Shown here: positions 1 through 63,760 of the stretch, piece by piece
How positions within the stretch are numbered: position 1 is the first letter of the stretch
Layout of the letters: the number at the start of each line of letters is the position of its first letter
DNA from: a virus
Lineage: Duplodnaviria > Caudoviricetes
IMG/VR virus record: IMGVR_UViG_3300036791_001402
Location: 1-63,760 of that record
DNA length: 63,760 nt
Reading direction: 5' to 3' (one strand)
Notes under the pieces: model-generated
What the model was told of the DNA's origin: nothing
The model's database searches: none
The model's input: only the letters and a program-made list of their open reading frames with translations
Program-made: the position numbers and the translations under genes

Positions 1-126
1 CCGCCGGTCATGCCATCGACATCGTGACTCTGGTCAACGAACTGGACCGGCATAACGAGACCAGGGAGATCGGGGGCGCGGCGTATTTGGCCTCCCTGAC
101 CGAAGGTCTTCCCCGCCGGCCGGTGA
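1..126 (+). repeat. Terminal direct repeat, copy 1 (assembly overlap of a circle)
   Basis: ccgccggtcatgcc...ccggccggtga is identical to 63626-63751. Confidence 0.97.
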
Positions 127-1145
127 TCGATGAATACATCCGCATCGTTGCCGACAAGTCGCTGCTCCGCCAGTTGATCAAGATCTCGACCGATGCCATT
201 GCGAGGGCTGTCAACGAGGAAGATACCGGCGCGGCCCTGATCGACGCGACAGCGGCGACTCTCGCCAAGGCGGTCGCCGATTGCCGGGTGAGGTGGCATG
301 TGATCCCCGACCGGGATTTCCTGATCGGGGCGAACCGCTTCATGCTGGGGGGATCCGTCGAGGTCGAGTGGCGGGTGGATGGATTGGTTCAGTTAGGCGG
401 GAACGGAGTGGTGGTGGGGGATCCGGGGGCCAGCAAGAGTCTGCTCTGCCTCGACATGCTTTTGCACATGGTTGCTGGATGTTCGTGGCTGGGGAAGACG
501 ATTCCGAAGCGGGTGAAGTGCGCGTTGGTTTCCCGCGAGGACCATCCCAACCTGACCCGGCAGCGGGCGCGACGGTTGATCGAAGGTCTGCCTGAGAACG
601 TCTACGAGGCCTTGCAGGAGATCAACCTCGATGACTGGATGTGGATCAACAGCCGGGCCCAGGCGGAGACCTTCTCGCTCGAGAAGGAAGCCGATGTCGA
701 GGAGATCATCGTCAACTTCAAACGCCGCGGGGTGGAGTTTGCGGTCTTTGACGTTTTCCGGCGCCTGTGGGAAGGGGACGAAAACGACAATACCCAAGTC
801 GCTCATGTGCTCTCGGTGCTGACCCGGATCCAGACCGAGTGCCAGTGCGACCTCGTCCTCCTGCACCACCTTTCCAAGGCAGAGGGCGGAATCTTTAACC
901 GCATCCGGGGCGCGTCCTCGATCTACGGCTGGCGGGAATGGGCCTTCGGGGTCAGCGTGGAGAATTCCGATGCCGCCGCCACGGAGCGGGTTCGCAAGAT
1001 CGTGTTCGACACCAAGGCCGATGCTGCTTCGCTGCCCATCTACTACCAGATCCGCAATTCCCCGCAAAAAGTATCGATTGTCCTTGCCGATCCTCCGGCA
1101 AAGTCTGAAACTTCCAAAACCCGCAGTAGAAGGAGAACTCCATGA
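3..1145 (+). CDS. Replicative helicase, 3' part (end of DnaB N-terminal domain plus RepA/AAA_25-type ATPase); gene starts at 63337 across the circle join, 477 aa in total
   Basis: IGGAAYLASLTEGLPRRP...EYIRIV (DnaB-N); Walker A GDPGASKS; VFDVF Walker B; HHLSK and IRGASS RepA-type motifs. Confidence 0.85.
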   Translation, partial: AGHAIDIVTLVNELDRHNETREIGGAAYLASLTEGLPRRPVIDEYIRIVADKSLLRQLIKISTDAIARAVNEEDTGAALIDATAATLAKAVADCRVRWHVIPDRDFLIGANRFMLGGSVEVEWRVDGLVQLGGNGVVVGDPGASKSLLCLDMLLHMVAGCSWLGKTIPKRVKCALVSREDHPNLTRQRARRLIEGLPENVYEALQEINLDDWMWINSRAQAETFSLEKEADVEEIIVNFKRRGVEFAVFDVFRRLWEGDENDNTQVAHVLSVLTRIQTECQCDLVLLHHLSKAEGGIFNRIRGASSIYGWREWAFGVSVENSDAAATERVRKIVFDTKADAASLPIYYQIRNSPQKVSIVLADPPAKSETSKTRSRRRTP

Positions 1146-1324
1146 TTGGATTCCTGATAACCCTGTTGGTCGTCATCCTCGTAGTCGGTCTCATTTTCTG
1201 GGGACTGATGCTGTTAGGCGTTCCCCAGCCCTGGCTCAATTTCATCCGGGTGGTGGTGGGACTGATCGTGCTGATCTGGGCGCTCTACCGCTTGCTGCCG
1301 CTGACAGGAGTTCCGTTGAGATAA
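1142..1324 (+). CDS. Small two-TM membrane protein
   Basis: Two hydrophobic stretches; AGGAG RBS; ATGA overlap with the helicase. Confidence 0.75.
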   Translation: MIGFLITLLVVILVVGLIFWGLMLLGVPQPWLNFIRVVVGLIVLIWALYRLLPLTGVPLR

Positions 1325-1336
1325 GGAGGATATTGA

Positions 1337-2287
1337 ATGACGAACAAAGGAAAACTCTCCACTCACCTGTGCGAATGCAACTGCGGGAAGGTGACGCCCA
1401 TTGCCACCCGCAATGATGTGCGGCGGCATCAGGTCAAAGGTCAGCCGGTGCGCTTTCTGCCCGGACACAATTGCGGCCCGAAGCGTCTGCGCGAGGAATT
1501 GGTCAGGCAGCAGGACGAGATCACCGTGGAACTGCTGGAAGAGATGCGGAGCTGGGACGACCGCAGGGTTGCCAACCGTCTTGACGGGCGCATGCGAAGC
1601 CTCGAACGCTGGCACAAATCGACCTTTGTTGAGATCGGCCTAATCTGTCTGGAGATGTCTGAGCGAAAGCTCTGGACGAAGCTGGCCGATCCGGCGACCG
1701 GGGTGGTTTACACCAGCTTTGATGGCTGGCTTAAGCTGGCCGCCCCGGTGTCGCAGTCGACCGGCTATGCGGCTATGACCGCCCTCAAAAAGCTGAACGG
1801 GGTGGTATCTACGGCGGACCTGTTGCAGATGCCTCGGGGCAACGTGATGACGGTCTCCAAGCTGTCTAAAAAGACACGGGCATCGACGGTGACCGTCAAC
1901 GGTCATGCGGTGCCGATTGTCGAGGCGGCCAAGTCTCTGACCGAGGGGCAACTGCTGGACCGACTCGATGCCGAGTATCCTAACGAGCACCTGGAACCTG
2001 CCAAGAAAGTGATCGCCCGTCCCACCCGCTCCCAGCGCAGTGTGATCGATCAGGCCATTGAGATCGCCATGGCGCTCGAGGAGTGCCGCACCCGCGAGGA
2101 GGCGCTCGAGGCAATTGCCGTGGCGTATATTCAGGACAATTTAGTGCGCTACGATCAGTTGATGGATCCCCAGAACAGGCTCAGGGAACGCGCCCAGAGG
2201 GCCGAGGACGCGTCCGTAGCCTCCGTGCCATGCCAGGACATGGCGGAATCGCCGGCAGCGTCTGGCGAGGCCGCAGGGGCGAATTAA
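1337..2287 (+). CDS. Hypothetical protein with N-terminal CxCxCG...RFxxGH metal-binding motif
   Basis: AAGGAGG RBS; CECNCG...KGQPVRFLPGHN motif seen in phage nuclease-associated proteins. Confidence 0.7.
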   Translation: MTNKGKLSTHLCECNCGKVTPIATRNDVRRHQVKGQPVRFLPGHNCGPKRLREELVRQQDEITVELLEEMRSWDDRRVANRLDGRMRSLERWHKSTFVEIGLICLEMSERKLWTKLADPATGVVYTSFDGWLKLAAPVSQSTGYAAMTALKKLNGVVSTADLLQMPRGNVMTVSKLSKKTRASTVTVNGHAVPIVEAAKSLTEGQLLDRLDAEYPNEHLEPAKKVIARPTRSQRSVIDQAIEIAMALEECRTREEALEAIAVAYIQDNLVRYDQLMDPQNRLRERAQRAEDASVASVPCQDMAESPAASGEAAGAN

Positions 2288-2290
2288 CCC

Positions 2291-2605
2291 ATGGCGTATT
2301 TTCCGAAGCCGAAAGACATCGAGCGGGAGCCGGAAGCGGTCCACGTCAAGCCGGATGGGACCGAGCAGTGCAATCTGGCGACCGCTCAGGGGCGGGAAGA
2401 ATACCTGCTGCGGAAATACATCGCGTGGGTTCGGCAGGGCAAGGTCTGCTATCTCTGCCATCAGCCGCTGGCCTGGCGGGATGTGACCGCCGACCACTGG
2501 CAGCCCCGGGGCATGGGCGGGGCGCGGAGGGATGACCGGCAGGGAAACATCCGGGCCGCGCACTGGCTCTGCAACCAGAAAAAGGGGTCGCGGCGCATCG
2601 GTTGA
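2291..2605 (+). CDS. HNH endonuclease
   Basis: CYLC...TADHWQPRGMGG...NIRAAHWLCNQKKG. Confidence 0.85.
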   Translation: MAYFPKPKDIEREPEAVHVKPDGTEQCNLATAQGREEYLLRKYIAWVRQGKVCYLCHQPLAWRDVTADHWQPRGMGGARRDDRQGNIRAAHWLCNQKKGSRRIG

Positions 2606-2808
2606 AGGTTTTTTACAGGAATCGGGGATTGCCAGTTGCCTAAAGTTATTGAAATACCTGTAGAATTTCGCTGCATCGGGATATTACTTGAGCGATGTGA
2701 ACTGCCGCGACGTTCCTGCACCCAATGTTGGTACGCGGATGGTCACGGTAACCCCACGCTGGTGAAGATCGCGATTTTCGAGGAAATACGCCTGAAGGGC
2801 AAGATTCA

Positions 2809-3231
2809 ATGACGGACATCAGCTTTGTTACCTACACGCGACCGGAGCCGCAGGGATCGATGAAGGGCTTCGTGCGTCAGGGCAAGCCTGTAGTCACGTC
2901 TGACAATCCCAAAATGCGTCCCTATCGCGACGAGGTGACGCGCAACGCTGTCTACGAGCTGGCCAAGGCCAACCTCCCGCGCCCTCTGGCGGGGAAGCAT
3001 GTGCCGGTGAGCGTGGTTTACGATTTTCATTTCTCCCGACCTCCGTCGATTCCGAAGAAGCGGCATCATGTGGTAGTCAAGCCGGATTTTGACAAGCTGG
3101 CGCGCAGCACGACTGATGCTCTGACCGGCGTTCTCTACGTCGATGACGCGCAGATTGTCGAGGCCAGCATTCGCAAACACTACGGAACCCCGGAGCGGGT
3201 GGAGATTTCGGTGACCGTGCTGGAGGAGTAG
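2809..3231 (+). CDS. rusA: RusA-family Holliday junction resolvase
   Basis: PQGS N-terminal motif, KPDFDKLARSTTDAL, DDAQIV. Confidence 0.88.
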   Translation: MTDISFVTYTRPEPQGSMKGFVRQGKPVVTSDNPKMRPYRDEVTRNAVYELAKANLPRPLAGKHVPVSVVYDFHFSRPPSIPKKRHHVVVKPDFDKLARSTTDALTGVLYVDDAQIVEASIRKHYGTPERVEISVTVLEE

Positions 3232-3282
3232 CACGTTCGCAATCCGTTAGCGCAGTAGCAACCTCTCAGAAGGAGAAGTCTT

Positions 3283-3900
3283 ATGCCCGAAAAAATTCTT
3301 GCTTGGATCGTTCCGGTAGATACGGAGAACCACCCCGCACACCCCATCGCTCCCGGTGGTCCGCCACCTTACCCGTCGCATCCAATCCCGCCGACGGTCT
3401 GGCCAGAGCCTCCTGGTGGTGGCAGTGAGCCTCCTCTTGGAATCTGGGGACCGAACGATCCTCGACCAACTCCGCCGATCTATATTCCCGGCGCACCAGG
3501 TGGGAAGCCGCCCGGCATTTGGGGGCCAACCGACCCGTTCCCGACAAATCCTATCGTGATCCCGCCAAACCTGATCGGACCTGGCGTACCAGCGCATCCG
3601 ATTGTCATTCCGCCCCCGACTGCGCCCGGACACCCGGCACACCCCATCGTCCTGCCGCCGGAAATCTGGCCACCGGATCACAGGCCGACGCACCCCATCG
3701 TGCTCCCGCCGCCAATCGTGACGTATCCACCGCGTCCGACGCACCCCATTGTTCTCCCCGATCCACCACCCGATGGCCCATTGCCTCCAGTGACGGTTCT
3801 GGAAAACTGGGACGTGGTCGCGTACTGGACCCCTGAATCTGGCTGGGCGATGGCTATCGTCCCGGTTGGGGAGCAGCCCGTCGTTACACCGTCGAAGTAA
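3283..3900 (+). CDS. Proline-rich repeat protein (P-x-H-P-I-V-L/I-P-P repeats)
   Basis: AGGAG RBS; about 8 HPIxxP-type repeats; non-repetitive Trp-containing N- and C-termini. Confidence 0.75.
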   Translation: MPEKILAWIVPVDTENHPAHPIAPGGPPPYPSHPIPPTVWPEPPGGGSEPPLGIWGPNDPRPTPPIYIPGAPGGKPPGIWGPTDPFPTNPIVIPPNLIGPGVPAHPIVIPPPTAPGHPAHPIVLPPEIWPPDHRPTHPIVLPPPIVTYPPRPTHPIVLPDPPPDGPLPPVTVLENWDVVAYWTPESGWAMAIVPVGEQPVVTPSK

Positions 3901-3989
3901 ACGGGGGAAAGGGGCCGGTGCCGGGGGAAGTCCGGTCCCTGATTTTCTTGGTTAAAATTCTCACATCATTTTCACGAGAGAGGAATCAC

Positions 3990-4778
3990 ATGTCATCGAC
4001 CATCACCGTGCCTTTCACCGGCACCATCACTGGCGGAACCATGACCTACACTCCTCCTCCAGGCAGCGGCACTCCGCCGCCCGGAGGAGGTACACCCCCA
4101 CCCACAGGATCGGATGGCATTCCCGATGCCATGCCCGTGATCCCGTTTGGCGCCCTGACCACCGGGATCCTGGACGCCTACGACGATCAGCCCTGGAAGT
4201 CGACCCATGACGCCGATAGCGAGGGAGGCACGAAGAGCGAAGGAACCACGACGTACATCAATGCTGTCGAGGGACGTAATTTCAAGGTTACCTACGAGGG
4301 CAAATACAGCGGCCACCGCTTCTCTCTGTGGTGCGCCGACGACGCCGACAGCCTTAACTGGTGCTACGACCTCGAGGTGCGCTTCGCCAAGCCGGACGAA
4401 ATTCGCAACATGGAGCTGGACATCAACCAGGTTCTCGATGACGGGCGCACCGTCATCTACGACTGCCAGTGTGTTCCCAACGGCTGGGAAGTCGATTGCT
4501 GGAAAGAGACCCGCGCCAAAGGGAATCCGCAGCAATGGGGCACCGGCTGGCACCACGTCCGCATCTTCTGCAGCCGCTCGGCGGACGGCAACGTGACCAA
4601 CTGGATCGGGGTCGAATTCGATGGCGCGTGGAGAAACTTCAACTACCCGCCCGGCAACAGAGCTTTGGAATTGGGGTGGGATGAAAAAAGGATTGTCATC
4701 AATTTCCAGCTCGGTTCGGCCAAGGACTCCGGCGTGATGGAGGCCTGGGCGCGCAACATCCAGGTCTGGCGTTGGTAA
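3990..4778 (+). CDS. Hypothetical protein, possible concanavalin-like/carbohydrate-active beta-sandwich after a Pro/Gly/Thr linker
   Basis: GAGG RBS before ATG 3990; WHHVRI and INFQL motifs; Trp-rich. Confidence 0.6.
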   Translation: MSSTITVPFTGTITGGTMTYTPPPGSGTPPPGGGTPPPTGSDGIPDAMPVIPFGALTTGILDAYDDQPWKSTHDADSEGGTKSEGTTTYINAVEGRNFKVTYEGKYSGHRFSLWCADDADSLNWCYDLEVRFAKPDEIRNMELDINQVLDDGRTVIYDCQCVPNGWEVDCWKETRAKGNPQQWGTGWHHVRIFCSRSADGNVTNWIGVEFDGAWRNFNYPPGNRALELGWDEKRIVINFQLGSAKDSGVMEAWARNIQVWRW

Positions 4779-4779
4779 T

Positions 4780-5256
4780 ATGAACCGGGAACAGACGCGC
4801 AAACACATCGAAGGGCATGAAGGCCGGCGTCATGCGGTCTATCTCGATACGGTCGGAGTTATGACCGTGGGCGTGGGCATGAACCTCGAAGAGACCTCAG
4901 CGCGGCAGCGCATCGAAGCCCTCAAGGTAAACTACGAGGATTTGTGCGCCCAGCGTGCGGAGCTTACCGACGAACACATCAACCTTCTGCTCGAGGAAGA
5001 CATCAGTAATGCCATCATCACCGTGTCCCGGGTGGTTCCCAGTTTCTGGGACCATCCCGACGAGGTGCAGATGGCCCTGGTGGACATGACGTTCAACATG
5101 GGCAGCCCTCGCGTGGCGAAGTTCGTGAACATGATCGCGGCGCTCAACAGAAAAGATTACCTGGCGGCGGCTGACGCCATGGCAGACTCTCTGTGGGCTA
5201 AGCAAGTACCCAACCGGGCTGCTGCGGACATAGCCCTGGTACGTAGCGCGGCATGA
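4780..5256 (+). CDS. Endolysin, T4-lysozyme-like muramidase
   Basis: HEGRRHAVYLDTVGVMTVGVG (E-x8-D-x5-T triad), DMTFNMG, SLWAKQVPNRA. Confidence 0.9.
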   Translation: MNREQTRKHIEGHEGRRHAVYLDTVGVMTVGVGMNLEETSARQRIEALKVNYEDLCAQRAELTDEHINLLLEEDISNAIITVSRVVPSFWDHPDEVQMALVDMTFNMGSPRVAKFVNMIAALNRKDYLAAADAMADSLWAKQVPNRAAADIALVRSAA

Positions 5257-5266
5257 GGAGAGCGAA

Positions 5267-5608
5267 ATGAATATCGAGCCCAACGTGAAGAAGTGGTTCA
5301 GAACATCGGTGCTGGCGGGACTGGGAGGCGGGATCGCTGGGGCGTTCGCGGCGGCCACTGACGCCACCAAGTACAACTTCCCGCACGATCTCGGATCGGG
5401 CAAGCTCTGGAAGTTCTTCTTCATGGGCGCGGCCATCACTTTCGGCGGATTGCTGATCAAATCGCCGTTCGGCCAGCAGATGATGGGAGCCTACAAGCAG
5501 AGTCAGGAGGATCTGGCCGCTAGTCAGGCGGCACTCGAGGAAACCAAGGCCGCGCTGAAAGCTCCAATGGCTGAAGTCAAGTCCCCGTCCCCTCCCAAGA
5601 AACCCTGA
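5267..5608 (+). CDS. Putative holin / lysis membrane protein
   Basis: Two hydrophobic segments plus coiled-coil tail directly after the endolysin. Confidence 0.55.
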   Translation: MNIEPNVKKWFRTSVLAGLGGGIAGAFAAATDATKYNFPHDLGSGKLWKFFFMGAAITFGGLLIKSPFGQQMMGAYKQSQEDLAASQAALEETKAALKAPMAEVKSPSPPKKP

Positions 5609-5647
5609 AACGCTGGCGTAAAGGAATGATATCCGGGGACCAAAAGA

Positions 5648-5682
5648 AAAAGGCCGAACCCGGAAAAGCGGTTCGGCCTTTT
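5648..5682. terminator. Bidirectional intrinsic terminator
   Basis: AAAAGGCCGAACC/GGTTCGGCCTTTT inverted repeat between convergent genes. Confidence 0.85.
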
Positions 5683-5710
5683 CGTAAGGCTTGGGGTGTA
5701 GACGGGGACG

Positions 5711-5938
5711 TCAGCCTTTCTCGTCGTCCTCGTCTTCCTCTTCTTCCAGTTTAGATAAACGCATTTCGTGATCCAGTGCGATCTGCAGCGCGTAACGCCG
5801 CATGCGGTTCAAGCCCCGTTCCATCCGGGTGAGGCTTTTTTCAGTTTCGACCTGAGCTTTAAGCAGATCCTTATGCATACCGGCTAGCAGTTCAACTGAG
5901 TGGGTTAGTGCTTCCAGACGTTGATCAATGGTTGCCAT
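5711..5938 (-). CDS. Small coiled-coil protein with acidic tail
   Basis: AGGAG RBS; TIDQRLEALTHSVELLA heptad pattern. Confidence 0.7.
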   Translation of the reverse strand: MATIDQRLEALTHSVELLAGMHKDLLKAQVETEKSLTRMERGLNRMRRYALQIALDHEMRLSKLEEEEDEDDEKG

Positions 5939-5959
5939 TTTATCTTTCTCCTTTTTGGG

Positions 5960-6166
5960 TTACCAGTCTTTGGCGTATTCGACCAATTCCTTTTTGCTTT
6001 TACGCTTCTTCTTGGCCTTCCCGCGAGGACGCCCACGGGGCTTAGCGCCGTTCCACATCCGGCTGGTGCAGCGGGGACATTTCTGCGGGTCGGTGAGCGA
6101 TTCCCACTCCCACGCGCAGACCTCGCACCGGCAGTGCTGCACCTCGCGCACAACGGTGGTGATCAT
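5960..6166 (-). CDS. Zinc-ribbon protein with AT-hook-like basic tail
   Basis: CEVC...W...CPRC...W followed by KPRGRPRGK; ATGA overlap with the recombinase. Confidence 0.7.
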   Translation of the reverse strand: MITTVVREVQHCRCEVCAWEWESLTDPQKCPRCTSRMWNGAKPRGRPRGKAKKKRKSKKELVEYAKDW

Positions 6167-6822
6167 GTGACCTCCTTCTGGCTGGCGAGGATCTTGCGGA
6201 TGGTGCCGCCCGACCACGGAAGCCCGGAGCGGCTGAAGTGCTGTCCGTTATTCAACTGTCCGGCGATGGCTTCGCTCTTGAAACCGGTCTCCGCGAGGGT
6301 GAGCATCGTGGCAAGGATCATGCCTTCGCCGGGATAGGTGCCGTAGGGCTTGCGCCCCTCGCAGCGACCCTCCTTGGCCTTCTTGCGCTGCCGTGCGCCC
6401 CGGAGCTTGAGGACGATCATGGCCTTCTCGTATTCGGCGATAGCGCCGAAGATCTGCCGCACCAGCTTGCGCGAGGGATCCTCAGAGCAGAGGTCCGGCT
6501 CACAGGTGGAGATGAGCGTATAGCCGCTCTTCTTCATGTCGGAGATGATGGTTTCCGACACCATCAGGTCACGGGCAAGCCGGTCGAGCTTCTCAACGAT
6601 GATCGACTTGACTCCGTTTTCGGCGAGTGCGGCGAAGAGTTCGGCGAGGGCCGGACGGTCGTCCAATTCCTTGGTGCCGGAGACGCCTTCCTCGCGGAAG
6701 ACTTCCACGATCTCGATGCCGTTGGCTGCGGCGTATGCCTGGCAAGCCAGCAACTGACGGTCGAACCCGTCGCCTTCCACCTGGCCTTTGCCTGAGACCC
6801 TCAGGTATGCGTAAGCTTTCAT
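6163..6822 (-). CDS. Serine recombinase (resolvase/invertase family)
   Basis: YLRVS catalytic Ser motif, EEGVSG, RPAL, KLDRLAR, GRKPYG. Confidence 0.93.
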   Translation of the reverse strand: MKAYAYLRVSGKGQVEGDGFDRQLLACQAYAAANGIEIVEVFREEGVSGTKELDDRPALAELFAALAENGVKSIIVEKLDRLARDLMVSETIISDMKKSGYTLISTCEPDLCSEDPSRKLVRQIFGAIAEYEKAMIVLKLRGARQRKKAKEGRCEGRKPYGTYPGEGMILATMLTLAETGFKSEAIAGQLNNGQHFSRSGLPWSGGTIRKILASQKEVT

Positions 6823-6867
6823 GTTCCTATTCCTCAGTCCTTCTGGGGGTACAGGTCTTATTATCGT

Positions 6868-7056
6868 CTACTCTACCCGATTAATCAACTTTCTAAGGAT
6901 AAAGAGGGAAAGGACCAGCCAGATCAGTGCGCCCCAGACTCCTCCCCAGAGCAAAAAAAGAGGCAAAATCACGAAACTGGCGAAAAACCACAAGATTACC
7001 GAGGCCAGGCCGCGAGGCATCGGTGGCGGCGAGAAAGGCGGATCGTGTCTGCTCAT
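6868..7056 (-). CDS. Small membrane protein
   Basis: Hydrophobic ORF, translationally coupled to the upstream gene. Confidence 0.6.
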   Translation of the reverse strand: MSRHDPPFSPPPMPRGLASVILWFFASFVILPLFLLWGGVWGALIWLVLSLFILRKLINRVE

Positions 7057-7403
7057 CGTGCTTTCCTTTTCGTCCGGGTTACAGGAGCTGTAATTTTCGA
7101 GGCTTTGGAGGCCTGTGGCGGGGTTGGTTTTACTTCGGGAGGCGTGGGAGCCTCCCGGGGCGCGGGAGCCTCCGGGGCCGGTTTAGCCGCGGCGGGTGCC
7201 GCCACCACATTGAGTACTTCGTCCCTCATGTCTGGATGATCAGGATCAAAAATTCCTAATTCCTTTGTCTCAGCGGGCATGAGGTTGTAGGCAATCGCGT
7301 GGCTGAAGCTGTCGAGCATCTCGATCACCTGATCGTGGTTCTCGGTCTTGAGCAGCCGTCTGAGCAGGGTATTTAATTCCTGCCGGTCTTGGTCTGAGAT
7401 CAT
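7053..7403 (-). CDS. Hypothetical protein
   Basis: GGAGG RBS, ATG 7403 overlapping the upstream stop; Pro/Ala/Lys-rich tail. Confidence 0.65.
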   Translation of the reverse strand: MISDQDRQELNTLLRRLLKTENHDQVIEMLDSFSHAIAYNLMPAETKELGIFDPDHPDMRDEVLNVVAAPAAAKPAPEAPAPREAPTPPEVKPTPPQASKASKITAPVTRTKRKAR

Positions 7404-7936
7404 TTGTGATTTCCTCCATTGCGTTCTTTGAGCAATAGGCGCATCGGTTTGCTGGTGCGCCAGTGCAGGTTGAAGTTCTCGCCGGTCCATGGTTGCCGGT
7501 AGATCTTGTGATGGTCGCGTGGGTTGTCGAGTACGGTCGCATCGTCAAACCACGTCGCGTTGTCGGCGCGGCCCACGCTGAACTGGACGCCGATGTATGC
7601 CAGGCCTTCGTTCATCCACGTCGTGTCCGCCAGCTTGCCATCGACGTCCAGATTCCAGGCGTGGTGGACCGGCACCGGCAGACGAGGAGCTAGCGCCATG
7701 CCTTCGATATACGGCACCCCGTGCATGACTGCCGCGAACCACGCATTGCCGAAGCAGGATTTGGGTGCGCCTTGGATGGGTGGCGTTCCCGTGGGCCGAT
7801 ACCAGACCCCGTGCTGGAGCAGGAAGTCTTCCATGCCGTAATAGGGCAGCGACCTGTCGGTCATGGTCTTCCTCAGGTCGCGGAACTGTTCAAGGTACAG
7901 CTTCAGGTCGAGTTCGTGCTGGTTCAGATCCGTCAC
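7400..7936 (-). CDS. Conserved phage hypothetical protein with CFxNA...YxEG...HAW motif (possible Cys-His catalytic fold)
   Basis: KSCFGNA, YIEGMA, HHAWN motifs. Confidence 0.7.
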   Translation of the reverse strand: MTDLNQHELDLKLYLEQFRDLRKTMTDRSLPYYGMEDFLLQHGVWYRPTGTPPIQGAPKSCFGNAWFAAVMHGVPYIEGMALAPRLPVPVHHAWNLDVDGKLADTTWMNEGLAYIGVQFSVGRADNATWFDDATVLDNPRDHHKIYRQPWTGENFNLHWRTSKPMRLLLKERNGGNHK

Positions 7937-7937
7937 T

Positions 7938-8192
7938 TCAGTTCTCCCGGTACAGAAATTCCTGAAGCTCGATTAACTCCCCATATACCGCTAGGAGGCG
8001 CGAGAGGCGGTCCTCATGCTCTTCGATGGCCTGGGTGATAGCAGATGGTCCCTGCGGATAATAGTCGCGCCCGTTGGGGCCGGTCTGCTCAAGGGCGCGG
8101 ATGGCTTGGCGCAGGGTATCGATTCCCCGGTGGTTGTCTGCCTGCAGGTCTTTACGCGAGGTGCCGTTGAGGTGGATGGTGGGATAGATCAC
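7938..8192 (-). CDS. Phage hypothetical protein (PTIHLNGTS...PNGRDYYPQ)
   Basis: GTG 8192 overlaps the upstream TGA; the longer 267-aa call is an upstream extension. Confidence 0.7.
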   Translation of the reverse strand: MIYPTIHLNGTSRKDLQADNHRGIDTLRQAIRALEQTGPNGRDYYPQGPSAITQAIEEHEDRLSRLLAVYGELIELQEFLYREN

Positions 8193-8491
8193 AGGTGCGT
8201 CTCCAGTCCGGTGAAAGCGGTGAAGGTGGTCTGGAGGTCGGAAGCGTGGAGATGCTCGAAGGTCTCGATCACCCGCATCGACCAGTCGCCGCCCTTGCCG
8301 ACCTGCCACATGATCATGCGGTAGGTATCGTCGGGCTGGAGGACCACACAGACGTGGGTGACTTTGCTGACCGGTCGCGCCAGCTTCCAGCGCAGGGAAT
8401 GCTGGTCGCCGACTAAATACTTGGCGCCGGTCATGGCGACGAATCGCGACCCGCCCATCTGCTCGAGGATGGTTTTCGCAACGGCTGTCAT
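8189..8491 (-). CDS. Phage hypothetical protein (ILEQMGGxRFxAMTGAK)
   Basis: ATG 8491 in ATGA overlap; recurrent phage early-gene motif. Confidence 0.7.
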   Translation of the reverse strand: MTAVAKTILEQMGGSRFVAMTGAKYLVGDQHSLRWKLARPVSKVTHVCVVLQPDDTYRMIMWQVGKGGDWSMRVIETFEHLHASDLQTTFTAFTGLETHL

Positions 8492-8841
8492 GGCCTCGCG
8501 CCCCATTTCTGAGCAAGCCTGAAAGCCTTGCACGGGCAGTTACCAGCGCAACCAGATCCGGCCTCGCACTCCGGGGTGTGTTCGGATTTCTCATGTCCGC
8601 AGTAGGAGCACAACGGCTCGGGCGGGGGCATGGCGACGACGGGCATTTTGGTCTCCTTGGCGACTCGCGTGGTGTAGGTCTTGTCGGCATTGACCTCGGT
8701 TGAAAGCACCAGCGGCGGTTCCAGGCGGATCTCCCGGGCACGCACCTTGCGATGCCCGGGGTTGAGGTCGGTCATGATGGCGACGATCTCGCGGATCGCG
8801 GATCTGAGGTCGGCGAGAGTGACAACCCTGTGGGTGGTCAT
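8488..8841 (-). CDS. Hypothetical protein with C-terminal CxxCGH...H...C...C-x-C Zn motif
   Basis: AAGGAG RBS; coupled ORF. Confidence 0.65.
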   Translation of the reverse strand: MTTHRVVTLADLRSAIREIVAIMTDLNPGHRKVRAREIRLEPPLVLSTEVNADKTYTTRVAKETKMPVVAMPPPEPLCSYCGHEKSEHTPECEAGSGCAGNCPCKAFRLAQKWGARP

Positions 8842-9038
8842 GAGGTCTCCTTAGTGGTCCTGATCGCGATTACGCGGCCGGCGGGGTCGGTGACGCGATG
8901 AATGACGGTGCGGGTAGGTCTGGGTTCGTTCAGGTGGAAGCGGACGCTGTCGGGCCGGAAGCGGCATTCGATAGCGGGGTCGTGGTCGGCCTCGCACCAC
9001 GGGCAGGAGGGCAGGATGTGCGCCGGTCGGGTTCTCAT
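8838..9038 (-). CDS. Small hypothetical protein (CPWC...H...C)
   Basis: ATGA overlaps at both ends. Confidence 0.55.
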   Translation of the reverse strand: MRTRPAHILPSCPWCEADHDPAIECRFRPDSVRFHLNEPRPTRTVIHRVTDPAGRVIAIRTTKETS

Positions 9039-9532
9039 TTGCTCATCTCCCACAGGAAGGATTTCCCGACGACGACGGGTTGCACTGTGACACCGTTCCA
9101 CTCGCGGAGATCATCGAAGGTGGTGATCTCCGGTTGGAAGCCGGGATAGACCGTCTCCCGCCATTTAGTGAAAACCAACCGCTGGGCTTCCTTGCGGTCA
9201 TGCGAGATCGCCATCACCGTATAGCCCCCGGCATCGCACATGCCCACGAAGACCGTCTCAGGTTCAGGTTGACGGTCGGGGGCGGCGACCTCGCGAGGGA
9301 CGACCGGATGGAGTCGGGCCATAAGGGCTTCGCGTTTGGCACGACCAGCGGCTAAAGCGGTTTCGCGGTCAGGGAAGGGTTTGTTGTCGCCGACGCTGAT
9401 GAAGCGCAGGAATTTGGTGAAGGGTTTGCCGGTGCGCTTGTTTCGCGCTGTCATGTATTCCCGAATCGAGCAGTAGAATCCGCCGATCCCTGATGCGCTG
9501 GTTCCGATCTTGTAACGCTCACTTGCTTTCAT
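9035..9532 (-). CDS. Hypothetical protein, first gene after ribozyme G
   Basis: ATG 9532 lies 12 nt after the ribozyme; GGAAAGAGA leader. Confidence 0.7.
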   Translation of the reverse strand: MKASERYKIGTSASGIGGFYCSIREYMTARNKRTGKPFTKFLRFISVGDNKPFPDRETALAAGRAKREALMARLHPVVPREVAAPDRQPEPETVFVGMCDAGGYTVMAISHDRKEAQRLVFTKWRETVYPGFQPEITTFDDLREWNGVTVQPVVVGKSFLWEMSK

Positions 9533-9544
9533 AGTTCTCTTTCC

Positions 9545-9597
9545 GTGCCATTGGTTGAAGCTCAGGTGCGCCACGCGAAGGCTGGACACTTGCACCC
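9545..9597 (-). ncRNA. Minimal HDV-like self-cleaving ribozyme, copy G
   Basis: GGGTGC-AA-GTGTCCA-GCC-TTCGCGT-GGC-GCACCT-GA-GCTTCAA-CCAA-TGGCAC; P1 with G.U first pair, P2 with one bulge, P3, P1.1 UC/GA, J4/2 CCAA. Confidence 0.82.
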
Positions 9598-9622
9598 GCC
9601 CGGATTCGCTCCGGGGCAGCGG

Positions 9623-9862
9623 TTAATCTGCGTCCTGCATCCAGCGTGGATGGTCGTCGCGGATGTCGTCTATCGTGTAGCGCCCCACGCGTTGCATGAG
9701 GATCTCGTTAGCCTGAGACTCAAATCCCGTTGCCACTTCGAGAATGGGCGCATGGAAGCTATTGCCATTGCGACGGTGAGGGATTCCATGCTTGTCGAGT
9801 TGCCGTTCAATCCACGACAGTTTCGGTTCGTTGGTTCGCTTGCAAAACAAGACATAGTCCAT
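9623..9862 (-). CDS. Hypothetical protein
   Basis: TAATG-coupled to the upstream gene; SFHAPIL motif. Confidence 0.65.
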   Translation of the reverse strand: MDYVLFCKRTNEPKLSWIERQLDKHGIPHRRNGNSFHAPILEVATGFESQANEILMQRVGRYTIDDIRDDHPRWMQDAD

Positions 9863-10350
9863 TACTTACCCCCTTTGTAGATTGCCAAGGCGGTTTCCAT
9901 GGGCAGCAGGTTGAGGATCTGGACCGCCTTTAGCTTGGCGGGGGTCTGGGGGTCGCGCAGATAGGTGCCGACCTGCGCGGGAGTCAGTTTGCGGGTCTCG
10001 AAGATGCCCTCGCTGCCGACCTTGGTGAAGAGGATCTTGTTAGTCATGGCGCGTTTCAGGTCTTTGGCTAGAAGGTGATCTTCGAGCAGGTCGCCGATAA
10101 GGATGTCGGCATCCTGCGGGTAGGTTTCAGTCGTGCCGTCGCCCATGTCCATGGCGACCGGCGGGAGCGTGGCGGCATACTCGGCCAGGCGGGTTTCCAG
10201 GGCGAAGGGCTGATAGAAATTCGGGCCGCCGTGCCCGTCGTTGCGGACGTCTCCAGCACGTTTGCCGTCGATGTAGATGGTGGCCTCGAAGCAGTGGGTT
10301 TCCTCAGAGGCGAATGCCGCCCGTTTGATGTTCCTGAGTTCGATCTTCAT
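9862..10350 (-). CDS. Conserved phage hypothetical protein (SEETxCFEA...NDGHGG)
   Basis: ATG 10350 lies 14 nt after ribozyme F; the 407-aa call is an upstream extension. Confidence 0.75.
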   Translation of the reverse strand: MKIELRNIKRAAFASEETHCFEATIYIDGKRAGDVRNDGHGGPNFYQPFALETRLAEYAATLPPVAMDMGDGTTETYPQDADILIGDLLEDHLLAKDLKRAMTNKILFTKVGSEGIFETRKLTPAQVGTYLRDPQTPAKLKAVQILNLLPMETALAIYKGGK

Positions 10351-10364
10351 GAGTTCTCTTTTCC

Positions 10365-10417
10365 GCTTGATTGGTTGACGCTCAGTCCCGCCGACGTGAA
10401 GGCTCAAGCTTGGGACC
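10365..10417 (-). ncRNA. Minimal HDV-like self-cleaving ribozyme, copy F
   Basis: GGTCCC-AA-GCTTGA-GCC-TTCACGTC-GGC-GGGACT-GA-GCGTCAA-CCAA-TCAAGC. Confidence 0.85.
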
Positions 10418-10708
10418 ATCCCCCGGAATCCGGTACTCGCGTTCAAGGCGTTCGTTCGATGCCTTGACCATTTCGACCGTGAGCGGGGGTTGCGGCTTGA
10501 ATCCCTCCAGCTTGCGCTCCACCCAATAGAGGACTGCGGTACGGGTTCCGGTGTAGCCCTGAAAGACTCCATCGAACGTGTAGATGACTCCGGGGTCGGG
10601 TTCGGGATAGTCGGCATATACGGCATCAGCGACCGTGACCTTGTGACCTTTGACCGTGGTTTGCATCCATTCGCCGACGACGCGGAAATCGGATAAGCGG
10701 CATCCCAT
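10382..10708 (-). CDS. Hypothetical protein whose last codons and stop lie inside ribozyme F
   Basis: GGAGG RBS; ORF reads ...IPGDGPKLEPSRRRD* with TGA at 10384-10382. Confidence 0.6.
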   Translation of the reverse strand: MGCRLSDFRVVGEWMQTTVKGHKVTVADAVYADYPEPDPGVIYTFDGVFQGYTGTRTAVLYWVERKLEGFKPQPPLTVEMVKASNERLEREYRIPGDGPKLEPSRRRD

Positions 10709-11023
10709 CTATTTGCCCTCCGTGAGTGCAGCCAAGGCTGAAGCGATGTTGTCGCCCTCATAGAGGGTCTGGCAGAGTTCAGGTGGGTAATCCTCAAATC
10801 CGCCGACCGCCTGATAGACGCGATAGCGGGGCAATGCCATCTCCCGCTGATCCGGGTCGGGATGGTCCGACCAGATCTCGCGGGAGTCGATGGGGTCGGG
10901 GGTAACGAAGCGGGGGCAGACGTCGTTGTGCCACGATTCGTCGCTGAGCTTACCTGATTGAACGAGGGAGAGGATCTCCGGGGGAACGTTGTAGTCGGAT
11001 GCGAATTCTTTACGCCATGACAT
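10709..11023 (-). CDS. Phage hypothetical protein (DxSWHNDxCP motif)
   Basis: ATG 16 nt after ribozyme E; DESWHNDVCPRF, DHPDPDQRE. Confidence 0.75.
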   Translation of the reverse strand: MSWRKEFASDYNVPPEILSLVQSGKLSDESWHNDVCPRFVTPDPIDSREIWSDHPDPDQREMALPRYRVYQAVGGFEDYPPELCQTLYEGDNIASALAALTEGK

Positions 11024-11039
11024 GCTGTTTTCTCTTTCC

Positions 11040-11091
11040 GCTGATTCGGTAAACGCTCAGTCCCGCCCCGTGAAGGCATCAGCATGGGACC
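11040..11091 (-). ncRNA. Minimal HDV-like self-cleaving ribozyme, copy E
   Basis: GGTCCC-AT-GCTGAT-GCC-TTCACGG-GGC-GGGACT-GA-GCGTTTA-CCGA-ATCAGC. Confidence 0.85.
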
Positions 11092-11120
11092 ATGCCCCGG
11101 AATGACTCCGGGGGTTAGTG

Positions 11121-11603
11121 CTACGCCCTCACGGTCGCACCGTGGGCCACAGACGCGTTATAGATGGCATCTACGACCGCTGCCAGATCAATGCAGTCGG
11201 TTCCGACCTCGACCCATACCCCGTTGCCGTCGCCGACCAGACCGCCGTCGGCATCGCTGTCGTCCGCGCCCCATTTGTCGCCTGAGGTTCCCCACACCAG
11301 TTCGCCCTTGTCGGTCTTGAGAACGGAGACGCACCAGATGCCCCCGCCCGTGTGCATCAGACCAGCGGTCAGTCTTTTTGCGGTCAAGGCCGAAGCGATG
11401 GCCTCCATCCATTCGGTGCCGTAGTCTTCGCGGACGGATTCGCCCAGACCTTCCTCGACTTCGTTGAGCATGTCGGTGAGCCATCCGGCGACGGTCTCGC
11501 GGACAGGGTCGTTTTCTTCAGCGGGGATCTCCGCCTGATTGTCGAGCCAATTGCCGACGAGGTCATAGAACTTCTGGGCGCGAATCCTGTTCAGTGTGTC
11601 CAT
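11121..11603 (-). CDS. Acidic hypothetical protein (HTGGGIWC motif)
   Basis: ATG 11603 lies 17 nt after ribozyme D. Confidence 0.72.
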   Translation of the reverse strand: MDTLNRIRAQKFYDLVGNWLDNQAEIPAEENDPVRETVAGWLTDMLNEVEEGLGESVREDYGTEWMEAIASALTAKRLTAGLMHTGGGIWCVSVLKTDKGELVWGTSGDKWGADDSDADGGLVGDGNGVWVEVGTDCIDLAAVVDAIYNASVAHGATVRA

Positions 11604-11620
11604 CGTGTTTTCTCTTTTCC

Positions 11621-11672
11621 GCTGATTTGGTTGTCGCTCAGTCCCGCCACGAGAAGGCATCAGCTTGGGACC
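11621..11672 (-). ncRNA. Minimal HDV-like self-cleaving ribozyme, copy D
   Basis: GGTCCC-AA-GCTGAT-GCC-TTCTCGT-GGC-GGGACT-GA-GCGACAA-CCAA-ATCAGC. Confidence 0.87.
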
Positions 11673-11699
11673 GTATCCCGGCATGGCCGGGATGGTTGC

Positions 11700-12026
11700 T
11701 CAGGCGAAGGTCTTGAGCCACGCTGCTACGATCTCTTCATGGATATCGACGTCGCTCGACAGCGTGGTTGATTTCGACTCATGCGTCTCGCCTTCGTCGT
11801 AGGCTTTGCGGGAAGCGTAGACGTCGCCATCCCACGTCTCATTGGCGTCTCCGAATGCGACCACGGTCCCGTCGGGCATGTCGGTAATGATGACCGTCAC
11901 GTTGCTGTCGGCGAGGGATTCGCTGGGGAATCCGTGAGCGGTGAGTTGCTTGGCGACCCAGTCCATTTCGGCGAGGTGGGTCGAGAAGGCGTTGTCGTCC
12001 ATTGCTTCATATTTCGCGATGCTCAT
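11700..12026 (-). CDS. Acidic hypothetical protein
   Basis: ATG 12026 lies 14 nt after ribozyme C. Confidence 0.72.
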   Translation of the reverse strand: MSIAKYEAMDDNAFSTHLAEMDWVAKQLTAHGFPSESLADSNVTVIITDMPDGTVVAFGDANETWDGDVYASRKAYDEGETHESKSTTLSSDVDIHEEIVAAWLKTFA

Positions 12027-12040
12027 TGGTTCTCTTTTCT

Positions 12041-12093
12041 GCCTGATTGGTAGTTGCTCAGTCCCGCGAACGTGAACGCTCAGGCGTGGGACC
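12041..12093 (-). ncRNA. Minimal HDV-like self-cleaving ribozyme, copy C
   Basis: GGTCCC-AC-GCCTGA-GCG-TTCACGTT-CGC-GGGACT-GA-GCAACTA-CCAA-TCAGGC; P3 covaries (GCG/CGC). Confidence 0.85.
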
Positions 12094-12109
12094 ATCCCCG
12101 TGAGGGGAG

Positions 12110-12262
12110 TTACTGCAACTCGTCCGCTGGACGGTCCCAGTTGATGCTGTTGACGAAGGTGTCCTGAAAGTCGTGCCCACAAGTGTGTTGGGCGTATTGG
12201 TGCGCGTAGTTGTGTGTTTTGCAGGAATGTGTACCTGTGATGCAGTTGGTAGGCAGGTTCAT
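12110..12262 (-). CDS. 50-aa Cys/His-rich small protein
   Basis: ATG 12262 lies 14 nt after ribozyme B; stop just before the hairpin of copy C. Confidence 0.65.
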   Translation of the reverse strand: MNLPTNCITGTHSCKTHNYAHQYAQHTCGHDFQDTFVNSINWDRPADELQ

Positions 12263-12276
12263 CGATTCTCTTTTCC

Positions 12277-12328
12277 GCACATTCGGTAGTTGCTCAGTCT
12301 CGCCACGTGAAGGCATGTGCTTGAGACC
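12277..12328 (-). ncRNA. Minimal HDV-like self-cleaving ribozyme, copy B
   Basis: GGTCTC-AA-GCACAT-GCC-TTCACGT-GGC-GAGACT-GA-GCAACTA-CCGA-ATGTGC. Confidence 0.88.
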
Positions 12329-12349
12329 ATCCCCGCAAAGGGGAAAAGG

Positions 12350-12562
12350 TTAGTCGATTAGCGCGTCAATGGTTTGGCGTGCATAGTTCCACGATTGAGT
12401 GGACGGAACGCGATGAATCATCTGCCCGTCTTTTTCAATCCACATGTCGCCCGTGAGTGCATTGCGACGAACGAGGTATCCGCGATAGGCCATGCGGGAA
12501 AAGTCGACAGTCTGCAATGCTGCCAACGCTGCCATACTGCGATAGGTACGCTTAGTGGTCAT
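12350..12562 (-). CDS. Small hypothetical protein
   Basis: AAGGA RBS before ATG 12562. Confidence 0.65.
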   Translation of the reverse strand: MTTKRTYRSMAALAALQTVDFSRMAYRGYLVRRNALTGDMWIEKDGQMIHRVPSTQSWNYARQTIDALID

Positions 12563-12614
12563 GAGTGGTAATCCTTCTACCCATGATATCCCGCATGGGT
12601 ACGGCATTCAAGAG

Positions 12615-13343
12615 TTATGCTGCGATGGAGATCTGAACCAATTGGGCGACAGGGACCACGAATCCGCTCGTGTCTTTCTTTGCTGGACCTTTAGCGCGTA
12701 GTCCAATGACCGAACCCTTGTATCCGTCCAGAAAACGAAGGTCGTGCAAGTCGCCGTCAATGACCGGACGTCCAAGGAAAGTCGAAGGCAGGGGGGAACC
12801 TTTCTTTGTGTCGAAAACGACTGCCACATTCAACCCATGGTCCAATGCACGCATGGTCTCGGCTTCGTTGGTCTCAGAATGAGAAAACGTCAAGTGATAG
12901 TTCGGAGTAACGCGTTCCCATGCGCGTGCATGCTTCGTATAGTCGTAGAAAACCACGTTCGGGAATTCGCTTGCCATCATCAAAGCTAACCATGGAAGGT
13001 CGGACGTCCCATTGACCCGTACCGCAGGGATAAGCTTTTCCCGTTTAGCCTTGCGAATTAAAGCTTCAATCGACCAACGCATCGAAGCAAGGAATCCTTC
13101 CCTGTCATCGAACAGAAAGTGAGTCTTCGCAATGCGCTGCCGCACTATCGTGGGGAATGCTCCCCGTCCAGCTTTGAACAAACAAACGTTGCGGCATCCT
13201 TCGCTCGAATCAGTGCAGAGGTTCCCGCGTCCACCCTCAGAAGCGGGGGCAAGGTAAAGAATCCCGGTTAAATATCCCAAAGACTCGCCCTTGCTAGTCT
13301 TCGCATTTTCGGTGGTCAATAGTGCGCGATACTTCGTTGTCAT
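12615..13343 (-). CDS. Gene-product-88 (Gp88)-like Cys-containing protein
   Basis: NAKTSKG, GILYLAP, C-x5-GC-x3-C, RVNGTSD, FYDYTK, YHLTFS, DGDLHDLRFLD, GLRAKG. Confidence 0.8.
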   Translation of the reverse strand: MTTKYRALLTTENAKTSKGESLGYLTGILYLAPASEGGRGNLCTDSSEGCRNVCLFKAGRGAFPTIVRQRIAKTHFLFDDREGFLASMRWSIEALIRKAKREKLIPAVRVNGTSDLPWLALMMASEFPNVVFYDYTKHARAWERVTPNYHLTFSHSETNEAETMRALDHGLNVAVVFDTKKGSPLPSTFLGRPVIDGDLHDLRFLDGYKGSVIGLRAKGPAKKDTSGFVVPVAQLVQISIAA

Positions 13344-13357
13344 TCCGTCTCTTTTCC

Positions 13358-13409
13358 GTCGATTCAGTAGTTGCTCAGTTCCACCACGTGAAGGTATCGA
13401 CTTGGAACC
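13358..13409 (-). ncRNA. Minimal HDV-like self-cleaving ribozyme, copy A
   Basis: GGTTCC-AA-GTCGAT-ACC-TTCACGT-GGT-GGAACT-GA-GCAACTA-CTGA-ATCGAC; P1, P2 and P3 all covary versus other copies. Confidence 0.88.
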
Positions 13410-13427
13410 ATTCCCCCGCAGGGGAGG

Positions 13428-13646
13428 TTAGAAAACACACCAACGGACTATGTCATTCCACGACCATCCCGAACGACCTAACGCGTCCAATATCCGCTGG
13501 GTTTGAAACAACTTGTCTTCCCCAGCCATTTCGACATAGACATGTGCCGTACCTTCGCAAGTGACATCCAACCCACTCGCCCTCAAACGTTGTGCGGCAG
13601 ACTCAACTACAGTCGGACCACAGTAAACCCTGTATCGCGATGTCAT
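13428..13646 (-). CDS. Small hypothetical protein, first gene of the leftward operon
   Basis: Purine-rich leader (AAAGGAAAGGGAAAA) before ATG; stop precedes the hairpin of copy A. Confidence 0.65.
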   Translation of the reverse strand: MTSRYRVYCGPTVVESAAQRLRASGLDVTCEGTAHVYVEMAGEDKLFQTQRILDALGRSGWSWNDIVRWCVF

Positions 13647-13693
13647 TTTTCCCTTTCCTTTCTGTCTCTTGCACCGTCTTTGCTGCCCTAACC

Positions 13694-13724
13694 ATTATAC
13701 GGGTAAATCGGACGAATTTATCAT
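13694..13724 (-). promoter_or_regulatory. Putative sigma70 promoter for the leftward operon
   Basis: Perfect TATAAT on the minus strand at 13699-13694, about 48 nt before ATG; -35 weak. Confidence 0.45.
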
Positions 13725-14319
13725 CTCTCTACACATTTATTCCAACTATTTTCGACCATCCTAGTGTTGATTCGATTGCATTTATCCATAGCACGTGCGC
13801 CTGGTAAACGCGTTTTCAAAAATGCGACAGCTCTGTCGCTTTTTCAAACGTGGGAACCACTTCGTTTTTCGTTTTTCGGAATGCCATAGACGGCGAAAAT
13901 CTAGACCGCTAATTATGCTCAATCCGACCGGTCGCCCGGTCGCAGATCTGAGGGCGATCTGAGGTCTCAAAATTCGGTTTAGCAGCCTTTTGGATTGTCG
14001 CCCGGAAGGTCGATTGTCGAGTCGTTTGCGCCTAATCCGTAGAATTGGCGCGGACACTGTAAATACGGGGGAATCTGAGGGCGACGACAGGTCGGGGAAT
14101 ACTTGGAAAGAGGTTCCCATGGGGGCGACCTGTCGTTTTCGGGGGCTTGGGTTTGGTTTGGCGCGGGATTCTTTGTCCGCGACCCGCCGGCCGCTCGTCG
14201 ACGGCGACGCCTTCAGCCTTTCGATCCGCGAAAAACAAAAAAATAAAAAATGGGAAAGGTTAAAAAGCGGGAGTATAGTTTGTTTCCATGAATTGGGAAC
14301 CATAAAAGGGAAGCAATAA

Positions 14320-14763
14320 ATGGGAAACCTGAAAATGGACACCATGAAGATTTTGCGTTGCAAGCGATGTGGACGGGAGTGGTGTTCGCGGCGGGAGCAT
14401 CCGGTTCGGTGCGGGGTATGCCGGTCGCCTTACTGGGATCGGGAGAGGAGGGGGAATGGAAGTGGATCTGAAGTTATTGAGCGCGGGGTTGGTGGAGTGG
14501 CGGGAGCAGTTGCGGACGGAGGTGGGGACGGAGTTGCGGTGTCCGTTTTGCAAGAGGCCGAGGGTGCGAAGGAGCGATTACATTCGGTGCAATCCGTGTG
14601 CGACGAACTGGCTGGACGAGGAGCGGGGGTTGCGGGATTATCTAAATCGCGACCCGGGGGCGGCAAGGGCGGAGGGGCGGCGAGGTGCGATAAGCCTGGT
14701 CACAGCGGATTCCAGCGGACGGACGGGTGGTGGTGCAACCAGTGCGGGGTGATGTACCGGTGA
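14320..14763 (+). CDS. Zn-ribbon protein (N-terminal CxxC..W..CxxC..W; C-terminal C..H..CxxC)
   Basis: CKRCGREW...CGVCRSPYW resembles the ORF at 5960-6166. Confidence 0.55.
   Translation: MGNLKMDTMKILRCKRCGREWCSRREHPVRCGVCRSPYWDRERRGNGSGSEVIERGVGGVAGAVADGGGDGVAVSVLQEAEGAKERLHSVQSVCDELAGRGAGVAGLSKSRPGGGKGGGAARCDKPGHSGFQRTDGWWCNQCGVMYR
14456..14752 (+). CDS. Zn-ribbon protein nested in another frame of 14320-14763
   Basis: GAGGAGG RBS; CPFC...CNPC. Confidence 0.55.
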   Translation: MEVDLKLLSAGLVEWREQLRTEVGTELRCPFCKRPRVRRSDYIRCNPCATNWLDEERGLRDYLNRDPGAARAEGRRGAISLVTADSSGRTGGGATSAG

Positions 14764-14843
14764 GGGTGGTTTATCAAAATGAGAAAGGTTGACATGCTGG
14801 GAGGCGGGGCGTGGGATAGTGGGCAGGAAATGGAGGTGGAGTT

Positions 14844-15203
14844 ATGAAGTTGACGGAGGATGAGTGCCGGTATGTGTATCGGGCGGGGTTGGGGCGGGTA
14901 CGGACGGAGGGAGAGGACTACGACGTGGTGGTGGGTAGGTGTTATGTGGAAGCGGCGGCGCGGTTGGTGTTGAGTCCGGCGGGGGTGGAGGAGTTATCGG
15001 GGGCGGACGGGGCGATGTGTGCGTTGGAGTTGGTGAACTGGTTTTTGTTACGGAGGCTGGAGGGGGTGTTGAGGAGGGACGATCCGAGGGAAGCGGTAGT
15101 GGCGAGGTTGTTGGACGAGATGGGGGTGGAGAAGGAATCGGAGTTGCGGGACGCGGTGGTGGTGAAGGGGTTTCTGGCGGAGTTGGATGCGGTGACGAAG
15201 TGA
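14844..15203 (+). CDS. Hypothetical protein
   Basis: GGAGG/GGAG RBS; protein-like composition. Confidence 0.6.
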   Translation: MKLTEDECRYVYRAGLGRVRTEGEDYDVVVGRCYVEAAARLVLSPAGVEELSGADGAMCALELVNWFLLRRLEGVLRRDDPREAVVARLLDEMGVEKESELRDAVVVKGFLAELDAVTK

Positions 15204-15514
15204 ATTGCGGAAACCAGAGTTGCGGGGCGGAGCTGGACGCGGATCACACGGTGCTGGTCACGACGACGCATGCGCGGCATTTCTGTTCAGTGGAATGCCT
15301 GACAGCAAGCCACGACGGCCATGTGGCGGGATTGGTGGATCCGGGTTTCAAGGAGTTGGTACAGAGGGCTATTTGCAAGCTGAACCGGGAGCAGGACCGG
15401 GATCCGAACTGCATGTGGCATGAGATTGAAGTGGCGCTGCGTGAATGTGGGGAGCAGTACGGGTGCGATCAGGAAGCACGCTGGGAACGGGATGCGGTGC
15501 CGGGGGCGGGGTGA
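15200..15514 (+). CDS. Hypothetical protein with C..C..FCSxxC (TRASH-like) motif
   Basis: GTGA overlap; CGNQSC...HFCSVEC. Confidence 0.55.
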   Translation: MNCGNQSCGAELDADHTVLVTTTHARHFCSVECLTASHDGHVAGLVDPGFKELVQRAICKLNREQDRDPNCMWHEIEVALRECGEQYGCDQEARWERDAVPGAG

Positions 15515-15518
15515 AGCG

Positions 15519-15854
15519 ATGCGGTGTTTAACACAGGCGGCGAAGGCATTGTTTGACGGGGCGGGTTACGAGCCGGAGCGGGACAATGTGCGCTTGCTGT
15601 CGCAGCACGAGCGGGTGCGGGATCTGATGCTGGACGGGGAGTGGCGGGGCTTGGAGGAGATCGCGGGATTGACGGGAGACCCGGCGGCCAGCGTGAGCGC
15701 ACAGCTCAGGCATCTGCGGAAGGCGAGGTTTGGGGGGTACGTGGTGACGCGGAGGTACAGGGGCGAGGGGTTGTACGAGTACCAGGTGAGGAAGCCCGAT
15801 CCGGTGGACTCGGGGATGGGGTGGTTGTTTGCGGACATGGAGAAGGAGGGGTGA
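15519..15854 (+). CDS. Winged-helix-like phage protein
   Basis: LMLDGEWRGLEEI...ASVSAQLRHLRK...FGG...YEY. Confidence 0.7.
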   Translation: MRCLTQAAKALFDGAGYEPERDNVRLLSQHERVRDLMLDGEWRGLEEIAGLTGDPAASVSAQLRHLRKARFGGYVVTRRYRGEGLYEYQVRKPDPVDSGMGWLFADMEKEG

Positions 15855-16030
15855 TGGCGAACTGGATTGGCAAGGCGACGGCGGAGATGAGGCGCAAGGG
15901 GACGGAGGGAAGTTTCGGGAAGGCGACGGCGAAGAAGATCAAGCGGGGGTTGAAGGAAGGCGGGAAGCGGGCCAAGAAGGCGGGGTTCGCGAAGGCCATG
16001 AAGACCATCGCGGCTAACCGGAAGGGGTGA
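15854..16030 (+). CDS. Small basic protein
   Basis: AAGGAGG RBS; Lys/Arg-rich NWI...KGTEGSF...AKKAGFA. Confidence 0.7.
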   Translation: MANWIGKATAEMRRKGTEGSFGKATAKKIKRGLKEGGKRAKKAGFAKAMKTIAANRKG

Positions 16031-16031
16031 G

Positions 16032-16220
16032 TTGAACGAATCAACAAAAACTGTAGTAGTAAATCGGGGTCTGCGTCCGGGGGTGGATGCATGCCGGTTT
16101 TGTGGCGGTTTACATTTCGGCAGCGGGTTGGTGTGTCCATACATTTGCGGCAAATGTTTCAAAGATATCAGGCAAGAATCTGAGGATCCCTGCCTATGCG
16201 GACAGGAAGGATTGAAGTGA
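16032..16220 (+). CDS. Small Cys-rich protein
   Basis: TTG start; several CxxC motifs; fills an operon gap. Confidence 0.4.
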   Translation: MNESTKTVVVNRGLRPGVDACRFCGGLHFGSGLVCPYICGKCFKDIRQESEDPCLCGQEGLK

Positions 16221-16681
16221 TCGAGATTGAGAAGAGCATTACGGCGGACACTCGGTCCTGCGATTACAGCAAGGTGACCAAGGACCAGCTACACCAGAGC
16301 AGCGTCCAGCACATTAACGATGTCAGGAAGGCTCTGGGCTTTTTTTGCGAACAACTCCACCTCGCCAGTCTGCGGCACGACTACGACAAGCTGACGGAGA
16401 TTGACTGGTTCCACGCCGACTTTGTGACCGGGTTCAAGGAGACGGGGTGGTGGGACAACCACCGCAAGGTGAACCGCCACCACTTGCTCGAGGCGGACGG
16501 AGTGCCGGAGGACGTGAACCTCGTGGACGTGCTGGACATGATCGCCGACTGCGTGATGGCGGGGATGGGGCGCACGGGGACGGTGTACGCGCTGAACATC
16601 GAGCCGGAAGTGCTGATGAGGGCGTTCAGGAACACGGTGGAGTTGCTGAAGGCGCAGGTTCGGGTGAAGGACGAGGCGTGA
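16217..16681 (+). CDS. HD-like (DUF5662-type) hypothetical protein
   Basis: RHDYDKL, HRKVNRHH, NLVDVLDMIAD. Confidence 0.65.
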   Translation: MIEIEKSITADTRSCDYSKVTKDQLHQSSVQHINDVRKALGFFCEQLHLASLRHDYDKLTEIDWFHADFVTGFKETGWWDNHRKVNRHHLLEADGVPEDVNLVDVLDMIADCVMAGMGRTGTVYALNIEPEVLMRAFRNTVELLKAQVRVKDEA

Positions 16682-17040
16682 TGACCTGGCTGGTCGCATT
16701 GGCGGGATGGCTGGCGCTGGGCGGAGTGGAGGCGTGGGTCATCTGCTGGTGGGAAGAGCGGAGGCGGAGATGGACCGGGAATGGTTCAGGCAGAGGATAA
16801 GGCGGGAGCTGGCGCTGCGGCATCTGGTGGACCACAACCTGCGGGTGCTGAGGCGGGGCTACACGGCAAGGGACTGCACGGATGCGGTGGCGGAGGCCAT
16901 CTGGCGGCTGGTTGAAGAACAGGCCAGGGAGCGCGGGGCGGGGACGGAGAACGAGGGTGTACCGCTGCAGCACTGAAGATATCGGGGTGCCGGACGGTGT
17001 GCGTTGGAACGGCGCCGTCCGGGTTTTTTCGGGGAGCGGG

Positions 17041-18459
17041 ATGGCGGCTTACTACAACGAGAACGATGGGGCCAAGGCGGCGTGGCTCAGGGAACTGGTG
17101 AAGGCGGGACTGATCGCGGCGGGAGACGTGGACGAGAGAGGGATCGAGGATGTCCGAGCAGATGAGCTTGTGGGATACCGGCAGTGCCACTTCTTCGCCG
17201 GGGTCGGAGTCTGGAGCTACGCTCTCCGGTGTGCGGGGTGGGAAGACGAAAGGGAAGTCTGGACGGGATCGTGTCCCTGCCCGAGCTTCAGTGCCGCCGG
17301 AAAAGGCCGAGGGTTTGGAGACCCTCGTCACCTCTGGCCTCATTGGGCGCGACTCATCGGGGAGCGTAAGCCTCCAGTGCTCTTTGGAGAGATGGTTAAT
17401 GCCGCGATTGGACATGGCTGGTTCGACCTTGTTCAAACTGACCTGGAAGCACAGGAATACGCCGTTGGGAAGGCGGTATTTGGCGCATGTGGCGTCGGCG
17501 CACCGCACATCAGGATGCGGCTCTACTTCGTGGGCGAGTGCATGGCCCAGTCCCAATCGTGGGGACGACAACAACAGTCGCATCCCGCTGGAGAATATTC
17601 AGGCCTATTCGGAGCGCAGATTGTCGCGGGAGAACGCCTGCAGCCAACTGGCGGACACCGCCCAGGCGCTGGCGGCGTGGCCCACATGCGCGGCCTCAGA
17701 CGGCAACGGGGGGAAGGGGCCGCGTCACGGGATGAGTCCGACGGGACAGATGCCGGACGGCACGAAAGCGACGGTAGACCTGTCGGCGGCAGCGAAGATG
17801 CTGGCCGCATGGCCCACGCCCAACGCGATGGAGGGAGGGCAGACCTCGCGGAGCGGGGAGAGGAAGGACGAAGTGCTGATGGGCGGCATGGCGAGACTGG
17901 CGTCGTGGCGCACCCCGGACAGAACGGATTCCGACCGCGGCGTTCATCCTCACCCCGACGCTCAGGCGGGAAGCCATTCGCTGGTAACGGAGTCGGGGCT
18001 GGCGTCGTGGTCCAGCCCCAGCGCGAGGGACTGGAAAGATACTCCGGGGATGGCGACCACGGGGACCGATCCCGACGGGACGGAGCGGGAGAGGCTGGAC
18101 CAGTTGCCGCGTCAGGCGCATCTGAGCGGGTGGCCCACGCCCATGGCGGGGAGTCCGGCGACGGAGGAATACAACGAAGCGGGGAACAACGATTCCAGCC
18201 GCAGAACGCAAGCGTTGGTAATGGAAGTGGACGGCCCGGTGCGGTTAACGGCTTCTGGCGAGATGCTGACTGGCTCCGCTGCCGGGATGGACGGTGGCGG
18301 CCAGCTCGACCCGGCACATTCCCGCTGGTTGCAGGGACTGCCGCCCGAGTGGTGCGACTGCGGGGTTACGGCGATGCGCTCTGCGCGCCGGCCGCGCAAG
18401 CCTTCATCGAAAGCTACATCGACGCCTGTCAGGAAAGGGAAGTGAACGATGGCGTATGA
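17041..18459 (+). CDS. DNA (cytosine-5) methyltransferase, alpha polypeptide
   Basis: FFAGVG (motif I), GSCPCPSFS (catalytic PC), [16 protein letters not shown] (VIII), LRGYGDAL (X). Confidence 0.88.
17150..18445 (+). CDS. Overlapping-frame C5 methyltransferase beta-like polypeptide with six W-P-T-P-type repeats
   Basis: 431-codon open frame inside the MTase; GAGG before ATG; [16 protein letters not shown] resembles motif IX. Confidence 0.72.
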
Positions 18460-18886
18460 ACGCACTGAGGTGCCGGTCACCAAGTCCCAGGAAGGCATTC
18501 GCAGACTGATCATGAGCCACAAGGGGCAGAAGATCGCTTTCATCACCGAGCCTTCCAGCGAGGGCTTCGCGGCCATGGTGGAGATTGACGGGGTGCCTTA
18601 CCAGATCAAGATCTCCGGCCTCTGCCGCTCTCCGGGGAGAAACATGAGCCGGACTCGGGCGGAGAACTTCAAAGTGGCGGAGGAGCGAAGGATATGGCGG
18701 GTGCTTTTCTACCATCTCAAGAGCGTTTTTGAGGCGTCGGATTCGGGAGTGCTGGAGTTCCGCGAGATCATGCTGCCCTACATCGTGACCTCGAGCGGGA
18801 AAATGATCGCCCAGGAGATCCTGCCCCGCATTCAGGAAGCCATTGAGCAAAATCCGGCGCGATTGCTGACAGGGGTTGGAGGATGA
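18449..18886 (+). CDS. Hypothetical protein
   Basis: [12 protein letters not shown]...WRVLFYHLKS; coupled. Confidence 0.7.
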   Translation: MAYERTEVPVTKSQEGIRRLIMSHKGQKIAFITEPSSEGFAAMVEIDGVPYQIKISGLCRSPGRNMSRTRAENFKVAEERRIWRVLFYHLKSVFEASDSGVLEFREIMLPYIVTSSGKMIAQEILPRIQEAIEQNPARLLTGVGG

Positions 18887-19101
18887 GGAAGAAGGTTAAG
18901 AAAGTCGATCATGGTGCCCACTGGCGCAGTTTCAGGGAGCGCCACAACCTGAGCCAGCAGAGCCTGGCCCTGGCCGCCGGACTGACGGAGAAGACGGTGT
19001 GGAACGTGGAGACCGGAAAACACGCCCCGTCGTACATCACGAAGGCGCGATTCGCCGCTCTCGAAGAACGCTATCGAAAGGAAAAACGGCATGGAGTCTG
19101 A
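18883..19101 (+). CDS. XRE-family helix-turn-helix regulator
   Basis: RERHNLSQQSLALAAGLTEKTVWNVETGKHAP. Confidence 0.85.
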   Translation: MRKKVKKVDHGAHWRSFRERHNLSQQSLALAAGLTEKTVWNVETGKHAPSYITKARFAALEERYRKEKRHGV

Positions 19102-19477
19102 ACGCGAGTCGGTACGCTTCCTCGAGGATGGGGAAATCAAGGAAGGCATCTGCCAGAAGGTCGCTGAGGCATTGATGGCGGAGTTGAACAAGACCTGCAA
19201 CCTGCACGGGCGGTCCTACGCCAAGTTCCGCGGTCGTGTGAAGGTCGAGTTGGAACTGGATGATCTGCAGACGGTGACGGTGGAGCGGCGGACGGTGGAG
19301 ATCAATCCCGGGGAGGCGTTTGACGGGCAGCCGGTAGCGGTCGCGGCGGAGGTGGTGATCGAGGAAATGCCACCCAACCAGTTCCGCATGGAGACCGACC
19401 AGCCGATCCTGATGAAGACCGTCGAGGACGGCAGGACGGTGGAGAAAAAGGTAAAGTATAAGGCGGCGAAGCGATGA
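19091..19477 (+). CDS. Hypothetical protein
   Basis: Coupled ORF in operon. Confidence 0.6.
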   Translation: MESERESVRFLEDGEIKEGICQKVAEALMAELNKTCNLHGRSYAKFRGRVKVELELDDLQTVTVERRTVEINPGEAFDGQPVAVAAEVVIEEMPPNQFRMETDQPILMKTVEDGRTVEKKVKYKAAKR

Positions 19478-19788
19478 AGGTCAGGAAAAAGCCGTTGATC
19501 GTGGATGCGGTGCAGTTGACGTGGAGCAACTGGGACGAGATCTGTCGCTTCGTGCCGAAGCCTTGGTTTGTGCGCGGGGTGTGGCTGGACAAGGATGGCA
19601 ACCCGCTGCCTGAGGATCAATGGCATTTTGGCGAGAACAACGACGATCTGGGTCTGATCATCCAGACGCTGGAGACTAACGAGTTTCTGGCGCGGGGGAA
19701 CGACTGGATCATCCGCGGCGTGAAGGGCGAGTTCTATCCGTGCAAGCCGGATGTGTTCGCGGAGAGTTACGAGGTGCTGGCTAACTGA
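19474..19788 (+). CDS. Conserved phage protein (KKP..V.A...GEFYPCKPDVF family)
   Basis: KKPLIVDAVQ, DWIIRGVKGEFYPCKPDVFAESYE. Confidence 0.8.
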   Translation: MKVRKKPLIVDAVQLTWSNWDEICRFVPKPWFVRGVWLDKDGNPLPEDQWHFGENNDDLGLIIQTLETNEFLARGNDWIIRGVKGEFYPCKPDVFAESYEVLAN

Positions 19789-19976
19789 TGCCGGAACATT
19801 ATCCAAAAGCCACGGTGGAGGTGAAGGTATGGTGCAACGTGTGCCACAGGGAGACCATGCATCGGGTGAACAACGGGCGCCGGGGTTCCTGCCTGGAGTG
19901 TATCGGGAAGCGGGAGCGGGAGATCAAGGAACGCAGGGCGAAGCCGCCCTTGCCGGTGCAGCAGAAGCTGTTTTGA
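19788..19976 (+). CDS. Small Zn-ribbon protein
   Basis: CNVC...H...CLEC; TGATG coupling. Confidence 0.55.
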   Translation: MPEHYPKATVEVKVWCNVCHRETMHRVNNGRRGSCLECIGKREREIKERRAKPPLPVQQKLF

Positions 19977-20133
19977 TACGCACGTTTTGTTATAACCCGG
20001 ACAGGACGGTGACCTGTCTGCGCTGCGGAAGCACCTCCCGTTTCTCTTTCGCGGTCTACTACTGTCCGCACTGCCATTGCTCCCATGACAAGAAGCTGAT
20101 CGAGGTGTTTCGGGTGCGTGTGCGAGGCGCGGC

Positions 20134-20355
20134 ATGAAGGGCGAGGACGAGCGCAAGGTGATCGCGGCGGTCCAGTCAATCGCTTACTCGCTCAAACAAC
20201 TGGTCAAGATTACCCAGAAGCAGTTCGATCTGGAACATCCGCCGGAACAGGAACAAAAAGATGCCGAAGTCTACAAAGCCGGAGAAGGCGAAACGGAAGC
20301 TGGCGATAGTGCCCAGGGGCGATTCGAGCGCCTCTACCGCGAAACCCAGGAATAA
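20134..20355 (+). CDS. Small hypothetical protein
   Basis: GAGG RBS; overlaps the next gene. Confidence 0.45.
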   Translation: MKGEDERKVIAAVQSIAYSLKQLVKITQKQFDLEHPPEQEQKDAEVYKAGEGETEAGDSAQGRFERLYRETQE

Positions 20356-21004
20356 GCTGCCAGGCAAGCTCGACCTTTCTCGGCGGGGCGCGGCCCTGCG
20401 CCGGTTATGGCCTTCAAGGCCTCTAGACGTAACGGAGAAGGAGCTGGAACTGGTGCCGGTGGTCACCGACATCATCCGCGGCGCGATGGGCAGCATGCGG
20501 AAGGCGATTCAGGTGCTGCGCTTCTCTGCCGATCCGGCGGTTGTCTCGTTTTTCGAGACCTACGACACCATTCCTCAGGGAGATCGCGAATACCTGCCCA
20601 TCGAGGCCATAGCGTTTAAGGCCTCTGTAAGCCCCGTGGCGCTCCTCGGAGCCATCCTGCTGGCCTCGAAGACCGTCCGGGGGCAGCAGAGCGCCCTGAT
20701 GGCCATTAACGCCCATCCGGCGCTGCTTAAAAAGACCATCAAATACGCCGGAATGCCGGAAGGGAGCAAAGACCGGCAAATGCTCCACCAGGCGGTCGGC
20801 TTCCTGCCCTCGCCTCATCAGGGCGGGGTGAACATGAATGTGAACCTGCTGGGGCCGCCGCAATATCCGCAGGGCATAGCAGCCCCGGAGGCCGCGCCGG
20901 TCACGGAAGAGGAAATCAGCTTCGAGTCTCTGTTCCCCAGCGTGAAGCTGAACCTCGAGGAGTGGTCGGAGGACCGGCAGCGACTGCTAGCGGACAAGAC
21001 CTGA
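20261..21004 (+). CDS. Putative terminase small subunit
   Basis: Directly upstream of and TGATG-coupled to terL; helical; positional call only. Confidence 0.5.
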   Translation: MPKSTKPEKAKRKLAIVPRGDSSASTAKPRNKLPGKLDLSRRGAALRRLWPSRPLDVTEKELELVPVVTDIIRGAMGSMRKAIQVLRFSADPAVVSFFETYDTIPQGDREYLPIEAIAFKASVSPVALLGAILLASKTVRGQQSALMAINAHPALLKKTIKYAGMPEGSKDRQMLHQAVGFLPSPHQGGVNMNVNLLGPPQYPQGIAAPEAAPVTEEEISFESLFPSVKLNLEEWSEDRQRLLADKT

Positions 21005-23136
21005 TGTACCATCCCCGGATCATCGAGCGGACTCTGGATGGATTCGCCAACAAGTATGGCTGGCGTCCCCACCCCCACACCATCGGCGAGGTGGAGGAAT
21101 TCGTTTCCCTGGTGGGTTCCATCCTGACCACCCGGACCAACACCCGGGACACGTTCTATTCCTTCCGTGACGGGTTGCGCCTGAACCAGAATAAGCGCGA
21201 CTACATCCGGCGCTGGGTCATCAATGAGCAATTCTATTGTTTTGCCGACGCATCGTACTTTCAGACCCGCTATGCCTATATCTGCGGGGTGGGCGACGAC
21301 ATCTTCCGCTATACGCCGCGGGACTCGCAGACCATCTTTCATCGCATCGTCGCGGAATTCGACCTGCAACAGGTCGCCATCGAGTTGTTCGTTCTCAAGG
21401 CGCGGCAACTGGGCGTGTCGACGGAGGTGGCGCTCAAATTCCTGCACCGCATCCTGTTCCGGTCCAACACCCGGGCGGTGATGGCCAGTGTGCAGCAGAA
21501 GCAGTCCGACCTGCTGAACCGGATCCTCGATACCTGCTGGAACCGGTTGCCGTTCTGGCTGGTGCCGCCCAAGACGGTGGTCAAGACCTCGACCCCGGAG
21601 TGGGCCAACGGGTCGATCATGTCGATACAGTCGGGGTCGCAGTCGATGGGCATCGCTCAGGGCTGGAGTCCCAGTTGCATTCACATTTCCGAGATCGGAG
21701 ACATTCCCCGACCGCAGAAGGTGCTGGAAGAAGGCTTGTTCCGGGCCGCCCACTCGACGCGGAATTTGTTTTTCGTTCTGGAAGGCACGGGGGCTGGCGA
21801 CACCGGCTGGCAAGCGGAGAAGTGGAAAGACTACAAGGCCAACTGGGGCAAGGGAGGCCGGTTCTGCCCGGTGTTTATTCCGCCGGCCTGTGCCCGGGAT
21901 CTCTATCCCCTGCCCGACTGGCTGAAGAAGAATCCCATCCCTGAAAGCTGGCACCCGTCGGAAGAGACTCGCCGCATGCAGAGGAAGGCGGAGTTGTATA
22001 TCCGGTCGACGGAGTATCTCTACCGGGTGATGGGTGAGAACTGGCGCATGAGCCGCGAGTTTCAGTGGTACTGGGAAGCCAATTATCGCGAGGCGGTCGC
22101 CTCTCACACGGAGAAAGTCTGGCTGGCGCAGATGCCGTGTACCGACGAGGAGGCGCTGCAAAACAAGTTTGACAAGGCGGTTTCCGACGAGACCATCGAG
22201 ATCGCTACCCGGGACAGCGAGAAGAAGTACATCGCTTATGCCATCACCGGCAAGACCATTCTGTTCGGATCGAGCAACAAGCCCTACGAGCCGCCCAAGG
22301 ATGAGATCGACTACGCGGAGCCGAGGATCAACATCCATTGGGCAGCGCCGGACGGGAATTTCTACGACTGGGAACTGGTGCCGCTCAAGCCGTTCAACGA
22401 TGCCGACGATCTGAAGTGCTTTGACAAACTCATGGTCTACCAGTTCCCTAAGCAGAATGTGGATTACTCGGTTGGCGTGGATACGGCGGACGGGCTGGGA
22501 ATGCCCAACGAAGACCGGTCGTGTTTGTCGGTATGGATCAATCGCACCGGCAGGGAACGCGACGAACAGGCGGCGGAGTTTGTGTCCAATCAGGTCAACG
22601 CGCCGCAGATGGCGAGGATCGCCGCCTGCGTGGGGGCATGGTACGGGGAACATGCCAAGAATCCCATGGGCTGCAAGTTCGCCATTGAGCAGAGACGCAA
22701 GCCGGGGGACGAATGCCAGCACCAGTTGAAGATCATGGGGTTCTATCACCACCACCAGATGATCATGTACGACGGCAAGGGCGTGCCCGATCCTTCCAGC
22801 GCCTCCAAGGAAGGGTTTTTCACCAACGTCTGGTCCCGGCCCATGATGCTGAACAAATTTCTGGACGCTTTGAACACCGGCTGGGCGAAACCCAACTCAT
22901 CCATGCTGATTCGTCAGTTGGCGGAGTTGATTCGCAAGGAAAGAGACGGAATTTCGCGAATTGATCACGATTCAGGGAAGCACGACGACAATGTATTTGC
23001 CGCCGGAATGGCCTGGTTCACAGCCCATGACATGGAAAACACTGCGCTTAGGCAGGAAAGGAGATATCGGAGGGAAGAAGAGAGATTTTCTCAAATTGAT
23101 TTACGTTGGGCAACAAATGAAGTTGTTTTAGAGTAA
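21004..23136 (+). CDS. terL: Terminase large subunit
   Basis: LKARQLGVST (Walker A), IHISE (Walker B), VGVDTADG and HDD nuclease motifs. Confidence 0.92.
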   Translation: MYHPRIIERTLDGFANKYGWRPHPHTIGEVEEFVSLVGSILTTRTNTRDTFYSFRDGLRLNQNKRDYIRRWVINEQFYCFADASYFQTRYAYICGVGDDIFRYTPRDSQTIFHRIVAEFDLQQVAIELFVLKARQLGVSTEVALKFLHRILFRSNTRAVMASVQQKQSDLLNRILDTCWNRLPFWLVPPKTVVKTSTPEWANGSIMSIQSGSQSMGIAQGWSPSCIHISEIGDIPRPQKVLEEGLFRAAHSTRNLFFVLEGTGAGDTGWQAEKWKDYKANWGKGGRFCPVFIPPACARDLYPLPDWLKKNPIPESWHPSEETRRMQRKAELYIRSTEYLYRVMGENWRMSREFQWYWEANYREAVASHTEKVWLAQMPCTDEEALQNKFDKAVSDETIEIATRDSEKKYIAYAITGKTILFGSSNKPYEPPKDEIDYAEPRINIHWAAPDGNFYDWELVPLKPFNDADDLKCFDKLMVYQFPKQNVDYSVGVDTADGLGMPNEDRSCLSVWINRTGRERDEQAAEFVSNQVNAPQMARIAACVGAWYGEHAKNPMGCKFAIEQRRKPGDECQHQLKIMGFYHHHQMIMYDGKGVPDPSSASKEGFFTNVWSRPMMLNKFLDALNTGWAKPNSSMLIRQLAELIRKERDGISRIDHDSGKHDDNVFAAGMAWFTAHDMENTALRQERRYRREEERFSQIDLRWATNEVVLE

Positions 23137-23165
23137 ATTACGTAGGTCGGCAATTAAACATTCTC

Positions 23166-23648
23166 ATGGGACGGATCATCATTCCACCTTCGGCACGCAA
23201 CGTGCAGCTTACCGAAAAGGAACAGACCTGTGTTTACATTTCGACCTCGACGGGAAGGATTCTCGGCTTCGGTCACGAGTCCATGCGGCCACTCTTCCGC
23301 GAGGGCTGGAAGCGGGAGGTCTTGAAGCACGCCGCAGACATTGATCGTTGGGCCAACCAGTATGCCAAGCAGGAAGAGGAAGACCGTCAGGCCGAGGACT
23401 ATCTGCGGACGGAGCGCGAACGGTCGGCGAGAAACGCGATCCGCCAGGCGCTGATCGATCGGCGTTCTCATGTTGATGCCATGGGGCGCGCCTATATCGA
23501 CGCCAACCTGAAGCTCATGGACATGCGCGAAGAGCGTGCGCGGCATCGGAAACAACAGGCCTGTCTGCTGACCCAGATGTACGAAGCCGACAAGCTTCCC
23601 GAAGACATTGCGCTCGACTGCCCTGCCTTTAAGGCAGCGGGAAAGTAA
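23166..23648 (+). CDS. Hypothetical protein
   Basis: ORF between terL and portal. Confidence 0.7.
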   Translation: MGRIIIPPSARNVQLTEKEQTCVYISTSTGRILGFGHESMRPLFREGWKREVLKHAADIDRWANQYAKQEEEDRQAEDYLRTERERSARNAIRQALIDRRSHVDAMGRAYIDANLKLMDMREERARHRKQQACLLTQMYEADKLPEDIALDCPAFKAAGK

Positions 23649-23655
23649 GGCGGAG

Positions 23656-25755
23656 ATGGCTACAAGGGGCTTTCCATGGGCGGACGGGCGATACGTCGAA
23701 TGGCAAGTGCCACCCTTCGAGACCGACGCTGTCCGGCGCAAGGCCTGGGTTGACGAACTGATCCAGAACGGCGATCGCTGGCTCAAAGGTCTGAAATCCA
23801 TTTCCCACATCAACGACGACGTGAAGCTGTTGATGGGCGGGAGCCAAAACCTCACGGTTGAATCGAACACTCTGCAGTCGGATGTACGGACTTTTGTCGA
23901 GACCATCTCCGATTTGCGCCAGATCGCCACCTATGGCAGCAAGGCGCAGCAATTTAAAAAGTTCGTGGAAACCTACAACGGGTGCATTCAGCACATCTTC
24001 ATCGATTCCAAGTTTGCTCACAAATCAAGAAAGGCGTTGCAGTATGCAGTGCTGGGGCGCGGCTACCTGTGGGTGAAGTATTCCAAGGATCATTACGGCT
24101 GGGGCAAGGGGCGCATCGTTTTCGATCCGCTGGGTCCGCTCGAGGTGATACCGGAACAGCTCCCCGCCGACAATGACCTGCAGGGAGCCTATTGCAACAC
24201 CGTCATCCGGCCCATGCCGATCGCCGAATGCCACGCCCGGTTCCCCGCCTTTCAGGACCAGTTGCTGCCCATCTCGCGTTTTGACTGGAAGAGTTATGGC
24301 ACGCTCTCCATGGCCAACCGCCTCGACTTCTACGATCGCTGGCGATTTGGGGCCGAAACCACGGACTGGGATAATCGCTACGGAGAGAACCGTTACACCT
24401 ACATCCGCGATCTGAGAATCAACAACACCGGCAGGAAGCTGCAGATGGGAGCGCCGGGAGCGACGTGGGGCTACGAAGTGCCTTCGCTGGGCGACCAGAT
24501 TGTTTCTATCAATCCGTTCAATGGATTGCCGCAGTCCAGAGAAGCTGGCGAAGAAGATTGCCGCCTGTATCCCAACCTGCGTCTCATCATCACCAATCCC
24601 ACCGTGAAAACGCCGATGTACGATGGTCCCGCATTCGATATGCATGGAGAGATGCCGCTGGTTGAATACGACGTCAACGACTGGCCCTGGTCGCCGCTGG
24701 GCTATTCGCTGATCCATGGCGTGTCAGGTCTCGAGAAGGCCAGGCGGCGACTGCTGAGCCGGATGCACGAGGTAACAGAGATCAATCTCGATCCGCCTCT
24801 GGGCTACGATCTCCATTCGGGGGTGAGCCGGGTGCAGATGGAGAAGATCGATCTGCTCCGGTCGCAGGGCTATCGGGTGGGGACCAACGGCGACCCGCGC
24901 AAGGCATTGCAGTCGGTCCTGCCCGACACCATCCGGGTCAACGAGGCGGATTTCAAGCAGAAAGAACTGCTGGACGCCGAAGTCAAGAACACGCTGGGGC
25001 TGAACGATCTGGTCAGTATGCGCGATCTGAAGATGAATGTGTCGGCGGAATCGTTTGACAAGATCATCGAGGGACTGGGACCGATCGCCAAAGGCATTGC
25101 CGAGAACATGGGTGTGGCGCACAACAAGATCGCGCACATGCTGAAATACATGATCCCGCAATATTTCACCGTGGCGGAGATCATGGCGGTCGTGGGCGCG
25201 GACGGGATCTCCATGCAGACCTTCGATTACGATCCCAACAACCTGATCCCTTCCCATCTTCCCGGCGAACTGGAGACGGAGGAGAGCAAGTACGCGTTGC
25301 GGGACCGCGCCAAATGGTTTGCGGATCAGTTGGCGATCGTCTCCATTCCGACGCAACTGCTCAACGTGACGCAACAGCAGGAGCAGATGAAGTACATGAT
25401 GTTCCTGCAGCGGGGTGCGCCAATTCCCATGGCTACGATCATGGAAAAGCTGGGAGTGCAGAATTACGGCACTCCGACCGGCGACACCGAGTACGAGAAG
25501 TGGAAGACCGAGCAGGTCGACAAGCTGGTCTTCGAGTTCAAGGCCAAGCTTCTGATGGCAGCGGAAATGCAAGCGGCGGGGATCCAGCAACCCGGGCAGC
25601 CGGGACAACCTGGGGCAGCACCTCCGCAACCGGCCCTCGGGGCACCCCCGCCGCAACCTCAGGGAAGGCAGCCCACCGATCAGGCACCGCCGCGGCAGGA
25701 GATGCGCGGCACCACCACCGGCAATCCCCGCGTGGTGCTGAGCACGTCAAAGTGA
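23656..25755 (+). CDS. Portal protein
   Basis: 699 aa after terL; GRGYLWV motif; Gln/Pro-rich C-terminal tail typical of podovirus portals. Confidence 0.78.
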   Translation: MATRGFPWADGRYVEWQVPPFETDAVRRKAWVDELIQNGDRWLKGLKSISHINDDVKLLMGGSQNLTVESNTLQSDVRTFVETISDLRQIATYGSKAQQFKKFVETYNGCIQHIFIDSKFAHKSRKALQYAVLGRGYLWVKYSKDHYGWGKGRIVFDPLGPLEVIPEQLPADNDLQGAYCNTVIRPMPIAECHARFPAFQDQLLPISRFDWKSYGTLSMANRLDFYDRWRFGAETTDWDNRYGENRYTYIRDLRINNTGRKLQMGAPGATWGYEVPSLGDQIVSINPFNGLPQSREAGEEDCRLYPNLRLIITNPTVKTPMYDGPAFDMHGEMPLVEYDVNDWPWSPLGYSLIHGVSGLEKARRRLLSRMHEVTEINLDPPLGYDLHSGVSRVQMEKIDLLRSQGYRVGTNGDPRKALQSVLPDTIRVNEADFKQKELLDAEVKNTLGLNDLVSMRDLKMNVSAESFDKIIEGLGPIAKGIAENMGVAHNKIAHMLKYMIPQYFTVAEIMAVVGADGISMQTFDYDPNNLIPSHLPGELETEESKYALRDRAKWFADQLAIVSIPTQLLNVTQQQEQMKYMMFLQRGAPIPMATIMEKLGVQNYGTPTGDTEYEKWKTEQVDKLVFEFKAKLLMAAEMQAAGIQQPGQPGQPGAAPPQPALGAPPPQPQGRQPTDQAPPRQEMRGTTTGNPRVVLSTSK

Positions 25756-25761
25756 GGCAGC

Positions 25762-26055
25762 ATGGATGAGTTGTACAAAGTTGTTCTGGCGGAGCAGACC
25801 GCCATCTACAGGCAGGTCATCCAATGCCGCGACAAGAGGGCGATTCCGGTTATTCTTCAAGGCCTGCACGAGTTACTCGCGGAAGAAAAATTTCATGGGA
25901 CTATGCATGTGAATTACCAGCAGGGCGGCATCACCAACATCGTGACTGAGCAAGTCGTGAGGATCAGGGAAGGCAGTGATGCGGACCAGATCCTGGAGAG
26001 GGAATTTGCCAGAGCGGGGAATAATGGTTTGACAAAAAATGGGAACGGGTTTTAA
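25762..26055 (+). CDS. Hypothetical protein
   Basis: GAGG RBS; FHGTMHVNYQQGGI. Confidence 0.65.
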   Translation: MDELYKVVLAEQTAIYRQVIQCRDKRAIPVILQGLHELLAEEKFHGTMHVNYQQGGITNIVTEQVVRIREGSDADQILEREFARAGNNGLTKNGNGF

Positions 26056-26134
26056 CTGGAAGGCGAAATAGCAGACCTTACACGAGATTCGCAATCAACT
26101 CCTAGTGAGATGTGAAAGCGGCTCGAGGGCAATC

Positions 26135-26152
26135 GGCCTTCGGGCCTTTTTT
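26135..26152 (+). terminator. Intrinsic terminator
   Basis: GGCC-TTCG-GGCC-TTTTTT. Confidence 0.65.
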
Positions 26153-26172
26153 ATTTCAGCATAGGAGGTTGT

Positions 26173-26295
26173 ATGGCGAAGGGTGCAAGTTCAGGCGGAT
26201 TCAAAGTTAAGGGAGCGGTTGCTCCACCGTTTCCCAAGGGAATTCAGGGCAAGGAAAGCAAAACCCCGAAGATGAAATCGGGCGGGAAGAAGTAG
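26173..26295 (+). CDS. 40-aa basic small protein (absent from the ORF track)
   Basis: AGGAGG RBS; MAKGASSGGFKVKG...KSGGKK. Confidence 0.6.
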   Translation: MAKGASSGGFKVKGAVAPPFPKGIQGKESKTPKMKSGGKK

Positions 26296-26299
26296 GGAC

Positions 26300-26602
26300 A
26301 TGGCAGCCGCTCCTCCCCCCATGCCGCCGCCTTCAGCTCCTCCACCCGGAGGGGGCGCACCCGATTCCGGTGCCCCGCCCGGAGGAGCAGCGCCTCCTAC
26401 TCAGGATGCGTCCACAACGCAGGCCAATTCACTGCAAGCGGTGCTGGGCAAATTCATGAACCTCGTGCAGACTCTCGGTCAGCAGAACATCCTCATCCAG
26501 CCGGAAATGGAGCAGATCGCTCAGATCGTGCGCCAGGCCTTCGTTAAAACTCTTCAGGCGGCCCAGCCGCAAGCCCAACAGGCGCCCCCGCCGGGGCAGT
26601 AA
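26300..26602 (+). CDS. Pro/Gln-rich head-region protein
   Basis: Position before scaffold and capsid. Confidence 0.65.
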   Translation: MAAAPPPMPPPSAPPPGGGAPDSGAPPGGAAPPTQDASTTQANSLQAVLGKFMNLVQTLGQQNILIQPEMEQIAQIVRQAFVKTLQAAQPQAQQAPPPGQ

Positions 26603-26614
26603 CAGGAGTGTTTC

Positions 26615-27418
26615 ATGCCATCCGTAGCCGACCTCGCCAAGGAAATGGGAATTGATCTTGCCACTGTCGATCACAGGTTCGTAGTCAAGCTCGATGAGCA
26701 CTATCAGGGATCGCAGAATGCGTATTCCGCCGCTGAGAGGCTGAAGAAGGATGCGGAAGCGAATCTGGTCAAGGTGCAGCAGGAGCAGCAGGAGATCAAT
26801 GGGTACATCGAGAGATACGGCGCGACCGAAGCCGCGATGGCCGCCCTCAAAGCCAACAACGCGGCCATGGAGGCCAGCCTGAAGACTTTGAAAAGCCAGG
26901 GATTCAATGTCGATATTCCAGCCGCTCCGGTGGTCCCGGGCAGTCCCGCGATTGGCGGTAACGCTCCCGGTTTCGACCCCGACAAGTTTAGCAGCCGGGT
27001 GGGCAACATCATGGCCGAAAGTTTCAACGCCAACAATCGCTACATGGCATTATTCGGCAAGCCGATTCCCGATGACATGGACAATCTGGCCGGAGAGGCC
27101 GCGAGGGCCCGCATGTCGCTGAGCCAGTTTGTCGCGCAGAAGTATGACTTCGCGGGAGAAGAGCGGAAGCGGTCGGAAGCGACAGCCAAGGCTCACGACG
27201 AGGAAGTGGCTGCCAAAGCGGTGAAAAAGTTTCAGGAAGAACACCCTGTCACGGCTGGCAATCCTGAGTTGACCAATGGCGTCCCGTCGCGGAATTTCAC
27301 CATGTACAAGCCTCGCGACAACGCTGAGATGAAAAGTTTTGCGGGGCTTTCGGCCCGGGACAAGATCGCGCAGTCGGTATCGCGCACACGGCAGTTACTG
27401 ACTGCCAATCAAGAGTAG
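26615..27418 (+). CDS. Putative capsid scaffolding protein
   Basis: Coiled-coil ORF immediately upstream of the capsid gene. Confidence 0.6.
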   Translation: MPSVADLAKEMGIDLATVDHRFVVKLDEHYQGSQNAYSAAERLKKDAEANLVKVQQEQQEINGYIERYGATEAAMAALKANNAAMEASLKTLKSQGFNVDIPAAPVVPGSPAIGGNAPGFDPDKFSSRVGNIMAESFNANNRYMALFGKPIPDDMDNLAGEAARARMSLSQFVAQKYDFAGEERKRSEATAKAHDEEVAAKAVKKFQEEHPVTAGNPELTNGVPSRNFTMYKPRDNAEMKSFAGLSARDKIAQSVSRTRQLLTANQE

Positions 27419-27430
27419 GGAAGGTAAACC

Positions 27431-28699
27431 ATGCCTCAAGACCCACTGTATAACGCACGAGATGCGGCAAGCAGGGAAGCTGTCACCCTCGGTCTGATCT
27501 TTGACTGCTTCGGCACCAACTTTCCGCTCCTCTCCCTGCTGAGAGCTGCCGGCGTGACCGACACGGTCTTCCAAGGCACGGGGATCCTGCGCCCGTTCAT
27601 CTACGACTACGCGAATGGCGCGTCGACGGTGCCGGGTGCGACCATCACCCCCACCCGGAAGCAGATGGCGACGGACGCCAAGTTCGACATCCGCTTCTAC
27701 CAGAGCAATCTGCCGGTGGAGCAGACGGTCAACAAGCTTTTCAATGCGCCCGGGTCAACGCAGATTTTCTCTCAGGAAGACCTCGACACCTATGCGCTGA
27801 CCAAGAAGCTGGAGTCGATGATCAACATGGATGGCTATCGGCATGGCCAGCCATCGGCCGGCAATCCCGGCGGCAGTGCAGGCGTGGCGGACGACCGCCA
27901 TACCTGCTCCAATGGCTTCGATGAAGGTCTCAACAACGGCATCGATCCCAGCCCTTTCGGCAACTCGTACCTCTACTACGGAAGCATTCTCCGCAATGGC
28001 GTTGTGGGGCAGTCGTACAACTCGACTCCGTACTGGTGCGGAACTCCGAACGGGGCGGCGGGGTCGATCACGTTTCCCATTCTCCAGGGCGCACTGGCGC
28101 AGTTGAGTGTTATCGGGGCCAAGGCCAAGGTGGGCATGACGTCACCCTTCGGATGGGGCGCGATGGCGGTGATGTTCCGCACCTCTTCCTGGATCAAGCA
28201 GAGCGAGGTCACCGAAGGCACAGACTTCGGCTGGCGGTCGGTCGACTTCGGCGGGTTCAAGGTTCACGAAGATCCGCTGGCTCCCAGTTCGATTTCGTAC
28301 CGCTACCTTCCCGGCGGCAATCCCGGCGCCTATGGAACGGTGAGTGCGGCCAAGTTCCTCGACGGAGCCGGATCGAATACCAAGCTGACTCCTTTCCTCG
28401 CGCCGACCTATCAAGTGAACGGAGCCAACGTTGCGGTTGGAACCCTGTCTCCAACCGGTTCCAACATACCTTCGGCGACCACCATTGATCCCGCCGAAGC
28501 TCTCTACATCTTCGATCCCGAAGCCATGGAACTGCTTCCTCCGAAGCCGGGGAGCGGCTGGAATTTCGACACCCGCCTGGTCCAGATTCCCGACAACGTG
28601 AGCACCGACAACCGGTTCCTGAAACTGGCGACGAACGTGGTCATCAATCAGCCGGAGCACGGGATCATCATCTACGGGTTCAAGGGGGTAAGAGGATAA
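27431..28699 (+). CDS. Major capsid protein
   Basis: 422 aa after scaffold; GFDEGL, FGWRSVDFGG..HEDP and P-x-HG motifs typical of HK97-fold podovirus capsids. Confidence 0.72.
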   Translation: MPQDPLYNARDAASREAVTLGLIFDCFGTNFPLLSLLRAAGVTDTVFQGTGILRPFIYDYANGASTVPGATITPTRKQMATDAKFDIRFYQSNLPVEQTVNKLFNAPGSTQIFSQEDLDTYALTKKLESMINMDGYRHGQPSAGNPGGSAGVADDRHTCSNGFDEGLNNGIDPSPFGNSYLYYGSILRNGVVGQSYNSTPYWCGTPNGAAGSITFPILQGALAQLSVIGAKAKVGMTSPFGWGAMAVMFRTSSWIKQSEVTEGTDFGWRSVDFGGFKVHEDPLAPSSISYRYLPGGNPGAYGTVSAAKFLDGAGSNTKLTPFLAPTYQVNGANVAVGTLSPTGSNIPSATTIDPAEALYIFDPEAMELLPPKPGSGWNFDTRLVQIPDNVSTDNRFLKLATNVVINQPEHGIIIYGFKGVRG

Positions 28700-28701
28700 C
28701 A

Positions 28702-29532
28702 ATGCCTTACGTCAGGTACAACGTTTCTTACCAAGGATTGACTGCCGTCTATCCATCGTCCACAGGACTGGTGGATGTGCGTACCGGACTGCCGGAACTG
28801 GGTGGCGGGATGAATCTCGGTGACACCACCGACTTCACCGAAGCCGAGGCCCAGGCTCTTTCTCCCAACCTCCACGAAGGACGCTATCGCTTTGTGCAAG
28901 TCCTGGCGGCGGCGACAGCGGCGAACATCAAGCGGGGATCGCCTGTTGGCTGGGGCGTGGGGACAACCGTGCAGCAGATCGCTCTTGCTGCGGCAGGTTC
29001 CGGCTACACGCCGGACGGCACCTATAGCTGCGTTTCGACGGTCAGCGGCGGCACTGTCAAAGCGGTGGCTCAGGTGGTGGTGTCGGGCGGAGCTATCATC
29101 TCCGCGACCCTCAGCAATCCGGGGGCCGGCTTCACTTCCGTGCCTACCTTCTCGTTGTCTGAGCTATCAGGCGGCAGCGGTGGATCGATTCTCGCGCAGA
29201 TGGCGACAAGTCCCAACTCTGTTACCAGTTTTGACGCTTCAGCCCTTTCATTGTCCAGCGTGCGCGGAGTCTTTCTGGCTCCGATTACGGCGGCTCAGAT
29301 TGCTGCGGGAGCGTTTGTCTGGATTCAGGAAACAGGGATGTGTACTGCGCTGGTTACGACCGCCACGAATACGGCGCCGGGATGCGCGGCGGCGGCAACG
29401 ACAGGCGGGGTCGTGACCACGACCACAGTGGCGACCTCGACACCGATCGGATTCTTCGGGTACACGCTGGATCTCGCGGCAGCCAACACGCTGGTGCGCG
29501 TGGAAATGCGCGTCACGCCGCAGCAGGGCTAA
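28702..29532 (+). CDS. Putative capsid decoration/cement protein
   Basis: YRFVQ...WIQ..G pattern with a GSGYT/NPGAGFTSVP insert. Confidence 0.55.
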   Translation: MPYVRYNVSYQGLTAVYPSSTGLVDVRTGLPELGGGMNLGDTTDFTEAEAQALSPNLHEGRYRFVQVLAAATAANIKRGSPVGWGVGTTVQQIALAAAGSGYTPDGTYSCVSTVSGGTVKAVAQVVVSGGAIISATLSNPGAGFTSVPTFSLSELSGGSGGSILAQMATSPNSVTSFDASALSLSSVRGVFLAPITAAQIAAGAFVWIQETGMCTALVTTATNTAPGCAAAATTGGVVTTTTVATSTPIGFFGYTLDLAAANTLVRVEMRVTPQQG

Positions 29533-29541
29533 GGAGGAATC

Positions 29542-30108
29542 GTGAACGTAAACTTCGTTACCCCTCCCGGCCACACTGGCGGCGGACGGGAGGTTTGGGA
29601 ACTCTGGGGAAACGGTCCTGCGTCCTACAACCAGACGACCGGCGACCCGCTTCTGGTTGCGGGTGGGCAGTTCATCGGAGTCCCCGGTTCCGGGTTTCTA
29701 AGCCAGAGCGGGAGATACATCGTCTACGCGTTTCCTTCAGCGGTCAATGCGCTTCGGGCATTGTGGAGTCTTCGCTGGTGCAATTACGGTGCGGGAAGTG
29801 CGCCGGGCGTGACCTCGGTGACTATTGCCACACCCGGAAGCGCGCAAACCAATGGCACCTACGTGATCAACGCCAGTACTGGCACGGCTCAGGTGCAGAT
29901 CACGATCGCCGGCGGCGTGATTACTCAGGCCAAGGTTATCAACCCGGGGAGTTATACCGGGGCGGCACCCACATTCACGGTGGCACAGGGCGGCACTCCC
30001 GGCACACTGACTGCCAACCTTGGATCGACGGCTGGGATGGAAGTCGGACCAGGGACAAATCTGTCGGCTGAATCAGTGCAGTTCAGTGCGATAGGCGGAC
30101 AGCTTTAG
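29542..30108 (+). CDS. Virion structural protein
   Basis: AAGGAGG RBS; GPASY motif, NPGSYT repeat, Thr/Gly-rich. Confidence 0.6.
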   Translation: MNVNFVTPPGHTGGGREVWELWGNGPASYNQTTGDPLLVAGGQFIGVPGSGFLSQSGRYIVYAFPSAVNALRALWSLRWCNYGAGSAPGVTSVTIATPGSAQTNGTYVINASTGTAQVQITIAGGVITQAKVINPGSYTGAAPTFTVAQGGTPGTLTANLGSTAGMEVGPGTNLSAESVQFSAIGGQL

Positions 30109-30136
30109 AAGATCCTCTTTGGCGAGGGGATGGCGG

Positions 30137-30177
30137 AGCGGGTGATGGCTGCGGCGAGTAGCCACACCCGCTTTTCT
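30137..30177 (+). terminator. Intrinsic terminator after the capsid genes
   Basis: GCGGGTG-A-TGGCT...AGCCA-CACCCGC-TTTT. Confidence 0.65.
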
Positions 30178-30191
30178 GTTAAGGAGGCGAG

Positions 30192-31193
30192 ATGTCGTTC
30201 TACACCATGGCCAAGACGCTCACCGGAGAAGTTCCGCAGACCGCTCTGGCTCTGGTGCAGACCAAAATCCAGGAAGGGTTGGGCAAGGTTTTCGATGCCT
30301 ACGACTGGAGCTTCCAGACGGAGCCGGGCGGATGGTATTGTCCCGGCCTGCTGGCAAACACCGGCACATTTACAGTTCAGCCTTTCTCTAATGTGGTCAT
30401 TGCCGACGCTACGGCGACCATGGCGCTGGCCGCGATCACCGGGATGCCTCTTATCACCCAATTGCAGTACCGAGACCCGGCACGGGCCTTGTATTCGATT
30501 GTGGGCTACAATACGACTACCAATTTTCCTTTCGCGACCTTGACTCTGGATCGTCCCTGGATGGAGTCGTCTTCCGGGCCGGGACAGCCGTACATGATTT
30601 ATCAAGCCTATTTTGCCGCTCCATGGCCGGACTTCCGGCGGTTCATCGAGGTCAGAGACACGACCACGAGGAGGGAACTGGACTTCTGGTCGTTTTCACA
30701 GTCTGATCTGGCAAGGGAAGATCCCCAGCGCACCCGTTTCTCCGATCCCCGATTCGTGGTGCCGTTCGGAGTCGACAAACGGGCGGGAAGCTCGACCGCC
30801 GGGTTCATGCTTTTCGAGTTGTGGCCCCAGCAGTTGGCGCGGCTTCCGTACAGCTTTGAGGCCAACCGTCGCGGCCCCATGCTCGTGCTGCCGGACGACA
30901 CGCTCCCTTACCCGCTGACGGAGGATCTGGTGAAGTGGGCGGCCAAGGAAGAGTTGTATCTCTTCAAGGAAGCGCAGAAGACCGCCGAAGAGGAGCGGGG
31001 CGCGGGAGCGAACTGGCAATTCCTGGTCCAGTACGCGAAGGCGCGCTACACGGATTCGCTCAACTTCATCGAGGCCATTGACATCAACCTGCACAACGAT
31101 GCGCTAAACAAGGTCGTGCGCCCCGGATGGGACTCGCAGCAGCCCTACGCCAACCGGCTGGGCGGAGTGAATATCGGCGGTTATCCGCAGTAG
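30192..31193 (+). CDS. Putative head-tail adaptor protein
   Basis: YDWSF N-terminal motif, ELWP motif; position. Confidence 0.55.
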   Translation: MSFYTMAKTLTGEVPQTALALVQTKIQEGLGKVFDAYDWSFQTEPGGWYCPGLLANTGTFTVQPFSNVVIADATATMALAAITGMPLITQLQYRDPARALYSIVGYNTTTNFPFATLTLDRPWMESSSGPGQPYMIYQAYFAAPWPDFRRFIEVRDTTTRRELDFWSFSQSDLAREDPQRTRFSDPRFVVPFGVDKRAGSSTAGFMLFELWPQQLARLPYSFEANRRGPMLVLPDDTLPYPLTEDLVKWAAKEELYLFKEAQKTAEEERGAGANWQFLVQYAKARYTDSLNFIEAIDINLHNDALNKVVRPGWDSQQPYANRLGGVNIGGYPQ

Positions 31194-31209
31194 AGGCGGG
31201 AGGAATGAG

Positions 31210-31539
31210 ATGAGCGGTTGGTCGAATGATGGCAGCGGCACCAGCGGAAGCAGCGACAGTATGGGCGGCAGTGGCAGCAACAACGACTATCTGTCGAACA
31301 CCACCGGCAGCAACAGCAGTTTCCGCAAGGTGAGAAGGCAGCACAAGGCGCTGATGCAGCAGAACGACAGCGGCAACAGTGGCGGCAACGGATCGGTGCC
31401 CTCCTCAGGGAACGGCACCATGAAGATGGCGGGAACGATCAACAACACCAAGGCTTCTTCGCCGGAAGTGACGACCGGCATGAAGCAGTTTGGGGCACCG
31501 AAGCTGAATCCGCTCAAGCGGAAAATGTACAAGCGATAG
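31210..31539 (+). CDS. Ser/Gly/Asn-rich hypothetical protein
   Basis: GGAGG RBS; low complexity. Confidence 0.55.
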   Translation: MSGWSNDGSGTSGSSDSMGGSGSNNDYLSNTTGSNSSFRKVRRQHKALMQQNDSGNSGGNGSVPSSGNGTMKMAGTINNTKASSPEVTTGMKQFGAPKLNPLKRKMYKR

Positions 31540-31548
31540 GGAGGGACG

Positions 31549-31824
31549 ATGCAGCTTTTGCAAGCAACATTGACCGGCGCGGCGGTTCCGATCGTAGCGA
31601 GTCGTGATACCTCGATGGGGCCGAGTTGGCAATTCCTCCTGGTTCAGAACAACACTGCTGGTGCGATTACCGTCGGCGATGCCACCGTGTCCGCCTCGAA
31701 GGGCATCAAGATCGCGGCCGGCGCAGCGCAACCGTTCTGGAACCCGCTCGAATACGCGAACGATCTTTCCGAGTGGTACGTGTTCGGAGCGTCGGGAGTG
31801 GTCGACATCATGCTTCTGCGATGA
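31549..31824 (+). CDS. Small beta-rich virion protein
   Basis: LLVQNN...ITVG...GIKI pattern; GGAGG RBS. Confidence 0.6.
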   Translation: MQLLQATLTGAAVPIVASRDTSMGPSWQFLLVQNNTAGAITVGDATVSASKGIKIAAGAAQPFWNPLEYANDLSEWYVFGASGVVDIMLLR

Positions 31825-31833
31825 GGGTGTGGC

Positions 31834-34707
31834 ATGCGTAGGCTGATTGGAATTCTGTTTTTGATGCTCCTGCTGTTCACTTCACGCGAACTCCGGGCGA
31901 ACCAGCGGGTCAATGTGTTGTGCGCGCAAAGCGGGAACGTGATGGTGCAGGGACTGCCTTCCACCAACCTTGCCTCCATCGTTTACCCGCGCTGCTTGAT
32001 CAATGTGTATTTTGCGGGAACGACTAACCGGGCAACGATCTATGCCGACAACATCAACACTCCGCTTTCCAATCCCTTTCAAGCCGACAGTAAGGGTAAC
32101 GGGTTTTTCTATCCAAACTCAGGTCGCTACGACATCGTTCTTGTCGGCGGCGGACTGCCTAACCCGGTAACGATCGGCGACGTGCTGGTGCAAGATGTGG
32201 GTGGGGGTGGTGGCGGCGGTGCTGGCTATCCTGGTGTAGCCAGTGACGGGGCCAACGGTCTCACGGTAACCGGTGCCGTAGCCGCAACTGATTTCAAGCC
32301 GGGGGTGACACCGTGGGTCGATTGCCGTGCCTACGGATGCGTGGGTGATGACGCGACGGATAACTCCACGCAGATTCAGAACGCCATCAATGCGGCCTGT
32401 ACAAGCAACGTTCTGGCAGTCTATTTCCCGCCAGGTTTTTACCGCTTCAGCGCCACGCTCTTGCCGTGCAAGGCTCTGAAGTTGATGGGTACGAGCAACC
32501 TCGTCAACGCCAATTCTGTACGTCTGCATTACACCGGCAACACGACCGGCATCCAACTCGGTTCCACCACAACTCCGTTCCTCAACAACATCGTGAGCGT
32601 GCAGCGGCTGGGCGGGGTTTCAACCTTTACAGTTTCCGCGCCGTTGTCGAATATCCTTGGCGGTTCAGGCTTCGCGCAAATCTCCGGGGTAACAGACGCA
32701 TCTTTCAATTCCCCTTCGGCTTTCATAACCATTACCGGCACGACCACTTTCACCCAGAGTCAGATCGGTTCGCCGGATACGGCCCTGTTGCCACAGACGA
32801 CGGCCACCGTCGATGCCTCCTGGGAAGCGAACTACTACGACTACACCCACGATGCGTTTGCGATCTCAAACATCATGCTCAAATGCACCAGCACGATTAC
32901 GACGCCTTTGCTGAACGGTTCTGGGACGTATGCCACGGGCGCTACCATGATCGCCGCTTATCGTGTGGGCCGAATCGAGTTTGATGATGTGACTATTGCC
33001 GGTTGTCAGACCGGCTTGTGGGGCATCGCTTCCGACCTGAACGTCTGGAATAGATCGTATTTCTGGGGCAACAGCCTAGGGTTCTATCTTGGTCCACGTT
33101 CCGACCAGCTCCATGCCACCCGGTTGATAACTTCAGGCAACGATACAGCGGGATGGATCGCCGCTATGGGAGCAACGCTGGATCAGTGGGTTACGGACTC
33201 TGACGGGTCTCCAACCACCAATCCAATGGTGATTGGCGATTCCCGATTCCAGAGGGCTGCCAGCCAGATTTTCTTCGATTCGCCATGGCTGGAGAACTAC
33301 AGTAGTAAATCGGCCACTGCCATTGATTCGTTTATCGAGGCGGGGGTCAGAGGCTTCACTCAGGGCGTGACCGTCCTCGACCCTCTCATTTTAAGTAATG
33401 CGATCCTCGGCGGGAGCACGTTGCCGGCGACCAACAACATTCTTACCCTGGGCAACGTGGCAGACATCAAAATCGTGCGACCTCACGGGCCAATGACCTC
33501 GGCATCGAATCGCTGGCTACCGTTGCAGTCGCTCATCAACTTTGTGGGCACAACATCGCCACGTGTGTCGGTTGATCTGGGGGACGCGACCATCTTGAAC
33601 AATGGTCCGCTCTATGTAAACAACGGCACCGGCGCTCCTGTCTTGATTCGCACTCAGACGAGTGGATATGCCTTATACAACGCTTTCAATGCCTATCCGT
33701 TCAGAGTTGACTCGCAACTCGACGCCACGAACGACGTGGTGTTCAACAGTGGACTGACAACCGATCAGCAGGTTCGACTTATCACTTCCAGTCTGGGCGT
33801 CAATAAGTGGAACTTCCAATGGACAGCCGCTCAGTTCGCTGCCTTCGACTATGCCGGGAATCTCAACTGGCTGCAACACGCGGCCAGTGGCAACACTGAG
33901 CTGCACTTGAATCTAGGGAAGCTGCTGCGGATCGGAGACGCGGCTGGTATTCCCCACTCAACGATCAGCGATCAAGGCGTATTTGGCGGTGCGGGTATCA
34001 GCGTGGGCGCGGCCAAAGTCACGGCACTGGTTCCTCCCGGGACTCACTCCGTGGGTCCAACATGCACCGGGACATGTACGACCACGTATGGCTACCGGGT
34101 GACGGGTGTGGATATCAATGGTGGGGAAACCCTCCCCAATCCTGAAATCACCACTCTTGTCCAGGCGGCTACTCTCGACGCTACGCACTTCAACACCATC
34201 ATCCTCCCCTCCGCTTTTATGACTGCGGCGGTGTCGTGCAACGTCTATCGGACCACGGGCGGGACGTTGGGACTGATTGCCAATGTGCCCTGCTCAAGCT
34301 CCGTGGTGATCGACAACGGACTTACGGCTACGACCGCACCGCCAACCATCAACACTACCGGGAGCATGAAGGTGGGAGCGGGGACGATGGACACCACCGG
34401 AATCTACGGGCCATCTCCCGTCAACATCCAGAGCGGCGGCACTTATACGCTGGTGGCTTCGGACAACGGCAAGGTCATTCAGTTCACGTCGGCAGCGAAC
34501 GTGAGCGTGAACGTGACTTCGGCGGCGGCGACAGCGGGGTTCAACTGTTTACTCGTCCAGCGAGGGGCCGGGAATGTGGCTCCCATTGGGACCGGTGTTG
34601 TTATACGGCAGCGCCAGGCCTTAACCAAGACGGCGGGGGTGTATGCCGTCGCCACGCTGGTATGTGATTTAGCCAACGACTGCATTCTCGGAGGCGACTT
34701 GCAGTGA
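31834..34707 (+). CDS. Tailspike / depolymerase (pectate-lyase-3-like beta-helix)
   Basis: N-terminal particle-anchoring motif VYFAGT...IYAD...NPFQAD..G; YGCVGDDATDNSTQIQNAINA...VYFPPGFY; C-terminal YTLVASDNGK...GDL domain. Confidence 0.82.
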   Translation: MRRLIGILFLMLLLFTSRELRANQRVNVLCAQSGNVMVQGLPSTNLASIVYPRCLINVYFAGTTNRATIYADNINTPLSNPFQADSKGNGFFYPNSGRYDIVLVGGGLPNPVTIGDVLVQDVGGGGGGGAGYPGVASDGANGLTVTGAVAATDFKPGVTPWVDCRAYGCVGDDATDNSTQIQNAINAACTSNVLAVYFPPGFYRFSATLLPCKALKLMGTSNLVNANSVRLHYTGNTTGIQLGSTTTPFLNNIVSVQRLGGVSTFTVSAPLSNILGGSGFAQISGVTDASFNSPSAFITITGTTTFTQSQIGSPDTALLPQTTATVDASWEANYYDYTHDAFAISNIMLKCTSTITTPLLNGSGTYATGATMIAAYRVGRIEFDDVTIAGCQTGLWGIASDLNVWNRSYFWGNSLGFYLGPRSDQLHATRLITSGNDTAGWIAAMGATLDQWVTDSDGSPTTNPMVIGDSRFQRAASQIFFDSPWLENYSSKSATAIDSFIEAGVRGFTQGVTVLDPLILSNAILGGSTLPATNNILTLGNVADIKIVRPHGPMTSASNRWLPLQSLINFVGTTSPRVSVDLGDATILNNGPLYVNNGTGAPVLIRTQTSGYALYNAFNAYPFRVDSQLDATNDVVFNSGLTTDQQVRLITSSLGVNKWNFQWTAAQFAAFDYAGNLNWLQHAASGNTELHLNLGKLLRIGDAAGIPHSTISDQGVFGGAGISVGAAKVTALVPPGTHSVGPTCTGTCTTTYGYRVTGVDINGGETLPNPEITTLVQAATLDATHFNTIILPSAFMTAAVSCNVYRTTGGTLGLIANVPCSSSVVIDNGLTATTAPPTINTTGSMKVGAGTMDTTGIYGPSPVNIQSGGTYTLVASDNGKVIQFTSAANVSVNVTSAAATAGFNCLLVQRGAGNVAPIGTGVVIRQRQALTKTAGVYAVATLVCDLANDCILGGDLQ

Positions 34708-36884
34708 AGCTATGGTCGCTTTTCCTGCTGGGATCGATCATGTGTGAGGCGCAGATAACACGGGCGCCCTATCAGGGAGTGTTTGCCACGAGCAACAGCG
34801 GTGCGCCTCCCAGCGGATACACCTATTACGTGAGTCAGGCGTCAGGTCTGGATACCAATCCAGGCACAGCAACCTTCCCGTGGGCGACCACAGCTCGAGC
34901 CGATATCGTTCCGTGGAGCACTGGCGTAAGCATTGGGGTGCAGGTAGGGGCATCGTGGAAACCCTATGGGCCTCGCGGCATCATTCTGGCTGGTGATTCG
35001 ATTACTGCGCGACAGGATGACGCCAGCAATTTCCAAAGCGAAGCCGGTTACTACACCTTCGGCAATTTGATGAGCTTTCAACGCTTCAATCAATTGCACA
35101 ACGCTGGTGTGACCGGTGATCGCACCGACAATCTACAGGCGCGGTTGAGTCTCGACGTGTTGGCTTACCCCGCCCAGTATGTGTCGCTGTTGATCGGCGT
35201 GAATGACTTGCTGCAAGGAATTCCGGCATCCACGATCATCACCAACTGGACGGCCATCGCTAACGCCATTACAGCTTCGGGCCGCACCCTCATTATCTCC
35301 AGCGTTCCTCCAGCCAGTGCCTACACCACGACCGCGAAGACCGACTATGGCACCGTGGACACGGCCATCAAGTCCTATGCTTCCGCTCATCCCGCCGTGA
35401 TCTTCGCTGACATGGGATCAGCCTATCGGACTTCGCTGGCCAACCCCATCCCGCTGGCAAGCTATACGACTGATGGGACGCATCCCAACGCGGCCGGCGC
35501 GGAATTGATGGGCCAGATCTGGGCGGCGGCGGTCAATGCAGCGGGATCCGCTGTTCCTCTGCCTTACACGTTCGGGTTGGCGGGAACCAACCTGCTCACC
35601 AATGGCGCGATGTCGGGCACGGGAGGATTCCCGGCCACTTCCGCCACCGGCTGGTCGGGTCAATCCAGTCTTGCCACCTACACCAAAGTGGCGCGCACGG
35701 ATGGGGTTCCGGGCGACTGGCAGCAGATCGCCTTTACCAGTGCCACCAGCAAAAACACCTTCTCGCAAAGCGTTACCGTTCCAGCGTCAACTTCGCTGGA
35801 GTTCGCGTGGGAAGTCCAGTCCGACAACAACTGGGGCACGGTTTCCTGGGAGCCTCGCATCCAGGCCATTGTCAACAGCGTCTTTTATCCATCGCATAGC
35901 AGTGGTGGCACAAGTTTGGACCTGAACTTCAACCCGTTGTCGGGCATCCATCGCGGCAAACCCTTCCCCGTTCCGGTCGGGATCACGACCGCCACTGCGC
36001 GCTGGGAAGGTCAGATGACCGCAGGGACGAATCGTCTGGGACGTGCGGAGATGTTTGCCGTGCAAGCTCCAGCCATGCCGCAGACGACCGGGCTGACTGC
36101 GACGGCAGGGGACACAACCAACGCTCTCTCCTGGACACCGGTTACCGGGGCAACGAACTATGCGGTGCGGCGGAGCACTGTGACAGGCGGTCCGTACACT
36201 CCGATCGCAACACCCACTACCGCAAGTTATACCGATACCGGGCTGACCGATGGGACGACTTACTACTACGTCATATCCGCGTGGGACATTCTAGGCGACG
36301 GGCTTCCCTCTGCGGAGGCCAGTGCCACGCCCATCAGCACAAGGAATTATCTGGTGGACGACAGCGAAAACATCGCCTTATGGGGAGGATCGACCAGCCA
36401 TCTGACGTTTGCTTCCGCGACGGTCCCGACTGGTGGAACTTATGGATACGCGACGAAGCTGCAGGAAGACAATGTCAATAACTACCACTACAAGCAGTCG
36501 GTCGCCATCTCCAGTCTTCCGGCGGGAAGTTATACCGTCTCCGCGATGGTTAAGGCGGCGGAACGCACGGTGGTAAGTCTGGCTGTCCATCCCAACTCCA
36601 ACTTCCCCGCTGCGGACTTCACGCTTACGGGTGCAGGATCGTTCGTCAATGGAACGGGTGGAAGTGCCTGCGCTGGTCCGTACATCACAGACCGCTCCGC
36701 CACTCTGGGTGCCGGATGGTATGAAATTGGCTGCACGGTCACCGTGACCTCGCTGATCAACTATGTGCAGTTCTTTACCCAACAGCAGACACAGTATCAA
36801 GGCGTGACCGGCTCTGGAATGATCGTCACGGGTGTGGCGGTGAACGCCGGGACTGTGCGGCAGACCTATCACAAGACTCCATGA
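34704..36884 (+). CDS. SGNH/GDSL esterase plus fibronectin-III virion-associated protein
   Basis: GDSIT, NAGVTG, IGVND, DGTHPN; FN3 (LSWTPV...YTDTGLTDGTTYYYVI). Confidence 0.85.
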   Translation: MKLWSLFLLGSIMCEAQITRAPYQGVFATSNSGAPPSGYTYYVSQASGLDTNPGTATFPWATTARADIVPWSTGVSIGVQVGASWKPYGPRGIILAGDSITARQDDASNFQSEAGYYTFGNLMSFQRFNQLHNAGVTGDRTDNLQARLSLDVLAYPAQYVSLLIGVNDLLQGIPASTIITNWTAIANAITASGRTLIISSVPPASAYTTTAKTDYGTVDTAIKSYASAHPAVIFADMGSAYRTSLANPIPLASYTTDGTHPNAAGAELMGQIWAAAVNAAGSAVPLPYTFGLAGTNLLTNGAMSGTGGFPATSATGWSGQSSLATYTKVARTDGVPGDWQQIAFTSATSKNTFSQSVTVPASTSLEFAWEVQSDNNWGTVSWEPRIQAIVNSVFYPSHSSGGTSLDLNFNPLSGIHRGKPFPVPVGITTATARWEGQMTAGTNRLGRAEMFAVQAPAMPQTTGLTATAGDTTNALSWTPVTGATNYAVRRSTVTGGPYTPIATPTTASYTDTGLTDGTTYYYVISAWDILGDGLPSAEASATPISTRNYLVDDSENIALWGGSTSHLTFASATVPTGGTYGYATKLQEDNVNNYHYKQSVAISSLPAGSYTVSAMVKAAERTVVSLAVHPNSNFPAADFTLTGAGSFVNGTGGSACAGPYITDRSATLGAGWYEIGCTVTVTSLINYVQFFTQQQTQYQGVTGSGMIVTGVAVNAGTVRQTYHKTP

Positions 36885-36894
36885 GGATTGAGAC

Positions 36895-37083
36895 ATGCCG
36901 CTAATCCCAGGAAAATCGGACAAGGTTGTCAGCGAGAACATCGGCGAACTCCACCAGGGCCAGACCTACGCAAGCACCCGGGAGAAGGAAGGGGCGAAGA
37001 TGGCGAACAAGCAGGCTATTGCCATTGCGCTCCGCAAGGCGGGAAAAGCGAAAGATCAGAAGAAGAGAAGCTTCAAGCGGTGA
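36895..37083 (+). CDS. Small basic protein (KQAIAIAL / DUF6496-like)
   Basis: MPL..GKS...SENI.E...KQAIAIALRKAGK. Confidence 0.7.
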   Translation: MPLIPGKSDKVVSENIGELHQGQTYASTREKEGAKMANKQAIAIALRKAGKAKDQKKRSFKR

Positions 37084-37086
37084 TGA

Positions 37087-38397
37087 ATGCCCTACGCATG
37101 GATCCAATTCGCGGCGGCAAAACAGGCGCTGTTGAACCGTCTAGCGAACTCGACGTTCTGGACCAACGCCGAGGCGGGACTCTACATCAATGAAGCTCTG
37201 CGGACCTGGAATTCGCTGACGGAAACATGGCAGATCGACTTTACCTTTGTTTCCACTTCAGCCCAAACCTGGTTTGATTTTTCCACCTCGTCGTTTGTTC
37301 TTCCCAACCCGCCGACTAATCCTCGTCAGCGGACTCTGAAGGATACTGATCTCTACACCATGATGGAATACCACCTCATGGAGCCGCCGACAGGCGGGAC
37401 ATGGACCGGCACTTCGCAGTTCTCGATTACCGATCTTCAGGATGCCTTGCAACGGCGCCGGGATGAAGTGATTCAACTCACCGGCTGCAATCTCGTGCAA
37501 CTGTCGATTCCGTCGAGCATGACCCAGACCCGGCTGACGATCCCAGACACTGTTCTTGAGCCGCGACGGTTGCGTTTTGTTCCTGACGCTTTCTTTGGTC
37601 TGCCGGTCACACTGTTGCGCGAGGATACACAGGCCTGGCAGGTATTCGAGCCACTGGTGCTGGGAGAGAGCGCCATCCCGACAGCATGGAGCGTGGCGAC
37701 CAGTCCGGCGCTGGCGATCGATGTGAATACGGCCCCCAATGTTCCCGGCACCTTCGACATGATCGCATTGCAGTCTGGAAGCCCATTTGCCGTCCCGGCA
37801 AGCACCCTTCTCGGCGTTCCTGACGACTTTGCGTGGGTAGTCAAGTTCGGAGCATTGGCGGACCTCCTCAGCCGGGATTCCGAGGCTACGGACAGGCAAC
37901 GGGCTGCTTACTGCGCCTCGCGATATACCGAGGGAATAAAGATCATGCAGAAGAGTAACTGGATGCTGCAGGGTGCGGTGGATGGTCGACTGGCTGAAAT
38001 CGTCGCACTCGATAGCCTGGACCGCTACGAGCCGGAATGGGAGCGGCAAGTGCTCTGGTCCACGCTGGTAGTGGCAGGGACGGATTTTATGGCCCCCTGC
38101 ACAGTGCTGGCCACTCATGGAATCACGGCAACCCTGATCGGGAATCAGCCGGTGCCGTCAGCGGATACCGAGTATCTTCAGATCCCCCGCGACGTCTACG
38201 ACGCTGTTCTTGGCTATGCGCTGCATCTCGCTGCATTCAAGCTGGGTGGCACGGAGTTCTCCGACACGGTGCCGCTGGCTAAAAACTTCTTCGACCTCGC
38301 GCAGAAGGAAAACAAGAGGCTGCAGAACATGGCGTTGTTTGCAGACGTGCTTGAGGAAGAGGGACGTCAGGAAAGCCTGGTTGTGGAGAGGTACTGA
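37087..38397 (+). CDS. Putative tail adaptor/tubular protein
   Basis: FWTNAE..YINEALR N-terminal motif; position before the nozzle-like gene. Confidence 0.55.
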   Translation: MPYAWIQFAAAKQALLNRLANSTFWTNAEAGLYINEALRTWNSLTETWQIDFTFVSTSAQTWFDFSTSSFVLPNPPTNPRQRTLKDTDLYTMMEYHLMEPPTGGTWTGTSQFSITDLQDALQRRRDEVIQLTGCNLVQLSIPSSMTQTRLTIPDTVLEPRRLRFVPDAFFGLPVTLLREDTQAWQVFEPLVLGESAIPTAWSVATSPALAIDVNTAPNVPGTFDMIALQSGSPFAVPASTLLGVPDDFAWVVKFGALADLLSRDSEATDRQRAAYCASRYTEGIKIMQKSNWMLQGAVDGRLAEIVALDSLDRYEPEWERQVLWSTLVVAGTDFMAPCTVLATHGITATLIGNQPVPSADTEYLQIPRDVYDAVLGYALHLAAFKLGGTEFSDTVPLAKNFFDLAQKENKRLQNMALFADVLEEEGRQESLVVERY

Positions 38398-41300
38398 TGG
38401 CGACGACGACCAAGGAATTTGTGCGTGACAAGGCGGGAGAGAAACTCGATTTTCATGGAATCGATACCGTGCATCCGCCCGATGCTCTGGTCCCCGGAAA
38501 GTTCCCCTACGCGAAGAATATCCGGCGCTATTTGAAGGGCGCAGTGATCGGGCGCATGCTTTTGACGGCTCCAGTTGAAACGCTTCCTGCGGCAGTTCAC
38601 TCCATCCGTCGCCTGAATGACCTGACTCCGGCTGGGCCGGTCGGCGGTTACCAACTCATCGAGGGAGCGGCAGACAAACTGTATGCGGGAGCCACGCAGG
38701 TAGCCACAGGGCTGAGTGGCAAGAGCCTGTCGCTGATTCCGTTCCGGCCCAATACCAGCGTTCAGCCATGGATGTATGTAGGCGATTCGGTCAAGATGCT
38801 GAAGGTGCGTTCCGACGGACTCTGCTACAAGATGGGCATCATGGAACCACAGACGGCGCCAGACATCACCACCAACAATTCAGTCACCTCAGAATCGGGG
38901 CTTTATTTTTCTGCACAATCCATTCCCTGGACAAACGCAGGCGGTGTTAATCCTGATCACAATTACGGTCATACCAACAAGAACGATGGAAGACCGCCGG
39001 TAATTATTGCCTGTTCCGTACCAGGAGCTTCGCTGGTCGTCACGGTGACCGGATCGGCGACCGTGAATGGAGCCACTCATGCTCCGGGGGATGCGGGATC
39101 TGTAACTAGCGCGTATCCGGGCCAATTCGTTCTCGGAGGGTCAGCCTCAATAATTGTGGCGGCATTTACGGATGGCGCTGGCAACGTGTTGCCGGCAGGC
39201 GGGAAATACCCCAGCGTAGTCTCGATTGGCGCATCGGCTACTTTGACCGTGCCTCCGGGAGCACTGCAATTGCAGGTTGGCATCAACAGTTCCGGCAACA
39301 CCTTCAATGCCAATGGGGGCAACTTTACGCTGGGTTGGACGATGACCGTGAGCGCGGTCGCGCCGGTCACCAGCTTGGTGGGGTCAGTGATGGCCTACTA
39401 CTGGGGAGATTCCCCACACAGCGGTCCGGTGGCGACCTATATCTGGGGCAATCCTAGTGATACAGGCGGGAGTTCCAGCTATTACCGCACCATCTCAGAC
39501 GCTGCGGGAAGCCTGGCAGGAACGTCCCTTCTGTTCGATACGCTGCCCGGGGGCGGAAGTCCCTCGGCGCCGTTTATGTGGTCAACAGTAAACGCCAGCG
39601 GGATAGAGTCAGGAACCATTCCGCTATTTTCGCCGGCACTGGAACCGGAGGGTTATCAGGACTTCAACTGCTGCATCGTCGGAAACCTGTTCATTCCTCA
39701 GGCGGGAACTTATCACTTTCAGATGACCTACAAAGATGCCGTGATGTGGGGTGTGGGCAACGGAGCTACCTGGTCGGGAATCCACACCATCACCGGATAC
39801 TACGGACAGACGATGACAGTTGTCAGTGAACTGCCTCTGGCTGGCAATGCTGTTGGGGGCACGGGAACGCGAGCGACCATGACCGTCGACATCACTTTTC
39901 CTGGGCCGGGAACCTATCCCATCGAGATTGATTACGACTACTGGTATCACTCCGACCGCACCTTGCAACTGATGATTTCGCCCACGCCCGGAGCGACTCC
40001 CGGCATCCCGCCGCCGCTGACTAAAAACGTACGCGAACAGGTGCAATATCGCTATGTGTATCGCAGCACCGCAACCGGTGCCCAGTCCAATCCCTCACCC
40101 GCATCGACAGCTCTGGAGCTGGCGGTTGTCGCCAACCAGGTCGTTTCTTATTTCTCTTCCGATCCTCAGGTAGATGTGGTGGATTATTACCGCATCGATT
40201 TGTTCACGGCGGACTATACCTATATCGGCACGGGACCAAACGACAATGCAGGGGCGGGTGGAACTAACACCCCCATTGTGGACGAGTTGCTGGATACGGA
40301 ATTGGGAAACAAGTTGCTCGAATACGATAATTTTGAGCCTTTCCCATCTATCGACCTACCCCGCAAAGGAACGGTGAGCATCAATTCCGGGTTCGTTAGT
40401 TGGAATAGCGGAGACGGGTTTAATACCCGCTGGTTGCCGGGGACAGTGATGCTGATCGGTTCGCCAAATTCTGTGCCTTACATACTCAGCACCAGACCCT
40501 TAAATGCAACTCAGTTGCTTTTGACCGGGGTGCCGGACGGAGATAATTTGCGTTACGAGATCGCTGAGCCGCTTCTGGCAGCCCAGCCGCTTCCGTATCT
40601 GTTTGGTCCCACCGACAACATCAACTTCATTTTTGGGGTGGGGGATCCACTGCGCCCGGGAACGCTTTACTGGTCGAAGGGCAGCAATCTTGATTCGGCC
40701 CCGGACACCAATCAGATGGACGTCACCCATCCCAGCGAACCTCTCCAGAACGGGTGCATGGCGGCTGGCCGCGGCGTGTTGTTTTCGACGGAGAGAGGCT
40801 GGGTGATCCTGCCCAACTTCTTTAATGCTCAAGCGACGGCGGAGGGAACGATTGGCAGTACCTGGACGCTTCAGGAGACGGGCATCACGCGAGGACTCTA
40901 TATGCCTCGCTGTCTGGCTATGGATGGGGGCGGCAACGTGTTCTTCCGGGCCAAGGATGGCATCGAGATATCGCCCGGAGGGATGGGATCGAAGTCTATT
41001 ACCGACGAGGACGTCTACAACCTCTTCTCGCACGAAGGATCGACTCCTGGACCGGTGATGCTGGCAGGTCATGTGATGTTTTATCCGCCCGACGATACCA
41101 AACCGGACGCGCAACGCTTGTCCTGCGCCCGAGGCTACCTGTACTACGACTATCAGGACATCAACGGAAACTCGAGTACTCTGGTTTTTGATATCGCTGC
41201 CATGGGATGGGTTGTGGATCAGTACCAATGGCCTGTGGCGGTCCATGCTCTCGAAGAGGGTCCGAATATCAATACAACTCTGGCTGGATGCACGGACGGC

Positions 41301-41429
41301 AGTGTTCGTCGCTTCGCTACAACTGGCGCGGAGACCACCAGCGGATGCACGCTTCTGATGCCTTGCGATAACGCCGGAGACGTTCGGGCACCTAAGAAGT
41401 GGGGCGATCTCTACGTGGAGGTTCAGTAA
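38397..41429 (+). CDS. Putative tail nozzle/stabilisation protein with PA14-like insert
   Basis: 1010 aa beta-rich; LYWSK motif; GNLFIPQAGTYHF...GTYPIEIDY PA14-like segment. Confidence 0.6.
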   Translation: MATTTKEFVRDKAGEKLDFHGIDTVHPPDALVPGKFPYAKNIRRYLKGAVIGRMLLTAPVETLPAAVHSIRRLNDLTPAGPVGGYQLIEGAADKLYAGATQVATGLSGKSLSLIPFRPNTSVQPWMYVGDSVKMLKVRSDGLCYKMGIMEPQTAPDITTNNSVTSESGLYFSAQSIPWTNAGGVNPDHNYGHTNKNDGRPPVIIACSVPGASLVVTVTGSATVNGATHAPGDAGSVTSAYPGQFVLGGSASIIVAAFTDGAGNVLPAGGKYPSVVSIGASATLTVPPGALQLQVGINSSGNTFNANGGNFTLGWTMTVSAVAPVTSLVGSVMAYYWGDSPHSGPVATYIWGNPSDTGGSSSYYRTISDAAGSLAGTSLLFDTLPGGGSPSAPFMWSTVNASGIESGTIPLFSPALEPEGYQDFNCCIVGNLFIPQAGTYHFQMTYKDAVMWGVGNGATWSGIHTITGYYGQTMTVVSELPLAGNAVGGTGTRATMTVDITFPGPGTYPIEIDYDYWYHSDRTLQLMISPTPGATPGIPPPLTKNVREQVQYRYVYRSTATGAQSNPSPASTALELAVVANQVVSYFSSDPQVDVVDYYRIDLFTADYTYIGTGPNDNAGAGGTNTPIVDELLDTELGNKLLEYDNFEPFPSIDLPRKGTVSINSGFVSWNSGDGFNTRWLPGTVMLIGSPNSVPYILSTRPLNATQLLLTGVPDGDNLRYEIAEPLLAAQPLPYLFGPTDNINFIFGVGDPLRPGTLYWSKGSNLDSAPDTNQMDVTHPSEPLQNGCMAAGRGVLFSTERGWVILPNFFNAQATAEGTIGSTWTLQETGITRGLYMPRCLAMDGGGNVFFRAKDGIEISPGGMGSKSITDEDVYNLFSHEGSTPGPVMLAGHVMFYPPDDTKPDAQRLSCARGYLYYDYQDINGNSSTLVFDIAAMGWVVDQYQWPVAVHALEEGPNINTTLAGCTDGSVRRFATTGAETTSGCTLLMPCDNAGDVRAPKKWGDLYVEVQ

Positions 41430-42316
41430 TGCCGATCGTCGGTCCCCTCGACATCAACGTCCTGACCGGGCTTTATAACAACAATGTCGCCGAAACCGAC
41501 ATGTCTACCACTGTTTCCACAACGGAAGGGCGAACTGCGATCGTGATCGATTTCAAGCAGGGCGCCGGGTTGATTTCCCGCGATCTGGAGACGACCTTCA
41601 CCTGGCCTCTGACAGCCGGGACCATCCTGTACATCTGGCAACCCTCAGTTTTTCCCTTGCCGGAAACGACGACTAACAGGGCATCGGACTGGACGGATGG
41701 CGGATCGCCGACGGAGAAGTTTATTCAGGGCTATTCGATCGAGGCGGATTCTTTCAATGTGCCGAAGACTCTGCAACTCCAGTCGGCGGACGATCTCAGC
41801 ATCCACACCTTCAACGAAACGCCGGTAGCCTTCAATGGCCAGAGCCGGAAGGTGTTCTCATGTTCGCCGCCCTTCATTGCTCATTCGGTGCGCCGGTTGA
41901 GCGACGACGGGGTGCCATGGCAAGTGTTCAGTGAAAACCTGATCTTCGAGCCTTTCCCTGAGGCGGCCATGGCGTGGCAGACGGAACTAAGTACGCTGGG
42001 GATGGTGGGCTGGGCGCATTTGAGGGAAATGAATCTGGCCCACATCTCGACAGCGGACCTGACGCTGATCCTGACGTTTGATTCCTGGCCCACGATCGTT
42101 CTGAGCATTCCGAACTCCGGTGGATCGCAGCAGAAGGTGAAGGTGATGCCGCCCATCAACAAGTGGAAGCTGATCGCCTTCGGGGCGACCTCGGCGCAAC
42201 CGTTCCGTATCTTTGTGGAAGACATCGAATGCAAGGTTGGATTCTGGGGCCGGACGGTGCAGTACGAAGTCCTGCATCCATTCGGCGGTCAATCGAGTGC
42301 CGGAGCGGTGGTGTAA
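41429..42316 (+). CDS. Virion structural protein
   Basis: TAATG-coupled; beta-rich. Confidence 0.6.
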   Translation: MPIVGPLDINVLTGLYNNNVAETDMSTTVSTTEGRTAIVIDFKQGAGLISRDLETTFTWPLTAGTILYIWQPSVFPLPETTTNRASDWTDGGSPTEKFIQGYSIEADSFNVPKTLQLQSADDLSIHTFNETPVAFNGQSRKVFSCSPPFIAHSVRRLSDDGVPWQVFSENLIFEPFPEAAMAWQTELSTLGMVGWAHLREMNLAHISTADLTLILTFDSWPTIVLSIPNSGGSQQKVKVMPPINKWKLIAFGATSAQPFRIFVEDIECKVGFWGRTVQYEVLHPFGGQSSAGAVV

Positions 42317-42838
42317 ATGCCTAGCCAGACGCCAGTCTCATTCCGGTTTCCCTTCGATCTTGATGGCAAGGTCGATCCCGAAGTGGTACAGGCGCACCGC
42401 TACGCCTTTCAGGGCATCCTGGACCTGAACAATGCGGTGACCTCGCTGAAGTCGCAAGTCGAAGGATTGAAGACCCCGACGACGGCACCGCAAAACAATC
42501 TGGCTGGCGTGCTGGCGGAGGTAGCCGGGACCAAAAGATTCGTGTCGGGTTTCGGGTATGTGAACAACCAGAGCGCCGCGCACGAATACATGACCACCGT
42601 GCGGGATCTGGGAAAGCTGATCGTGTTCAAACCCGCAGCGCCGATGGTCGTGACTCTCGATACGGGGATCAGTCCTCCCTGGTTTTCTCTGATCACCAAT
42701 CTAGGGACTGGCGATGTGATGCTGGTTCCACTCTCGGGAACGATTAACGGAAATCTATCGGCGATCATAAGCACCGGGGGATTTGCGCTGGTGTTCTTCG
42801 ATGGCGCCAACTTCTGGGGAGTGGGAACGCTGACTTAA
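42317..42838 (+). CDS. Putative tail needle/fibre-like protein
   Basis: Short coiled coil then a beta domain (DLGKLI...FDGANFW). Confidence 0.5.
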   Translation: MPSQTPVSFRFPFDLDGKVDPEVVQAHRYAFQGILDLNNAVTSLKSQVEGLKTPTTAPQNNLAGVLAEVAGTKRFVSGFGYVNNQSAAHEYMTTVRDLGKLIVFKPAAPMVVTLDTGISPPWFSLITNLGTGDVMLVPLSGTINGNLSAIISTGGFALVFFDGANFWGVGTLT

Positions 42839-42874
42839 TTTAGGGGTAGAATCGGGCGTAACCGGAGGTACTGA

Positions 42875-43468
42875 ATGTTCGGCATCGGAATGGGTCCAGA
42901 CAGCAACGAACAAAATGCCTTCGGGGCGCTCAAATCCGGGGCCGGATTCGCGACCGGCCTGGGCGAAAAGAATTTGACGACTGCGTCCAACTTCATGGGC
43001 GATATTGCCAGTGGCGATGCTTCGAGAATCACGCAGGCGTTGGCCCCGCAGATCAGCGCGGCCAAGCAATCGGCCCAGCAGAACACTGCGACGGCGGCCC
43101 AGTTCGGCACCCGCGGCGGGGGCACCGGAGCGTTCACGGCCAGCACTAATGACCGGATCCATGCGGGAATCACCAACCTGATCGGAAGCCTGACTGGTGG
43201 AGCGGTTTCAGGACTGGGAACCATGGGCGGAAATCTGATGGGTCAAGGCCTGACTGGAACGCAAGCCGAGTTCGGAGAAGCTAACACTCTGCACCAGCAG
43301 AGAATGGCTCAGATCAACGACATCTTCAGCAGTGCCGCAAAATTGGCTGGTCCGGTGGCGGGAGCTGTGGGAGCGGGATTCGATGCGTTGTCGCAAGTCC
43401 CGGGAGACTTCTTCGACAAGGCGGGTAACTTCATGGGACAGTTCAGCGGCAGTCCCGGGGCGAACTAA
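42875..43468 (+). CDS. Putative ejection (pilot) protein
   Basis: Gly/Ala/Gln-rich, amphipathic; GGAGG RBS. Confidence 0.55.
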   Translation: MFGIGMGPDSNEQNAFGALKSGAGFATGLGEKNLTTASNFMGDIASGDASRITQALAPQISAAKQSAQQNTATAAQFGTRGGGTGAFTASTNDRIHAGITNLIGSLTGGAVSGLGTMGGNLMGQGLTGTQAEFGEANTLHQQRMAQINDIFSSAAKLAGPVAGAVGAGFDALSQVPGDFFDKAGNFMGQFSGSPGAN

Positions 43469-43480
43469 GGAGTACCGGCT

Positions 43481-45172
43481 ATGAGTTCGTGGGGCCAAAA
43501 TTTGATGGAAGGATTTGCCGACGCTGCCGGTGCCAACGATGTTGTGCAGCGCATGGAAGATCAGAAAACCAGGGCGCGTTTCTGGTCGGACATGCAGCGC
43601 AACAATGAGTTGCAGCAGAACCAACAAGCCTCGCTCAATCTTACTGGCGCATTGCGAACCGGTCTTCACCCAGAGACTGGAGAACCGCTCACGCCTGAAG
43701 AAAAGCAACAGTTCACTCAACAACTAGGCTTGCTTGATGCCCGGAACAAGGATCTTTTTAATAACAGTATTCCGGTGAATGCGGTGGGGCCGAATGTTGG
43801 TGCCGCCCTGAAGACTATGCCGCCGGAGACACCCTCCACGACGGTTTCTACGGGTGGGATCACGACTCCCACGGGAACCGTTCCCGGGACGCCTACGACG
43901 GTGACTCGGCCGCCTGTGGTGAAAACTCAGGATCAGCAACTGGGGGATCTTCGCAGCATGGCGCGGACTCAGGCTACGCCTCTCCCTCCCAACGAGTTTG
44001 TAGACTTACGGCGAAAAATGATGCTGGCAGGTAAGTCTCCCCAGGAGATCAACGAAGCCGTTAACGATTTGATCACCAGAACGACGACCTATAGAGGCTT
44101 TGCTCAGATGAATAAGCCGGTTTCGCTCACCTTGGATGATGGAACAGTGGTGGCGGGATTTGCCGATGAGCGTAACGCGAGATATCTTGATGCAAACCAA
44201 AATGAATTTCCGCCCGGGGTTCATCCAATGCTCACCGGCACCACGACAAAGGCTACTGCGACTCCGCAGTCGTGGATTGACAAAGATGGCAACTCGTTTA
44301 CAGCGATCTACAATCCGACCACGAAGCAATTTGAAGATCTAGCCACTAATAAACCCATCCCGGCAGAGAAGTGGCAGGGAGCCAAAATGGACCTCACCCA
44401 GAAGATGCCGTTCAAAAAGGGTTGGGGCCGGGACGAAAATGGGAAGCTGTATTCCTATCGTCTCGATGCGAACAATCAGGAAGTAAAGGATTCGCGGAAT
44501 TTCAACGACCTTCCTCCGGGGTTTGCGGGTGCAGGTATGGTTACCACCACTCAGCATCTGACTTTCGATCAGGACAACAATCCGGTCTTCTACAACACCA
44601 CCAGCACTAGGACGCCCACAGGCAGAGGCGGGGGCGAGGGGCCGGCTCCCACGACGGCACCGGGAGCGGGGACTCCAACCGGAGGTGCTGCCGCTCCGTC
44701 TCTGCCCAGCGGGACTCTGCCGGTCGGATTTAAGAAAGCGAATCCGGTATACAACAAGGCTTTGAATGATTACAACGAAGCTTTTGCGACCGACAACTTT
44801 GCGCAAAGAGCGTTGGTCTCGCAAAATCCTGTGGAGCAACGCTCTCTGGCCATAACCCTGGCCCGGACAATGGGTAAACGTTTCAGTCTGGCAGAGCTGT
44901 CGCAGTTCACCACCAAGATGGGAGTGGAGAATAGCGTTGAAGGATTCATCAAGGGACTCGAGAGTGGACAGATGCCTACAGGGGTTCTTCAGTATCTCGT
45001 GCAAACGGCTCATGACTATATGCTCACGAAGAAAGCTGAACTAGATGTGGCTCGAGGATCTCCCGCACCGTCTGCTGTACCATCTCCAACTGGCGGCACA
45101 AACGCACCTCCGCCGCCGACCGGTGGTGCTATCGTCTATCCACCCGGCTACACGCCTAAGGCAAAGAAATAG
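43481..45172 (+). CDS. Putative ejection/internal virion protein
   Basis: AAGGAG RBS; position after the pilot-like gene. Confidence 0.55.
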   Translation: MSSWGQNLMEGFADAAGANDVVQRMEDQKTRARFWSDMQRNNELQQNQQASLNLTGALRTGLHPETGEPLTPEEKQQFTQQLGLLDARNKDLFNNSIPVNAVGPNVGAALKTMPPETPSTTVSTGGITTPTGTVPGTPTTVTRPPVVKTQDQQLGDLRSMARTQATPLPPNEFVDLRRKMMLAGKSPQEINEAVNDLITRTTTYRGFAQMNKPVSLTLDDGTVVAGFADERNARYLDANQNEFPPGVHPMLTGTTTKATATPQSWIDKDGNSFTAIYNPTTKQFEDLATNKPIPAEKWQGAKMDLTQKMPFKKGWGRDENGKLYSYRLDANNQEVKDSRNFNDLPPGFAGAGMVTTTQHLTFDQDNNPVFYNTTSTRTPTGRGGGEGPAPTTAPGAGTPTGGAAAPSLPSGTLPVGFKKANPVYNKALNDYNEAFATDNFAQRALVSQNPVEQRSLAITLARTMGKRFSLAELSQFTTKMGVENSVEGFIKGLESGQMPTGVLQYLVQTAHDYMLTKKAELDVARGSPAPSAVPSPTGGTNAPPPPTGGAIVYPPGYTPKAKK

Positions 45173-45174
45173 TC

Positions 45175-48165
45175 ATGGCTGATCCACAGACTGCAACCGC
45201 TCCCGCACAACCGCAAGCTACCGGAGCCACGTTCGATCCGTTAGGGACTGTTCGGACTCAATATCCGGCCATGAAGGATGAACCTGACGAGGACGTTCTC
45301 AACTATCTCGGTCAGCCATCGAACTTCCGTGCCGCGTTTCCGAAGTATGCCCAGATGCCGGATGAAGACATCAGGGACTACGTCGACACCCAGCGCCATC
45401 AGATGTATGCCGCCAACCCGGGCTTGCTTGCCGCCAATCCCAACCAAGAACCCACCTATCCAATGACCGGCCCCGACAAGAAAACTGTTTACCAAATCCC
45501 CTACAACAAGGTGGGCTACGCTCTCGGGAATGACTACGCGGCATCCGCAGACACGCTGCAAAAGTTCGCTGCCTATCAAGCGGCAGATCTCGCCAATCCA
45601 AACGTGCCTCACGGACAACCGCAGTTAACGTCCTGGGCTACGCCGGAAGGCAAGCAGTTCATCGGCCAGCCGCAGACTCCGTATCAGGACATCCCCGCTT
45701 TCCAGAACCTCGGCACGAGGATCAACAACTGGTTCATGAACGTGACCCAACCGACTCCCGACAATCCCAACACCACAGCTCCCGCCAACGCCACGCCTCA
45801 ACAGGCTATCGATGCGGCCTGGAATGCGGGGGCGAATGCGTTGAACGTCGGGGGCAACATTGTCAAAAGTTTTGCGCGTGGGATGTACGGACTGGCCGGA
45901 ATGCCAGCGCAGGTCTACGACATAGCCACAGGGTTGATGTCGAGCGATCCGAAGGTCTCCGAGGAGGCGGAAACGCAACTGCTGGCCATGCATCCCGGGG
46001 CACAGGCCTATGACCTCATCAAGGAAATCGACGATGCATTGAGGACCGGCACCCAGCGCAAGGAGATGGTTGAAGACATCATCGGCAAAATCTTGAGCAT
46101 GGGGGCGAGTGGGAAAGTTATCGAAGGGGTCGGCAACGTTGGCGACACCGCACTGAACACCGCCGGAAAACTTGTTGGCAAGGTGCCGGGAGTTCGGTCG
46201 GCACTTCAAAACGTCTCCGGTATCGGCACTTTTGTTGTGAGAGAGGGAGTGGAGGCGGAAGCCGCCAAGGCAGCCGCTGCCGCTGCTGCCGTGGATCAGG
46301 CCAATGTTGATGCCGTCACTGCGACGAACAAGTACAACCAGGCACAGATTGACGAAGCCAACGCTAGGAACGACACGGAACGTCAGGCGGCGGCACAGAA
46401 GACTGCGGACGCCAAAGTTGAGGTCGATAAGGCCAACCAGGCAAAAGTGGATAAGATCAGCGCGAAGAACCTGTTAGATGAAGAGCGATACAAAGTCAAC
46501 GTGCAACGTGCTCAGGAAGCCGCCGACCGGAGGAATCTGCAGGCAGGTCTTGATGCCCAGAACACGCATCAGCAGACGGTAGCCAAAGTCGAGGCCGGGA
46601 ATCAAACCGCCCAGCAGAAGTATGAAACCGATCTTGGTGTAGCCCAGGAAATAAACGCACAAGCGGAGAGTGTTGCCGCCGAACGGCAACGACTGGAGGC
46701 GGATCATGCTGCCAGTTCGCGGGAATACAACCAGAGGATCGATCAGGCGGAAGTAAACGCCAAGGCGGCCAACGATGCGGCATGGGATGCGTTTCGCCGG
46801 AAGACTGCCGGGGCGGAAACATCTCCCGGCCCCATCGTGGATGCCATCCATAACACCATTAGCTCTATGGATCCTCCCGATGTGGTGCAGTTCAAGAAAA
46901 TTCTCAAGGAGACTCCGCCGCCACCTACCGAAGTGGAGAGACTCAAAGATGAAGTCGCACAAGGGGCAGGGGCCAAGGACTACGCCAGTGCGGATAAGAA
47001 AGTTCAGAAGATGGCCGATGAAGCTGTCACGCAGATGCAACTCGATCCTGACGCAACCAACGACTATGCCCCTGTCAACGGGAACCGGTTGCATGTGTGG
47101 AAGACGCAACTTGAGTATGCTATCCGCAAAACGCAGGGCAATGTGCAGTACGGCATCGGCAAGGTATTAGATACGGTGCGAGATACCCAGAATCAGCTTG
47201 CCGCACAGGCGGGGGCCAGTCCAGAACTAACAACCGCCCGGTCCTTGCATGGTCCCTACAAGGACACCTTTGTCAATTCGCCCAACGAGCCGCCCACTGT
47301 CGCGAGTTCCCTCAAGAGGGACGTCACCCCCGAAATGGTTAAGGCAGACAGTCTTGAAAAACGATTGGGCATGGCTGGTAACTATGATCCGCAGATTCCT
47401 GTGCTGGCTTCGCATATCCAGACTGTTGAAGCAAATCTGAAGGCGTTGAAGGATATCAAGCCTGTCGCTCTGCCGACTCCGCCGACCCCGAATGTGGCGC
47501 CCGATTATGTGGCTCCCCAGCCCAAACCGCCCAACGTCGTTAACCCTCCGAATTACCAGACGACCTATCAGCCCAAACCGTATAAGCCGGACGTACAACC
47601 CAAGCTGGTCGAACCCAAGGTGACTACGCCGGAGGAGCAGGGCGGAGGCCAGCCGCCGTATCCCGTTCAGGATGTGGACATTACCGCCATTGAGAACGGG
47701 CTTTTCAGAAAGACGCAGGTAGCTTTCAACAAATTCAATAAGTTCACGCTGCAGAGGTTAGTGAGCAGTCCCATCGGTGGTCTGCTTGGGGCCGCCGCCG
47801 GATATTCGGTCGGACATCCGATTTTAGGTGGACTGGTGGGAACGGCGGCAACGGAATACGCAATGAATAGGTTCCCGCACCTTCTTGAAACCCCAGGATT
47901 CAGGGATTACCTGCATCGTATGCCGGGCGAGGACGTTGCCATTCTGCAAAGGGTCGATAACGCTCCGCGAATCCAAATCATCAATAGTCTGAATCAGGCC
48001 ATAAGCCAGGCCGCCGCTCAGGGCAACCCCATCAAGGTCTCGCCAGACCTGGCTCTGTTTCTTGCTCAGGGAGCTGGAGTCGGAGCCGGGAACGTGACAC
48101 GCAACCTGCAAGCCATCCGCGACAAGCATGTGCGGGAGATGAGGACGCCTCCTCCGGTGCATTGA
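45175..48165 (+). CDS. Large putative ejection/internal virion protein
   Basis: 996 aa, Ala/Gln-rich helical, C-terminal hydrophobic GGLLGAAAG segment. Confidence 0.55.
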   Translation: MADPQTATAPAQPQATGATFDPLGTVRTQYPAMKDEPDEDVLNYLGQPSNFRAAFPKYAQMPDEDIRDYVDTQRHQMYAANPGLLAANPNQEPTYPMTGPDKKTVYQIPYNKVGYALGNDYAASADTLQKFAAYQAADLANPNVPHGQPQLTSWATPEGKQFIGQPQTPYQDIPAFQNLGTRINNWFMNVTQPTPDNPNTTAPANATPQQAIDAAWNAGANALNVGGNIVKSFARGMYGLAGMPAQVYDIATGLMSSDPKVSEEAETQLLAMHPGAQAYDLIKEIDDALRTGTQRKEMVEDIIGKILSMGASGKVIEGVGNVGDTALNTAGKLVGKVPGVRSALQNVSGIGTFVVREGVEAEAAKAAAAAAAVDQANVDAVTATNKYNQAQIDEANARNDTERQAAAQKTADAKVEVDKANQAKVDKISAKNLLDEERYKVNVQRAQEAADRRNLQAGLDAQNTHQQTVAKVEAGNQTAQQKYETDLGVAQEINAQAESVAAERQRLEADHAASSREYNQRIDQAEVNAKAANDAAWDAFRRKTAGAETSPGPIVDAIHNTISSMDPPDVVQFKKILKETPPPPTEVERLKDEVAQGAGAKDYASADKKVQKMADEAVTQMQLDPDATNDYAPVNGNRLHVWKTQLEYAIRKTQGNVQYGIGKVLDTVRDTQNQLAAQAGASPELTTARSLHGPYKDTFVNSPNEPPTVASSLKRDVTPEMVKADSLEKRLGMAGNYDPQIPVLASHIQTVEANLKALKDIKPVALPTPPTPNVAPDYVAPQPKPPNVVNPPNYQTTYQPKPYKPDVQPKLVEPKVTTPEEQGGGQPPYPVQDVDITAIENGLFRKTQVAFNKFNKFTLQRLVSSPIGGLLGAAAGYSVGHPILGGLVGTAATEYAMNRFPHLLETPGFRDYLHRMPGEDVAILQRVDNAPRIQIINSLNQAISQAAAQGNPIKVSPDLALFLAQGAGVGAGNVTRNLQAIRDKHVREMRTPPPVH

Positions 48166-49130
48166 CCATGCAACCCAGCGCCGACAGTCTCCAGTCCCAC
48201 GACCGTTGCCCCCGCAAGGCCTTCTACGAAAAAACCTGGGTGCGGCAGACGGTGTCTCCGCTCCACGCCCTCTACGCCGCGGTCGAACATGGGCTGACCT
48301 GTGAGGAAAAGGATCCCGGGATCGCGGCCGGCGACCGGATCATGACTCTGGCCGCCGAACGGGGACTGGCCGTTCCTGCCAACGACCAGTACACGGTCGC
48401 CGAACACTATGCCGCCCTGGCCGACTTAATTACCTTCACAATTCGCACTGGCGCCCCGTGGAGGCGTCCAGAGCCAGTCAGGGTGGGTAAGGCCGTCTGG
48501 GAGCCTTCCTGCTTTCTGGCGGCCTCAGGAGCGCGATTAAAGCGCATTGTATTAGTGGATCGCTGGAGCGATGAGCGGACCCTCTCCGAAAGCCATTCCT
48601 GGAAATCGGTGGGCGAGGCCGAAGCCTACTGTCTGCCCATGACCCAGACGGTGGTGGTGATCGGCCAGCACCGCGAAGGCCGGCGGCATTCACCCTGGTC
48701 CAAGGCTTGGATCCATCCGGTTGTAACTTCCCAAATCAGAATGAGAAAAAGGTCGGGAGAACCCTTCAGCGGGAAGTGGCGGCAGATCTGGCGCGAGGAT
48801 GAGGACTACAACCGGGAGACGTGGCTCGAGGCCATGACCTCGGACGGCATTCTGGGCGACGTGCTTTTCGAGACCGAGGTGCCGGTGCCGGAAGGCGCGG
48901 GAGCGGGGAAGATCCGGCGCCTGATGGAGCGCAAGCTGATGGATGTCGAAATCACGAAGGTGCTGCCCGATCCGCGTCCTTCGGTCTGCGACTGGCCGGT
49001 TCCCTGTCCCTTCAACTGCTGGAGCTTCGAGCAGCCGTCGGAGCGCAACGGGTTCGTGCGCCTTAGTGAATTGTCGGAGAATCGCCTTCGAGTTCCCCAA
49101 ACAGATCTCGCAACTCCAGAACAAGTTTAG
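48162..49130 (+). CDS. Cas4/PD-(D/E)XK-like protein, possibly catalytically degenerate
   Basis: SLQSHDRCPRKAFY N-terminal motif and C-terminal CDWPVPCPFNC. Confidence 0.55.
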   Translation: MTMQPSADSLQSHDRCPRKAFYEKTWVRQTVSPLHALYAAVEHGLTCEEKDPGIAAGDRIMTLAAERGLAVPANDQYTVAEHYAALADLITFTIRTGAPWRRPEPVRVGKAVWEPSCFLAASGARLKRIVLVDRWSDERTLSESHSWKSVGEAEAYCLPMTQTVVVIGQHREGRRHSPWSKAWIHPVVTSQIRMRKRSGEPFSGKWRQIWREDEDYNRETWLEAMTSDGILGDVLFETEVPVPEGAGAGKIRRLMERKLMDVEITKVLPDPRPSVCDWPVPCPFNCWSFEQPSERNGFVRLSELSENRLRVPQTDLATPEQV

Positions 49131-49485
49131 TTACGGCACGTTTTGCCTCGGTTGAGTGTTTATCGGCGCGTGCGGCAATTGCGTCTATCCGTTTTGCGTT
49201 GTTTCTGCGGATCAGGTTCAGGCGTCGGGTGGTGTCTTCATAGAGGATTTCCATCTCCTCGCTATGTTTTCGCGCCTGATTTTTCTGGCTTCGTTTGCAG
49301 GATTCGATCTTCCTGGCCAGTTCTGTCAGTTCAGCAAAAACGGTTTTAAAATTTGTTGCACATACTGCATCCACTCGGTTGAGCTTGTTCTCAACATCCT
49401 CCAGTCGCGTGTTGCCGAAATGATGTGAAATGGGCCAGTTCCAATCCAGACGGCGGATGAGCTTTGTGTCGTTGTAGCGAGGCAT
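49063..49485 (-). CDS. Hypothetical coiled-coil protein
   Basis: GGAGG RBS before ATG 49485. Confidence 0.5.
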   Translation of the reverse strand: MPRYNDTKLIRRLDWNWPISHHFGNTRLEDVENKLNRVDAVCATNFKTVFAELTELARKIESCKRSQKNQARKHSEEMEILYEDTTRRLNLIRRNNAKRIDAIAARADKHSTEAKRAVTKLVLELRDLFGELEGDSPTIH

Positions 49486-49513
49486 AAAGAATTCCTCCAA
49501 GGTATAAATTACC

Positions 49514-49870
49514 TCAGATGGTGGTGGGATTACCACTGGCCGGATCGCTTACCCGGATTCGATGGGCGAAAAATAATTTATAGGTGTGTTCACAATGGCG
49601 GATGAAGAAGTGCCGTTTTCCCATATCGGGCCACTTTGCCACGCCCAGAGCATCGATTACATGAACCAGCAATCCATCAAGATCCTCAGCGTCCACGTAT
49701 CGCTTGCAGGTCGCGCAAGCCGCCCAGTAGTCGTAGCTGGCCAGCGCCGCATTCGTTAGCCCCTCCGGGGTCACAAACATTATCCCGACGTCTTTAGACG
49801 CGGAATCGAAGTCGCAGCACTGGTAGCGATGGACCACGTTGGGACTGCTGCAGAAATCACACTCGTCCAT
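49514..49870 (-). CDS. Hypothetical protein (CDFC...WAACxxC)
   Basis: CDFCSS and WAACATC Zn motif. Confidence 0.65.
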   Translation of the reverse strand: MDECDFCSSPNVVHRYQCCDFDSASKDVGIMFVTPEGLTNAALASYDYWAACATCKRYVDAEDLDGLLVHVIDALGVAKWPDMGKRHFFIRHCEHTYKLFFAHRIRVSDPASGNPTTI

Positions 49871-49880
49871 TGGAACCCTA

Positions 49881-50177
49881 TCAACTTTCCTCGCCCTGCA
49901 CCTTGCCATCCTTGATCACTTCGATCATTGGATGGTGGGCGCGACCACGCTTCTCGGGTCGTTGTTGAGACTTCTTGATCATGTAATCGAGTAGCTCTGG
50001 AGTGAGATCGTTTGCATGGGCGATAAGCTGATCCTGCAGCCATCCGGCATCGGGCGTGTATGCGAACAGGACTTCCTTGCCGGGACTGTGGGCGAACTGT
50101 CCAGCCTTCACCGCCTCCAGATTCTCCGGTTCCAGAATGATGATGTGCTGCCCGTTAATGGTATTAAAGTAGAGCAT
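49881..50177 (-). CDS. Hypothetical protein
   Basis: AAGGAG RBS. Confidence 0.6.
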   Translation of the reverse strand: MLYFNTINGQHIIILEPENLEAVKAGQFAHSPGKEVLFAYTPDAGWLQDQLIAHANDLTPELLDYMIKKSQQRPEKRGRAHHPMIEVIKDGKVQGEES

Positions 50178-50385
50178 CCCGTTCTCCTTGCCTTAACGAT
50201 GAGGGACAGTGGGTCACCATCCCGCCCTTGCGCTCCACCCACACCTTGAAGCGGTCTAGTCGCGCCCCGATGAATTTCTGGAATACCGGGGCAGCGTTGG
50301 TGATCACATTGCCGGTGACCACCACCCCGGCGCAGATCGATCCCAGAGTGACTCGATAGGTTGACTCACTGTAGGGACCGTTCAT
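50164..50385 (-). CDS. Hypothetical protein
   Basis: CAGVVV...AAP motif; coupled. Confidence 0.55.
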   Translation of the reverse strand: MNGPYSESTYRVTLGSICAGVVVTGNVITNAAPVFQKFIGARLDRFKVWVERKGGMVTHCPSSLRQGERDALL

Positions 50386-50699
50386 CAGTTCTTCGCGCCC
50401 CTTCGTGTAGCTATGATTAGTTCCCGTGACAAAGCTTGTTCAACCTCGATTTGCTGCGCTACCAGTTTCGCCTTGTCCCAATCCTGTTCTTTGGTGGGAT
50501 GATCTTTGTACCAGAATTCAGCCACAGGCTTGTCGCAAATTTCGCAGCGGCGACCGATAATCTGTTGTTCGATCTGGAACTCGATCAATGCTTTTATCCC
50601 AGCCAGCGCCTCAGTGGGTGAAATGATCTGGTCGTCGTAGAGGATTCCGTAGATGGCGTGACGGGGTGGACCGCACAGGCATTGCAGCATGTGGATCAT
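50385..50699 (-). CDS. Hypothetical protein (CLC..RH...CEIC)
   Basis: Coupled ORF with Zn-ligand pattern. Confidence 0.6.
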   Translation of the reverse strand: MIHMLQCLCGPPRHAIYGILYDDQIISPTEALAGIKALIEFQIEQQIIGRRCEICDKPVAEFWYKDHPTKEQDWDKAKLVAQQIEVEQALSRELIIATRRGAKN

Positions 50700-50703
50700 C
50701 TGG

Positions 50704-51168
50704 CTACAACGCCCTTCTCATGTCCTCAGCGGATTCGGAGTTGATCTCGCCGGTCTGCCTTGCTCTCTCGCGAAAGGGAGCGACAGAGGTAATCGAAGTC
50801 ACAGCTTGAGCAGGGGCCAGCCCCCCAGTCAACGGCAGGAATGAAGTCGTGATCTGGGGTTGGGGTTTGCCTTCGATCTGGGCGATGAGAACCAGGCGGT
50901 ACTGGACCTCGGACTCCACCCGCTGGAGACGTTCCTGCGCCTCGGCAACAGCTCCCTGTGCGCTCCGCTGCATCGAGGTAGCTCGAAGCAGTTCCTCCTG
51001 TGCCTGAGACCGGTGAGAGACCCATTCAAGGATCTGGGACTGGAGCGCCAGTACCGTCTCGCTGGGCGGCTGGTGACGGGTGTAGGAGCGCCGCGGCTTC
51101 GGGGCCGGGACCGGGTTGGGCTGGACTTCGGCGGGAGTCGGTTTCGGTGCGGGAGAGCGTTTGGTCAT
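50704..51168 (-). CDS. Coiled-coil hypothetical protein
   Basis: GAGG RBS. Confidence 0.6.
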   Translation of the reverse strand: MTKRSPAPKPTPAEVQPNPVPAPKPRRSYTRHQPPSETVLALQSQILEWVSHRSQAQEELLRATSMQRSAQGAVAEAQERLQRVESEVQYRLVLIAQIEGKPQPQITTSFLPLTGGLAPAQAVTSITSVAPFRERARQTGEINSESAEDMRRAL

Positions 51169-51306
51169 GATGTCCTCACTTTCGGAATAGTAGTCTGAAG
51201 TGGCTAAAAGTGTAAGGGGTCGCTTGACGAATCGGCGGCTTTTCAGGTCTGCGCTTGATATGCCAGCCGTGTCAAGTGACGGTGTCGCGGGAAGCCTTAA
51301 AATCCA

Positions 51307-51552
51307 TTGTCCGGTGGAAACGATTTTGTCCGGTAAAACACCCCGTAGAGGGCGAAATGGGGCACTTTAGCCGCACTAGGCGCACAGGCTGCATTCGATG
51401 TAAGCTATTGATTTTTAAGCTATCTTATTGATAAATAAATCACTTTGATTAAGTTAGAGAGGAGAGGGCGAGACTTTATTTTGGCGTTTCTAAGTTGCTG
51501 AAAAGGAACATCTTAAAAATCGCGTTTTCCCGTTGTCCCGTCATTGTCCCGT
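51307..51552. other. Putative attP region (integrase arm sites and IHF site)
   Basis: TTGTCCGGT at 51307 and 51326; TTGTCCCGT at 51533 and 51544; IHF consensus match (minus strand AATCAATAGCTTA) at 51401-51413; AT-rich centre; immediately upstream of int. Confidence 0.65.
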
Positions 51553-51587
51553 AAGGGATGATAAAATGGCCCTGAAAGGACCAAACA

Positions 51588-52832
51588 GTGGCCAACCTGA
51601 AAGTGAAACTGATGTGGATGTGCAAGACCGAAACCGGCTGGCGCCGCTTCCCGGTGATCATGGGCAAGAACGGCAGCGTCAAGCCCCATGCCGTGGTGGC
51701 CGGTGGCCAGACCCGCCTCTACCCCGAAGGGCATTTCGAGATCCGCTGGTACGAAGGCAGCAACAAGAAGTACGACAATGCCGGGTTGAGCGCCCCCGAC
51801 GCCCTCCTCAAACGCGCCCAGAAAGAACAGGAGCTGAGGGTCCGCAGTCAGGCCCGGGAAGCCGGACTGATGATCGTCGAACCGGTGTCGGTCGGCAGCG
51901 ACGGGAGAGTGCGGAAACCCATCCAGAGCGAATTCGACGCCTTCATCCTCCACGTCGAGTCCAAAGGATCCCCGGTCGCGGCCCGGGCCTATACCCTCGC
52001 CATCGATGAGTTTCTGACCGTGCCTTCGGTCGCCGCCAAGCAGTTCATGGATCAACTCTCGCGCTCCGACATGGATGCCTACATGACCCTGCTCCGCAAG
52101 CGGGGCTGCAGCGACCGCACGGTGAAGAACCGCTTTGTGAACGTCAAGGCGTTCTTCATCTTCGCCGGTCTCAACCCGCGCCTGACCGGCTCCCAGGCAC
52201 TGGCGCTCGAAGCCCCCAAATTCGAGAAGCGCACCGTGTCGGTCTACGACCCGGAAGATCTGGCCCTCTTCTTCGCGGCCATCCTGAACCCGCGTTTCTT
52301 TGCCGCCTGTCAGATCATGCTCAACTGTGGTCTGCGCGACAAGGAGATGCGCTACCTCGAATGGCGCAACGTGCATCTGCACGGCCAGCATCCCCGCATC
52401 CACATCGAGGGAGATGAGAAATACCTGTTCAAGGTAAAGAAGAGTGAACAGCGGGACATTCCTCTGCGCGAAGACTTGCTTGAGTTTCTGATTGACTACC
52501 GCAAGCAGCACCCCAGCGACAGTCCTCTGGTTTGTCCCACGTCGAACGGTTGTCCGAATACCCGCCTGTGGTTTCATGTGAAGGCCGCGGCGCGACGGGC
52601 GGGATTGAATTGCGGCTCATGCGCGGCTTGCCGGGAACGGGACGAATGCGAGGCGTGGTATCCGCACAAATTCCGCGCCACCTTCATCACCGGCTGCCAC
52701 GAGGTGATGGGGCTTCGCAGCGTGATGAAGCTGTCCGGGCATTCCACGCTGGGATCGGTGGAACGCTACCTGTCTCCGGCCAGAGACTCGATCATCCGCG
52801 AAAAGCTCAACAAGGTGAAGTTCATCGCCTGA
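51588..52832 (+). CDS. int: Tyrosine integrase
   Basis: CGLRDKE (R), KVKK (K), HKFR (HxxR), SGH, RYL (Y). Confidence 0.93.
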   Translation: MANLKVKLMWMCKTETGWRRFPVIMGKNGSVKPHAVVAGGQTRLYPEGHFEIRWYEGSNKKYDNAGLSAPDALLKRAQKEQELRVRSQAREAGLMIVEPVSVGSDGRVRKPIQSEFDAFILHVESKGSPVAARAYTLAIDEFLTVPSVAAKQFMDQLSRSDMDAYMTLLRKRGCSDRTVKNRFVNVKAFFIFAGLNPRLTGSQALALEAPKFEKRTVSVYDPEDLALFFAAILNPRFFAACQIMLNCGLRDKEMRYLEWRNVHLHGQHPRIHIEGDEKYLFKVKKSEQRDIPLREDLLEFLIDYRKQHPSDSPLVCPTSNGCPNTRLWFHVKAAARRAGLNCGSCAACRERDECEAWYPHKFRATFITGCHEVMGLRSVMKLSGHSTLGSVERYLSPARDSIIREKLNKVKFIA

Positions 52833-52839
52833 AAAGAAC

Positions 52840-52864
52840 GAGGGTCCGATCAATTCGGACCCTC
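52840..52864. terminator. Hairpin/terminator after int
   Basis: GAGGGTCCGA-TCAAT-TCGGACCCTC. Confidence 0.6.
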
Positions 52865-53235
52865 TCTACAACCCCTCCCCGCGCTTGCTAGCGGTCAGAG
52901 CACTCAGGCCTCCTTCTGCGGTGGGCTGTATTCCTCACTCCCTGTCATCGATAAACACAAAAGTTTTTCTGTTCGATACCTGGAAGGCCTCAAATTCTTC
53001 GTTTCTCATTATCAATTCCCCGCACAAGGCGGGGGTGACATCCCGCCATCTCACGAAGACCCGGATGTGGGTGTGTGCGCCTCGAATGTCCCAGCGGAAA
53101 ATAAATCTCGGCATGGCTTCCCATCCAATTCCGGCAAAACTGAATTCAAACTGCGCGGGGCGGGACTTCCCCCATTTTGAAAAGTCCCACCCTGCCTCGC
53201 TCCGTGGATCACAGTGGCTCGACCCACGGAACTCT

Positions 53236-53568
53236 CTATTGGTGTTGCCGTTTGATCTCCGCGAACACTTCGTTGACTGCCTTGGTCAATCGTTCCTTGC
53301 TGACTTCGCTCATGAGGTTGCCATCGATCTTGACAATGCGGGTGGCGATCCGGCGCAACAGGGGAGGGATCTCGCTCCCGTCGACAGCGATGACGATCAG
53401 TGGCTTGCCCAACAGCACCGCCGCGCCCACCTCCAGACACATCTTGGGATCCACTTTGCCGTGGCAGAACGCGATCACCACCGCTGATTGTTCTATTCCC
53501 GGGAGGACCGTTACCCGCCATTCTTCGAGGAACTCTTCTACTTCCCGGTCGTCATCGTGGATTGCCAT
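53236..53568 (-). CDS. Hypothetical protein (TIR/deoxyribosyltransferase-like Rossmannoid motif)
   Basis: CLEVGAAVLLGKPLIVI; GGAG RBS. Confidence 0.6.
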   Translation of the reverse strand: MAIHDDDREVEEFLEEWRVTVLPGIEQSAVVIAFCHGKVDPKMCLEVGAAVLLGKPLIVIAVDGSEIPPLLRRIATRIVKIDGNLMSEVSKERLTKAVNEVFAEIKRQHQ

Positions 53569-53776
53569 GTTGTTTCTCCGATTCTGGCCAGCTAAAGCAA
53601 TTCGGGCATACGGTGTGTAGGTGCAGACTGTAAACCGCACCGCATCCGGCGCAGACCCGCTGCAGGGGCTCGTGCTCATGGTTCTTGGTCGGTGCCGGAT
53701 CCAGCAGTCCGCACCCGTCACAACGGTAGAGAGCTTTGCCGCTGTTGGTGGTCTGGTTGGTCAGGTGCCAGGTCAT
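53552..53776 (-). CDS. Small double Zn-ribbon protein
   Basis: CDGC...H.H, CAGC...CPNC. Confidence 0.55.
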   Translation of the reverse strand: MTWHLTNQTTNSGKALYRCDGCGLLDPAPTKNHEHEPLQRVCAGCGAVYSLHLHTVCPNCFSWPESEKQHGNPR

Positions 53777-54453
53777 GATGCCTTCTCCCGGCGGATCGCC
53801 GGCAGCCACTTCTTGAATTTTTCCTGCTTGCGGCGGAGATCCTCGATCCCTCCCGGCTCCAGACGCGCTATCGCTTCGAGGGCACCGATGCCGCCGTCAA
53901 TTGACTCCTCGACCTCGTCCCGGGTCGCTGGCCGTCCCTGGCAGAACCATTCCACTCCCGCCGGCCGTCCCATGAGGATCAGCGGTCGCCCCTTGTCGTC
54001 GGGGAAGACTTCGTACTCCCGCGTAAACCAGAGCATGGTGACGCCGGGGTTGCGGGTAATCGCCATGCCGGGGGCGAGGTCGCGACTCTTCTGGTTGTTC
54101 ACAAGGTCGTCTTCCCGGCGCACCATGTCGGGCCGAGAAAGGAATGGGCAGTTACGCGCCGACCAGCGGGCGCAATCCGGGTTTGAGGGTGGTTCTGAGG
54201 AGGTTCGATTTATGCCGCACATGGGGCCGGCGACGAAACAATAGACCCCCTTGAGCGGGTTGCCGCACACCCAGCACAGTTTTTCCTTGATGGCGCGGAC
54301 ATACTTGCGCCCATCCATGGCTCGAAACTCGGGCCGGCCATCGATCCAGTCCACAAACCAGGGAACGCAAAATCCTCGCTCATCGACAGGCAGGTTCTCC
54401 ATCAGTTTGGGCAGCGGTTCCAGTTCCGGCCTGAGTTTGGTCTCGGTCGTCAT
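53773..54453 (-). CDS. Conserved phage hypothetical protein (D.RG..VPWF...CWVCG...EPP...C)
   Basis: AGGAG RBS before ATG 54453. Confidence 0.7.
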   Translation of the reverse strand: MTTETKLRPELEPLPKLMENLPVDERGFCVPWFVDWIDGRPEFRAMDGRKYVRAIKEKLCWVCGNPLKGVYCFVAGPMCGINRTSSEPPSNPDCARWSARNCPFLSRPDMVRREDDLVNNQKSRDLAPGMAITRNPGVTMLWFTREYEVFPDDKGRPLILMGRPAGVEWFCQGRPATRDEVEESIDGGIGALEAIARLEPGGIEDLRRKQEKFKKWLPAIRREKAS

Positions 54454-54604
54454 TGAGTGTCTCCTGTCGTGGATCGATGTGGAATTGACCGCACAAGCCA
54501 CAAAAGTGTTGGCGGATGTCTTCAGGATGATACGAACGTGCGCCACAGCGCAAACACAGGATCGACTGGCCATCAGGCGCGATCAGGTAGGTCTTCATTT
54601 TCAT
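54380..54604 (-). CDS. Small Zn-finger protein
   Basis: CLRCG..SYHPED....FCGLC; AAGGAG RBS. Confidence 0.6.
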   Translation of the reverse strand: MKMKTYLIAPDGQSILCLRCGARSYHPEDIRQHFCGLCGQFHIDPRQETLNDDRDQTQAGTGTAAQTDGEPACR

Positions 54605-54612
54605 CGCTCCTT

Positions 54613-54852
54613 TCACATCCATGATTCCACGATTTCAGGCCGGTCCTGCTGGTCGCGGGGCATGTGAACTGCGTAGGGCGGAATTACTTTTCGGGCTTCC
54701 TTCAGGGTGGGGAACTGGCCCAGATGCCGTCGCGGACCAGCGTCCTGATGCGAATGCTGGGTGACTGTGTATTCCTCAACTTCGTAAAGATAATTGCCGT
54801 CCCGACTGATAATCCACAAGCTCACCAGGGGTTCCAGATGTTCTTGCGTCAT
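54613..54852 (-). CDS. Hypothetical protein
   Basis: TLKEARKVIP...PEIVESW motif; GGAG RBS. Confidence 0.6.
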   Translation of the reverse strand: MTQEHLEPLVSLWIISRDGNYLYEVEEYTVTQHSHQDAGPRRHLGQFPTLKEARKVIPPYAVHMPRDQQDRPEIVESWM

Positions 54853-55047
54853 GCTGCAGCTCCAGAAAAACGCTGGTTCTAACCCAGCCACAAGGAACGC
54901 CCAACTGGCGCTCGAAAGTTGAGGGGATCGAGCGTGAATCCGGCGAGTAAAATCCTTCTATCGCACAACGCAGTCTAGGGAAACGAAATAATTTCTCAAA
55001 CCGATAACTTTGCCTCTTGTTTGCCGGGGCTTTTGATCCGTATCAAT

Positions 55048-55437
55048 TTACTGCCTGTTTTCTGGATTCGTCAAGTTGATTGTTTCTTTTCGTAAATCCG
55101 CCACTATTTCCGCATGGCCGGTGAGGGCGTCCTCGCGGGAGTGGTAACGCTGCATCCTGACCACGCGATCATCCTTGTTGAAGACCGCTGTCTCCCAGAG
55201 GATAGGTTTGTACCTCAGCGGATCGGTCATGGGAACGTAGCTATGGTCGAGGGCCAGAAAGACGGTCGAGACCTGGCAAGAGCCTAAGTCATCGAATGCC
55301 ACGCGGCGTTGCTCTAAACTGGTCCCTAACCATTCTCCCCATTCAAGCAGGTCGGGGGCCGGAACGGGCTGGCCGTCCTTGTCGAGGACGTACCGGCCCA
55401 GCCAGGAGAAGGTGTCATTGAAGGGTAGCTTCCTCAT
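55048..55437 (-). CDS. Conserved phage hypothetical protein (VSTVFL..DH...WET)
   Basis: QVSTVFLALDH, PILWETAVF, RY...AL.GH. Confidence 0.7.
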   Translation of the reverse strand: MRKLPFNDTFSWLGRYVLDKDGQPVPAPDLLEWGEWLGTSLEQRRVAFDDLGSCQVSTVFLALDHSYVPMTDPLRYKPILWETAVFNKDDRVVRMQRYHSREDALTGHAEIVADLRKETINLTNPENRQ

Positions 55438-55517
55438 AACCTTAAAGTGTATTCCCGGGTTGACGCGGGAGCGTGGTCGCGATTACAACACAATATACTC
55501 CGTAGTGAGAGGTAAAA

Positions 55518-56111
55518 ATGTTACCAAAACTATTAAAGTGCGACCTGTGTGGTAAGGAGTACAAAGCGGCTACCGGGCTGGGAATTCATAAGCTCAGGGC
55601 GCACGGCATCCCGGGAGTTTCCAGATCCTCCGGGGACTACCATAAGCAGAAGGCTAAAAAGCAGACGGCCAAGGCCCAGTTCGCGTGCGATCTGTGTGAT
55701 CGGACGTTTCCCCGCAACAGCGAGTTAGGAAGACATAAACTGGCCAAGCACGGCATTCCCGGTATGACTTATTCGTCCCAATGGCAACGCCGAAAGAACG
55801 AAAAGCTGAAGCAGGAAGCGGCTCTGGCCGCCCAATCTCACTCCACCCCAACCCCCAAGGAGAACATCCATGCCCTCACCGTCCCCCCGGCGAAACTCGG
55901 ACGTCCACGCAAGCAGAAAAACATCACCGTCAACCACCACCAAACCATCATTGCAGTTGGTCCACTCGAATCAAGTTATGAAGGGCCCGCCGCCATTGCC
56001 GTCGGTCGATTCCAAGAAGTATGCCGAAGCCTTGCGTATCAATACGAGCTTCCTGAGAAGCTGTTTGCCGCCCGGGTCACGGAGCTTCTATACGCCACGC
56101 AAGTACGGTAA
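55518..56111 (+). CDS. Tandem C2H2 zinc-finger protein
   Basis: Two C-x2-C-x12-H-x4-H fingers, each followed by GIPG; GRPRK motif. Confidence 0.8.
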   Translation: MLPKLLKCDLCGKEYKAATGLGIHKLRAHGIPGVSRSSGDYHKQKAKKQTAKAQFACDLCDRTFPRNSELGRHKLAKHGIPGMTYSSQWQRRKNEKLKQEAALAAQSHSTPTPKENIHALTVPPAKLGRPRKQKNITVNHHQTIIAVGPLESSYEGPAAIAVGRFQEVCRSLAYQYELPEKLFAARVTELLYATQVR

Positions 56112-56115
56112 CCAC

Positions 56116-56256
56116 ATGGGCGTTCCCTGCGTCTGCCCGGACTGCGGGGCGCGGCCCCCGAAGCACATTGCCGCGTGGAATCGCTGGAGATGGCAGACCT
56201 TTCATGCCACCCTCGTCCATGCCCACAAGCGCATCGAGCAGGTCGGCGAGGAATGA
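56116..56256 (+). CDS. Small Zn-binding protein
   Basis: CPDC...H...H; ATGA overlap with the next gene. Confidence 0.45.
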   Translation: MGVPCVCPDCGARPPKHIAAWNRWRWQTFHATLVHAHKRIEQVGEE

Positions 56257-56480
56257 ACCTCAGGCGCGGCATCTACAAGCTGCAGCGCCCTCTGTCGTCC
56301 AACCAACCCAATCCCCAGATCCTGGGTTACGACAGAGGGAGAACGAGAGAATTTTTCATCGATTGCGAAGAGGCCATGATGCGCCTGTTTGGCGAACGAC
56401 TGAAAATCTATGTCGAGGGAAGCTTCGATGAAAAAGGGTTCCTCTACATCACGAGAATCGTCAGAGATCAGGACTGGTGA
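56253..56480 (+). CDS. Hypothetical protein
   Basis: KLQRPL...L.Y...KIY...QDW; GAGG RBS. Confidence 0.6.
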   Translation: MNLRRGIYKLQRPLSSNQPNPQILGYDRGRTREFFIDCEEAMMRLFGERLKIYVEGSFDEKGFLYITRIVRDQDW

Positions 56481-56651
56481 GAGGAAACTGAAAGAGGGAG
56501 TCTACTACTTCACCCCTCCTAATCGGCATGGTCAATGGATCTGGGTTGAAACTAGTCCCGGTGCAACGTGGGAAACCGATGATGAAGCGGAGCGGTACTT
56601 CCAGCAACGGGGATATCCGACGATGAGGGTCACGATCAGGGAGGGTGGGAC

Positions 56652-56975
56652 ATGAAGTCTGAACACTTTTTCGTCACCGGCATTGTCGCCCAGCGTGACA
56701 AAAAACCGTACATCCAACTAGCCACCGAACATGGCATGGTTGCACAGTTCACCATGAGCGAGGCTCGTCAGATCGCCATGGACATGCTGGTGCAGGCCTC
56801 GCGGACAGAGATGGACGCCATGTTCTGCGCTTTCATGATCGATAAACTCGAAGCCCCGGAACAGGCGGTGAACGAGGCCATGATGTTGTTCCGTGACTAC
56901 CGCGCCTCACTCGATGACGAGACTGTTGAACACGATCACCGCATACCACCGAAGAACGAGGAGAGCGATGGGTAA
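56652..56975 (+). CDS. Hypothetical protein
   Basis: GGAGG RBS; helical. Confidence 0.65.
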   Translation: MKSEHFFVTGIVAQRDKKPYIQLATEHGMVAQFTMSEARQIAMDMLVQASRTEMDAMFCAFMIDKLEAPEQAVNEAMMLFRDYRASLDDETVEHDHRIPPKNEESDG

Positions 56976-56985
56976 ATTACACGCA

Positions 56986-57732
56986 TCAGTCGATCCACTG
57001 GATGGGTAGCTCGATGAAGTGCCGCTGGTCGAGCGGCTCTACTTCGATGGCCTCTTTGAATGAACGGGCGTTCCTCCAGTCGTTGCCGTTGAGCTTGGCC
57101 CTCTAGGCGGTATAACACCAGGCCATCGAGTCGGCACTATAGAGCAGGGAACGGATGACCCCGGACTCGAGCGAGGTCCGCTTCAATCCGAAACCGTGCA
57201 ACCGCAGATCCGGCCTCCTGAGCCGGATGGCGACCAGAACATCGCGGACCTTGAGCGGCGTTCCATTCCTCTTGCACACCGAACCGACGCCCACCCACAT
57301 GTTCTGCCTGAGCCGCTCCCCGTACATCTCGATGTGGCGCTGATACTCTGCGGGGTCGTATCCCTGCAGCACCGGCATGATGTACACGCCCGTGTCCTCG
57401 CGCAGCAAAGCGTCGTAGCGTTCGATGGTCAGGCGCTGGTGGTCCTCGACCGTCATCCCGGTGCGCTCGAGCATGTGGGGTTCGCACATAAAGTCCTGAG
57501 TGACAGCCGCCAGTAGCGTTCCGCAGTGCTTCCACTTCCTGATCTGAGCCGCGTACTCGCTCACCGGGAAGGGATAGCCGCCGTGCTTCTCGATAGTCGA
57601 GAACGCCCCGGAATCGAGGATCCACCGGTTGACCTTCATCGACCTGCGGCACCGCAGACGGTGGATGGAGATGAAGGCATGGTCGATGTGCCGTGCATCA
57701 GAAGGCTGGTGAAGTCCGGTGAAGAAGATCAT
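56986..57732 (-). CDS. TGT-fold / DpdA-like (DUF7221-type) protein, interrupted by an in-frame TAG at 57105-57103
   Basis: LDSGAFS, QDFMCEP, PVLQG, VGVGSVCKR, LHGFGLK, SADSMAW; frame continues 38 codons past TAG. Confidence 0.75.
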
Positions 57733-58241
57733 GTGAACAAGGACTCCATGGTGCCGCACGACTGCTCCGCCGCCGGCATCGCCGTCACAGGAAGGTGCAG
57801 GGTCAGAAAGCCTTTTTTGGTGCGATAGGGGCAGCGGACAAACCCCGCCCTCAGGTAGCAGCGCCCCGGATCCCGTTTGGGACGAATCTTGGCGGCATCG
57901 ATAAAAGTCACCATCGCAATTACGTTGTTGCAATGAGGACACTGAATGTAGGGCGTAAACCCCCACCACCACGAGGTCGCGGCCAGAGCTTCGCGGATCA
58001 ATTGGCTGGCCAGCGGTCCCGACTCGCGCCGGAAGAGGACGTTGATCCACGCCCCCCGCCACGCATGGCTGGCGAAGACCGGCCAGGAACTAACCCAGAG
58101 GGCGGAGCCGGTGATCGAGGTCAGGACGAGGCATCGGCCCGGGGGAACGAACTGGGGACTGTCCGGCGTCTGGCGGTTGTAGTGGCGGTTGGCGATCGAG
58201 AGAGCATGCGGCTCGAAGCGACTGGAGATCTGCCACTGCAT
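57729..58241 (-). CDS. Putative Mom-like/GNAT DNA-modification protein
   Basis: RHYNRQ..QFVPPGRCLVL, FRRE...ASQLI, TFID, PGRCYLRAGF; ATGA-coupled to the DpdA-like gene. Confidence 0.55.
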   Translation of the reverse strand: MQWQISSRFEPHALSIANRHYNRQTPDSPQFVPPGRCLVLTSITGSALWVSSWPVFASHAWRGAWINVLFRRESGPLASQLIREALAATSWWWGFTPYIQCPHCNNVIAMVTFIDAAKIRPKRDPGRCYLRAGFVRCPYRTKKGFLTLHLPVTAMPAAEQSCGTMESLFT

Positions 58242-58246
58242 CGGCG

Positions 58247-58486
58247 TCACTTCCGCCGCGATGGTTTGGGAGTCAGCGTGGCGCGTCTGGTGAGCCATTC
58301 GGCCAGCGCCTTGGGATCGACGCGGACGCATTCGCCCACGTACATGCAGGGCAGACGGCGCTCTTTGGCCATGTCGTAGAGTGCGCGTTTGGAGATGCTG
58401 AGCAAGTCTGAAATCTCCGCGATCGAGTACGCGCCCCGCTTGGCCGCGATCTGCTCGATAATTGAGTTACTATATTCTTCCCCCAT
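58247..58486 (-). CDS. Excisionase-like HTH (HTH_17) protein
   Basis: YSIAEISDLLSISKRALYDMAKERRLP...VRVD. Confidence 0.8.
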   Translation of the reverse strand: MGEEYSNSIIEQIAAKRGAYSIAEISDLLSISKRALYDMAKERRLPCMYVGECVRVDPKALAEWLTRRATLTPKPSRRK

Positions 58487-58541
58487 GGGCAGACTCCAGA
58501 CCTAGAAAAATAGCACACATTTCTACTGGGCGCACAAATCG

Positions 58542-58570
58542 TTGACAATTTCTCAGAATGAGAATAAGTT
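58542..58570 (+). promoter_or_regulatory. Sigma70 promoter of the recombination operon, containing a palindrome
   Basis: TTGACA-17 bp-TAAGTT; TTCTC-N5-GAGAA in the spacer; ACTGGGCGCAC repeats at 58525 and 58582. Confidence 0.6.
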
Positions 58571-58604
58571 CCTCTGTGTTCACTGGGCGCACGGGGGTGG
58601 TTAT

Positions 58605-59681
58605 ATGGCTACTATTTCCGACTTTCCGTTGCAGGCGGCTCTTGAAGTCATGGCCCCGTCGCTGCGGAATCCCGATGCCGGCCAGCGCCTGATCGCCGCC
58701 AAATGCCTCGGCCTGATGCTGGGCTACGACCATCGCTGGCGCAACGCCCCTTACCAGATCATGGACGTGGAGTGCGTCCTCACCAGCGATCTCTACAATC
58801 CTGAGACGGGAAGAAAAAGCCGGTCCTTCATTCTGGGCGGAAAGCTCGATGTCCGCGCCCTGGAGAAAGCCACCCTCGCCAAGGTGCTCTTCGATCACAA
58901 GACCTGCTCTCAGGACATCGCCGATCCCAACGCGCCCTACTGGCGGCAACTGGTGATCGAGGGCCAGGTCGATCACTACATGAGCCTGGAGTGGCTGAAC
59001 GGCAACAAGGTCGACGCCGCGGTCTGGGACGTGCTTCGCAAACCGGGGATATCGCCCCGCATCCTTTCCAAGGCCGACGCTAAGGAAGTTCTCGCGACCG
59101 GCAAATATTTTGACTACGAGCTGGACAAGGACGACAAGGACATGTTCGCCGAAGAGTCGCGGGAGACGGCGCCGATGTACGCGGCCCGGTTAGCGCGGGA
59201 CTCAAGCGAAGAGCGCCCGGAGTGGTATTTTCAACGCCGGCAGGTGCCGCGCCTCGATGCCGAAGTTCGCGATTACATGCAGGAAGTCTGGGGACACGGG
59301 CAGGACATTCTGGTGGCGCGGAGCAACAATCGCTGGCCGAGGAATTCCGGGGCTTGTATGCTCTACGGAACTCCGTGCAAATTTCTCAACGTATGTTCCG
59401 GCTACGACACCATCGATTCACCCAACTGGTCGACCAAGGCGTGGGTGCATCCTGAACTGCCGGTGCTTCCCGATTGCGACCGGGGCACCGACATCCTGAC
59501 CAACAGCCGCATCCGCTGCTTCCAGACCTGCAGAAAAAAGCACTACTTCACCTACGAACTGGGCGTCGAAAAACTGGACGAGGAGGAACGCGAGGCCTTG
59601 TTTTTCGGCAACCTGTTCCACGCCGGACTGGAGCAATACTTTCTCCAACTGAAAGACCTCCAAGGAAAGGGGCAGTTATGA
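58605..59681 (+). CDS. PD-(D/E)XK (Cas4/RecB-like) exonuclease, circularly permuted
   Basis: VE...GKLD...DHKT active site; CMLYGTPCKFLNVC; normally N-terminal motif found at the C-terminus. Confidence 0.82.
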   Translation: MATISDFPLQAALEVMAPSLRNPDAGQRLIAAKCLGLMLGYDHRWRNAPYQIMDVECVLTSDLYNPETGRKSRSFILGGKLDVRALEKATLAKVLFDHKTCSQDIADPNAPYWRQLVIEGQVDHYMSLEWLNGNKVDAAVWDVLRKPGISPRILSKADAKEVLATGKYFDYELDKDDKDMFAEESRETAPMYAARLARDSSEERPEWYFQRRQVPRLDAEVRDYMQEVWGHGQDILVARSNNRWPRNSGACMLYGTPCKFLNVCSGYDTIDSPNWSTKAWVHPELPVLPDCDRGTDILTNSRIRCFQTCRKKHYFTYELGVEKLDEEEREALFFGNLFHAGLEQYFLQLKDLQGKGQL

Positions 59682-60571
59682 CCGCCGTCGCATCCGCAGT
59701 GCGTGCTCCCCGGATACCGAATTCGGGACCAGCCGCATCGGCAGCGCGCACCTTTGCGCTCACAGACATTACCACCGATGCCCGACCTACACCCAAACGC
59801 TATGGCCTCCACGCCAAACCGGGATGGGGCAAGACGTCCTTCGCCGCCCAGGCACCCAAACCCATCTTCATCCAGACCAAGGGCGAGACCGGCCTTGAGA
59901 CCCTGATCGAAGCCAGGCAGTTACCGCCCACGCCCCACTTCCCGGAGATCCTCACCTGGGGCGACCTGCTCTCGGCGCTGAAGTTTCTCCGCACCGAACC
60001 GCACGAATTCAAGACCGTGGTTGTCGACACCATGCCGGGGGCCGAAAGGCTCTGCTACGAGTACGTCTGCGAACGCGACTTCGACGGGGACTGGGGGGAG
60101 CGGGGCTTCGCCGGGTATCAGCGGGGCAGGGAAGTGGCCATGGCGGACTGGCGGCAGTTCCTGAACGATCTGGACCGGCTTCGCGAAGAGCGGGGCATGA
60201 CCGTCTTCGCTCTTTTTCACACCAAGATCAAAACCTTCAAGAACCCGCTGGGGTCGGACTACGACCGCTGGGCGCCGGACATGGAGGACAAGTGCTGGGG
60301 ACTGACCCTGAAGTGGCTGGACTGTGTGCTGTTCGGCAACTTCGATACCTTCGTCCACCAGAGCGGGAAAAAGGGCGAGGATCCCAACAAGAAGGGCAAA
60401 GCGGCAGACACCTCGGTCAGGATGATGTACACCGAAGAGCGTCCCGCCTATGACGCCAAGAACCGCATGGGGTTGCCGGAAGAAATCGAGATGGGAGCGA
60501 ACGCCGCGGAGGCCTGGGGGAACTTCGTGCAAGCCCTGAAGGACGGCAGAAAGCAGGAAGCCCATGGCTAA
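59678..60571 (+). CDS. Sak4-like AAA_24 ATPase (single-strand annealing recombinase)
   Basis: KPGWGKTS Walker A, TVVVDT Walker B, YDRW.P, AKNR. Confidence 0.85.
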   Translation: MTAVASAVRAPRIPNSGPAASAARTFALTDITTDARPTPKRYGLHAKPGWGKTSFAAQAPKPIFIQTKGETGLETLIEARQLPPTPHFPEILTWGDLLSALKFLRTEPHEFKTVVVDTMPGAERLCYEYVCERDFDGDWGERGFAGYQRGREVAMADWRQFLNDLDRLREERGMTVFALFHTKIKTFKNPLGSDYDRWAPDMEDKCWGLTLKWLDCVLFGNFDTFVHQSGKKGEDPNKKGKAADTSVRMMYTEERPAYDAKNRMGLPEEIEMGANAAEAWGNFVQALKDGRKQEAHG

Positions 60572-61151
60572 AGGCGCGTTTTACGACGAGGGCAACTATG
60601 TCGCCGAGGTCACAGGGCAGGGGCTGGGCAAGGCCAAAACCGGAACCCTGAACTTCGTGCTAGGCGTCAAGATCCTTGGAACCCCCAGCCAGGATGGGGG
60701 AATCGATGGGGTGAAGCAGCGGTATAACCGCACCATTTACATGTACTTCACCGACGCGACCATCCCGTTCGTGGTCGAAACACTCCGTGCGCTGGGCTAC
60801 ACGCAGGGCAGTTTCGGACCTCTCGATCCCGGCCATCCCCAGCACCAGTCCTTCGTGGGCCAGCAGATCGATGTCTACTGCAAGCACGAGATCGGGCAGG
60901 ACGGGGAGGTGCGGGAAAAATGGAGCGTCTCGCGAGGACTGCCAGCGGTCGTTACAGAGCCGTTGAACGCGAAAGAGGTGCGAGAGCTGGACGCCCTCTT
61001 CGGAAAGGCACTGAAGGCCTCTGCCGCCCCGGGAAAGGGCAATTCTAAAAAGCAGGTCAAAGCGGAAAAGCCGGATCGGGACCAGCCGCCTGTCGAGGCA
61101 TATGTGGACGCGGACGGGACGGAGATTTCAGACGAGGACATTCCGTTCTGA
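60564..61151 (+). CDS. Single-stranded DNA-binding protein (DUF669-like)
   Basis: Follows Sak4; G.Y...KAKTG; acidic C-terminal DEDIPF. Confidence 0.72.
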   Translation: MAKGAFYDEGNYVAEVTGQGLGKAKTGTLNFVLGVKILGTPSQDGGIDGVKQRYNRTIYMYFTDATIPFVVETLRALGYTQGSFGPLDPGHPQHQSFVGQQIDVYCKHEIGQDGEVREKWSVSRGLPAVVTEPLNAKEVRELDALFGKALKASAAPGKGNSKKQVKAEKPDRDQPPVEAYVDADGTEISDEDIPF

Positions 61152-61157
61152 AAACTG

Positions 61158-61185
61158 AAGGCCAGCCGGGAGGTTGGCTGGCCTT
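61158..61185. terminator. Bidirectional terminator
   Basis: AAGGCCAGCC/GGCTGGCCTT between convergent genes. Confidence 0.7.
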
Positions 61186-61189
61186 TACT

Positions 61190-61870
61190 CTAGCTGGCTT
61201 TTTCTTCCGCCTGAATGGTGCGCGGTCGTCCCCGGGGGACGATGTACTTTTCAGGGACAGCTTCAGTCTTTCCTTCCGCATAGGAGGTCAAGATAGTGAT
61301 CAGCGATTCCAGCCATGCCTTCCTTTGCCGCGCCGGGAGGCGTTCCATCCGCGTCCGTACCCAGTTGAAGCTTTCCTTTTTGAGAACTTCGTTGTCAGAT
61401 TCGACTGAAGCGGTGCGACCGGCTTTCTGTTTTTGGTTCAGATCCCTAAGGTATTCCACCAGCTTAGGTTCGCTCGAGGTGTCGGGCGGGGGGTTCTTTT
61501 TAACCAGCTTGGGATCGATGGTGTCCATGCCCATGGCCAGAGCGAGGCGCATAACCGGGCCGGGAAAGAGTTCCTTGGCGCGGTCATAGATGTCGATGTA
61601 GCGGTAGGCTGTAGCGACACTGATGTTGAACGGTGTGGATTTGAGGTAGTTGGTGAACATGCGTTTCGGTTCCAGTACGTCCCTGATCTTGGCGAGGTGT
61701 TCCCCGATAGCTACCCGCGCCCTGCCGAAGGCGGCGATGCCGTCGTTCAGTTCGCGGGTTTCGTTTACGATGATTTGCCTTTCGCGTTCCGAGAGATCGT
61801 CCCATCCCCCAATGGTTGCCAAGACCGCCTTAGGCGATCTTGCCAACGATGTTGATTCTTTTCCTGTCAT
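61190..61870 (-). CDS. DUF3102-like DNA-binding protein
   Basis: IGEHL..IR..L....F..YL......TAYRYI; C-terminal PRGRPR. Confidence 0.6.
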   Translation of the reverse strand: MTGKESTSLARSPKAVLATIGGWDDLSERERQIIVNETRELNDGIAAFGRARVAIGEHLAKIRDVLEPKRMFTNYLKSTPFNISVATAYRYIDIYDRAKELFPGPVMRLALAMGMDTIDPKLVKKNPPPDTSSEPKLVEYLRDLNQKQKAGRTASVESDNEVLKKESFNWVRTRMERLPARQRKAWLESLITILTSYAEGKTEAVPEKYIVPRGRPRTIQAEEKAS

Positions 61871-62072
61871 GACTGTCCCCTCGTTTCAATCACTTACCCT
61901 TTAACCGTACTACTGTTTACCACAATAGACCACTGAATCCACGTCAAAAGAAGTGAAAAGTAATCAAAAGTTCACTATATTGGTACCGGATTGTATGATT
62001 ACGCCTGATTCAACACAGTAAGACCGCGCCGAAAGCGTATCGCAAACATTCAATGACGGAGGGCAGATTCCT

Positions 62073-62309
62073 ATGCCGCATGTAGAGACGGAGTCAGTGA
62101 AGATCGACAAGGAGAAGCTGGGCAAGCTCCGCCAGTATTCGCGTTTGTTTGGAGTTTCCATCCAATTTTCCACAGACCGCGCCCTGGCCGAGTATCTGGC
62201 CCGGGAGATCGAACCCAAGCTTGCCGCCAGCGATGGATATCAAAATGAGAAAAACGGCAGGAAAAAGCCGGTAAGAAAAAATTCTACCAAGATTAAAAAA
62301 GTGGCGTAG
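62073..62309 (+). CDS. Small regulator (ribbon-helix-helix-like)
   Basis: SVKIDKE...LRQYS...GVSI...RALAEYL; divergent from 61870. Confidence 0.55.
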   Translation: MPHVETESVKIDKEKLGKLRQYSRLFGVSIQFSTDRALAEYLAREIEPKLAASDGYQNEKNGRKKPVRKNSTKIKKVA

Positions 62310-62465
62310 GATTATCGACGTCCCAGGCGACGGTCTGGGCGCCTGTCCTCCCAGACGGGGAAGTAAACGGGGCCGGTTATTTCCTCCCGGCCCCGCCTCG
62401 ATCATCTGGACACAGGGCAAAAGGGAAGAGGAATCCATCACATTTCGATTGATGAGGATACTTCC

Positions 62466-63344
62466 ATGAGTATTCGTTTGATGTCCCGTGTCTGGGACGA
62501 TGCCCCATTCGACGGCGCAACTCTGTTAACCCTCCTGGCTCTGACTGATTCTGCCAACGACGAGGGGTGGTGCTGGCCAAGTATTACCACCCTGATGCAC
62601 AAGACCCGACAAGGTAACTCCACGGTCTATCGTTCCATCGCTGAACTCATCGAAAGCGGCTGGCTGGAGAAGTACAAGGAGGACCAGGATGGGGTTATTC
62701 AATATCGGGTTTTGTATCCTGAGGATCGGGTACAAGAGGCGCAAATAGCTGACGATGTGGATTCTCCCACAGAGAATAACTCTCTCCCAGAGAGAAAAAT
62801 CAGTCTCCCACAGAGAAAACGGATTCTCTCACAGAGAAAACCCCCACACCCCCTTAATGGAAGAACCGTAATAAAAGCAACCGTAAGAGAACCATCAGTG
62901 ACCCCTTCTCCTGCTCCGCCGGAGGTAAAGCTTCCGGCTACGCTGGGTTCTTCCCCAGACCCTTCCCCAGAAGAACTACAAAAAATGCCTCCAAGACAAC
63001 GAGCTATCAGGGCCATGAAGATCTGTTTTTTCCCGTACTACTGCGAGGTATGCGAACAGAACCCGAAGGTCTATACGCTGACCCAATTGCGGATTGAGAA
63101 GGGGGTGGCTCGATACCTGGAGTGCCTGAAGAAGTGCGATGGCGACTGGGCTAAAGCGGGGGACATGTTCTATGCCGCCATGGATGCTCTGTCCCAGTCG
63201 GACTTCCACATGGGGCGGAACGAGCGGGGTAAAAACGGGAACGGCAAAAAGTACGTCGACTGGGTTTCCAATCTCTGCAATTCCCAGGAAAAGTTTGAAA
63301 AATGGCTGGTAGCTGCGCCACTAGAGGAAGCGGCATATGCCTGA
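62466..63344 (+). CDS. Replication initiator (N-terminal winged HTH, lambda O-like)
   Basis: MSIRLMSRVWD...LLALTDSANDEGWCWPSITTL; internal iterons; upstream of the helicase. Confidence 0.85.
   Translation: MSIRLMSRVWDDAPFDGATLLTLLALTDSANDEGWCWPSITTLMHKTRQGNSTVYRSIAELIESGWLEKYKEDQDGVIQYRVLYPEDRVQEAQIADDVDSPTENNSLPERKISLPQRKRILSQRKPPHPLNGRTVIKATVREPSVTPSPAPPEVKLPATLGSSPDPSPEELQKMPPRQRAIRAMKICFFPYYCEVCEQNPKVYTLTQLRIEKGVARYLECLKKCDGDWAKAGDMFYAAMDALSQSDFHMGRNERGKNGNGKKYVDWVSNLCNSQEKFEKWLVAAPLEEAAYA
62762..62838 (+). repeat. Four iterons, putative replication origin
   Basis: TCTC(C/T)CA(C/G)AGAGAA at 62763, 62783, 62804 and 62825 (20-21 bp period). Confidence 0.8.
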
Positions 63345-63751
63345 TTTGGAAGACTATCTCATGCCGGAAACAGCACCCGACTACCCAGAAGAATCCCCAA
63401 TTCTGGAGGTAACCCCGCGCAAGCTGACCGTCGCGGAGCAGACCGCAGACCTGCTGTCCGAGGTCAAGAGCGGGGCGCCCGTAAACATCGACGCGGAACG
63501 AACCATTTTGGGGGCCATATTGCTCGACAATGCGGCCCTCCTTGAGGTTCAGAAGGGGCTGACACCATCCGACTTCTCCCTTTCGTCTCATCGAGTTATC
63601 TGGGCGCGTATGGTGAGCCTCGAAGCCGCCGGTCATGCCATCGACATCGTGACTCTGGTCAACGAACTGGACCGGCATAACGAGACCAGGGAGATCGGGG
63701 GCGCGGCGTATTTGGCCTCCCTGACCGAAGGTCTTCCCCGCCGGCCGGTGA
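63337..63751 (+). CDS. Replicative helicase, 5' part (DnaB N-terminal domain); continues at the window start
   Basis: GAGG RBS, ATG 63337; PVNIDAERTILGAILLDN...DFSLSSHRVIW...IDIVTL. Confidence 0.85.
63626..63751 (+). repeat. Terminal direct repeat, copy 2
   Basis: Identical to 1-126. Confidence 0.97.
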
Positions 63752-63760
63752 AGACCTTCG

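What the first reader, a model, noticed from the sequence alone, without database searches (positions are those of the whole stretch)
9545..13409. Array of seven minimal HDV-like ribozymes punctuating a phage small-gene operon: a candidate protein-free mRNA-processing system
Seen: seven 52-53 nt minus-strand elements at 13409-13358, 12328-12277, 12093-12041, 11672-11621, 11091-11040, 10417-10365 and 9597-9545. All fit P1(6 bp, first pair G.U)-A(A/C/U)-P2-P3(3 bp)-L3 UUCNCG(U/G)-P3'-P1'-GA-GCN4A-C(C/U)(A/G)A-P2'. The stems covary. P1: GGTTCC/GGAACT, GGTCTC/GAGACT, GGTCCC/GGGACT, GGGTGC/GCACCT. P2: GTCGAT/ATCGAC, GCACAT/ATGTGC, GCCTGA/TCAGGC, GCTGAT/ATCAGC, GCTTGA/TCAAGC. P3: ACC/GGT, GCC/GGC, GCG/CGC. 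The L3 U and G, the P1.1 UC/GA pairs and the J4/2 C are invariant. Known: this is the nested double-pseudoknot order of HDV/CPEB3 ribozymes (the CPEB3 L3 is also UUCACGU). P4-less minimal versions exist, and phage theta ribozymes are described beside tRNAs. Inference: no tRNA is present here; each copy sits between protein genes, so self-cleavage would cut one polycistron into 1-2 gene mRNAs. I do not know a description of such an mRNA-punctuating array, but could not search for one. Caveat: canonical P1 is 7 bp and these are 6 bp.
Basis: partly seen in the sequence, partly recalled or inferred. Interest (0 to 1): 0.97.

Follow-up and report, generated by a model that had tools for sequence, protein, structure and literature searches.

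The report
Seven HDV-like ribozymes punctuate phage operon
A soil phage carries seven copies of a tiny RNA with the fold and key bases of the hepatitis-delta-type self-cutting ribozyme, one in front of seven genes of one operon. They probably cut the long message into one- or two-gene pieces without any protein, but cutting itself has not been tested.

Summary
Exactly seven 52-53 nt minus-strand elements lie at the stated coordinates; two covariance models score them 45-76 bits, and the next best hit in the window scores at most 12 bits.

P1, P2, P3 and P1.1 are supported by compensatory changes. In 24 in-register family members 99.8% of 408 cells pair, and 13 of 17 pairs covary. The unpaired bases that define the HDV core are conserved: G1·U, L3 U..CG, and an invariant J4/2 C...A.

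Each copy sits in a fixed module: stop codon, G+C hairpin, 1-5 nt, ribozyme, purine-rich Shine-Dalgarno (SD) sequence, ATG.

I found about 30 relatives in other viral and metagenome contigs. These include:
- a second, unrelated phage with its own seven-copy array, one copy of which has a real P4 hairpin;
- members placed 2-4 nt after tRNA-like elements, the theta-ribozyme context.

Best reading (0.75): P4-less HDV-like self-cleaving ribozymes that cut an early polycistronic mRNA into eight units.

Not shown: cleavage and transcription. Rfam HDV models score below threshold, and one upstream ORF runs into copy 6.

The idea has a precedent in hammerhead clusters in prophages (2011). This is a new variant of a known kind, not a new kind.

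The parts
13358..13409 (-). c1 ribozyme core (G1 = 13409); predicted cleavage 5' of 13409
   Evidence: 67.7 bits; 65.9 bits
12277..12328 (-). c2 ribozyme core (G1 = 12328)
   Evidence: 73.3 bits; 73.2 bits; sub-threshold Rfam HDV-class hits in the right register
12041..12093 (-). c3 ribozyme core (G1 = 12093), 8-nt L3, P3 GCG/CGC
   Evidence: 68.1 bits; 66.6 bits
11621..11672 (-). c4 ribozyme core (G1 = 11672)
   Evidence: 75.5 bits; 68.7 bits
11040..11091 (-). c5 ribozyme core (G1 = 11091)
   Evidence: 70.6 bits; 69.5 bits
10365..10417 (-). c6 ribozyme core (G1 = 10417), 8-nt L3. The upstream ORF 10708-10382 ends at a TGA inside this element
   Evidence: 72.1 bits; 67.3 bits
9545..9597 (-). 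c7 ribozyme core (G1 = 9597), P1 GGGUGC/GCACCU, P2 with a one-base bulge
   Evidence: 55.2 bits; 45.5 bits
13412..13425 (-). Upstream hairpin of c1. It ends 2 nt before G1; stop codon TAA at 13430-13428
12330..12344 (-). Upstream hairpin of c2 (1 nt before G1); stop TAA at 12352-12350
12095..12108 (-). Upstream hairpin of c3 (1 nt before G1); stop TAA at 12112-12110
11675..11693 (-). Upstream hairpin of c4 (8-bp stem, 2 nt before G1); stop TGA at 11702-11700
11095..11113 (-). Upstream hairpin of c5 (8-bp stem, 3 nt before G1); stop TAG at 11123-11121
10423..10433 (-). Upstream hairpin of c6 (weak, 4 bp, 5 nt before G1); no stop codon precedes it
9599..9615 (-). Upstream hairpin of c7 (6 bp, 1 nt before G1); stop TAA at 9625-9623
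13341..13357 (-). Purine-rich leader GGAAAAGAGA.. plus ATG of the 242-aa GP88-family gene (13343-12615)
12260..12276 (-). Leader plus ATG of the 50-aa gene (12262-12110)
12024..12040 (-). Leader plus ATG of the 108-aa gene (12026-11700)
11601..11620 (-). Leader plus ATG of the 160-aa gene (11603-11121)
11021..11039 (-). Leader plus ATG of the 104-aa gene (11023-10709), followed by the abutting 108-aa gene (10708-10382)
10348..10364 (-). Leader plus ATG of the 162-aa gene (10350-9862), followed by the overlapping 79-aa gene (9862-9623)
9530..9544 (-). Leader plus ATG of the 165-aa gene (9532-9035). Downstream genes overlap and carry no further elements
13647..14368 (.). AT-rich non-coding region between the leftward operon (first gene 13646-13428) and the rightward genes. 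Inferred site of divergent promoters, including a TATAAT-like box about 50 nt upstream of the 13646 ATG
   Evidence: Read. The consensus scan was not above chance, so this is an inference

Best explanation
The seven elements are P4-less (minimal) HDV-like self-cleaving ribozymes with a 6-bp P1. They belong to a family that is widespread in environmental phage contigs.

Proposed mechanism. The leftward operon is transcribed from a promoter region near 13.7 kb as one polycistronic RNA. As each element emerges it folds into the nested double pseudoknot: P1/P1.1 stacked, and P2/P3 stacked. The invariant J4/2 cytosine and a metal ion held by the G1.U wobble and L3 then catalyse cleavage 5' of G1.

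Predicted products. Cleavage would yield eight RNAs of one or two genes.
- Each upstream product ends in a G+C hairpin plus 1-5 nt and a 2',3'-cyclic phosphate. Such an end gives 3' exonucleases little to hold.
- Each downstream product starts with a 5'-OH on a base-paired G1 inside a compact pseudoknot. This is a poor substrate for 5'-end-dependent decay. A purine-rich ribosome-binding site begins directly after P2', and the ATG lies 12-17 nt after P2'.
- The upstream hairpin probably also shields ribozyme folding from the preceding coding sequence.

Shown: the elements, their number, the covarying fold, the conserved core bases, the module layout and its recurrence in other phages.

Inferred: transcription as one RNA, self-cleavage, and the effects on stability and translation.
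For: 1. Fold.
- Seven window copies: 94.1% of 119 cells pair and 9 of 17 pairs are compensatory.
- Thirty distinct family members: 95.3% of 506 cells pair and 13 of 17 pairs are compensatory.
- Twenty-four in-register members: 99.8% of 408 cells pair.
- In each case 0 of 500 shuffles reach these values, and slid controls pair at 29-47%.
- Caveat: 16 of the 18 external rows of the 24-row set came from one search, which kept only hits with perfect P1, P3 and P1.1 and the inner five P2 pairs, and the other two rows were also chosen by pairing.

2. A test without that bias. Of 204 distinct matches to a 5'-half pattern, 10 carry the tail N4-AC-Y-R-A, which the pattern did not require. Eight of those 10 have perfect P1, P2 and P3. 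None of the 194 without the tail does.

3. P1.1, the second pseudoknot, covaries: UC/GA, AC/GU and GC/GC, and CU/AG.

4. Core bases match the HDV-like descriptor read in PMC6326823.
- G1.U is present in 30 of 30 sequences.
- The L3 C-G is present in 30 of 30, and the L3 first U in 29 of 30.
- The J4/2 first C and last A are present in 30 of 30.
- J1/2 is 2 nt. Passages of PMC4908430 say a spacer there is needed.

5. One member of the second array has a 4-bp P4 hairpin with a GCAA loop between P1.1 and J4/2.

6. tRNA context. In L149, L219 and L229 an RF00005 match of 40.6 bits (gathering score 29) ends 2 nt before G1. L330/L341 and L333/L334 show the same arrangement. This is the context of theta ribozymes, four of which cleave in vitro (PMC10879173 section 8).

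7. P1 length. P1 of 6 or 7 bp is typical of R2 HDV-like ribozymes, and P4-less R2 forms exist (PMC3774820 passages).

8. Context.
- All 7 copies have the orientation of the genes, and 6 of 7 follow a stop codon and a hairpin.
- Of 36 family members, 24 have a hairpin ending 0-5 nt before G1, and 26 have an SD-like sequence plus a start codon within 60 nt.
- An unrelated phage record, G006, has seven copies on one strand in the same module. It shares no protein or DNA similarity with this array.

9. The downstream genes are unrelated to one another. The element is therefore a general cis-acting part, not the leader of one gene family.
Against: - There is no evidence of transcription or cleavage.
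- Rfam HDV-class models score far below their gathering scores: RF02682 19.1 against 44, RF00094 15.1 against 50, RF00622 10.2 against 35. The whole window gives no Rfam match at gathering thresholds.
- Against the PMC6326823 descriptor, P1 is 6 bp rather than 7, one P1.1 pair is U-A rather than C-G, and the second J4/2 base is a pyrimidine where the descriptor has a purine.
- At c6 the upstream ORF (10708-10382) has no stop before G1 and ends inside the element. Efficient cleavage would leave that gene's message without a stop codon. This could also be a recent mutation or an assembly error.
- One copy of the G006 array (G1 at 18016) has A in place of the conserved L3 C and a broken P1.1 pair. 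Not every copy need be active.
- None of 80 viral loci that hold relatives of the GP88-family gene carries the element. The array is lineage-specific and not tied to these genes.
Confidence: 0.75

Rival explanations
1. The elements fold as shown but do not cleave. They would be structured 5'-leader pseudoknots that act as translation or standby-site enhancers, mRNA stabilisers, or binding sites for a phage or host protein, with one placed before each independently translated gene.
For: - In the window the element always ends 12-17 nt before the ATG and is followed by the same purine-rich leader.
- No cleavage evidence exists.
- The ORF that reads through c6 causes no problem if there is no cleavage.
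- Rfam ribozyme models score below threshold.
Against: - The conserved unpaired bases are exactly those of the HDV catalytic core. The first P1 pair is always G.U and never G-C (30 of 30). A purely structural helix has no need for this.
- In relatives the distance to the next start codon varies from 10 to more than 60 nt.
- Some members follow tRNA-like elements or form tandem pairs 143 nt apart. Neither fits a fixed role at a ribosome-binding site.
Confidence: 0.15
2. The repeats matter mainly as DNA. They would be boundary repeats for recombinational shuffling of small gene cassettes, or repeated promoter or terminator units, and the RNA fold would be incidental.
For: - Within the window the similarity extends beyond the core: TAACC before the hairpin and GGAAAAGAGAA after P2'.
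- The flanked genes are mostly ORFans that are unrelated to one another.
- The two arrays hold unrelated genes.
Against: - Compensatory changes that keep four helices intact show selection on RNA pairing, not on a DNA site.
- The longest identical runs between copies are short.
- Copies occur on one strand only.
- The promoter and terminator scan found nothing above chance (7 promoter-like sites against 4.3 expected; 10 terminator-like sites against 12.1 expected), and the hairpins have no T-run.
- A cassette-boundary role could still exist alongside cleavage.
Confidence: 0.05
3. They are theta-type ribozymes whose job is to trim the 3' ends of tRNAs.
For: Family members L149, L219 and L229, L330/L341 and L333/L334 lie 2-4 nt after tRNA-like elements.
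Against: ARAGORN finds no tRNA in the window and Rfam finds none. In the window each element follows a protein gene's stop codon and a simple hairpin.
Confidence: 0.01

Closest known systems
Minimal (P4-less) HDV-like ribozymes and theta ribozymes of Caudoviricetes (PMC10879173: results, discussion, two methods sections and the reference list read)
   Same: - About 50-56 nt long, with no P4 and the nested double pseudoknot.
- The catalytic C is the first base of J4/2.
- They occur in phage genomes.
- That paper also lists 526 hits not associated with tRNAs, more than 96% of them in sense to the nearest ORF, with function left open.
- Some relatives of the present family sit at the 3' end of tRNA-like elements.
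   Different: - Here there is no tRNA. Seven copies sit in one operon in a fixed module of stop, hairpin, ribozyme, SD and ATG.
- The only run found to hold this DNA is labelled soil metagenome, whereas more than 80% of theta ribozymes came from gut phages.
- I could not see the theta descriptor (it is in a figure and a supplement), so I cannot say whether these sequences fit it or were already among its hits.
HDV and CPEB3 ribozymes, and the HDV-like descriptor used in PMC6326823
   Same: - The same order of helices, G1-Y, a 2-bp P1.1, a 3-bp P3 and a 7-nt L3 with U..CG.
- J4/2 starts with the catalytic C and ends in A.
- The printed Rfam RF00094 consensus shares CUG-GCAAC after P1' with c2.
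   Different: - P1 is 6 bp, not 7.
- There is no P4; a conserved GCN4A stretch takes its place.
- P1.1 has one U-A pair.
- J4/2 is C-Y-R-A.
- All Rfam scores are below threshold.
Clustered hammerhead ribozymes flanking genes in prophages (PMC3088659, passages)
   Same: - Several self-cleaving ribozymes in one transcript flank single genes or short gene blocks of varying identity.
- The authors proposed that they process long phage transcripts into gene-length mRNAs.
- Triple arrangements cleaved in vitro, and one cleaved in vivo.
   Different: - A different ribozyme class.
- The arrangements tested there were triple, against seven copies here.
- The passages I read describe no uniform hairpin-ribozyme-SD module.
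HDV-like ribozymes at the 5' end of R2, L1Tc and other non-LTR retrotransposons (PMC6765202 and PMC3774820, passages)
   Same: - They release a downstream coding RNA from a co-transcript and stay as its structured 5' leader.
- They are proposed to aid translation.
- P1 is 6 or 7 bp, and P4 is sometimes absent.
   Different: They are eukaryotic, with one ribozyme per element, and are not arranged as an operon array.
RNase III processing sites between early genes of phage T7, and synthetic ribozyme insulators such as RiboJ
   Same: The same logic: cut a polycistronic early RNA between cistrons, leave a protective hairpin at the upstream 3' end, and make each cistron's expression independent of its neighbours.
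   Different: T7 relies on a host protein nuclease. RiboJ is engineered and is hammerhead-type.

Membership tests
HDV-like (delta-like) self-cleaving ribozymes | Nested double pseudoknot in the order P1-P2-P3-L3-P3'-P1'-P1.1-(P4)-J4/2-P2' | tested here: met
   Pair counts on the named pseudoknotted structure: 94.1% (7 sequences), 95.3% (30 sequences) and 99.8% (24 sequences). In all three sets 0 of 500 shuffles reach the observed value. 13 of 17 pairs carry compensatory changes.
HDV-like (delta-like) self-cleaving ribozymes | G at +1 paired with a pyrimidine (G.U wobble) at the base of P1 | tested here: met
   G.U in 7 of 7 window copies and 30 of 30 family members. The two search patterns required the U in the rows they found. 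It was not required for the window copies or for the G006 copies found by covariance model.
HDV-like (delta-like) self-cleaving ribozymes | P1 of 7 bp (descriptor in PMC6326823); typically 6 or 7 bp in R2 ribozymes (PMC3774820) | tested here: inconclusive
   P1 is 6 bp in every member. This fails the 7-bp descriptor but lies within the range reported for R2 ribozymes, some of which self-cleaved in co-transcription assays.
HDV-like (delta-like) self-cleaving ribozymes | P1.1: L3 positions 2-3 pair with the two bases 3' of P1' | tested here: met
   100% of cells pair. First pair: UA 27, AU 2, GC 1. Second pair: CG 30. One further relative has CU/AG. The pairs are mostly one U-A plus one C-G, not the two C-G pairs of the descriptor.
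HDV-like (delta-like) self-cleaving ribozymes | 3-bp P3 closing a 7-nt L3 with conserved U at position 1 and C-G at positions 5-6 | tested here: met
   P3 pairs in 100% of cells. The L3 C-G is invariant in 30 of 30 and the first U is present in 29 of 30. L3 is 8 nt in c3 and c6.
HDV-like (delta-like) self-cleaving ribozymes | J4/2 beginning with an unpaired catalytic C (C-R-R-A in PMC6326823) | tested here: inconclusive
   The C and the final A are invariant in 30 of 30 and the third base is a purine, but the second base is C or U, not a purine. The tail was not part of the first search pattern.
HDV-like (delta-like) self-cleaving ribozymes | A spacer (J1/2) between P1 and P2 | tested here: met
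   2 nt (A-N) in all window copies. Passages of PMC4908430 report no activity with no spacer and little with 1 nt.
HDV-like (delta-like) self-cleaving ribozymes | Site-specific metal-dependent self-scission 5' of G1, abolished by changing the catalytic C to U | not testable with these tools
   No RNA run holds the sequence. This needs a bench assay.
Rfam HDV-class families (RF00094, RF00622, RF02682) | Score at or above the family's gathering score | tested here: not met
   Best scores are 15.1 against 50, 10.2 against 35 and 19.1 against 44, on c2 only. The alignments printed for RF02682 and RF00094 put P3, L3 and P1' in the right register. The whole window gives nothing at gathering thresholds.
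Theta ribozymes (PMC10879173) | Minimal HDV-like ribozyme lacking P4, in a phage genome | tested here: met
   The 52-53 nt cores have no P4. The window is a virus record with an integrase, a DnaB-like helicase and a protein with a pectate-lyase-like domain.
Theta ribozymes (PMC10879173) | Cleavage site within +/-5 nt of a tRNA 3' end (tRNA-associated subgroup) | tested here: not met
   There is no tRNA in the window. The feature is met only by the relatives L149, L219 and L229 and, at lowered ARAGORN thresholds, by L330/L341 and L333.
Theta ribozymes (PMC10879173) | Fit to the final RNArobo theta descriptor | not testable with these tools
   The descriptor is given only in Fig. 2 and Supplementary Fig. 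6.
Ribozyme clusters flanking phage genes (PMC3088659) | Several self-cleaving ribozymes in one orientation, flanking single genes or short gene blocks of one transcript | tested here: met
   Seven copies on one strand, spaced 235-1081 nt apart, with one or two genes between neighbours. The ribozyme class differs: HDV-like here, hammerhead there.

The most novel reading that the evidence does not exclude
Some soil phages may use a portable, protein-free grammar for building operons: stop codon, hairpin, HDV-like ribozyme, ribosome-binding site, start codon.

Each cassette would cut itself free. The ribozyme then stays as a 5'-OH pseudoknot cap on its own message, and leaves a hairpin with a cyclic phosphate as a 3' cap on the message before it. 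The stability and translation of every early gene would then not depend on host RNases or on neighbouring genes.

Seven-copy arrays of this kind exist in at least two phages with no shared genes. The conserved elements may also serve as joints for swapping gene cassettes. In sister members a tRNA-like element takes the place of the hairpin. That would be a phage counterpart of the tRNA punctuation of mitochondrial transcripts.
Probability: 0.4. Interest if true: 0.88.

Novelty: new variant of a known kind. Interest (0 to 1): 0.75.

Why it matters
What most natural self-cleaving ribozymes do in bacteria and phages is still an open question. Passages of the review PMC6765202 say that processing of polycistronic transcripts has been suggested but that more work is needed. 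PMC10879173 leaves 526 theta hits not associated with tRNAs without a function.

This operon offers a clean natural test case:
- seven near-identical but covarying ribozymes in one transcript;
- each in the same module, between a hairpin and a ribosome-binding site;
- the same design found again in an unrelated phage.

With one cloned 4-kb fragment one could test whether cleavage sets the ends, the stability and the translation of each cistron.

The family would also extend minimal HDV-like ribozymes beyond the gut phages where most were found, since the only run found to hold this DNA is labelled soil metagenome. It also supplies compact 52-nt natural insulator parts for synthetic operons.

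Tried and rejected
- My first window pattern had the wrong spacing. It matched only c3 and c6 exactly and gave 22 matches against 25.6 expected, so it says nothing.
- blastn of the 4.2-kb region against 50,697 phage records found no match.
- Nested-only folding of the seven modules gave z-scores from -1.17 to +1.06. The program cannot model pseudoknots; it picks P1 or P2 in turn and keeps the upstream hairpin. This is not informative.
- The promoter and terminator consensus scan was not above chance.
- Sequencing runs: one DNA run, labelled soil metagenome, which may be the source of this DNA. No RNA holder was listed. I did not use read laying because only contigs of a DNA run were on offer.
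- GP88-family neighbours: 0 of 80 loci have the element; the best hit is 16.6 bits at E = 0.22.
- ARAGORN at default settings found no tRNA in 22 relative loci. Rfam at gathering thresholds found nothing in 6 loci, although the more permissive mode scores the tRNA-like element of L219 at 40.6 bits.
- Pfam, PHROGs and NCBIfam on the array genes: only the GP88 family (PF17338, phrog_1617) and a weak phrog_17767 match.
- Of the matches to the first viral pattern, L003, L007 and L008 are chance hits. L340, L346 and L348 (poor pairing) and L339 (P2 unpaired), and L366 were not counted as members.
- Two reviews by the Luptak group were not held. The 2014 paper on minimal HDV-like ribozymes was not in the library.
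- Searches for a prior description of HDV-like arrays in phage operons returned only the theta papers, the hammerhead paper, a review and unrelated work. Supplements that I could not see, especially Supplementary Fig. 1 and the data files of PMC10879173, may list such loci.

Full report
**What is there**

The window is a complete 63,760-base virus record with 58% G+C. On the minus strand between 13409 and 9545 lie seven 52-53 nt elements at exactly the coordinates given.

Two covariance models find these seven and nothing else.
- R1 was built from the seven copies with P1+P3 as its structure. It scores them 55.2-75.5 bits, and the next best hit in the window is 7.1 bits.
- R2 was built later from 24 family members with P2+P3 as its structure. 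It scores them 45.5-73.2 bits, and the next best hit is 11.7 bits.

A generic minimal-HDV descriptor gives the same picture. It requires:
- G1 and a P1 of 6-7 bp ending in G-Y;
- a J1/2 spacer and a P2 of 5-7 bp;
- a 3-bp P3 and an L3 of the form U-N3-C-G;
- a Watson-Crick P1.1;
- 3-12 nt, then C-N-R-A, then P2'.

It finds six of the seven; c7 has a bulge in P2 and is missed. All hits are on the minus strand. It finds none in 100 dinucleotide shuffles of the window and none in 950,258 bases of unrelated viral loci. I wrote the descriptor after seeing the elements, so it is not fully blind.

**The fold**

On the seven copies alone, the pseudoknotted structure P1/P2/P3/P1.1 pairs in 94.1% of 119 cells. 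Nine of 17 pairs carry changes on both sides. None of 500 shuffles reaches these values, and versions with the 3' partner slid by 1-3 columns pair at 26-51%. All 7 unpaired cells come from a one-column misalignment of c7.

**Relatives**

Most matches in the large collections are chance, so I sorted them by a feature the pattern did not require: the tail N4-AC-Y-R-A after GAGC. Of 204 distinct matches, 10 have the tail.
- Eight of these 10 have perfect P1, P2 and P3 with new helix sequences. One has a single P1 mismatch and one has two.
- None of the 194 matches without the tail has all three helices perfect.

A second pattern, built from the 3' two-thirds, found 27 viral stretches, 21 of them new loci; most of the new matches pair perfectly.

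Pair counts on the family:
- Thirty distinct sequences pair in 95.3% of 506 cells, with 13 of 17 pairs compensatory. Five rows with other J1/2 or P2 lengths are shifted by one column in that alignment, which lowers the P1 figure.
- The 24 in-register rows pair in 99.8% of 408 cells. For this count I dropped c7, L335, L336, L343, L344 and L345.
- 16 of the 18 external rows of the 24-row set came from one search, which kept only hits with perfect P1, P3 and P1.1 and the inner five P2 pairs, and the other two rows were also chosen by pairing. The one search test and the window's own copies are the unbiased evidence.

**The second array**

The record that holds L342 (handle G006; 77,775 bases, estimated 68% complete) has seven copies on one strand within 8.8 kb.
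- Five are strong.
- One is divergent (G1 at 18016; 29.3 bits with R2). It has A in place of the conserved L3 C.
- One (G1 at 16258) has a 4-bp hairpin with a GCAA loop between P1.1 and J4/2, which is where HDV has P4.

Each copy follows a hairpin that ends 0-1 nt before G1, and each is followed by GGAGG-like sequence and a start codon 11-17 nt after P2'. A stop triplet lies near the hairpin start in all seven by reading. The frame-blind count scored five, and the other two lie further upstream.

In these copies P1.1 covaries. L3 positions 2-3 and the two bases after P1' read UC/GA, AC/GU, GC/GC and CU/AG. This is direct support for the second pseudoknot.

The G006 region shares no significant protein or DNA similarity with the window's array.

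Complete or long records of other members hold one copy each. The exception is a group of four contigs with two identical copies 143 nt apart.

**Comparison with the HDV core**

Passages of PMC6326823 give a comparative descriptor:
- P1 of 7 bp with G1-Y;
- P1.1 of two C-G pairs formed by L3 positions 2-3;
- L3 with a conserved U, then C-G;
- J4/2 of C-R-R-A, whose C is the catalytic base.

The present family has:
- G1.U in 30 of 30 sequences;
- the L3 C-G in 30 of 30 and the first U in 29 of 30;
- a 2-bp P1.1, a 3-bp P3 and a 2-nt J1/2;
- an invariant C and A framing J4/2.

It differs in three ways. P1 is 6 bp, one P1.1 pair is U-A, and the second J4/2 base is a pyrimidine.

Passages of PMC3774820 state that R2 HDV-like ribozymes typically have P1 of 6 or 7 bp, and that some lack P4.

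Rfam's HDV-class models do match c2, and the printed RF02682 and RF00094 alignments are in the right register, but far below threshold: 19.1, 15.1 and 10.2 bits against 44, 50 and 35. By that criterion the family is not a member of any Rfam family.

**Context in the window**

Gene calls by frame and GC3 show a leftward operon. It starts after an AT-rich non-coding region at 13.65-14.37 kb.

The order is:
- a 72-aa gene;
- c1, then a 242-aa GP88-family gene (PF17338) and a 70-aa gene;
- c2, then a 50-aa gene;
- c3, then a 108-aa gene;
- c4, then a 160-aa gene;
- c5, then 104-aa and 108-aa genes;
- c6, then 162-aa and 79-aa genes;
- c7, then a 165-aa gene and further overlapping genes with no elements.

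Of the three genes without their own ribozyme, two abut or overlap the gene before them. The third, the 70-aa gene at 12562-12350, follows a 52-nt spacer with a hairpin and its own ribosome-binding site.

Six of the seven junctions read: stop codon, 1-7 nt, G+C hairpin without a T-run, 1-3 nt, G1. The purine-rich leader starts directly after P2', and the ATG lies 12-17 nt after P2'.

At c6 the upstream ORF has no stop where the other junctions have TAACC. It reads 35 nt into the element, to a TGA.

Apart from GP88, the genes have no family in Pfam or NCBIfam; PHROGs gives only a weak match of unknown function for the 162-aa gene. They are unrelated to one another and to the genes that follow relatives of the element.

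**Context in relatives**

Of 36 members examined:
- 24 have a hairpin ending 0-5 nt before G1;
- 20 have a stop triplet within 12 nt of the hairpin start (counted without regard to frame);
- 26 have an SD-like sequence plus a start codon within 60 nt.

A second subgroup follows tRNA-like elements.
- In L219, Rfam's tRNA model scores 40.6 bits (gathering score 29) and the match ends 2 nt before G1.
- ARAGORN calls these elements, and those of L330/L341 and L333, only at lowered thresholds. Their anticodon loops are abnormal.

This is the context of theta ribozymes, four of which self-cleave in vitro and are inactivated by C-to-U (PMC10879173 section 8).

**Mechanism**

The best-supported reading is co-transcriptional self-cleavage 5' of each G1, which would cut the early transcript into eight units.

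The position of the hairpin 1-5 nt before the cut means each upstream product would end like a terminated transcript, with a cyclic phosphate. This part is inferred. I recall, but did not check, that an upstream hairpin helps folding of the genomic HDV ribozyme.

The downstream product would start with a paired 5'-OH G inside a compact fold, directly followed by its ribosome-binding site. In eukaryotes the parallel is known: HDV-like ribozymes free the downstream coding RNA of retrotransposons and are proposed to aid its translation, and ribozymes in the UTRs of some RNA viruses are needed for translation initiation (PMC6765202 passages; PMC13725137 abstract).

None of this has been observed for this phage. 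The only run that holds the sequence is a DNA run.

**Novelty**

Minimal HDV-like ribozymes in phages are known, including 526 hits not associated with tRNAs whose function is unknown (PMC10879173). Clusters of hammerhead ribozymes that flank single genes in prophages were described and tested in 2011, with the same proposal of processing into gene-length mRNAs (PMC3088659). The principle is therefore not new.

My searches did not find any of the following in print:
- an array of HDV-like ribozymes in a phage operon;
- seven copies in a uniform module of stop, hairpin, ribozyme, SD and start;
- the same design in a second, unrelated phage;
- a 6-bp-P1, P4-less subfamily, whose one traceable source run is labelled soil metagenome, that includes both tRNA-like-linked and gene-linked members.

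The library is partial and supplements were closed.

**Verdict**

I rate this a new variant of a known kind. Confidence in the ribozyme-punctuation reading is 0.75 and interest is 0.75.

Noticed in passing
L358 (G006:C1:6000-21000), minus strand; G1 at G006 positions 18016, 17538, 16258, 13962, 12722, 11084, 9233: A second seven-copy array of the same ribozyme family, in an unrelated 77.8-kb viral record. Each copy sits after a hairpin and before an SD and a start codon. One copy has a true P4 hairpin, and one has a variant L3 and may be inactive. L365 is a shorter relative with two copies.
   Followed up: yes
L149/L219/L229 (L219 1672-1738), L330/L341, L333/L334: tRNA-like elements with good acceptor and T arms but abnormal anticodon arms: a 6-nt loop in one, a 30-nt insert in another. 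They end 2-4 nt before G1 of a family member. They may be processing signals rather than working tRNAs.
   Followed up: partly
L331 2144-2338, and likewise L337, L347 and L349: Two identical ribozymes lie 143 nt apart on one strand. Double cleavage would release a 143-nt RNA made of one ribozyme plus 91 nt.
   Followed up: no
window 10382-10441, minus strand: The 108-aa ORF 10708-10382 lacks the stop codon seen at the other junctions (TACC where the others have TAACC). It reads through the hairpin and 35 nt into c6, to a TGA. This could be a real mutation, a tolerated non-stop product, or an assembly error.
   Followed up: partly
window 12563-12614, minus strand: The junction between the GP88-family gene and the 70-aa gene has a stop codon, an 8-bp hairpin and a GAAGGA ribosome-binding site, but no ribozyme. 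It looks like the same module without its catalytic part.
   Followed up: no
window 57103-58062 (-), 51588-52832 (+), 6163-6822 (-), 24-1145 (+): The phage encodes a DpdA-family protein (PF23859, DeoxyPurine in DNA protein A), a tyrosine integrase, a serine resolvase and a DnaB-like helicase. It is probably temperate and may carry modified DNA.
   Followed up: no
window 13824-13839 and 14236-14300: A 6-bp hairpin is flanked by T-runs on both strands, like a two-way terminator. A long T-rich tract lies in the non-coding region between the divergent operons.
   Followed up: no
L005/L214 and L149/L219/L229: The genes downstream of the ribozyme in these two groups of loci are homologous (44% identity over 195 aa), while the ribozymes differ in P1 and P2 by compensatory changes. 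The pairing of ribozyme and gene has been kept over a long divergence.
   Followed up: partly

Follow-up and report, generated by a model that had tools for sequence, protein, structure and literature searches.

Why does a compact GC hairpin stand directly 5' of each predicted self-cleaving ribozyme in a soil-phage operon? The locus lies in the window (the whole 63,760-nt stretch of phage DNA analysed here), where 11 small genes form an operon whose genes, hairpins and ribozymes are all carried on the minus strand (Table 1). An earlier, sequence-only reading had taken the hairpins for protectors of message 3' ends rather than terminators. This interpretation is partly supported below, in that the hairpins do not look like terminators and both the junction anatomy and a link to mRNA context fit it, while the protector role itself is one that we infer.

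The reading frames of the operon genes are backed by codon-position GC, and a Pfam family was found for only one of the 11 (GP88, PF17338). At the seven junctions (c1 to c7), the units follow in the order stop codon, GC hairpin, cut, ribozyme, purine-rich ribosome site and ATG, with the start codons behind ribozymes c7 to c1 at 13343 (the GP88-family gene), 12262, 12026, 11603, 11023, 10350 and 9532. As previously claimed, the hairpin follows the upstream stop codon in six of seven cases, the stop lying 1-7 nt 5' of it: at c7 an in-frame TAA sits 2 nt away, and at c3 the in-frame stop is a TAG at 11121-11123, not the adjoining TAA. The exception is c2, where the upstream ORF runs on past the predicted cut without a stop and ends at a TGA (10382-10384) within the ribozyme; cleavage there would produce a message without a stop codon.

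Table 1. Positions of the operon, the hairpins and the predicted ribozymes in the window.
Feature	Position	Strand	Details
Operon, 11 small genes	9035..13646	minus	soil phage
Terminator-like hairpin	13824..13839		T-runs on both strands; from terminator scan; upstream of operon
Hairpin of c7	13412..13425	minus	-10.0 kcal/mol; 5 bp, tetraloop, 2-nt spacer
Hairpin of c6	12330..12344	minus	-8.3 kcal/mol; 5 bp, 1-nt spacer
Hairpin of c5	12095..12108	minus	-8.4 kcal/mol; 5 bp, 1-nt spacer
Hairpin of c4	11675..11693	minus	-14.1 kcal/mol; 8 bp, triloop, 2-nt spacer
Hairpin of c3	11095..11113	minus	-13.2 kcal/mol; 7 bp, 3-nt spacer
Hairpin of c2, weak	10423..10433	minus	-5.2 kcal/mol; 4 bp, triloop, 5-nt spacer; inside unterminated upstream ORF
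Hairpin of c1	9599..9615	minus	-10.9 kcal/mol; 6 bp, 1-nt spacer
Predicted ribozyme c7	13358..13409	minus	P1 GGUUCC/GGAACU, P3 ACC/GGU; G1 at 13409
Predicted ribozyme c6	12277..12328	minus	P1 GGUCUC/GAGACU; G1 at 12328
Predicted ribozyme c5	12041..12093	minus	P3 GCG/CGC, 8-nt L3; G1 at 12093
Predicted ribozyme c4	11621..11672	minus	HDV-like; G1 at 11672
Predicted ribozyme c3	11040..11091	minus	HDV-like; G1 at 11091
Predicted ribozyme c2	10365..10417	minus	HDV-like; G1 at 10417; TGA of upstream ORF inside
Predicted ribozyme c1	9545..9597	minus	P1 GGGUGC/GCACCU, one P2 bulge; G1 at 9597

Predicted HDV-like ribozymes at the operon junctions

The seven ribozyme copies are 52-53 nt long and lack P4, with six unpaired bases (CNNNNA) between GAG and J4/2 in every copy. 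P1 consists of six standard pairs in all seven, the first an invariant G.U, and occurs in four variants with compensatory changes; P2 and P3 likewise show compensatory substitutions across the copies, with P3 altered on both sides in c5 and c7. L3 reads UUCNCG(N) and GAG directly follows P1 throughout (7/7). The catalytic C is invariant in the seven window copies, whose discovery relied on repeat similarity and involved no parser constraint. In a larger set, all 26 distinct cores have it at the start of J4/2, four bases ahead of the P2 3' strand; the core parser required this position as well as P1 pairing. P2 was not required by the parser, and 143 of its 156 cells over the 26 cores are standard pairs, with 65 cells changed on both sides, compared to a mean fraction of 0.49 and a maximum of 0.63 in 1000 swapped-partner trials; a one-base P2 bulge was needed in three cores.

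An unfiltered model scan of the window returned the seven copies at E <= 4.4e-12 and no others, the next match having E = 3.2. Rfam gave no match in the window at gathering scores, its best being RF02682, a model that includes P4, at c6 only (19.1 bits against a cut-off of 44, E = 3.4). The tRNA-associated theta ribozymes have their cut no more than 5 nt from the 3' end of a tRNA; the window copies do not belong to this subgroup, and ARAGORN found no tRNA in the window or in 14 related loci. Taken together, the core features suggest that the seven elements are HDV-like double-pseudoknot ribozymes of predicted self-cleavage. The ribozyme class (minimal HDV-like, "theta") is already published, and minimal HDV-like ribozymes of Caudoviricetes phages were reportedly described by Riccitelli in 2014. 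Our literature search found no published description of the junction module, with hairpin, ribozyme and ribosome site joined in this way.

Hairpins directly upstream of the predicted cuts

Folding of the 22 nt directly 5' of each predicted cut reproduced all seven previously noted hairpins exactly. Their reported placement within about 3 nt of the ribozyme holds for six, which have spacers of 1-3 nt, but not for c2 (5 nt). When 12,748 minus-strand 22-nt windows were used as a control, the fractions folding at least as well were 0.0071, 0.0231, 0.0196, 0.0002, 0.0007, 0.1323 and 0.0035 for c7 to c1, which places every hairpin but that of c2 (13% of windows fold as well) in the best 2.5% of windows. 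In 200,000 random draws, each of seven windows, the mean energy of the seven hairpins was never reached. Furthermore, a hairpin that follows the stop and has an energy of -8.3 kcal/mol or lower occurs at all six ribozyme junctions that have a stop, compared to 8 of 74 other ORF ends in the window, the latter taken from crudely called ORFs.

Folding of whole junctions also predicts each hairpin, although at c1 it is in part absorbed by a larger fold. These nested folds were no better than shuffles (z from -1.41 to +1.07), as is expected for a pseudoknot, and lend no support of their own.

The stems in the window fall into CCGGA/UCCGG (c1, c2, c3), UCCCC/GGGGA (c5, c6, c7) and that of c4, which stands alone. 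Hairpins of the same type share a conserved stem but differ in the sequence and length of the loop, and no compensatory change is seen inside any of the window types; shared descent accounts for part of the pattern within the window. The hairpins had been called sequence-variable; in the window this description gives way to three stem types, and full variation appears only across other phages. With 4-8 bp, the stems are also too short to form an RNase III signal of the T7 type, which spans about two helix turns and often has an internal loop.

The junction layout in other phages and in known systems

A second record, G006, carries seven ribozymes on one strand, each with a hairpin 5' of it at a 1-nt spacer (7/7). 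Among 3,627 control windows, a fraction of only 0.0006-0.0149 matches the folding of these hairpins; a stop codon precedes the hairpin, and a Shine-Dalgarno sequence and a start codon follow the ribozyme at all seven junctions. P1.1, which pairs L3 with the bases behind P1, covaries in this record (UUC/GAG, UAC/GUG and GGC/GCG, read from alignments). Comparison of its genes with those of the window by tblastn gave nothing better than E = 0.003, suggesting that G006 is a second phage with unrelated genes in which the layout recurs independently.

Of the 22 unique contexts outside the window, 10 carry a compact hairpin that stops 0-3 nt short of the cut, and these hairpins are unrelated in sequence. 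L360, counted among the ten, is one of the G006 junctions, which leaves nine further single copies. Across records, the loops measure 3-7 nt, the stems 4-10 bp, and the sequences vary freely.

Several known systems share parts of this arrangement. RiboJ and its kin are synthetic elements in which a self-cleaving ribozyme and a hairpin before the ribosome site make expression independent of upstream sequence. They resemble the window junctions in this combination but are man-made and of hammerhead type, and in RiboJ the hairpin follows the cut and so forms part of the 5' end of the message that is insulated. Ribozyme architecture is shared with the theta ribozymes (Kienbeck 2024, PMC10879173), which are reported as P4-less double pseudoknots of ~52-56 nt in phage genomes, with the catalytic C first in J4/2 and with a helix abutting the cut. 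In the theta ribozymes described there, however, this helix is a tRNA acceptor stem, whereas in the window it is a free-standing hairpin placed behind a stop codon, with a ribosome site and a start codon further on; the window also has seven copies in one operon and belongs to a soil rather than a gut phage. The same report leaves 526 non-tRNA theta hits without a function (PMC10879173).

In phage-type operons, single genes flanked by several self-cleaving ribozymes are also reported for prophage hammerheads (Perreault 2011, PMC3088659), clusters of which cut ~2-kb polycistronic precursors into the expected pieces in vitro. Unlike the window copies, these belong to the hammerhead class and form arrays of up to three, and the available text of that report mentions no cut-adjacent hairpin (PMC3088659). 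The RNase III signals of T7 offer a further parallel: a long early message is cut between genes and, as proposed for the window messages, the upstream product ends in a hairpin, single-strand RNase III cuts being described as leaving 3' hairpins that are stability determinants (Nicholson review, PMC3867540). In T7, however, a host protein enzyme acts on a duplex of about two turns with an internal loop, whereas the window has a predicted RNA self-cut beside a 4-8 bp hairpin, with ends predicted to be a 2',3'-cyclic phosphate and a 5'-OH.

Possible roles of the hairpin

We lean towards reading each junction as a self-contained punctuation module through which the operon is cut into short, hairpin-ended messages; cleavage, end chemistry in vivo and a stabilising effect are all predicted from sequence. 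Since the hairpin lacks a U-tract, RNA polymerase would read on through it, and the transcribed ribozyme would fold into its double pseudoknot and cut 5' of G1. The upstream message would then end in the hairpin and a tail of 1-5 nt bearing a 2',3'-cyclic phosphate. Such a single-stranded tail would be too short for 3' exonucleases, and the cyclic-phosphate end, having no 3'-OH, would offer nothing to tailing enzymes. The downstream message would begin with a 5'-OH on the folded ribozyme, with the ribosome site immediately following. The operon would thus yield six defined messages of one or two genes each (1081, 235, 421, 581, 674 and 820 nt, sizes given in the sequence-only reading that match the predicted cut-to-cut distances), besides one leader piece and one tail piece.

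What is described of bacterial mRNA decay bears on this scheme from both sides. Products from the upstream side of an endonucleolytic cut are reported to fall prey to 3' exonucleases if they lack structure, and tails added by poly(A) polymerase to let exonucleases re-engage; the same source, however, does not regard 3' exonucleolytic decay as the main initiator of mRNA decay (PMC3997798). The argument that a 5'-OH end stabilises the downstream message would be host-dependent: RNase J1 attacks such ends in B. subtilis, where it is reported to degrade the 5'-OH product of the glmS ribozyme (PMC3997798). Theta ribozymes are reported to cleave in vitro with a tRNA acceptor stem no more than 1 nt from the cut (PMC10879173), indicating that a helix abutting the cut is compatible with activity.

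The hairpin would fold first and so probably prevent the upstream coding sequence from mispairing with the ribozyme. It may thus also shield ribozyme folding, and the sequence fits protection and insulation alike. We consider it unlikely, although deserving of weight, that the hairpin is only a folding insulator that forms first and locks the cut-adjacent sequence with no real effect on message stability. The precedent is P(-1) of the HDV antigenomic RNA (Brown 2008, PMC2396440), an upstream hairpin beside an HDV-type ribozyme that favours the active fold: in antigenomic precursors, a stabilised P(-1) is reported to have raised the cleaved fraction by competing with inactive pairing. Unlike the window hairpins, P(-1) is part of an animal-virus RNA, and the role discussed for it there is to switch between mRNA maturation and replication rather than to cap the 3' end of a bacterial message. 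In the window, the hairpin is always transcribed ahead of the ribozyme, and by eye its G-rich 3' arm and spacer could otherwise pair with UCCC of P1. However, 12 of the 22 other family contexts have no adjacent compact hairpin. Its presence is associated instead with what follows: where a start codon lies at most 32 nt downstream, 7 of 9 contexts carry a hairpin, compared to 3 of 13 where none does, so it tracks mRNA context rather than the ribozyme itself. Moreover, an insulator need not end 1-3 nt from the cut, as the hairpin does at 22 of 24 hairpin-bearing junctions seen, while a block to exonucleases would.

It is improbable that the hairpin has no present function and is a passenger duplicated with the ribozyme, as a relic of a terminator or of a tRNA acceptor stem. 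Most published theta ribozymes are reported to follow a tRNA (PMC10879173). Three hairpin types in the window are what duplication predicts, two G006 junctions are identical in hairpin and ribozyme, and a CCGGAG...UCCGG stem is common to the two phages. Nevertheless, loops have diverged within each type while stems stay perfectly paired, which points to selection on pairing, and the hairpins of the nine single-copy records keep the same spacing to the cut with entirely unrelated sequences. Decay does show where it has taken place: the sole decayed hairpin is that of c2, where a stop codon has been lost as well.

The CCGGAG...UCCGG stem shared by two unrelated phages could also suggest that the hairpin is bound by a protein of phage or host origin (a nuclease, an end-healing enzyme or a translational regulator) acting at each junction. 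We find this very improbable given the free variation in hairpin sequence, loop size and stem length, stems too short for RNase III, and the lack of any RNA-repair or RNA-binding Pfam family among the 69 other ORFs of the window (E <= 1e-5). Least credible of all is that the hairpins are intrinsic terminators or partial attenuators without a U-tract that end or grade transcription gene by gene: their GC-rich stems do occupy the usual terminator position 1-7 nt past stop codons, but no T-run follows any of the seven and the terminator scan calls none of them while calling 13824-13839, the only U-tract hairpin near the operon; the ribozyme, which works only if transcribed, lies 1-5 nt downstream with a ribosome site and the next gene behind it, so that they cannot be the main terminators; hairpin and ribozyme leave no space for a promoter between them and the number of promoter-like sites there is close to what chance would give (6 versus 3.0 +/- 1.7 expected); and the same layout recurs at all seven G006 junctions.

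Extending the punctuation reading beyond this operon, we tentatively suggest that phages may possess a portable, enzyme-free cassette that combines a hairpin with a minimal HDV-like ribozyme and a ribosome site, and that it would travel and duplicate with small accessory genes and split operons into separate messages, each with a hairpin/cyclic-phosphate 3' cap and a folded-ribozyme/5'-OH 5' cap. If this is true, the expression and decay of each gene would no longer depend on its neighbours, nor on host RNase III and RNase E. In nature, such a cassette would then correspond to the synthetic ribozyme insulators, and it would give the hundreds of orphan non-tRNA theta ribozymes a function.

The junction module in the window

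A repeat search of the window identified an element of ~80 nt at seven junctions of an operon of small genes. On the minus strand, each copy runs from a stop codon (c2 excepted) through a compact GC hairpin and 1–5 unpaired bases to the core of a P4-less HDV-like ribozyme (c1 to c7), and in all seven copies the core is followed by GGAAA(A)GAGA and then by an ATG 12–17 nt past the core. Since GGAAA(A)GAGA serves all seven ribozyme-led genes, while many other genes of the phage carry canonical AAGGAGG-type ribosome sites, the ribozyme-led genes have a common site that is uniform and probably weaker.

Coordinates of the features discussed (window positions unless a locus is named; G1, first base after the predicted cut)
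Feature	Location	Strand	Remark
126-nt direct repeat	1-126 and 63626-63751		exact
Serine resolvase	6163-6822	-	
Operon	9035-13646	-	eleven small genes
Ribosome sites of ribozyme-led genes	9532-13357	-	
c1	G1 9597	-	hairpin-to-cut spacer 1 nt
c2	G1 10417	-	spacer 5 nt
c3	G1 11091	-	spacer 3 nt
c4	G1 11672	-	spacer 2 nt
c5	G1 12093	-	spacer 1 nt
c6	G1 12328	-	spacer 1 nt
c7	G1 13409	-	spacer 2 nt
407-codon ORF	9862-11085	-	most likely spurious
Gene upstream of c2	10382-10708	-	start 10708, TGA 10382-10384
Hairpin with T-runs	13824-13839	both	terminator call
C5 cytosine methylase	16882-18459	+	
Tyrosine integrase	51588-52832	+	
DpdA-family protein	57103-58062	-	7-deazaguanine DNA modification
Second array (phage record G006)	L382 (G006:C1:8000-19000), G1 at L382 10017, 9539, 8259, 5963, 4723, 3085, 1234	-	
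Hairpin-bearing contexts outside the window	L013, L015, L016, L019, L022, L024, L025, L343, L360, L366		
CACUAU subfamily	L351, L356, L365, L370; L350, L352, L353, L354, L359, L367		

When the 22 nt ahead of each cut were folded, the hairpins came out exactly where the sequence-only reading had placed them, with energies of -5.2 to -14.1 kcal/mol. Six of the seven fall in the best 2.5% of 12,748 same-strand windows (c2 lies at 13%), and none of 200,000 random draws of seven windows attained the observed mean. A comparable hairpin follows the stop codon at all six of the ribozyme junctions that have one, compared to only 8 of the 74 other ORF ends of the window. Compact 22- and 28-nt windows were preferred to a measure that spanned 45 nt and forced the last pair, because the latter had a median of ~-7 kcal/mol at random sites and so did not discriminate. 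When whole junctions were folded, the hairpin was predicted in all seven, with that of c1 partly absorbed into a larger fold. Whole-junction energies were not better than those of shuffled sequences (z from -1.41 to +1.07), a neutral result because the nested-fold program cannot score a pseudoknot. The stems belong to three sequence types, and hairpins of the same type have identical, perfectly paired stems with loops that vary in sequence and length. This pattern suggests selection on hairpin pairing, an argument from identical stems and differing loops rather than from compensatory changes.

The ribozyme core spans 52–53 nt (G-G-N4 / AN / N6 / N3 / UUCNCG(N) / N3 / N4-CU / GAG / CNNNNA / C-N-R-A / N6) and is predicted to adopt a P4-less double pseudoknot of the HDV type. 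P1 and P2 comprise six pairs each: the first pair of P1, at the predicted cut, is an invariant G.U, and P2 connects the 3' end with the segment that follows P1. Three pairs make up P3, which closes loop L3, and P1.1 would join the UC of L3 to the GA after P1. An invariant C four bases 5' of the P2 3' strand occupies the place of the HDV catalytic cytosine. Compensatory variants occur among the seven copies in both P1 (GGUCCC/GGGACU, GGUCUC/GAGACU, GGUUCC/GGAACU, GGGUGC/GCACCU) and P3 (GCC/GGC, GCG/CGC, ACC/GGU), and P2 has six different sequences. Since MAFFT misplaced the extra base of the 53-nt cores, as does our covariance model R1 for c1, pairs were counted using a purpose-written parser. 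A scan of the window using a covariance model built from the copies, with filters off, returned the seven at E <= 4.4e-12 and the next match at E = 3.2. Over the entire window, no Rfam family reached its gathering score; at E <= 10 the only related match was RF02682 (HDV-F-prausnitzii), with 19.1 bits where the cut-off is 44, a shortfall that is understandable for a model that includes P4, and the others were chance matches.

The exception is c2, whose hairpin resembles the c3-type hairpin minus its loop. The gene upstream has no stop codon before the hairpin and reads across it and 33 nt of the ribozyme to a TGA within the invariant CUGAGC. The TGA in CUGAGC also terminates a 289-codon ORF in locus L013, a context in another record. 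Cleavage at c2, if it occurs, would thus leave an upstream message without a stop codon, and the same would apply to L013-type messages.

The window, a 63,760-base IMG/VR virus record, comes from a soil metagenome, and its integrase, resolvase, DpdA and C5 methylase genes indicate that the phage is probably temperate with modified DNA. The direct repeat at the record ends may be a sign of a circular or terminally redundant genome; IMG/VR classes the record as linear, and CheckV puts its completeness at 78%. Only one of the eleven operon genes has a Pfam family (GP88). A 407-codon ORF that starts within c3 and overlaps two genes and c2 was dismissed as a gene on codon-position GC (0.67 at the middle position) and a low-complexity translation rich in Ser, Arg, Pro and Thr; gene callers may choose this ORF. 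A blastn search of window 9000-14000 against the phage collection gave no matches, and the sequencing runs that matched the window comprised one soil-metagenome DNA run, which may be its source, and no RNA run.

Relatives and a second array

We scanned IMG/VR with patterns for the core, including a variant with a longer J1/2, and passed the matches to a parser that demanded pairing of P1 and P3 but not of P2. This yielded 26 distinct cores in 29 contexts, the window's seven included. P2 was paired in 143 of 156 cells compared to a mean of 0.49 with swapped partners; since this pairing had not been demanded, the cores are genuine relatives. Two further length-variant patterns added no real ribozyme, and viral contigs contained no stretch matching a pattern that combined the ribozyme 3' half with the window's ribosome site. 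Scans of metagenome and genome contigs gave 3 and 1 matches to the model at E <= 0.001 among 80 listed loci each, and the parser recognized two further real copies (L202 and L343); among the matches listed, none had a usable host assignment. No ribozyme was found at E <= 0.1 in 80 loci encoding GP88 homologues.

A compact hairpin within the best 5% of its own locus lies 0–3 nt before the cut in 10 of the 22 contexts outside the window, and the sequences of these ten are unrelated among themselves; the other 12 have no such hairpin. The hairpin is present in 7 of 9 ribozymes with a start codon <=32 nt downstream (ORF of at least 35 codons) compared to 3 of 13 without one, a difference that is indicative only because the sequences are partly related. 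Several hairpin-less contexts form a subfamily with a conserved upstream CACUAU and often a T-arm-like GGUUCGAxUCC stem ~13 nt upstream, although ARAGORN, run on seven members (L350-L354, L359, L367), called no tRNA. In four records (L351, L356, L365, L370), two ribozyme matches lie 143 nt apart, and the segment between them may be a small RNA freed at both ends.

Nine of the whole records behind the relatives were searched with the model. Eight of them contained one copy each, whereas G006 (77,775 bases, the record of L360) contained five; with filters off, the G006 count rose to seven, all on the same strand in a span of 9 kb and including two weaker matches (E = 0.0055 and 0.038). Each of the seven follows, after a 1-nt spacer, a GC hairpin that only 0.0006–0.0149 of 3,627 control windows equal in folding energy, and all seven are followed by a Shine-Dalgarno sequence and a start codon 13–21 nt beyond position +50. 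An upstream ORF ends 20–35 nt before the cut at five of the seven junctions under a longest-ORF rule. P1.1 covaries within this array (UUC/GAG, UAC/GUG, GGC/GCG), and the copy at L382 8259 seems by eye to retain a short P4 hairpin. Hairpins CCGGAGCGUUAUCCGG and CCCGGAGAAAUCCGGG are among those that resemble the c1 and c3 hairpins of the window. Junctions 9539 and 5963 have the same hairpin and the same ribozyme, and the predicted cut at 3085 falls within the UAG of a 255-codon ORF. In tblastn, the window's eleven proteins matched nothing in the G006 stretch better than E = 0.003, indicating that the two phages have the module in common but not the cargo. The junction layout is real and extends beyond the window.

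The role of the hairpins

Termination, which the sequence-only reading had already rejected, is excluded by the layout as the main role of the hairpins, because the ribozyme starts 1–5 nt past the hairpin and must itself be transcribed, none of the seven hairpins is followed by a T-run, and there is no space for a promoter of the next gene's own. In a terminator scan none of the seven was called, whereas a hairpin just upstream of the operon, with T-runs on both strands, was.

Cleavage would leave the upstream RNA with the hairpin, 1–5 nt and a 2',3'-cyclic phosphate at its 3' end. Such a tail is too short for PNPase, RNase II or RNase R, and polymerases that depend on a 3'-OH cannot add to a cyclic phosphate. 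The formation of a 2',3'-cyclic phosphate and a 5'-OH by self-cleaving ribozymes is well established (PMC8782182). Bacterial 3' exonucleases remove upstream endonucleolytic products unless structure protects them, and at structured ends poly(A) polymerase gives the exonucleases a fresh start (PMC3997798). Protection of the 3' end of the upstream message is most likely the role of the hairpins, and both the close spacing and the association with mRNA context agree better with it than with a pure folding role. Insulation of ribozyme folding is compatible with protection and may act besides it; in HDV RNA, the upstream hairpin P(-1) increases the cleaved fraction (PMC2396440). Whether the 5'-OH would protect the downstream piece, as proposed, varies with the host: the argument is valid for RNase E, whereas in B. 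subtilis RNase J1 degrades the 5'-OH glmS product (PMC3997798). The view that the hairpins are 3'-end protectors rather than terminators is supported in part: the negative half stands, while protection, perhaps together with insulation, is the most probable role.

Known systems and significance

Minimal HDV-like ribozymes are abundant in phages, and to our knowledge a role has so far been proposed only for those adjacent to tRNAs. By the description of the theta class of Caudoviricetes phages, the window's ribozyme is a member of this minimal class; theta ribozymes cleave in vitro with a tRNA acceptor stem abutting the cut, 526 non-tRNA hits were left with 'unknown biological functions', and the supplements list 7,704 non-tRNA theta sequences (PMC10879173). 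In prophage operons, hammerheads are already known to flank genes in arrays of up to three (PMC3088659), and reviews have raised the possibility of ribozymes acting in the processing of polycistronic transcripts (PMC6765202). The closest analogue in function is provided by the RNase III sites of T7, where single-strand cuts leave stabilizing 3' hairpins (PMC3867540). Literature searches covering papers outside subscription journals found neither a junction that combines a hairpin, an HDV-like ribozyme and a ribosome site nor HDV-like ribozymes arrayed in an operon; subscription articles and the supplementary sequences of PMC10879173 may bear on novelty.

The fixed grammar of stop codon, hairpin, 1–3 nt, cut, ribozyme and ribosome site recurs at nine single sites besides the 14 junctions of the two unrelated phages. 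Such junctions are natural compact parts of ~75–100 nt for gene insulation in synthetic operons, and a clean system for the effects of 2',3'-cyclic-phosphate and 5'-OH ends on bacterial mRNA decay. For the phages themselves, the grammar gives orphan theta ribozymes a concrete and testable job, which we propose is to divide operons, with no need for a host enzyme, into messages that are capped by hairpins.
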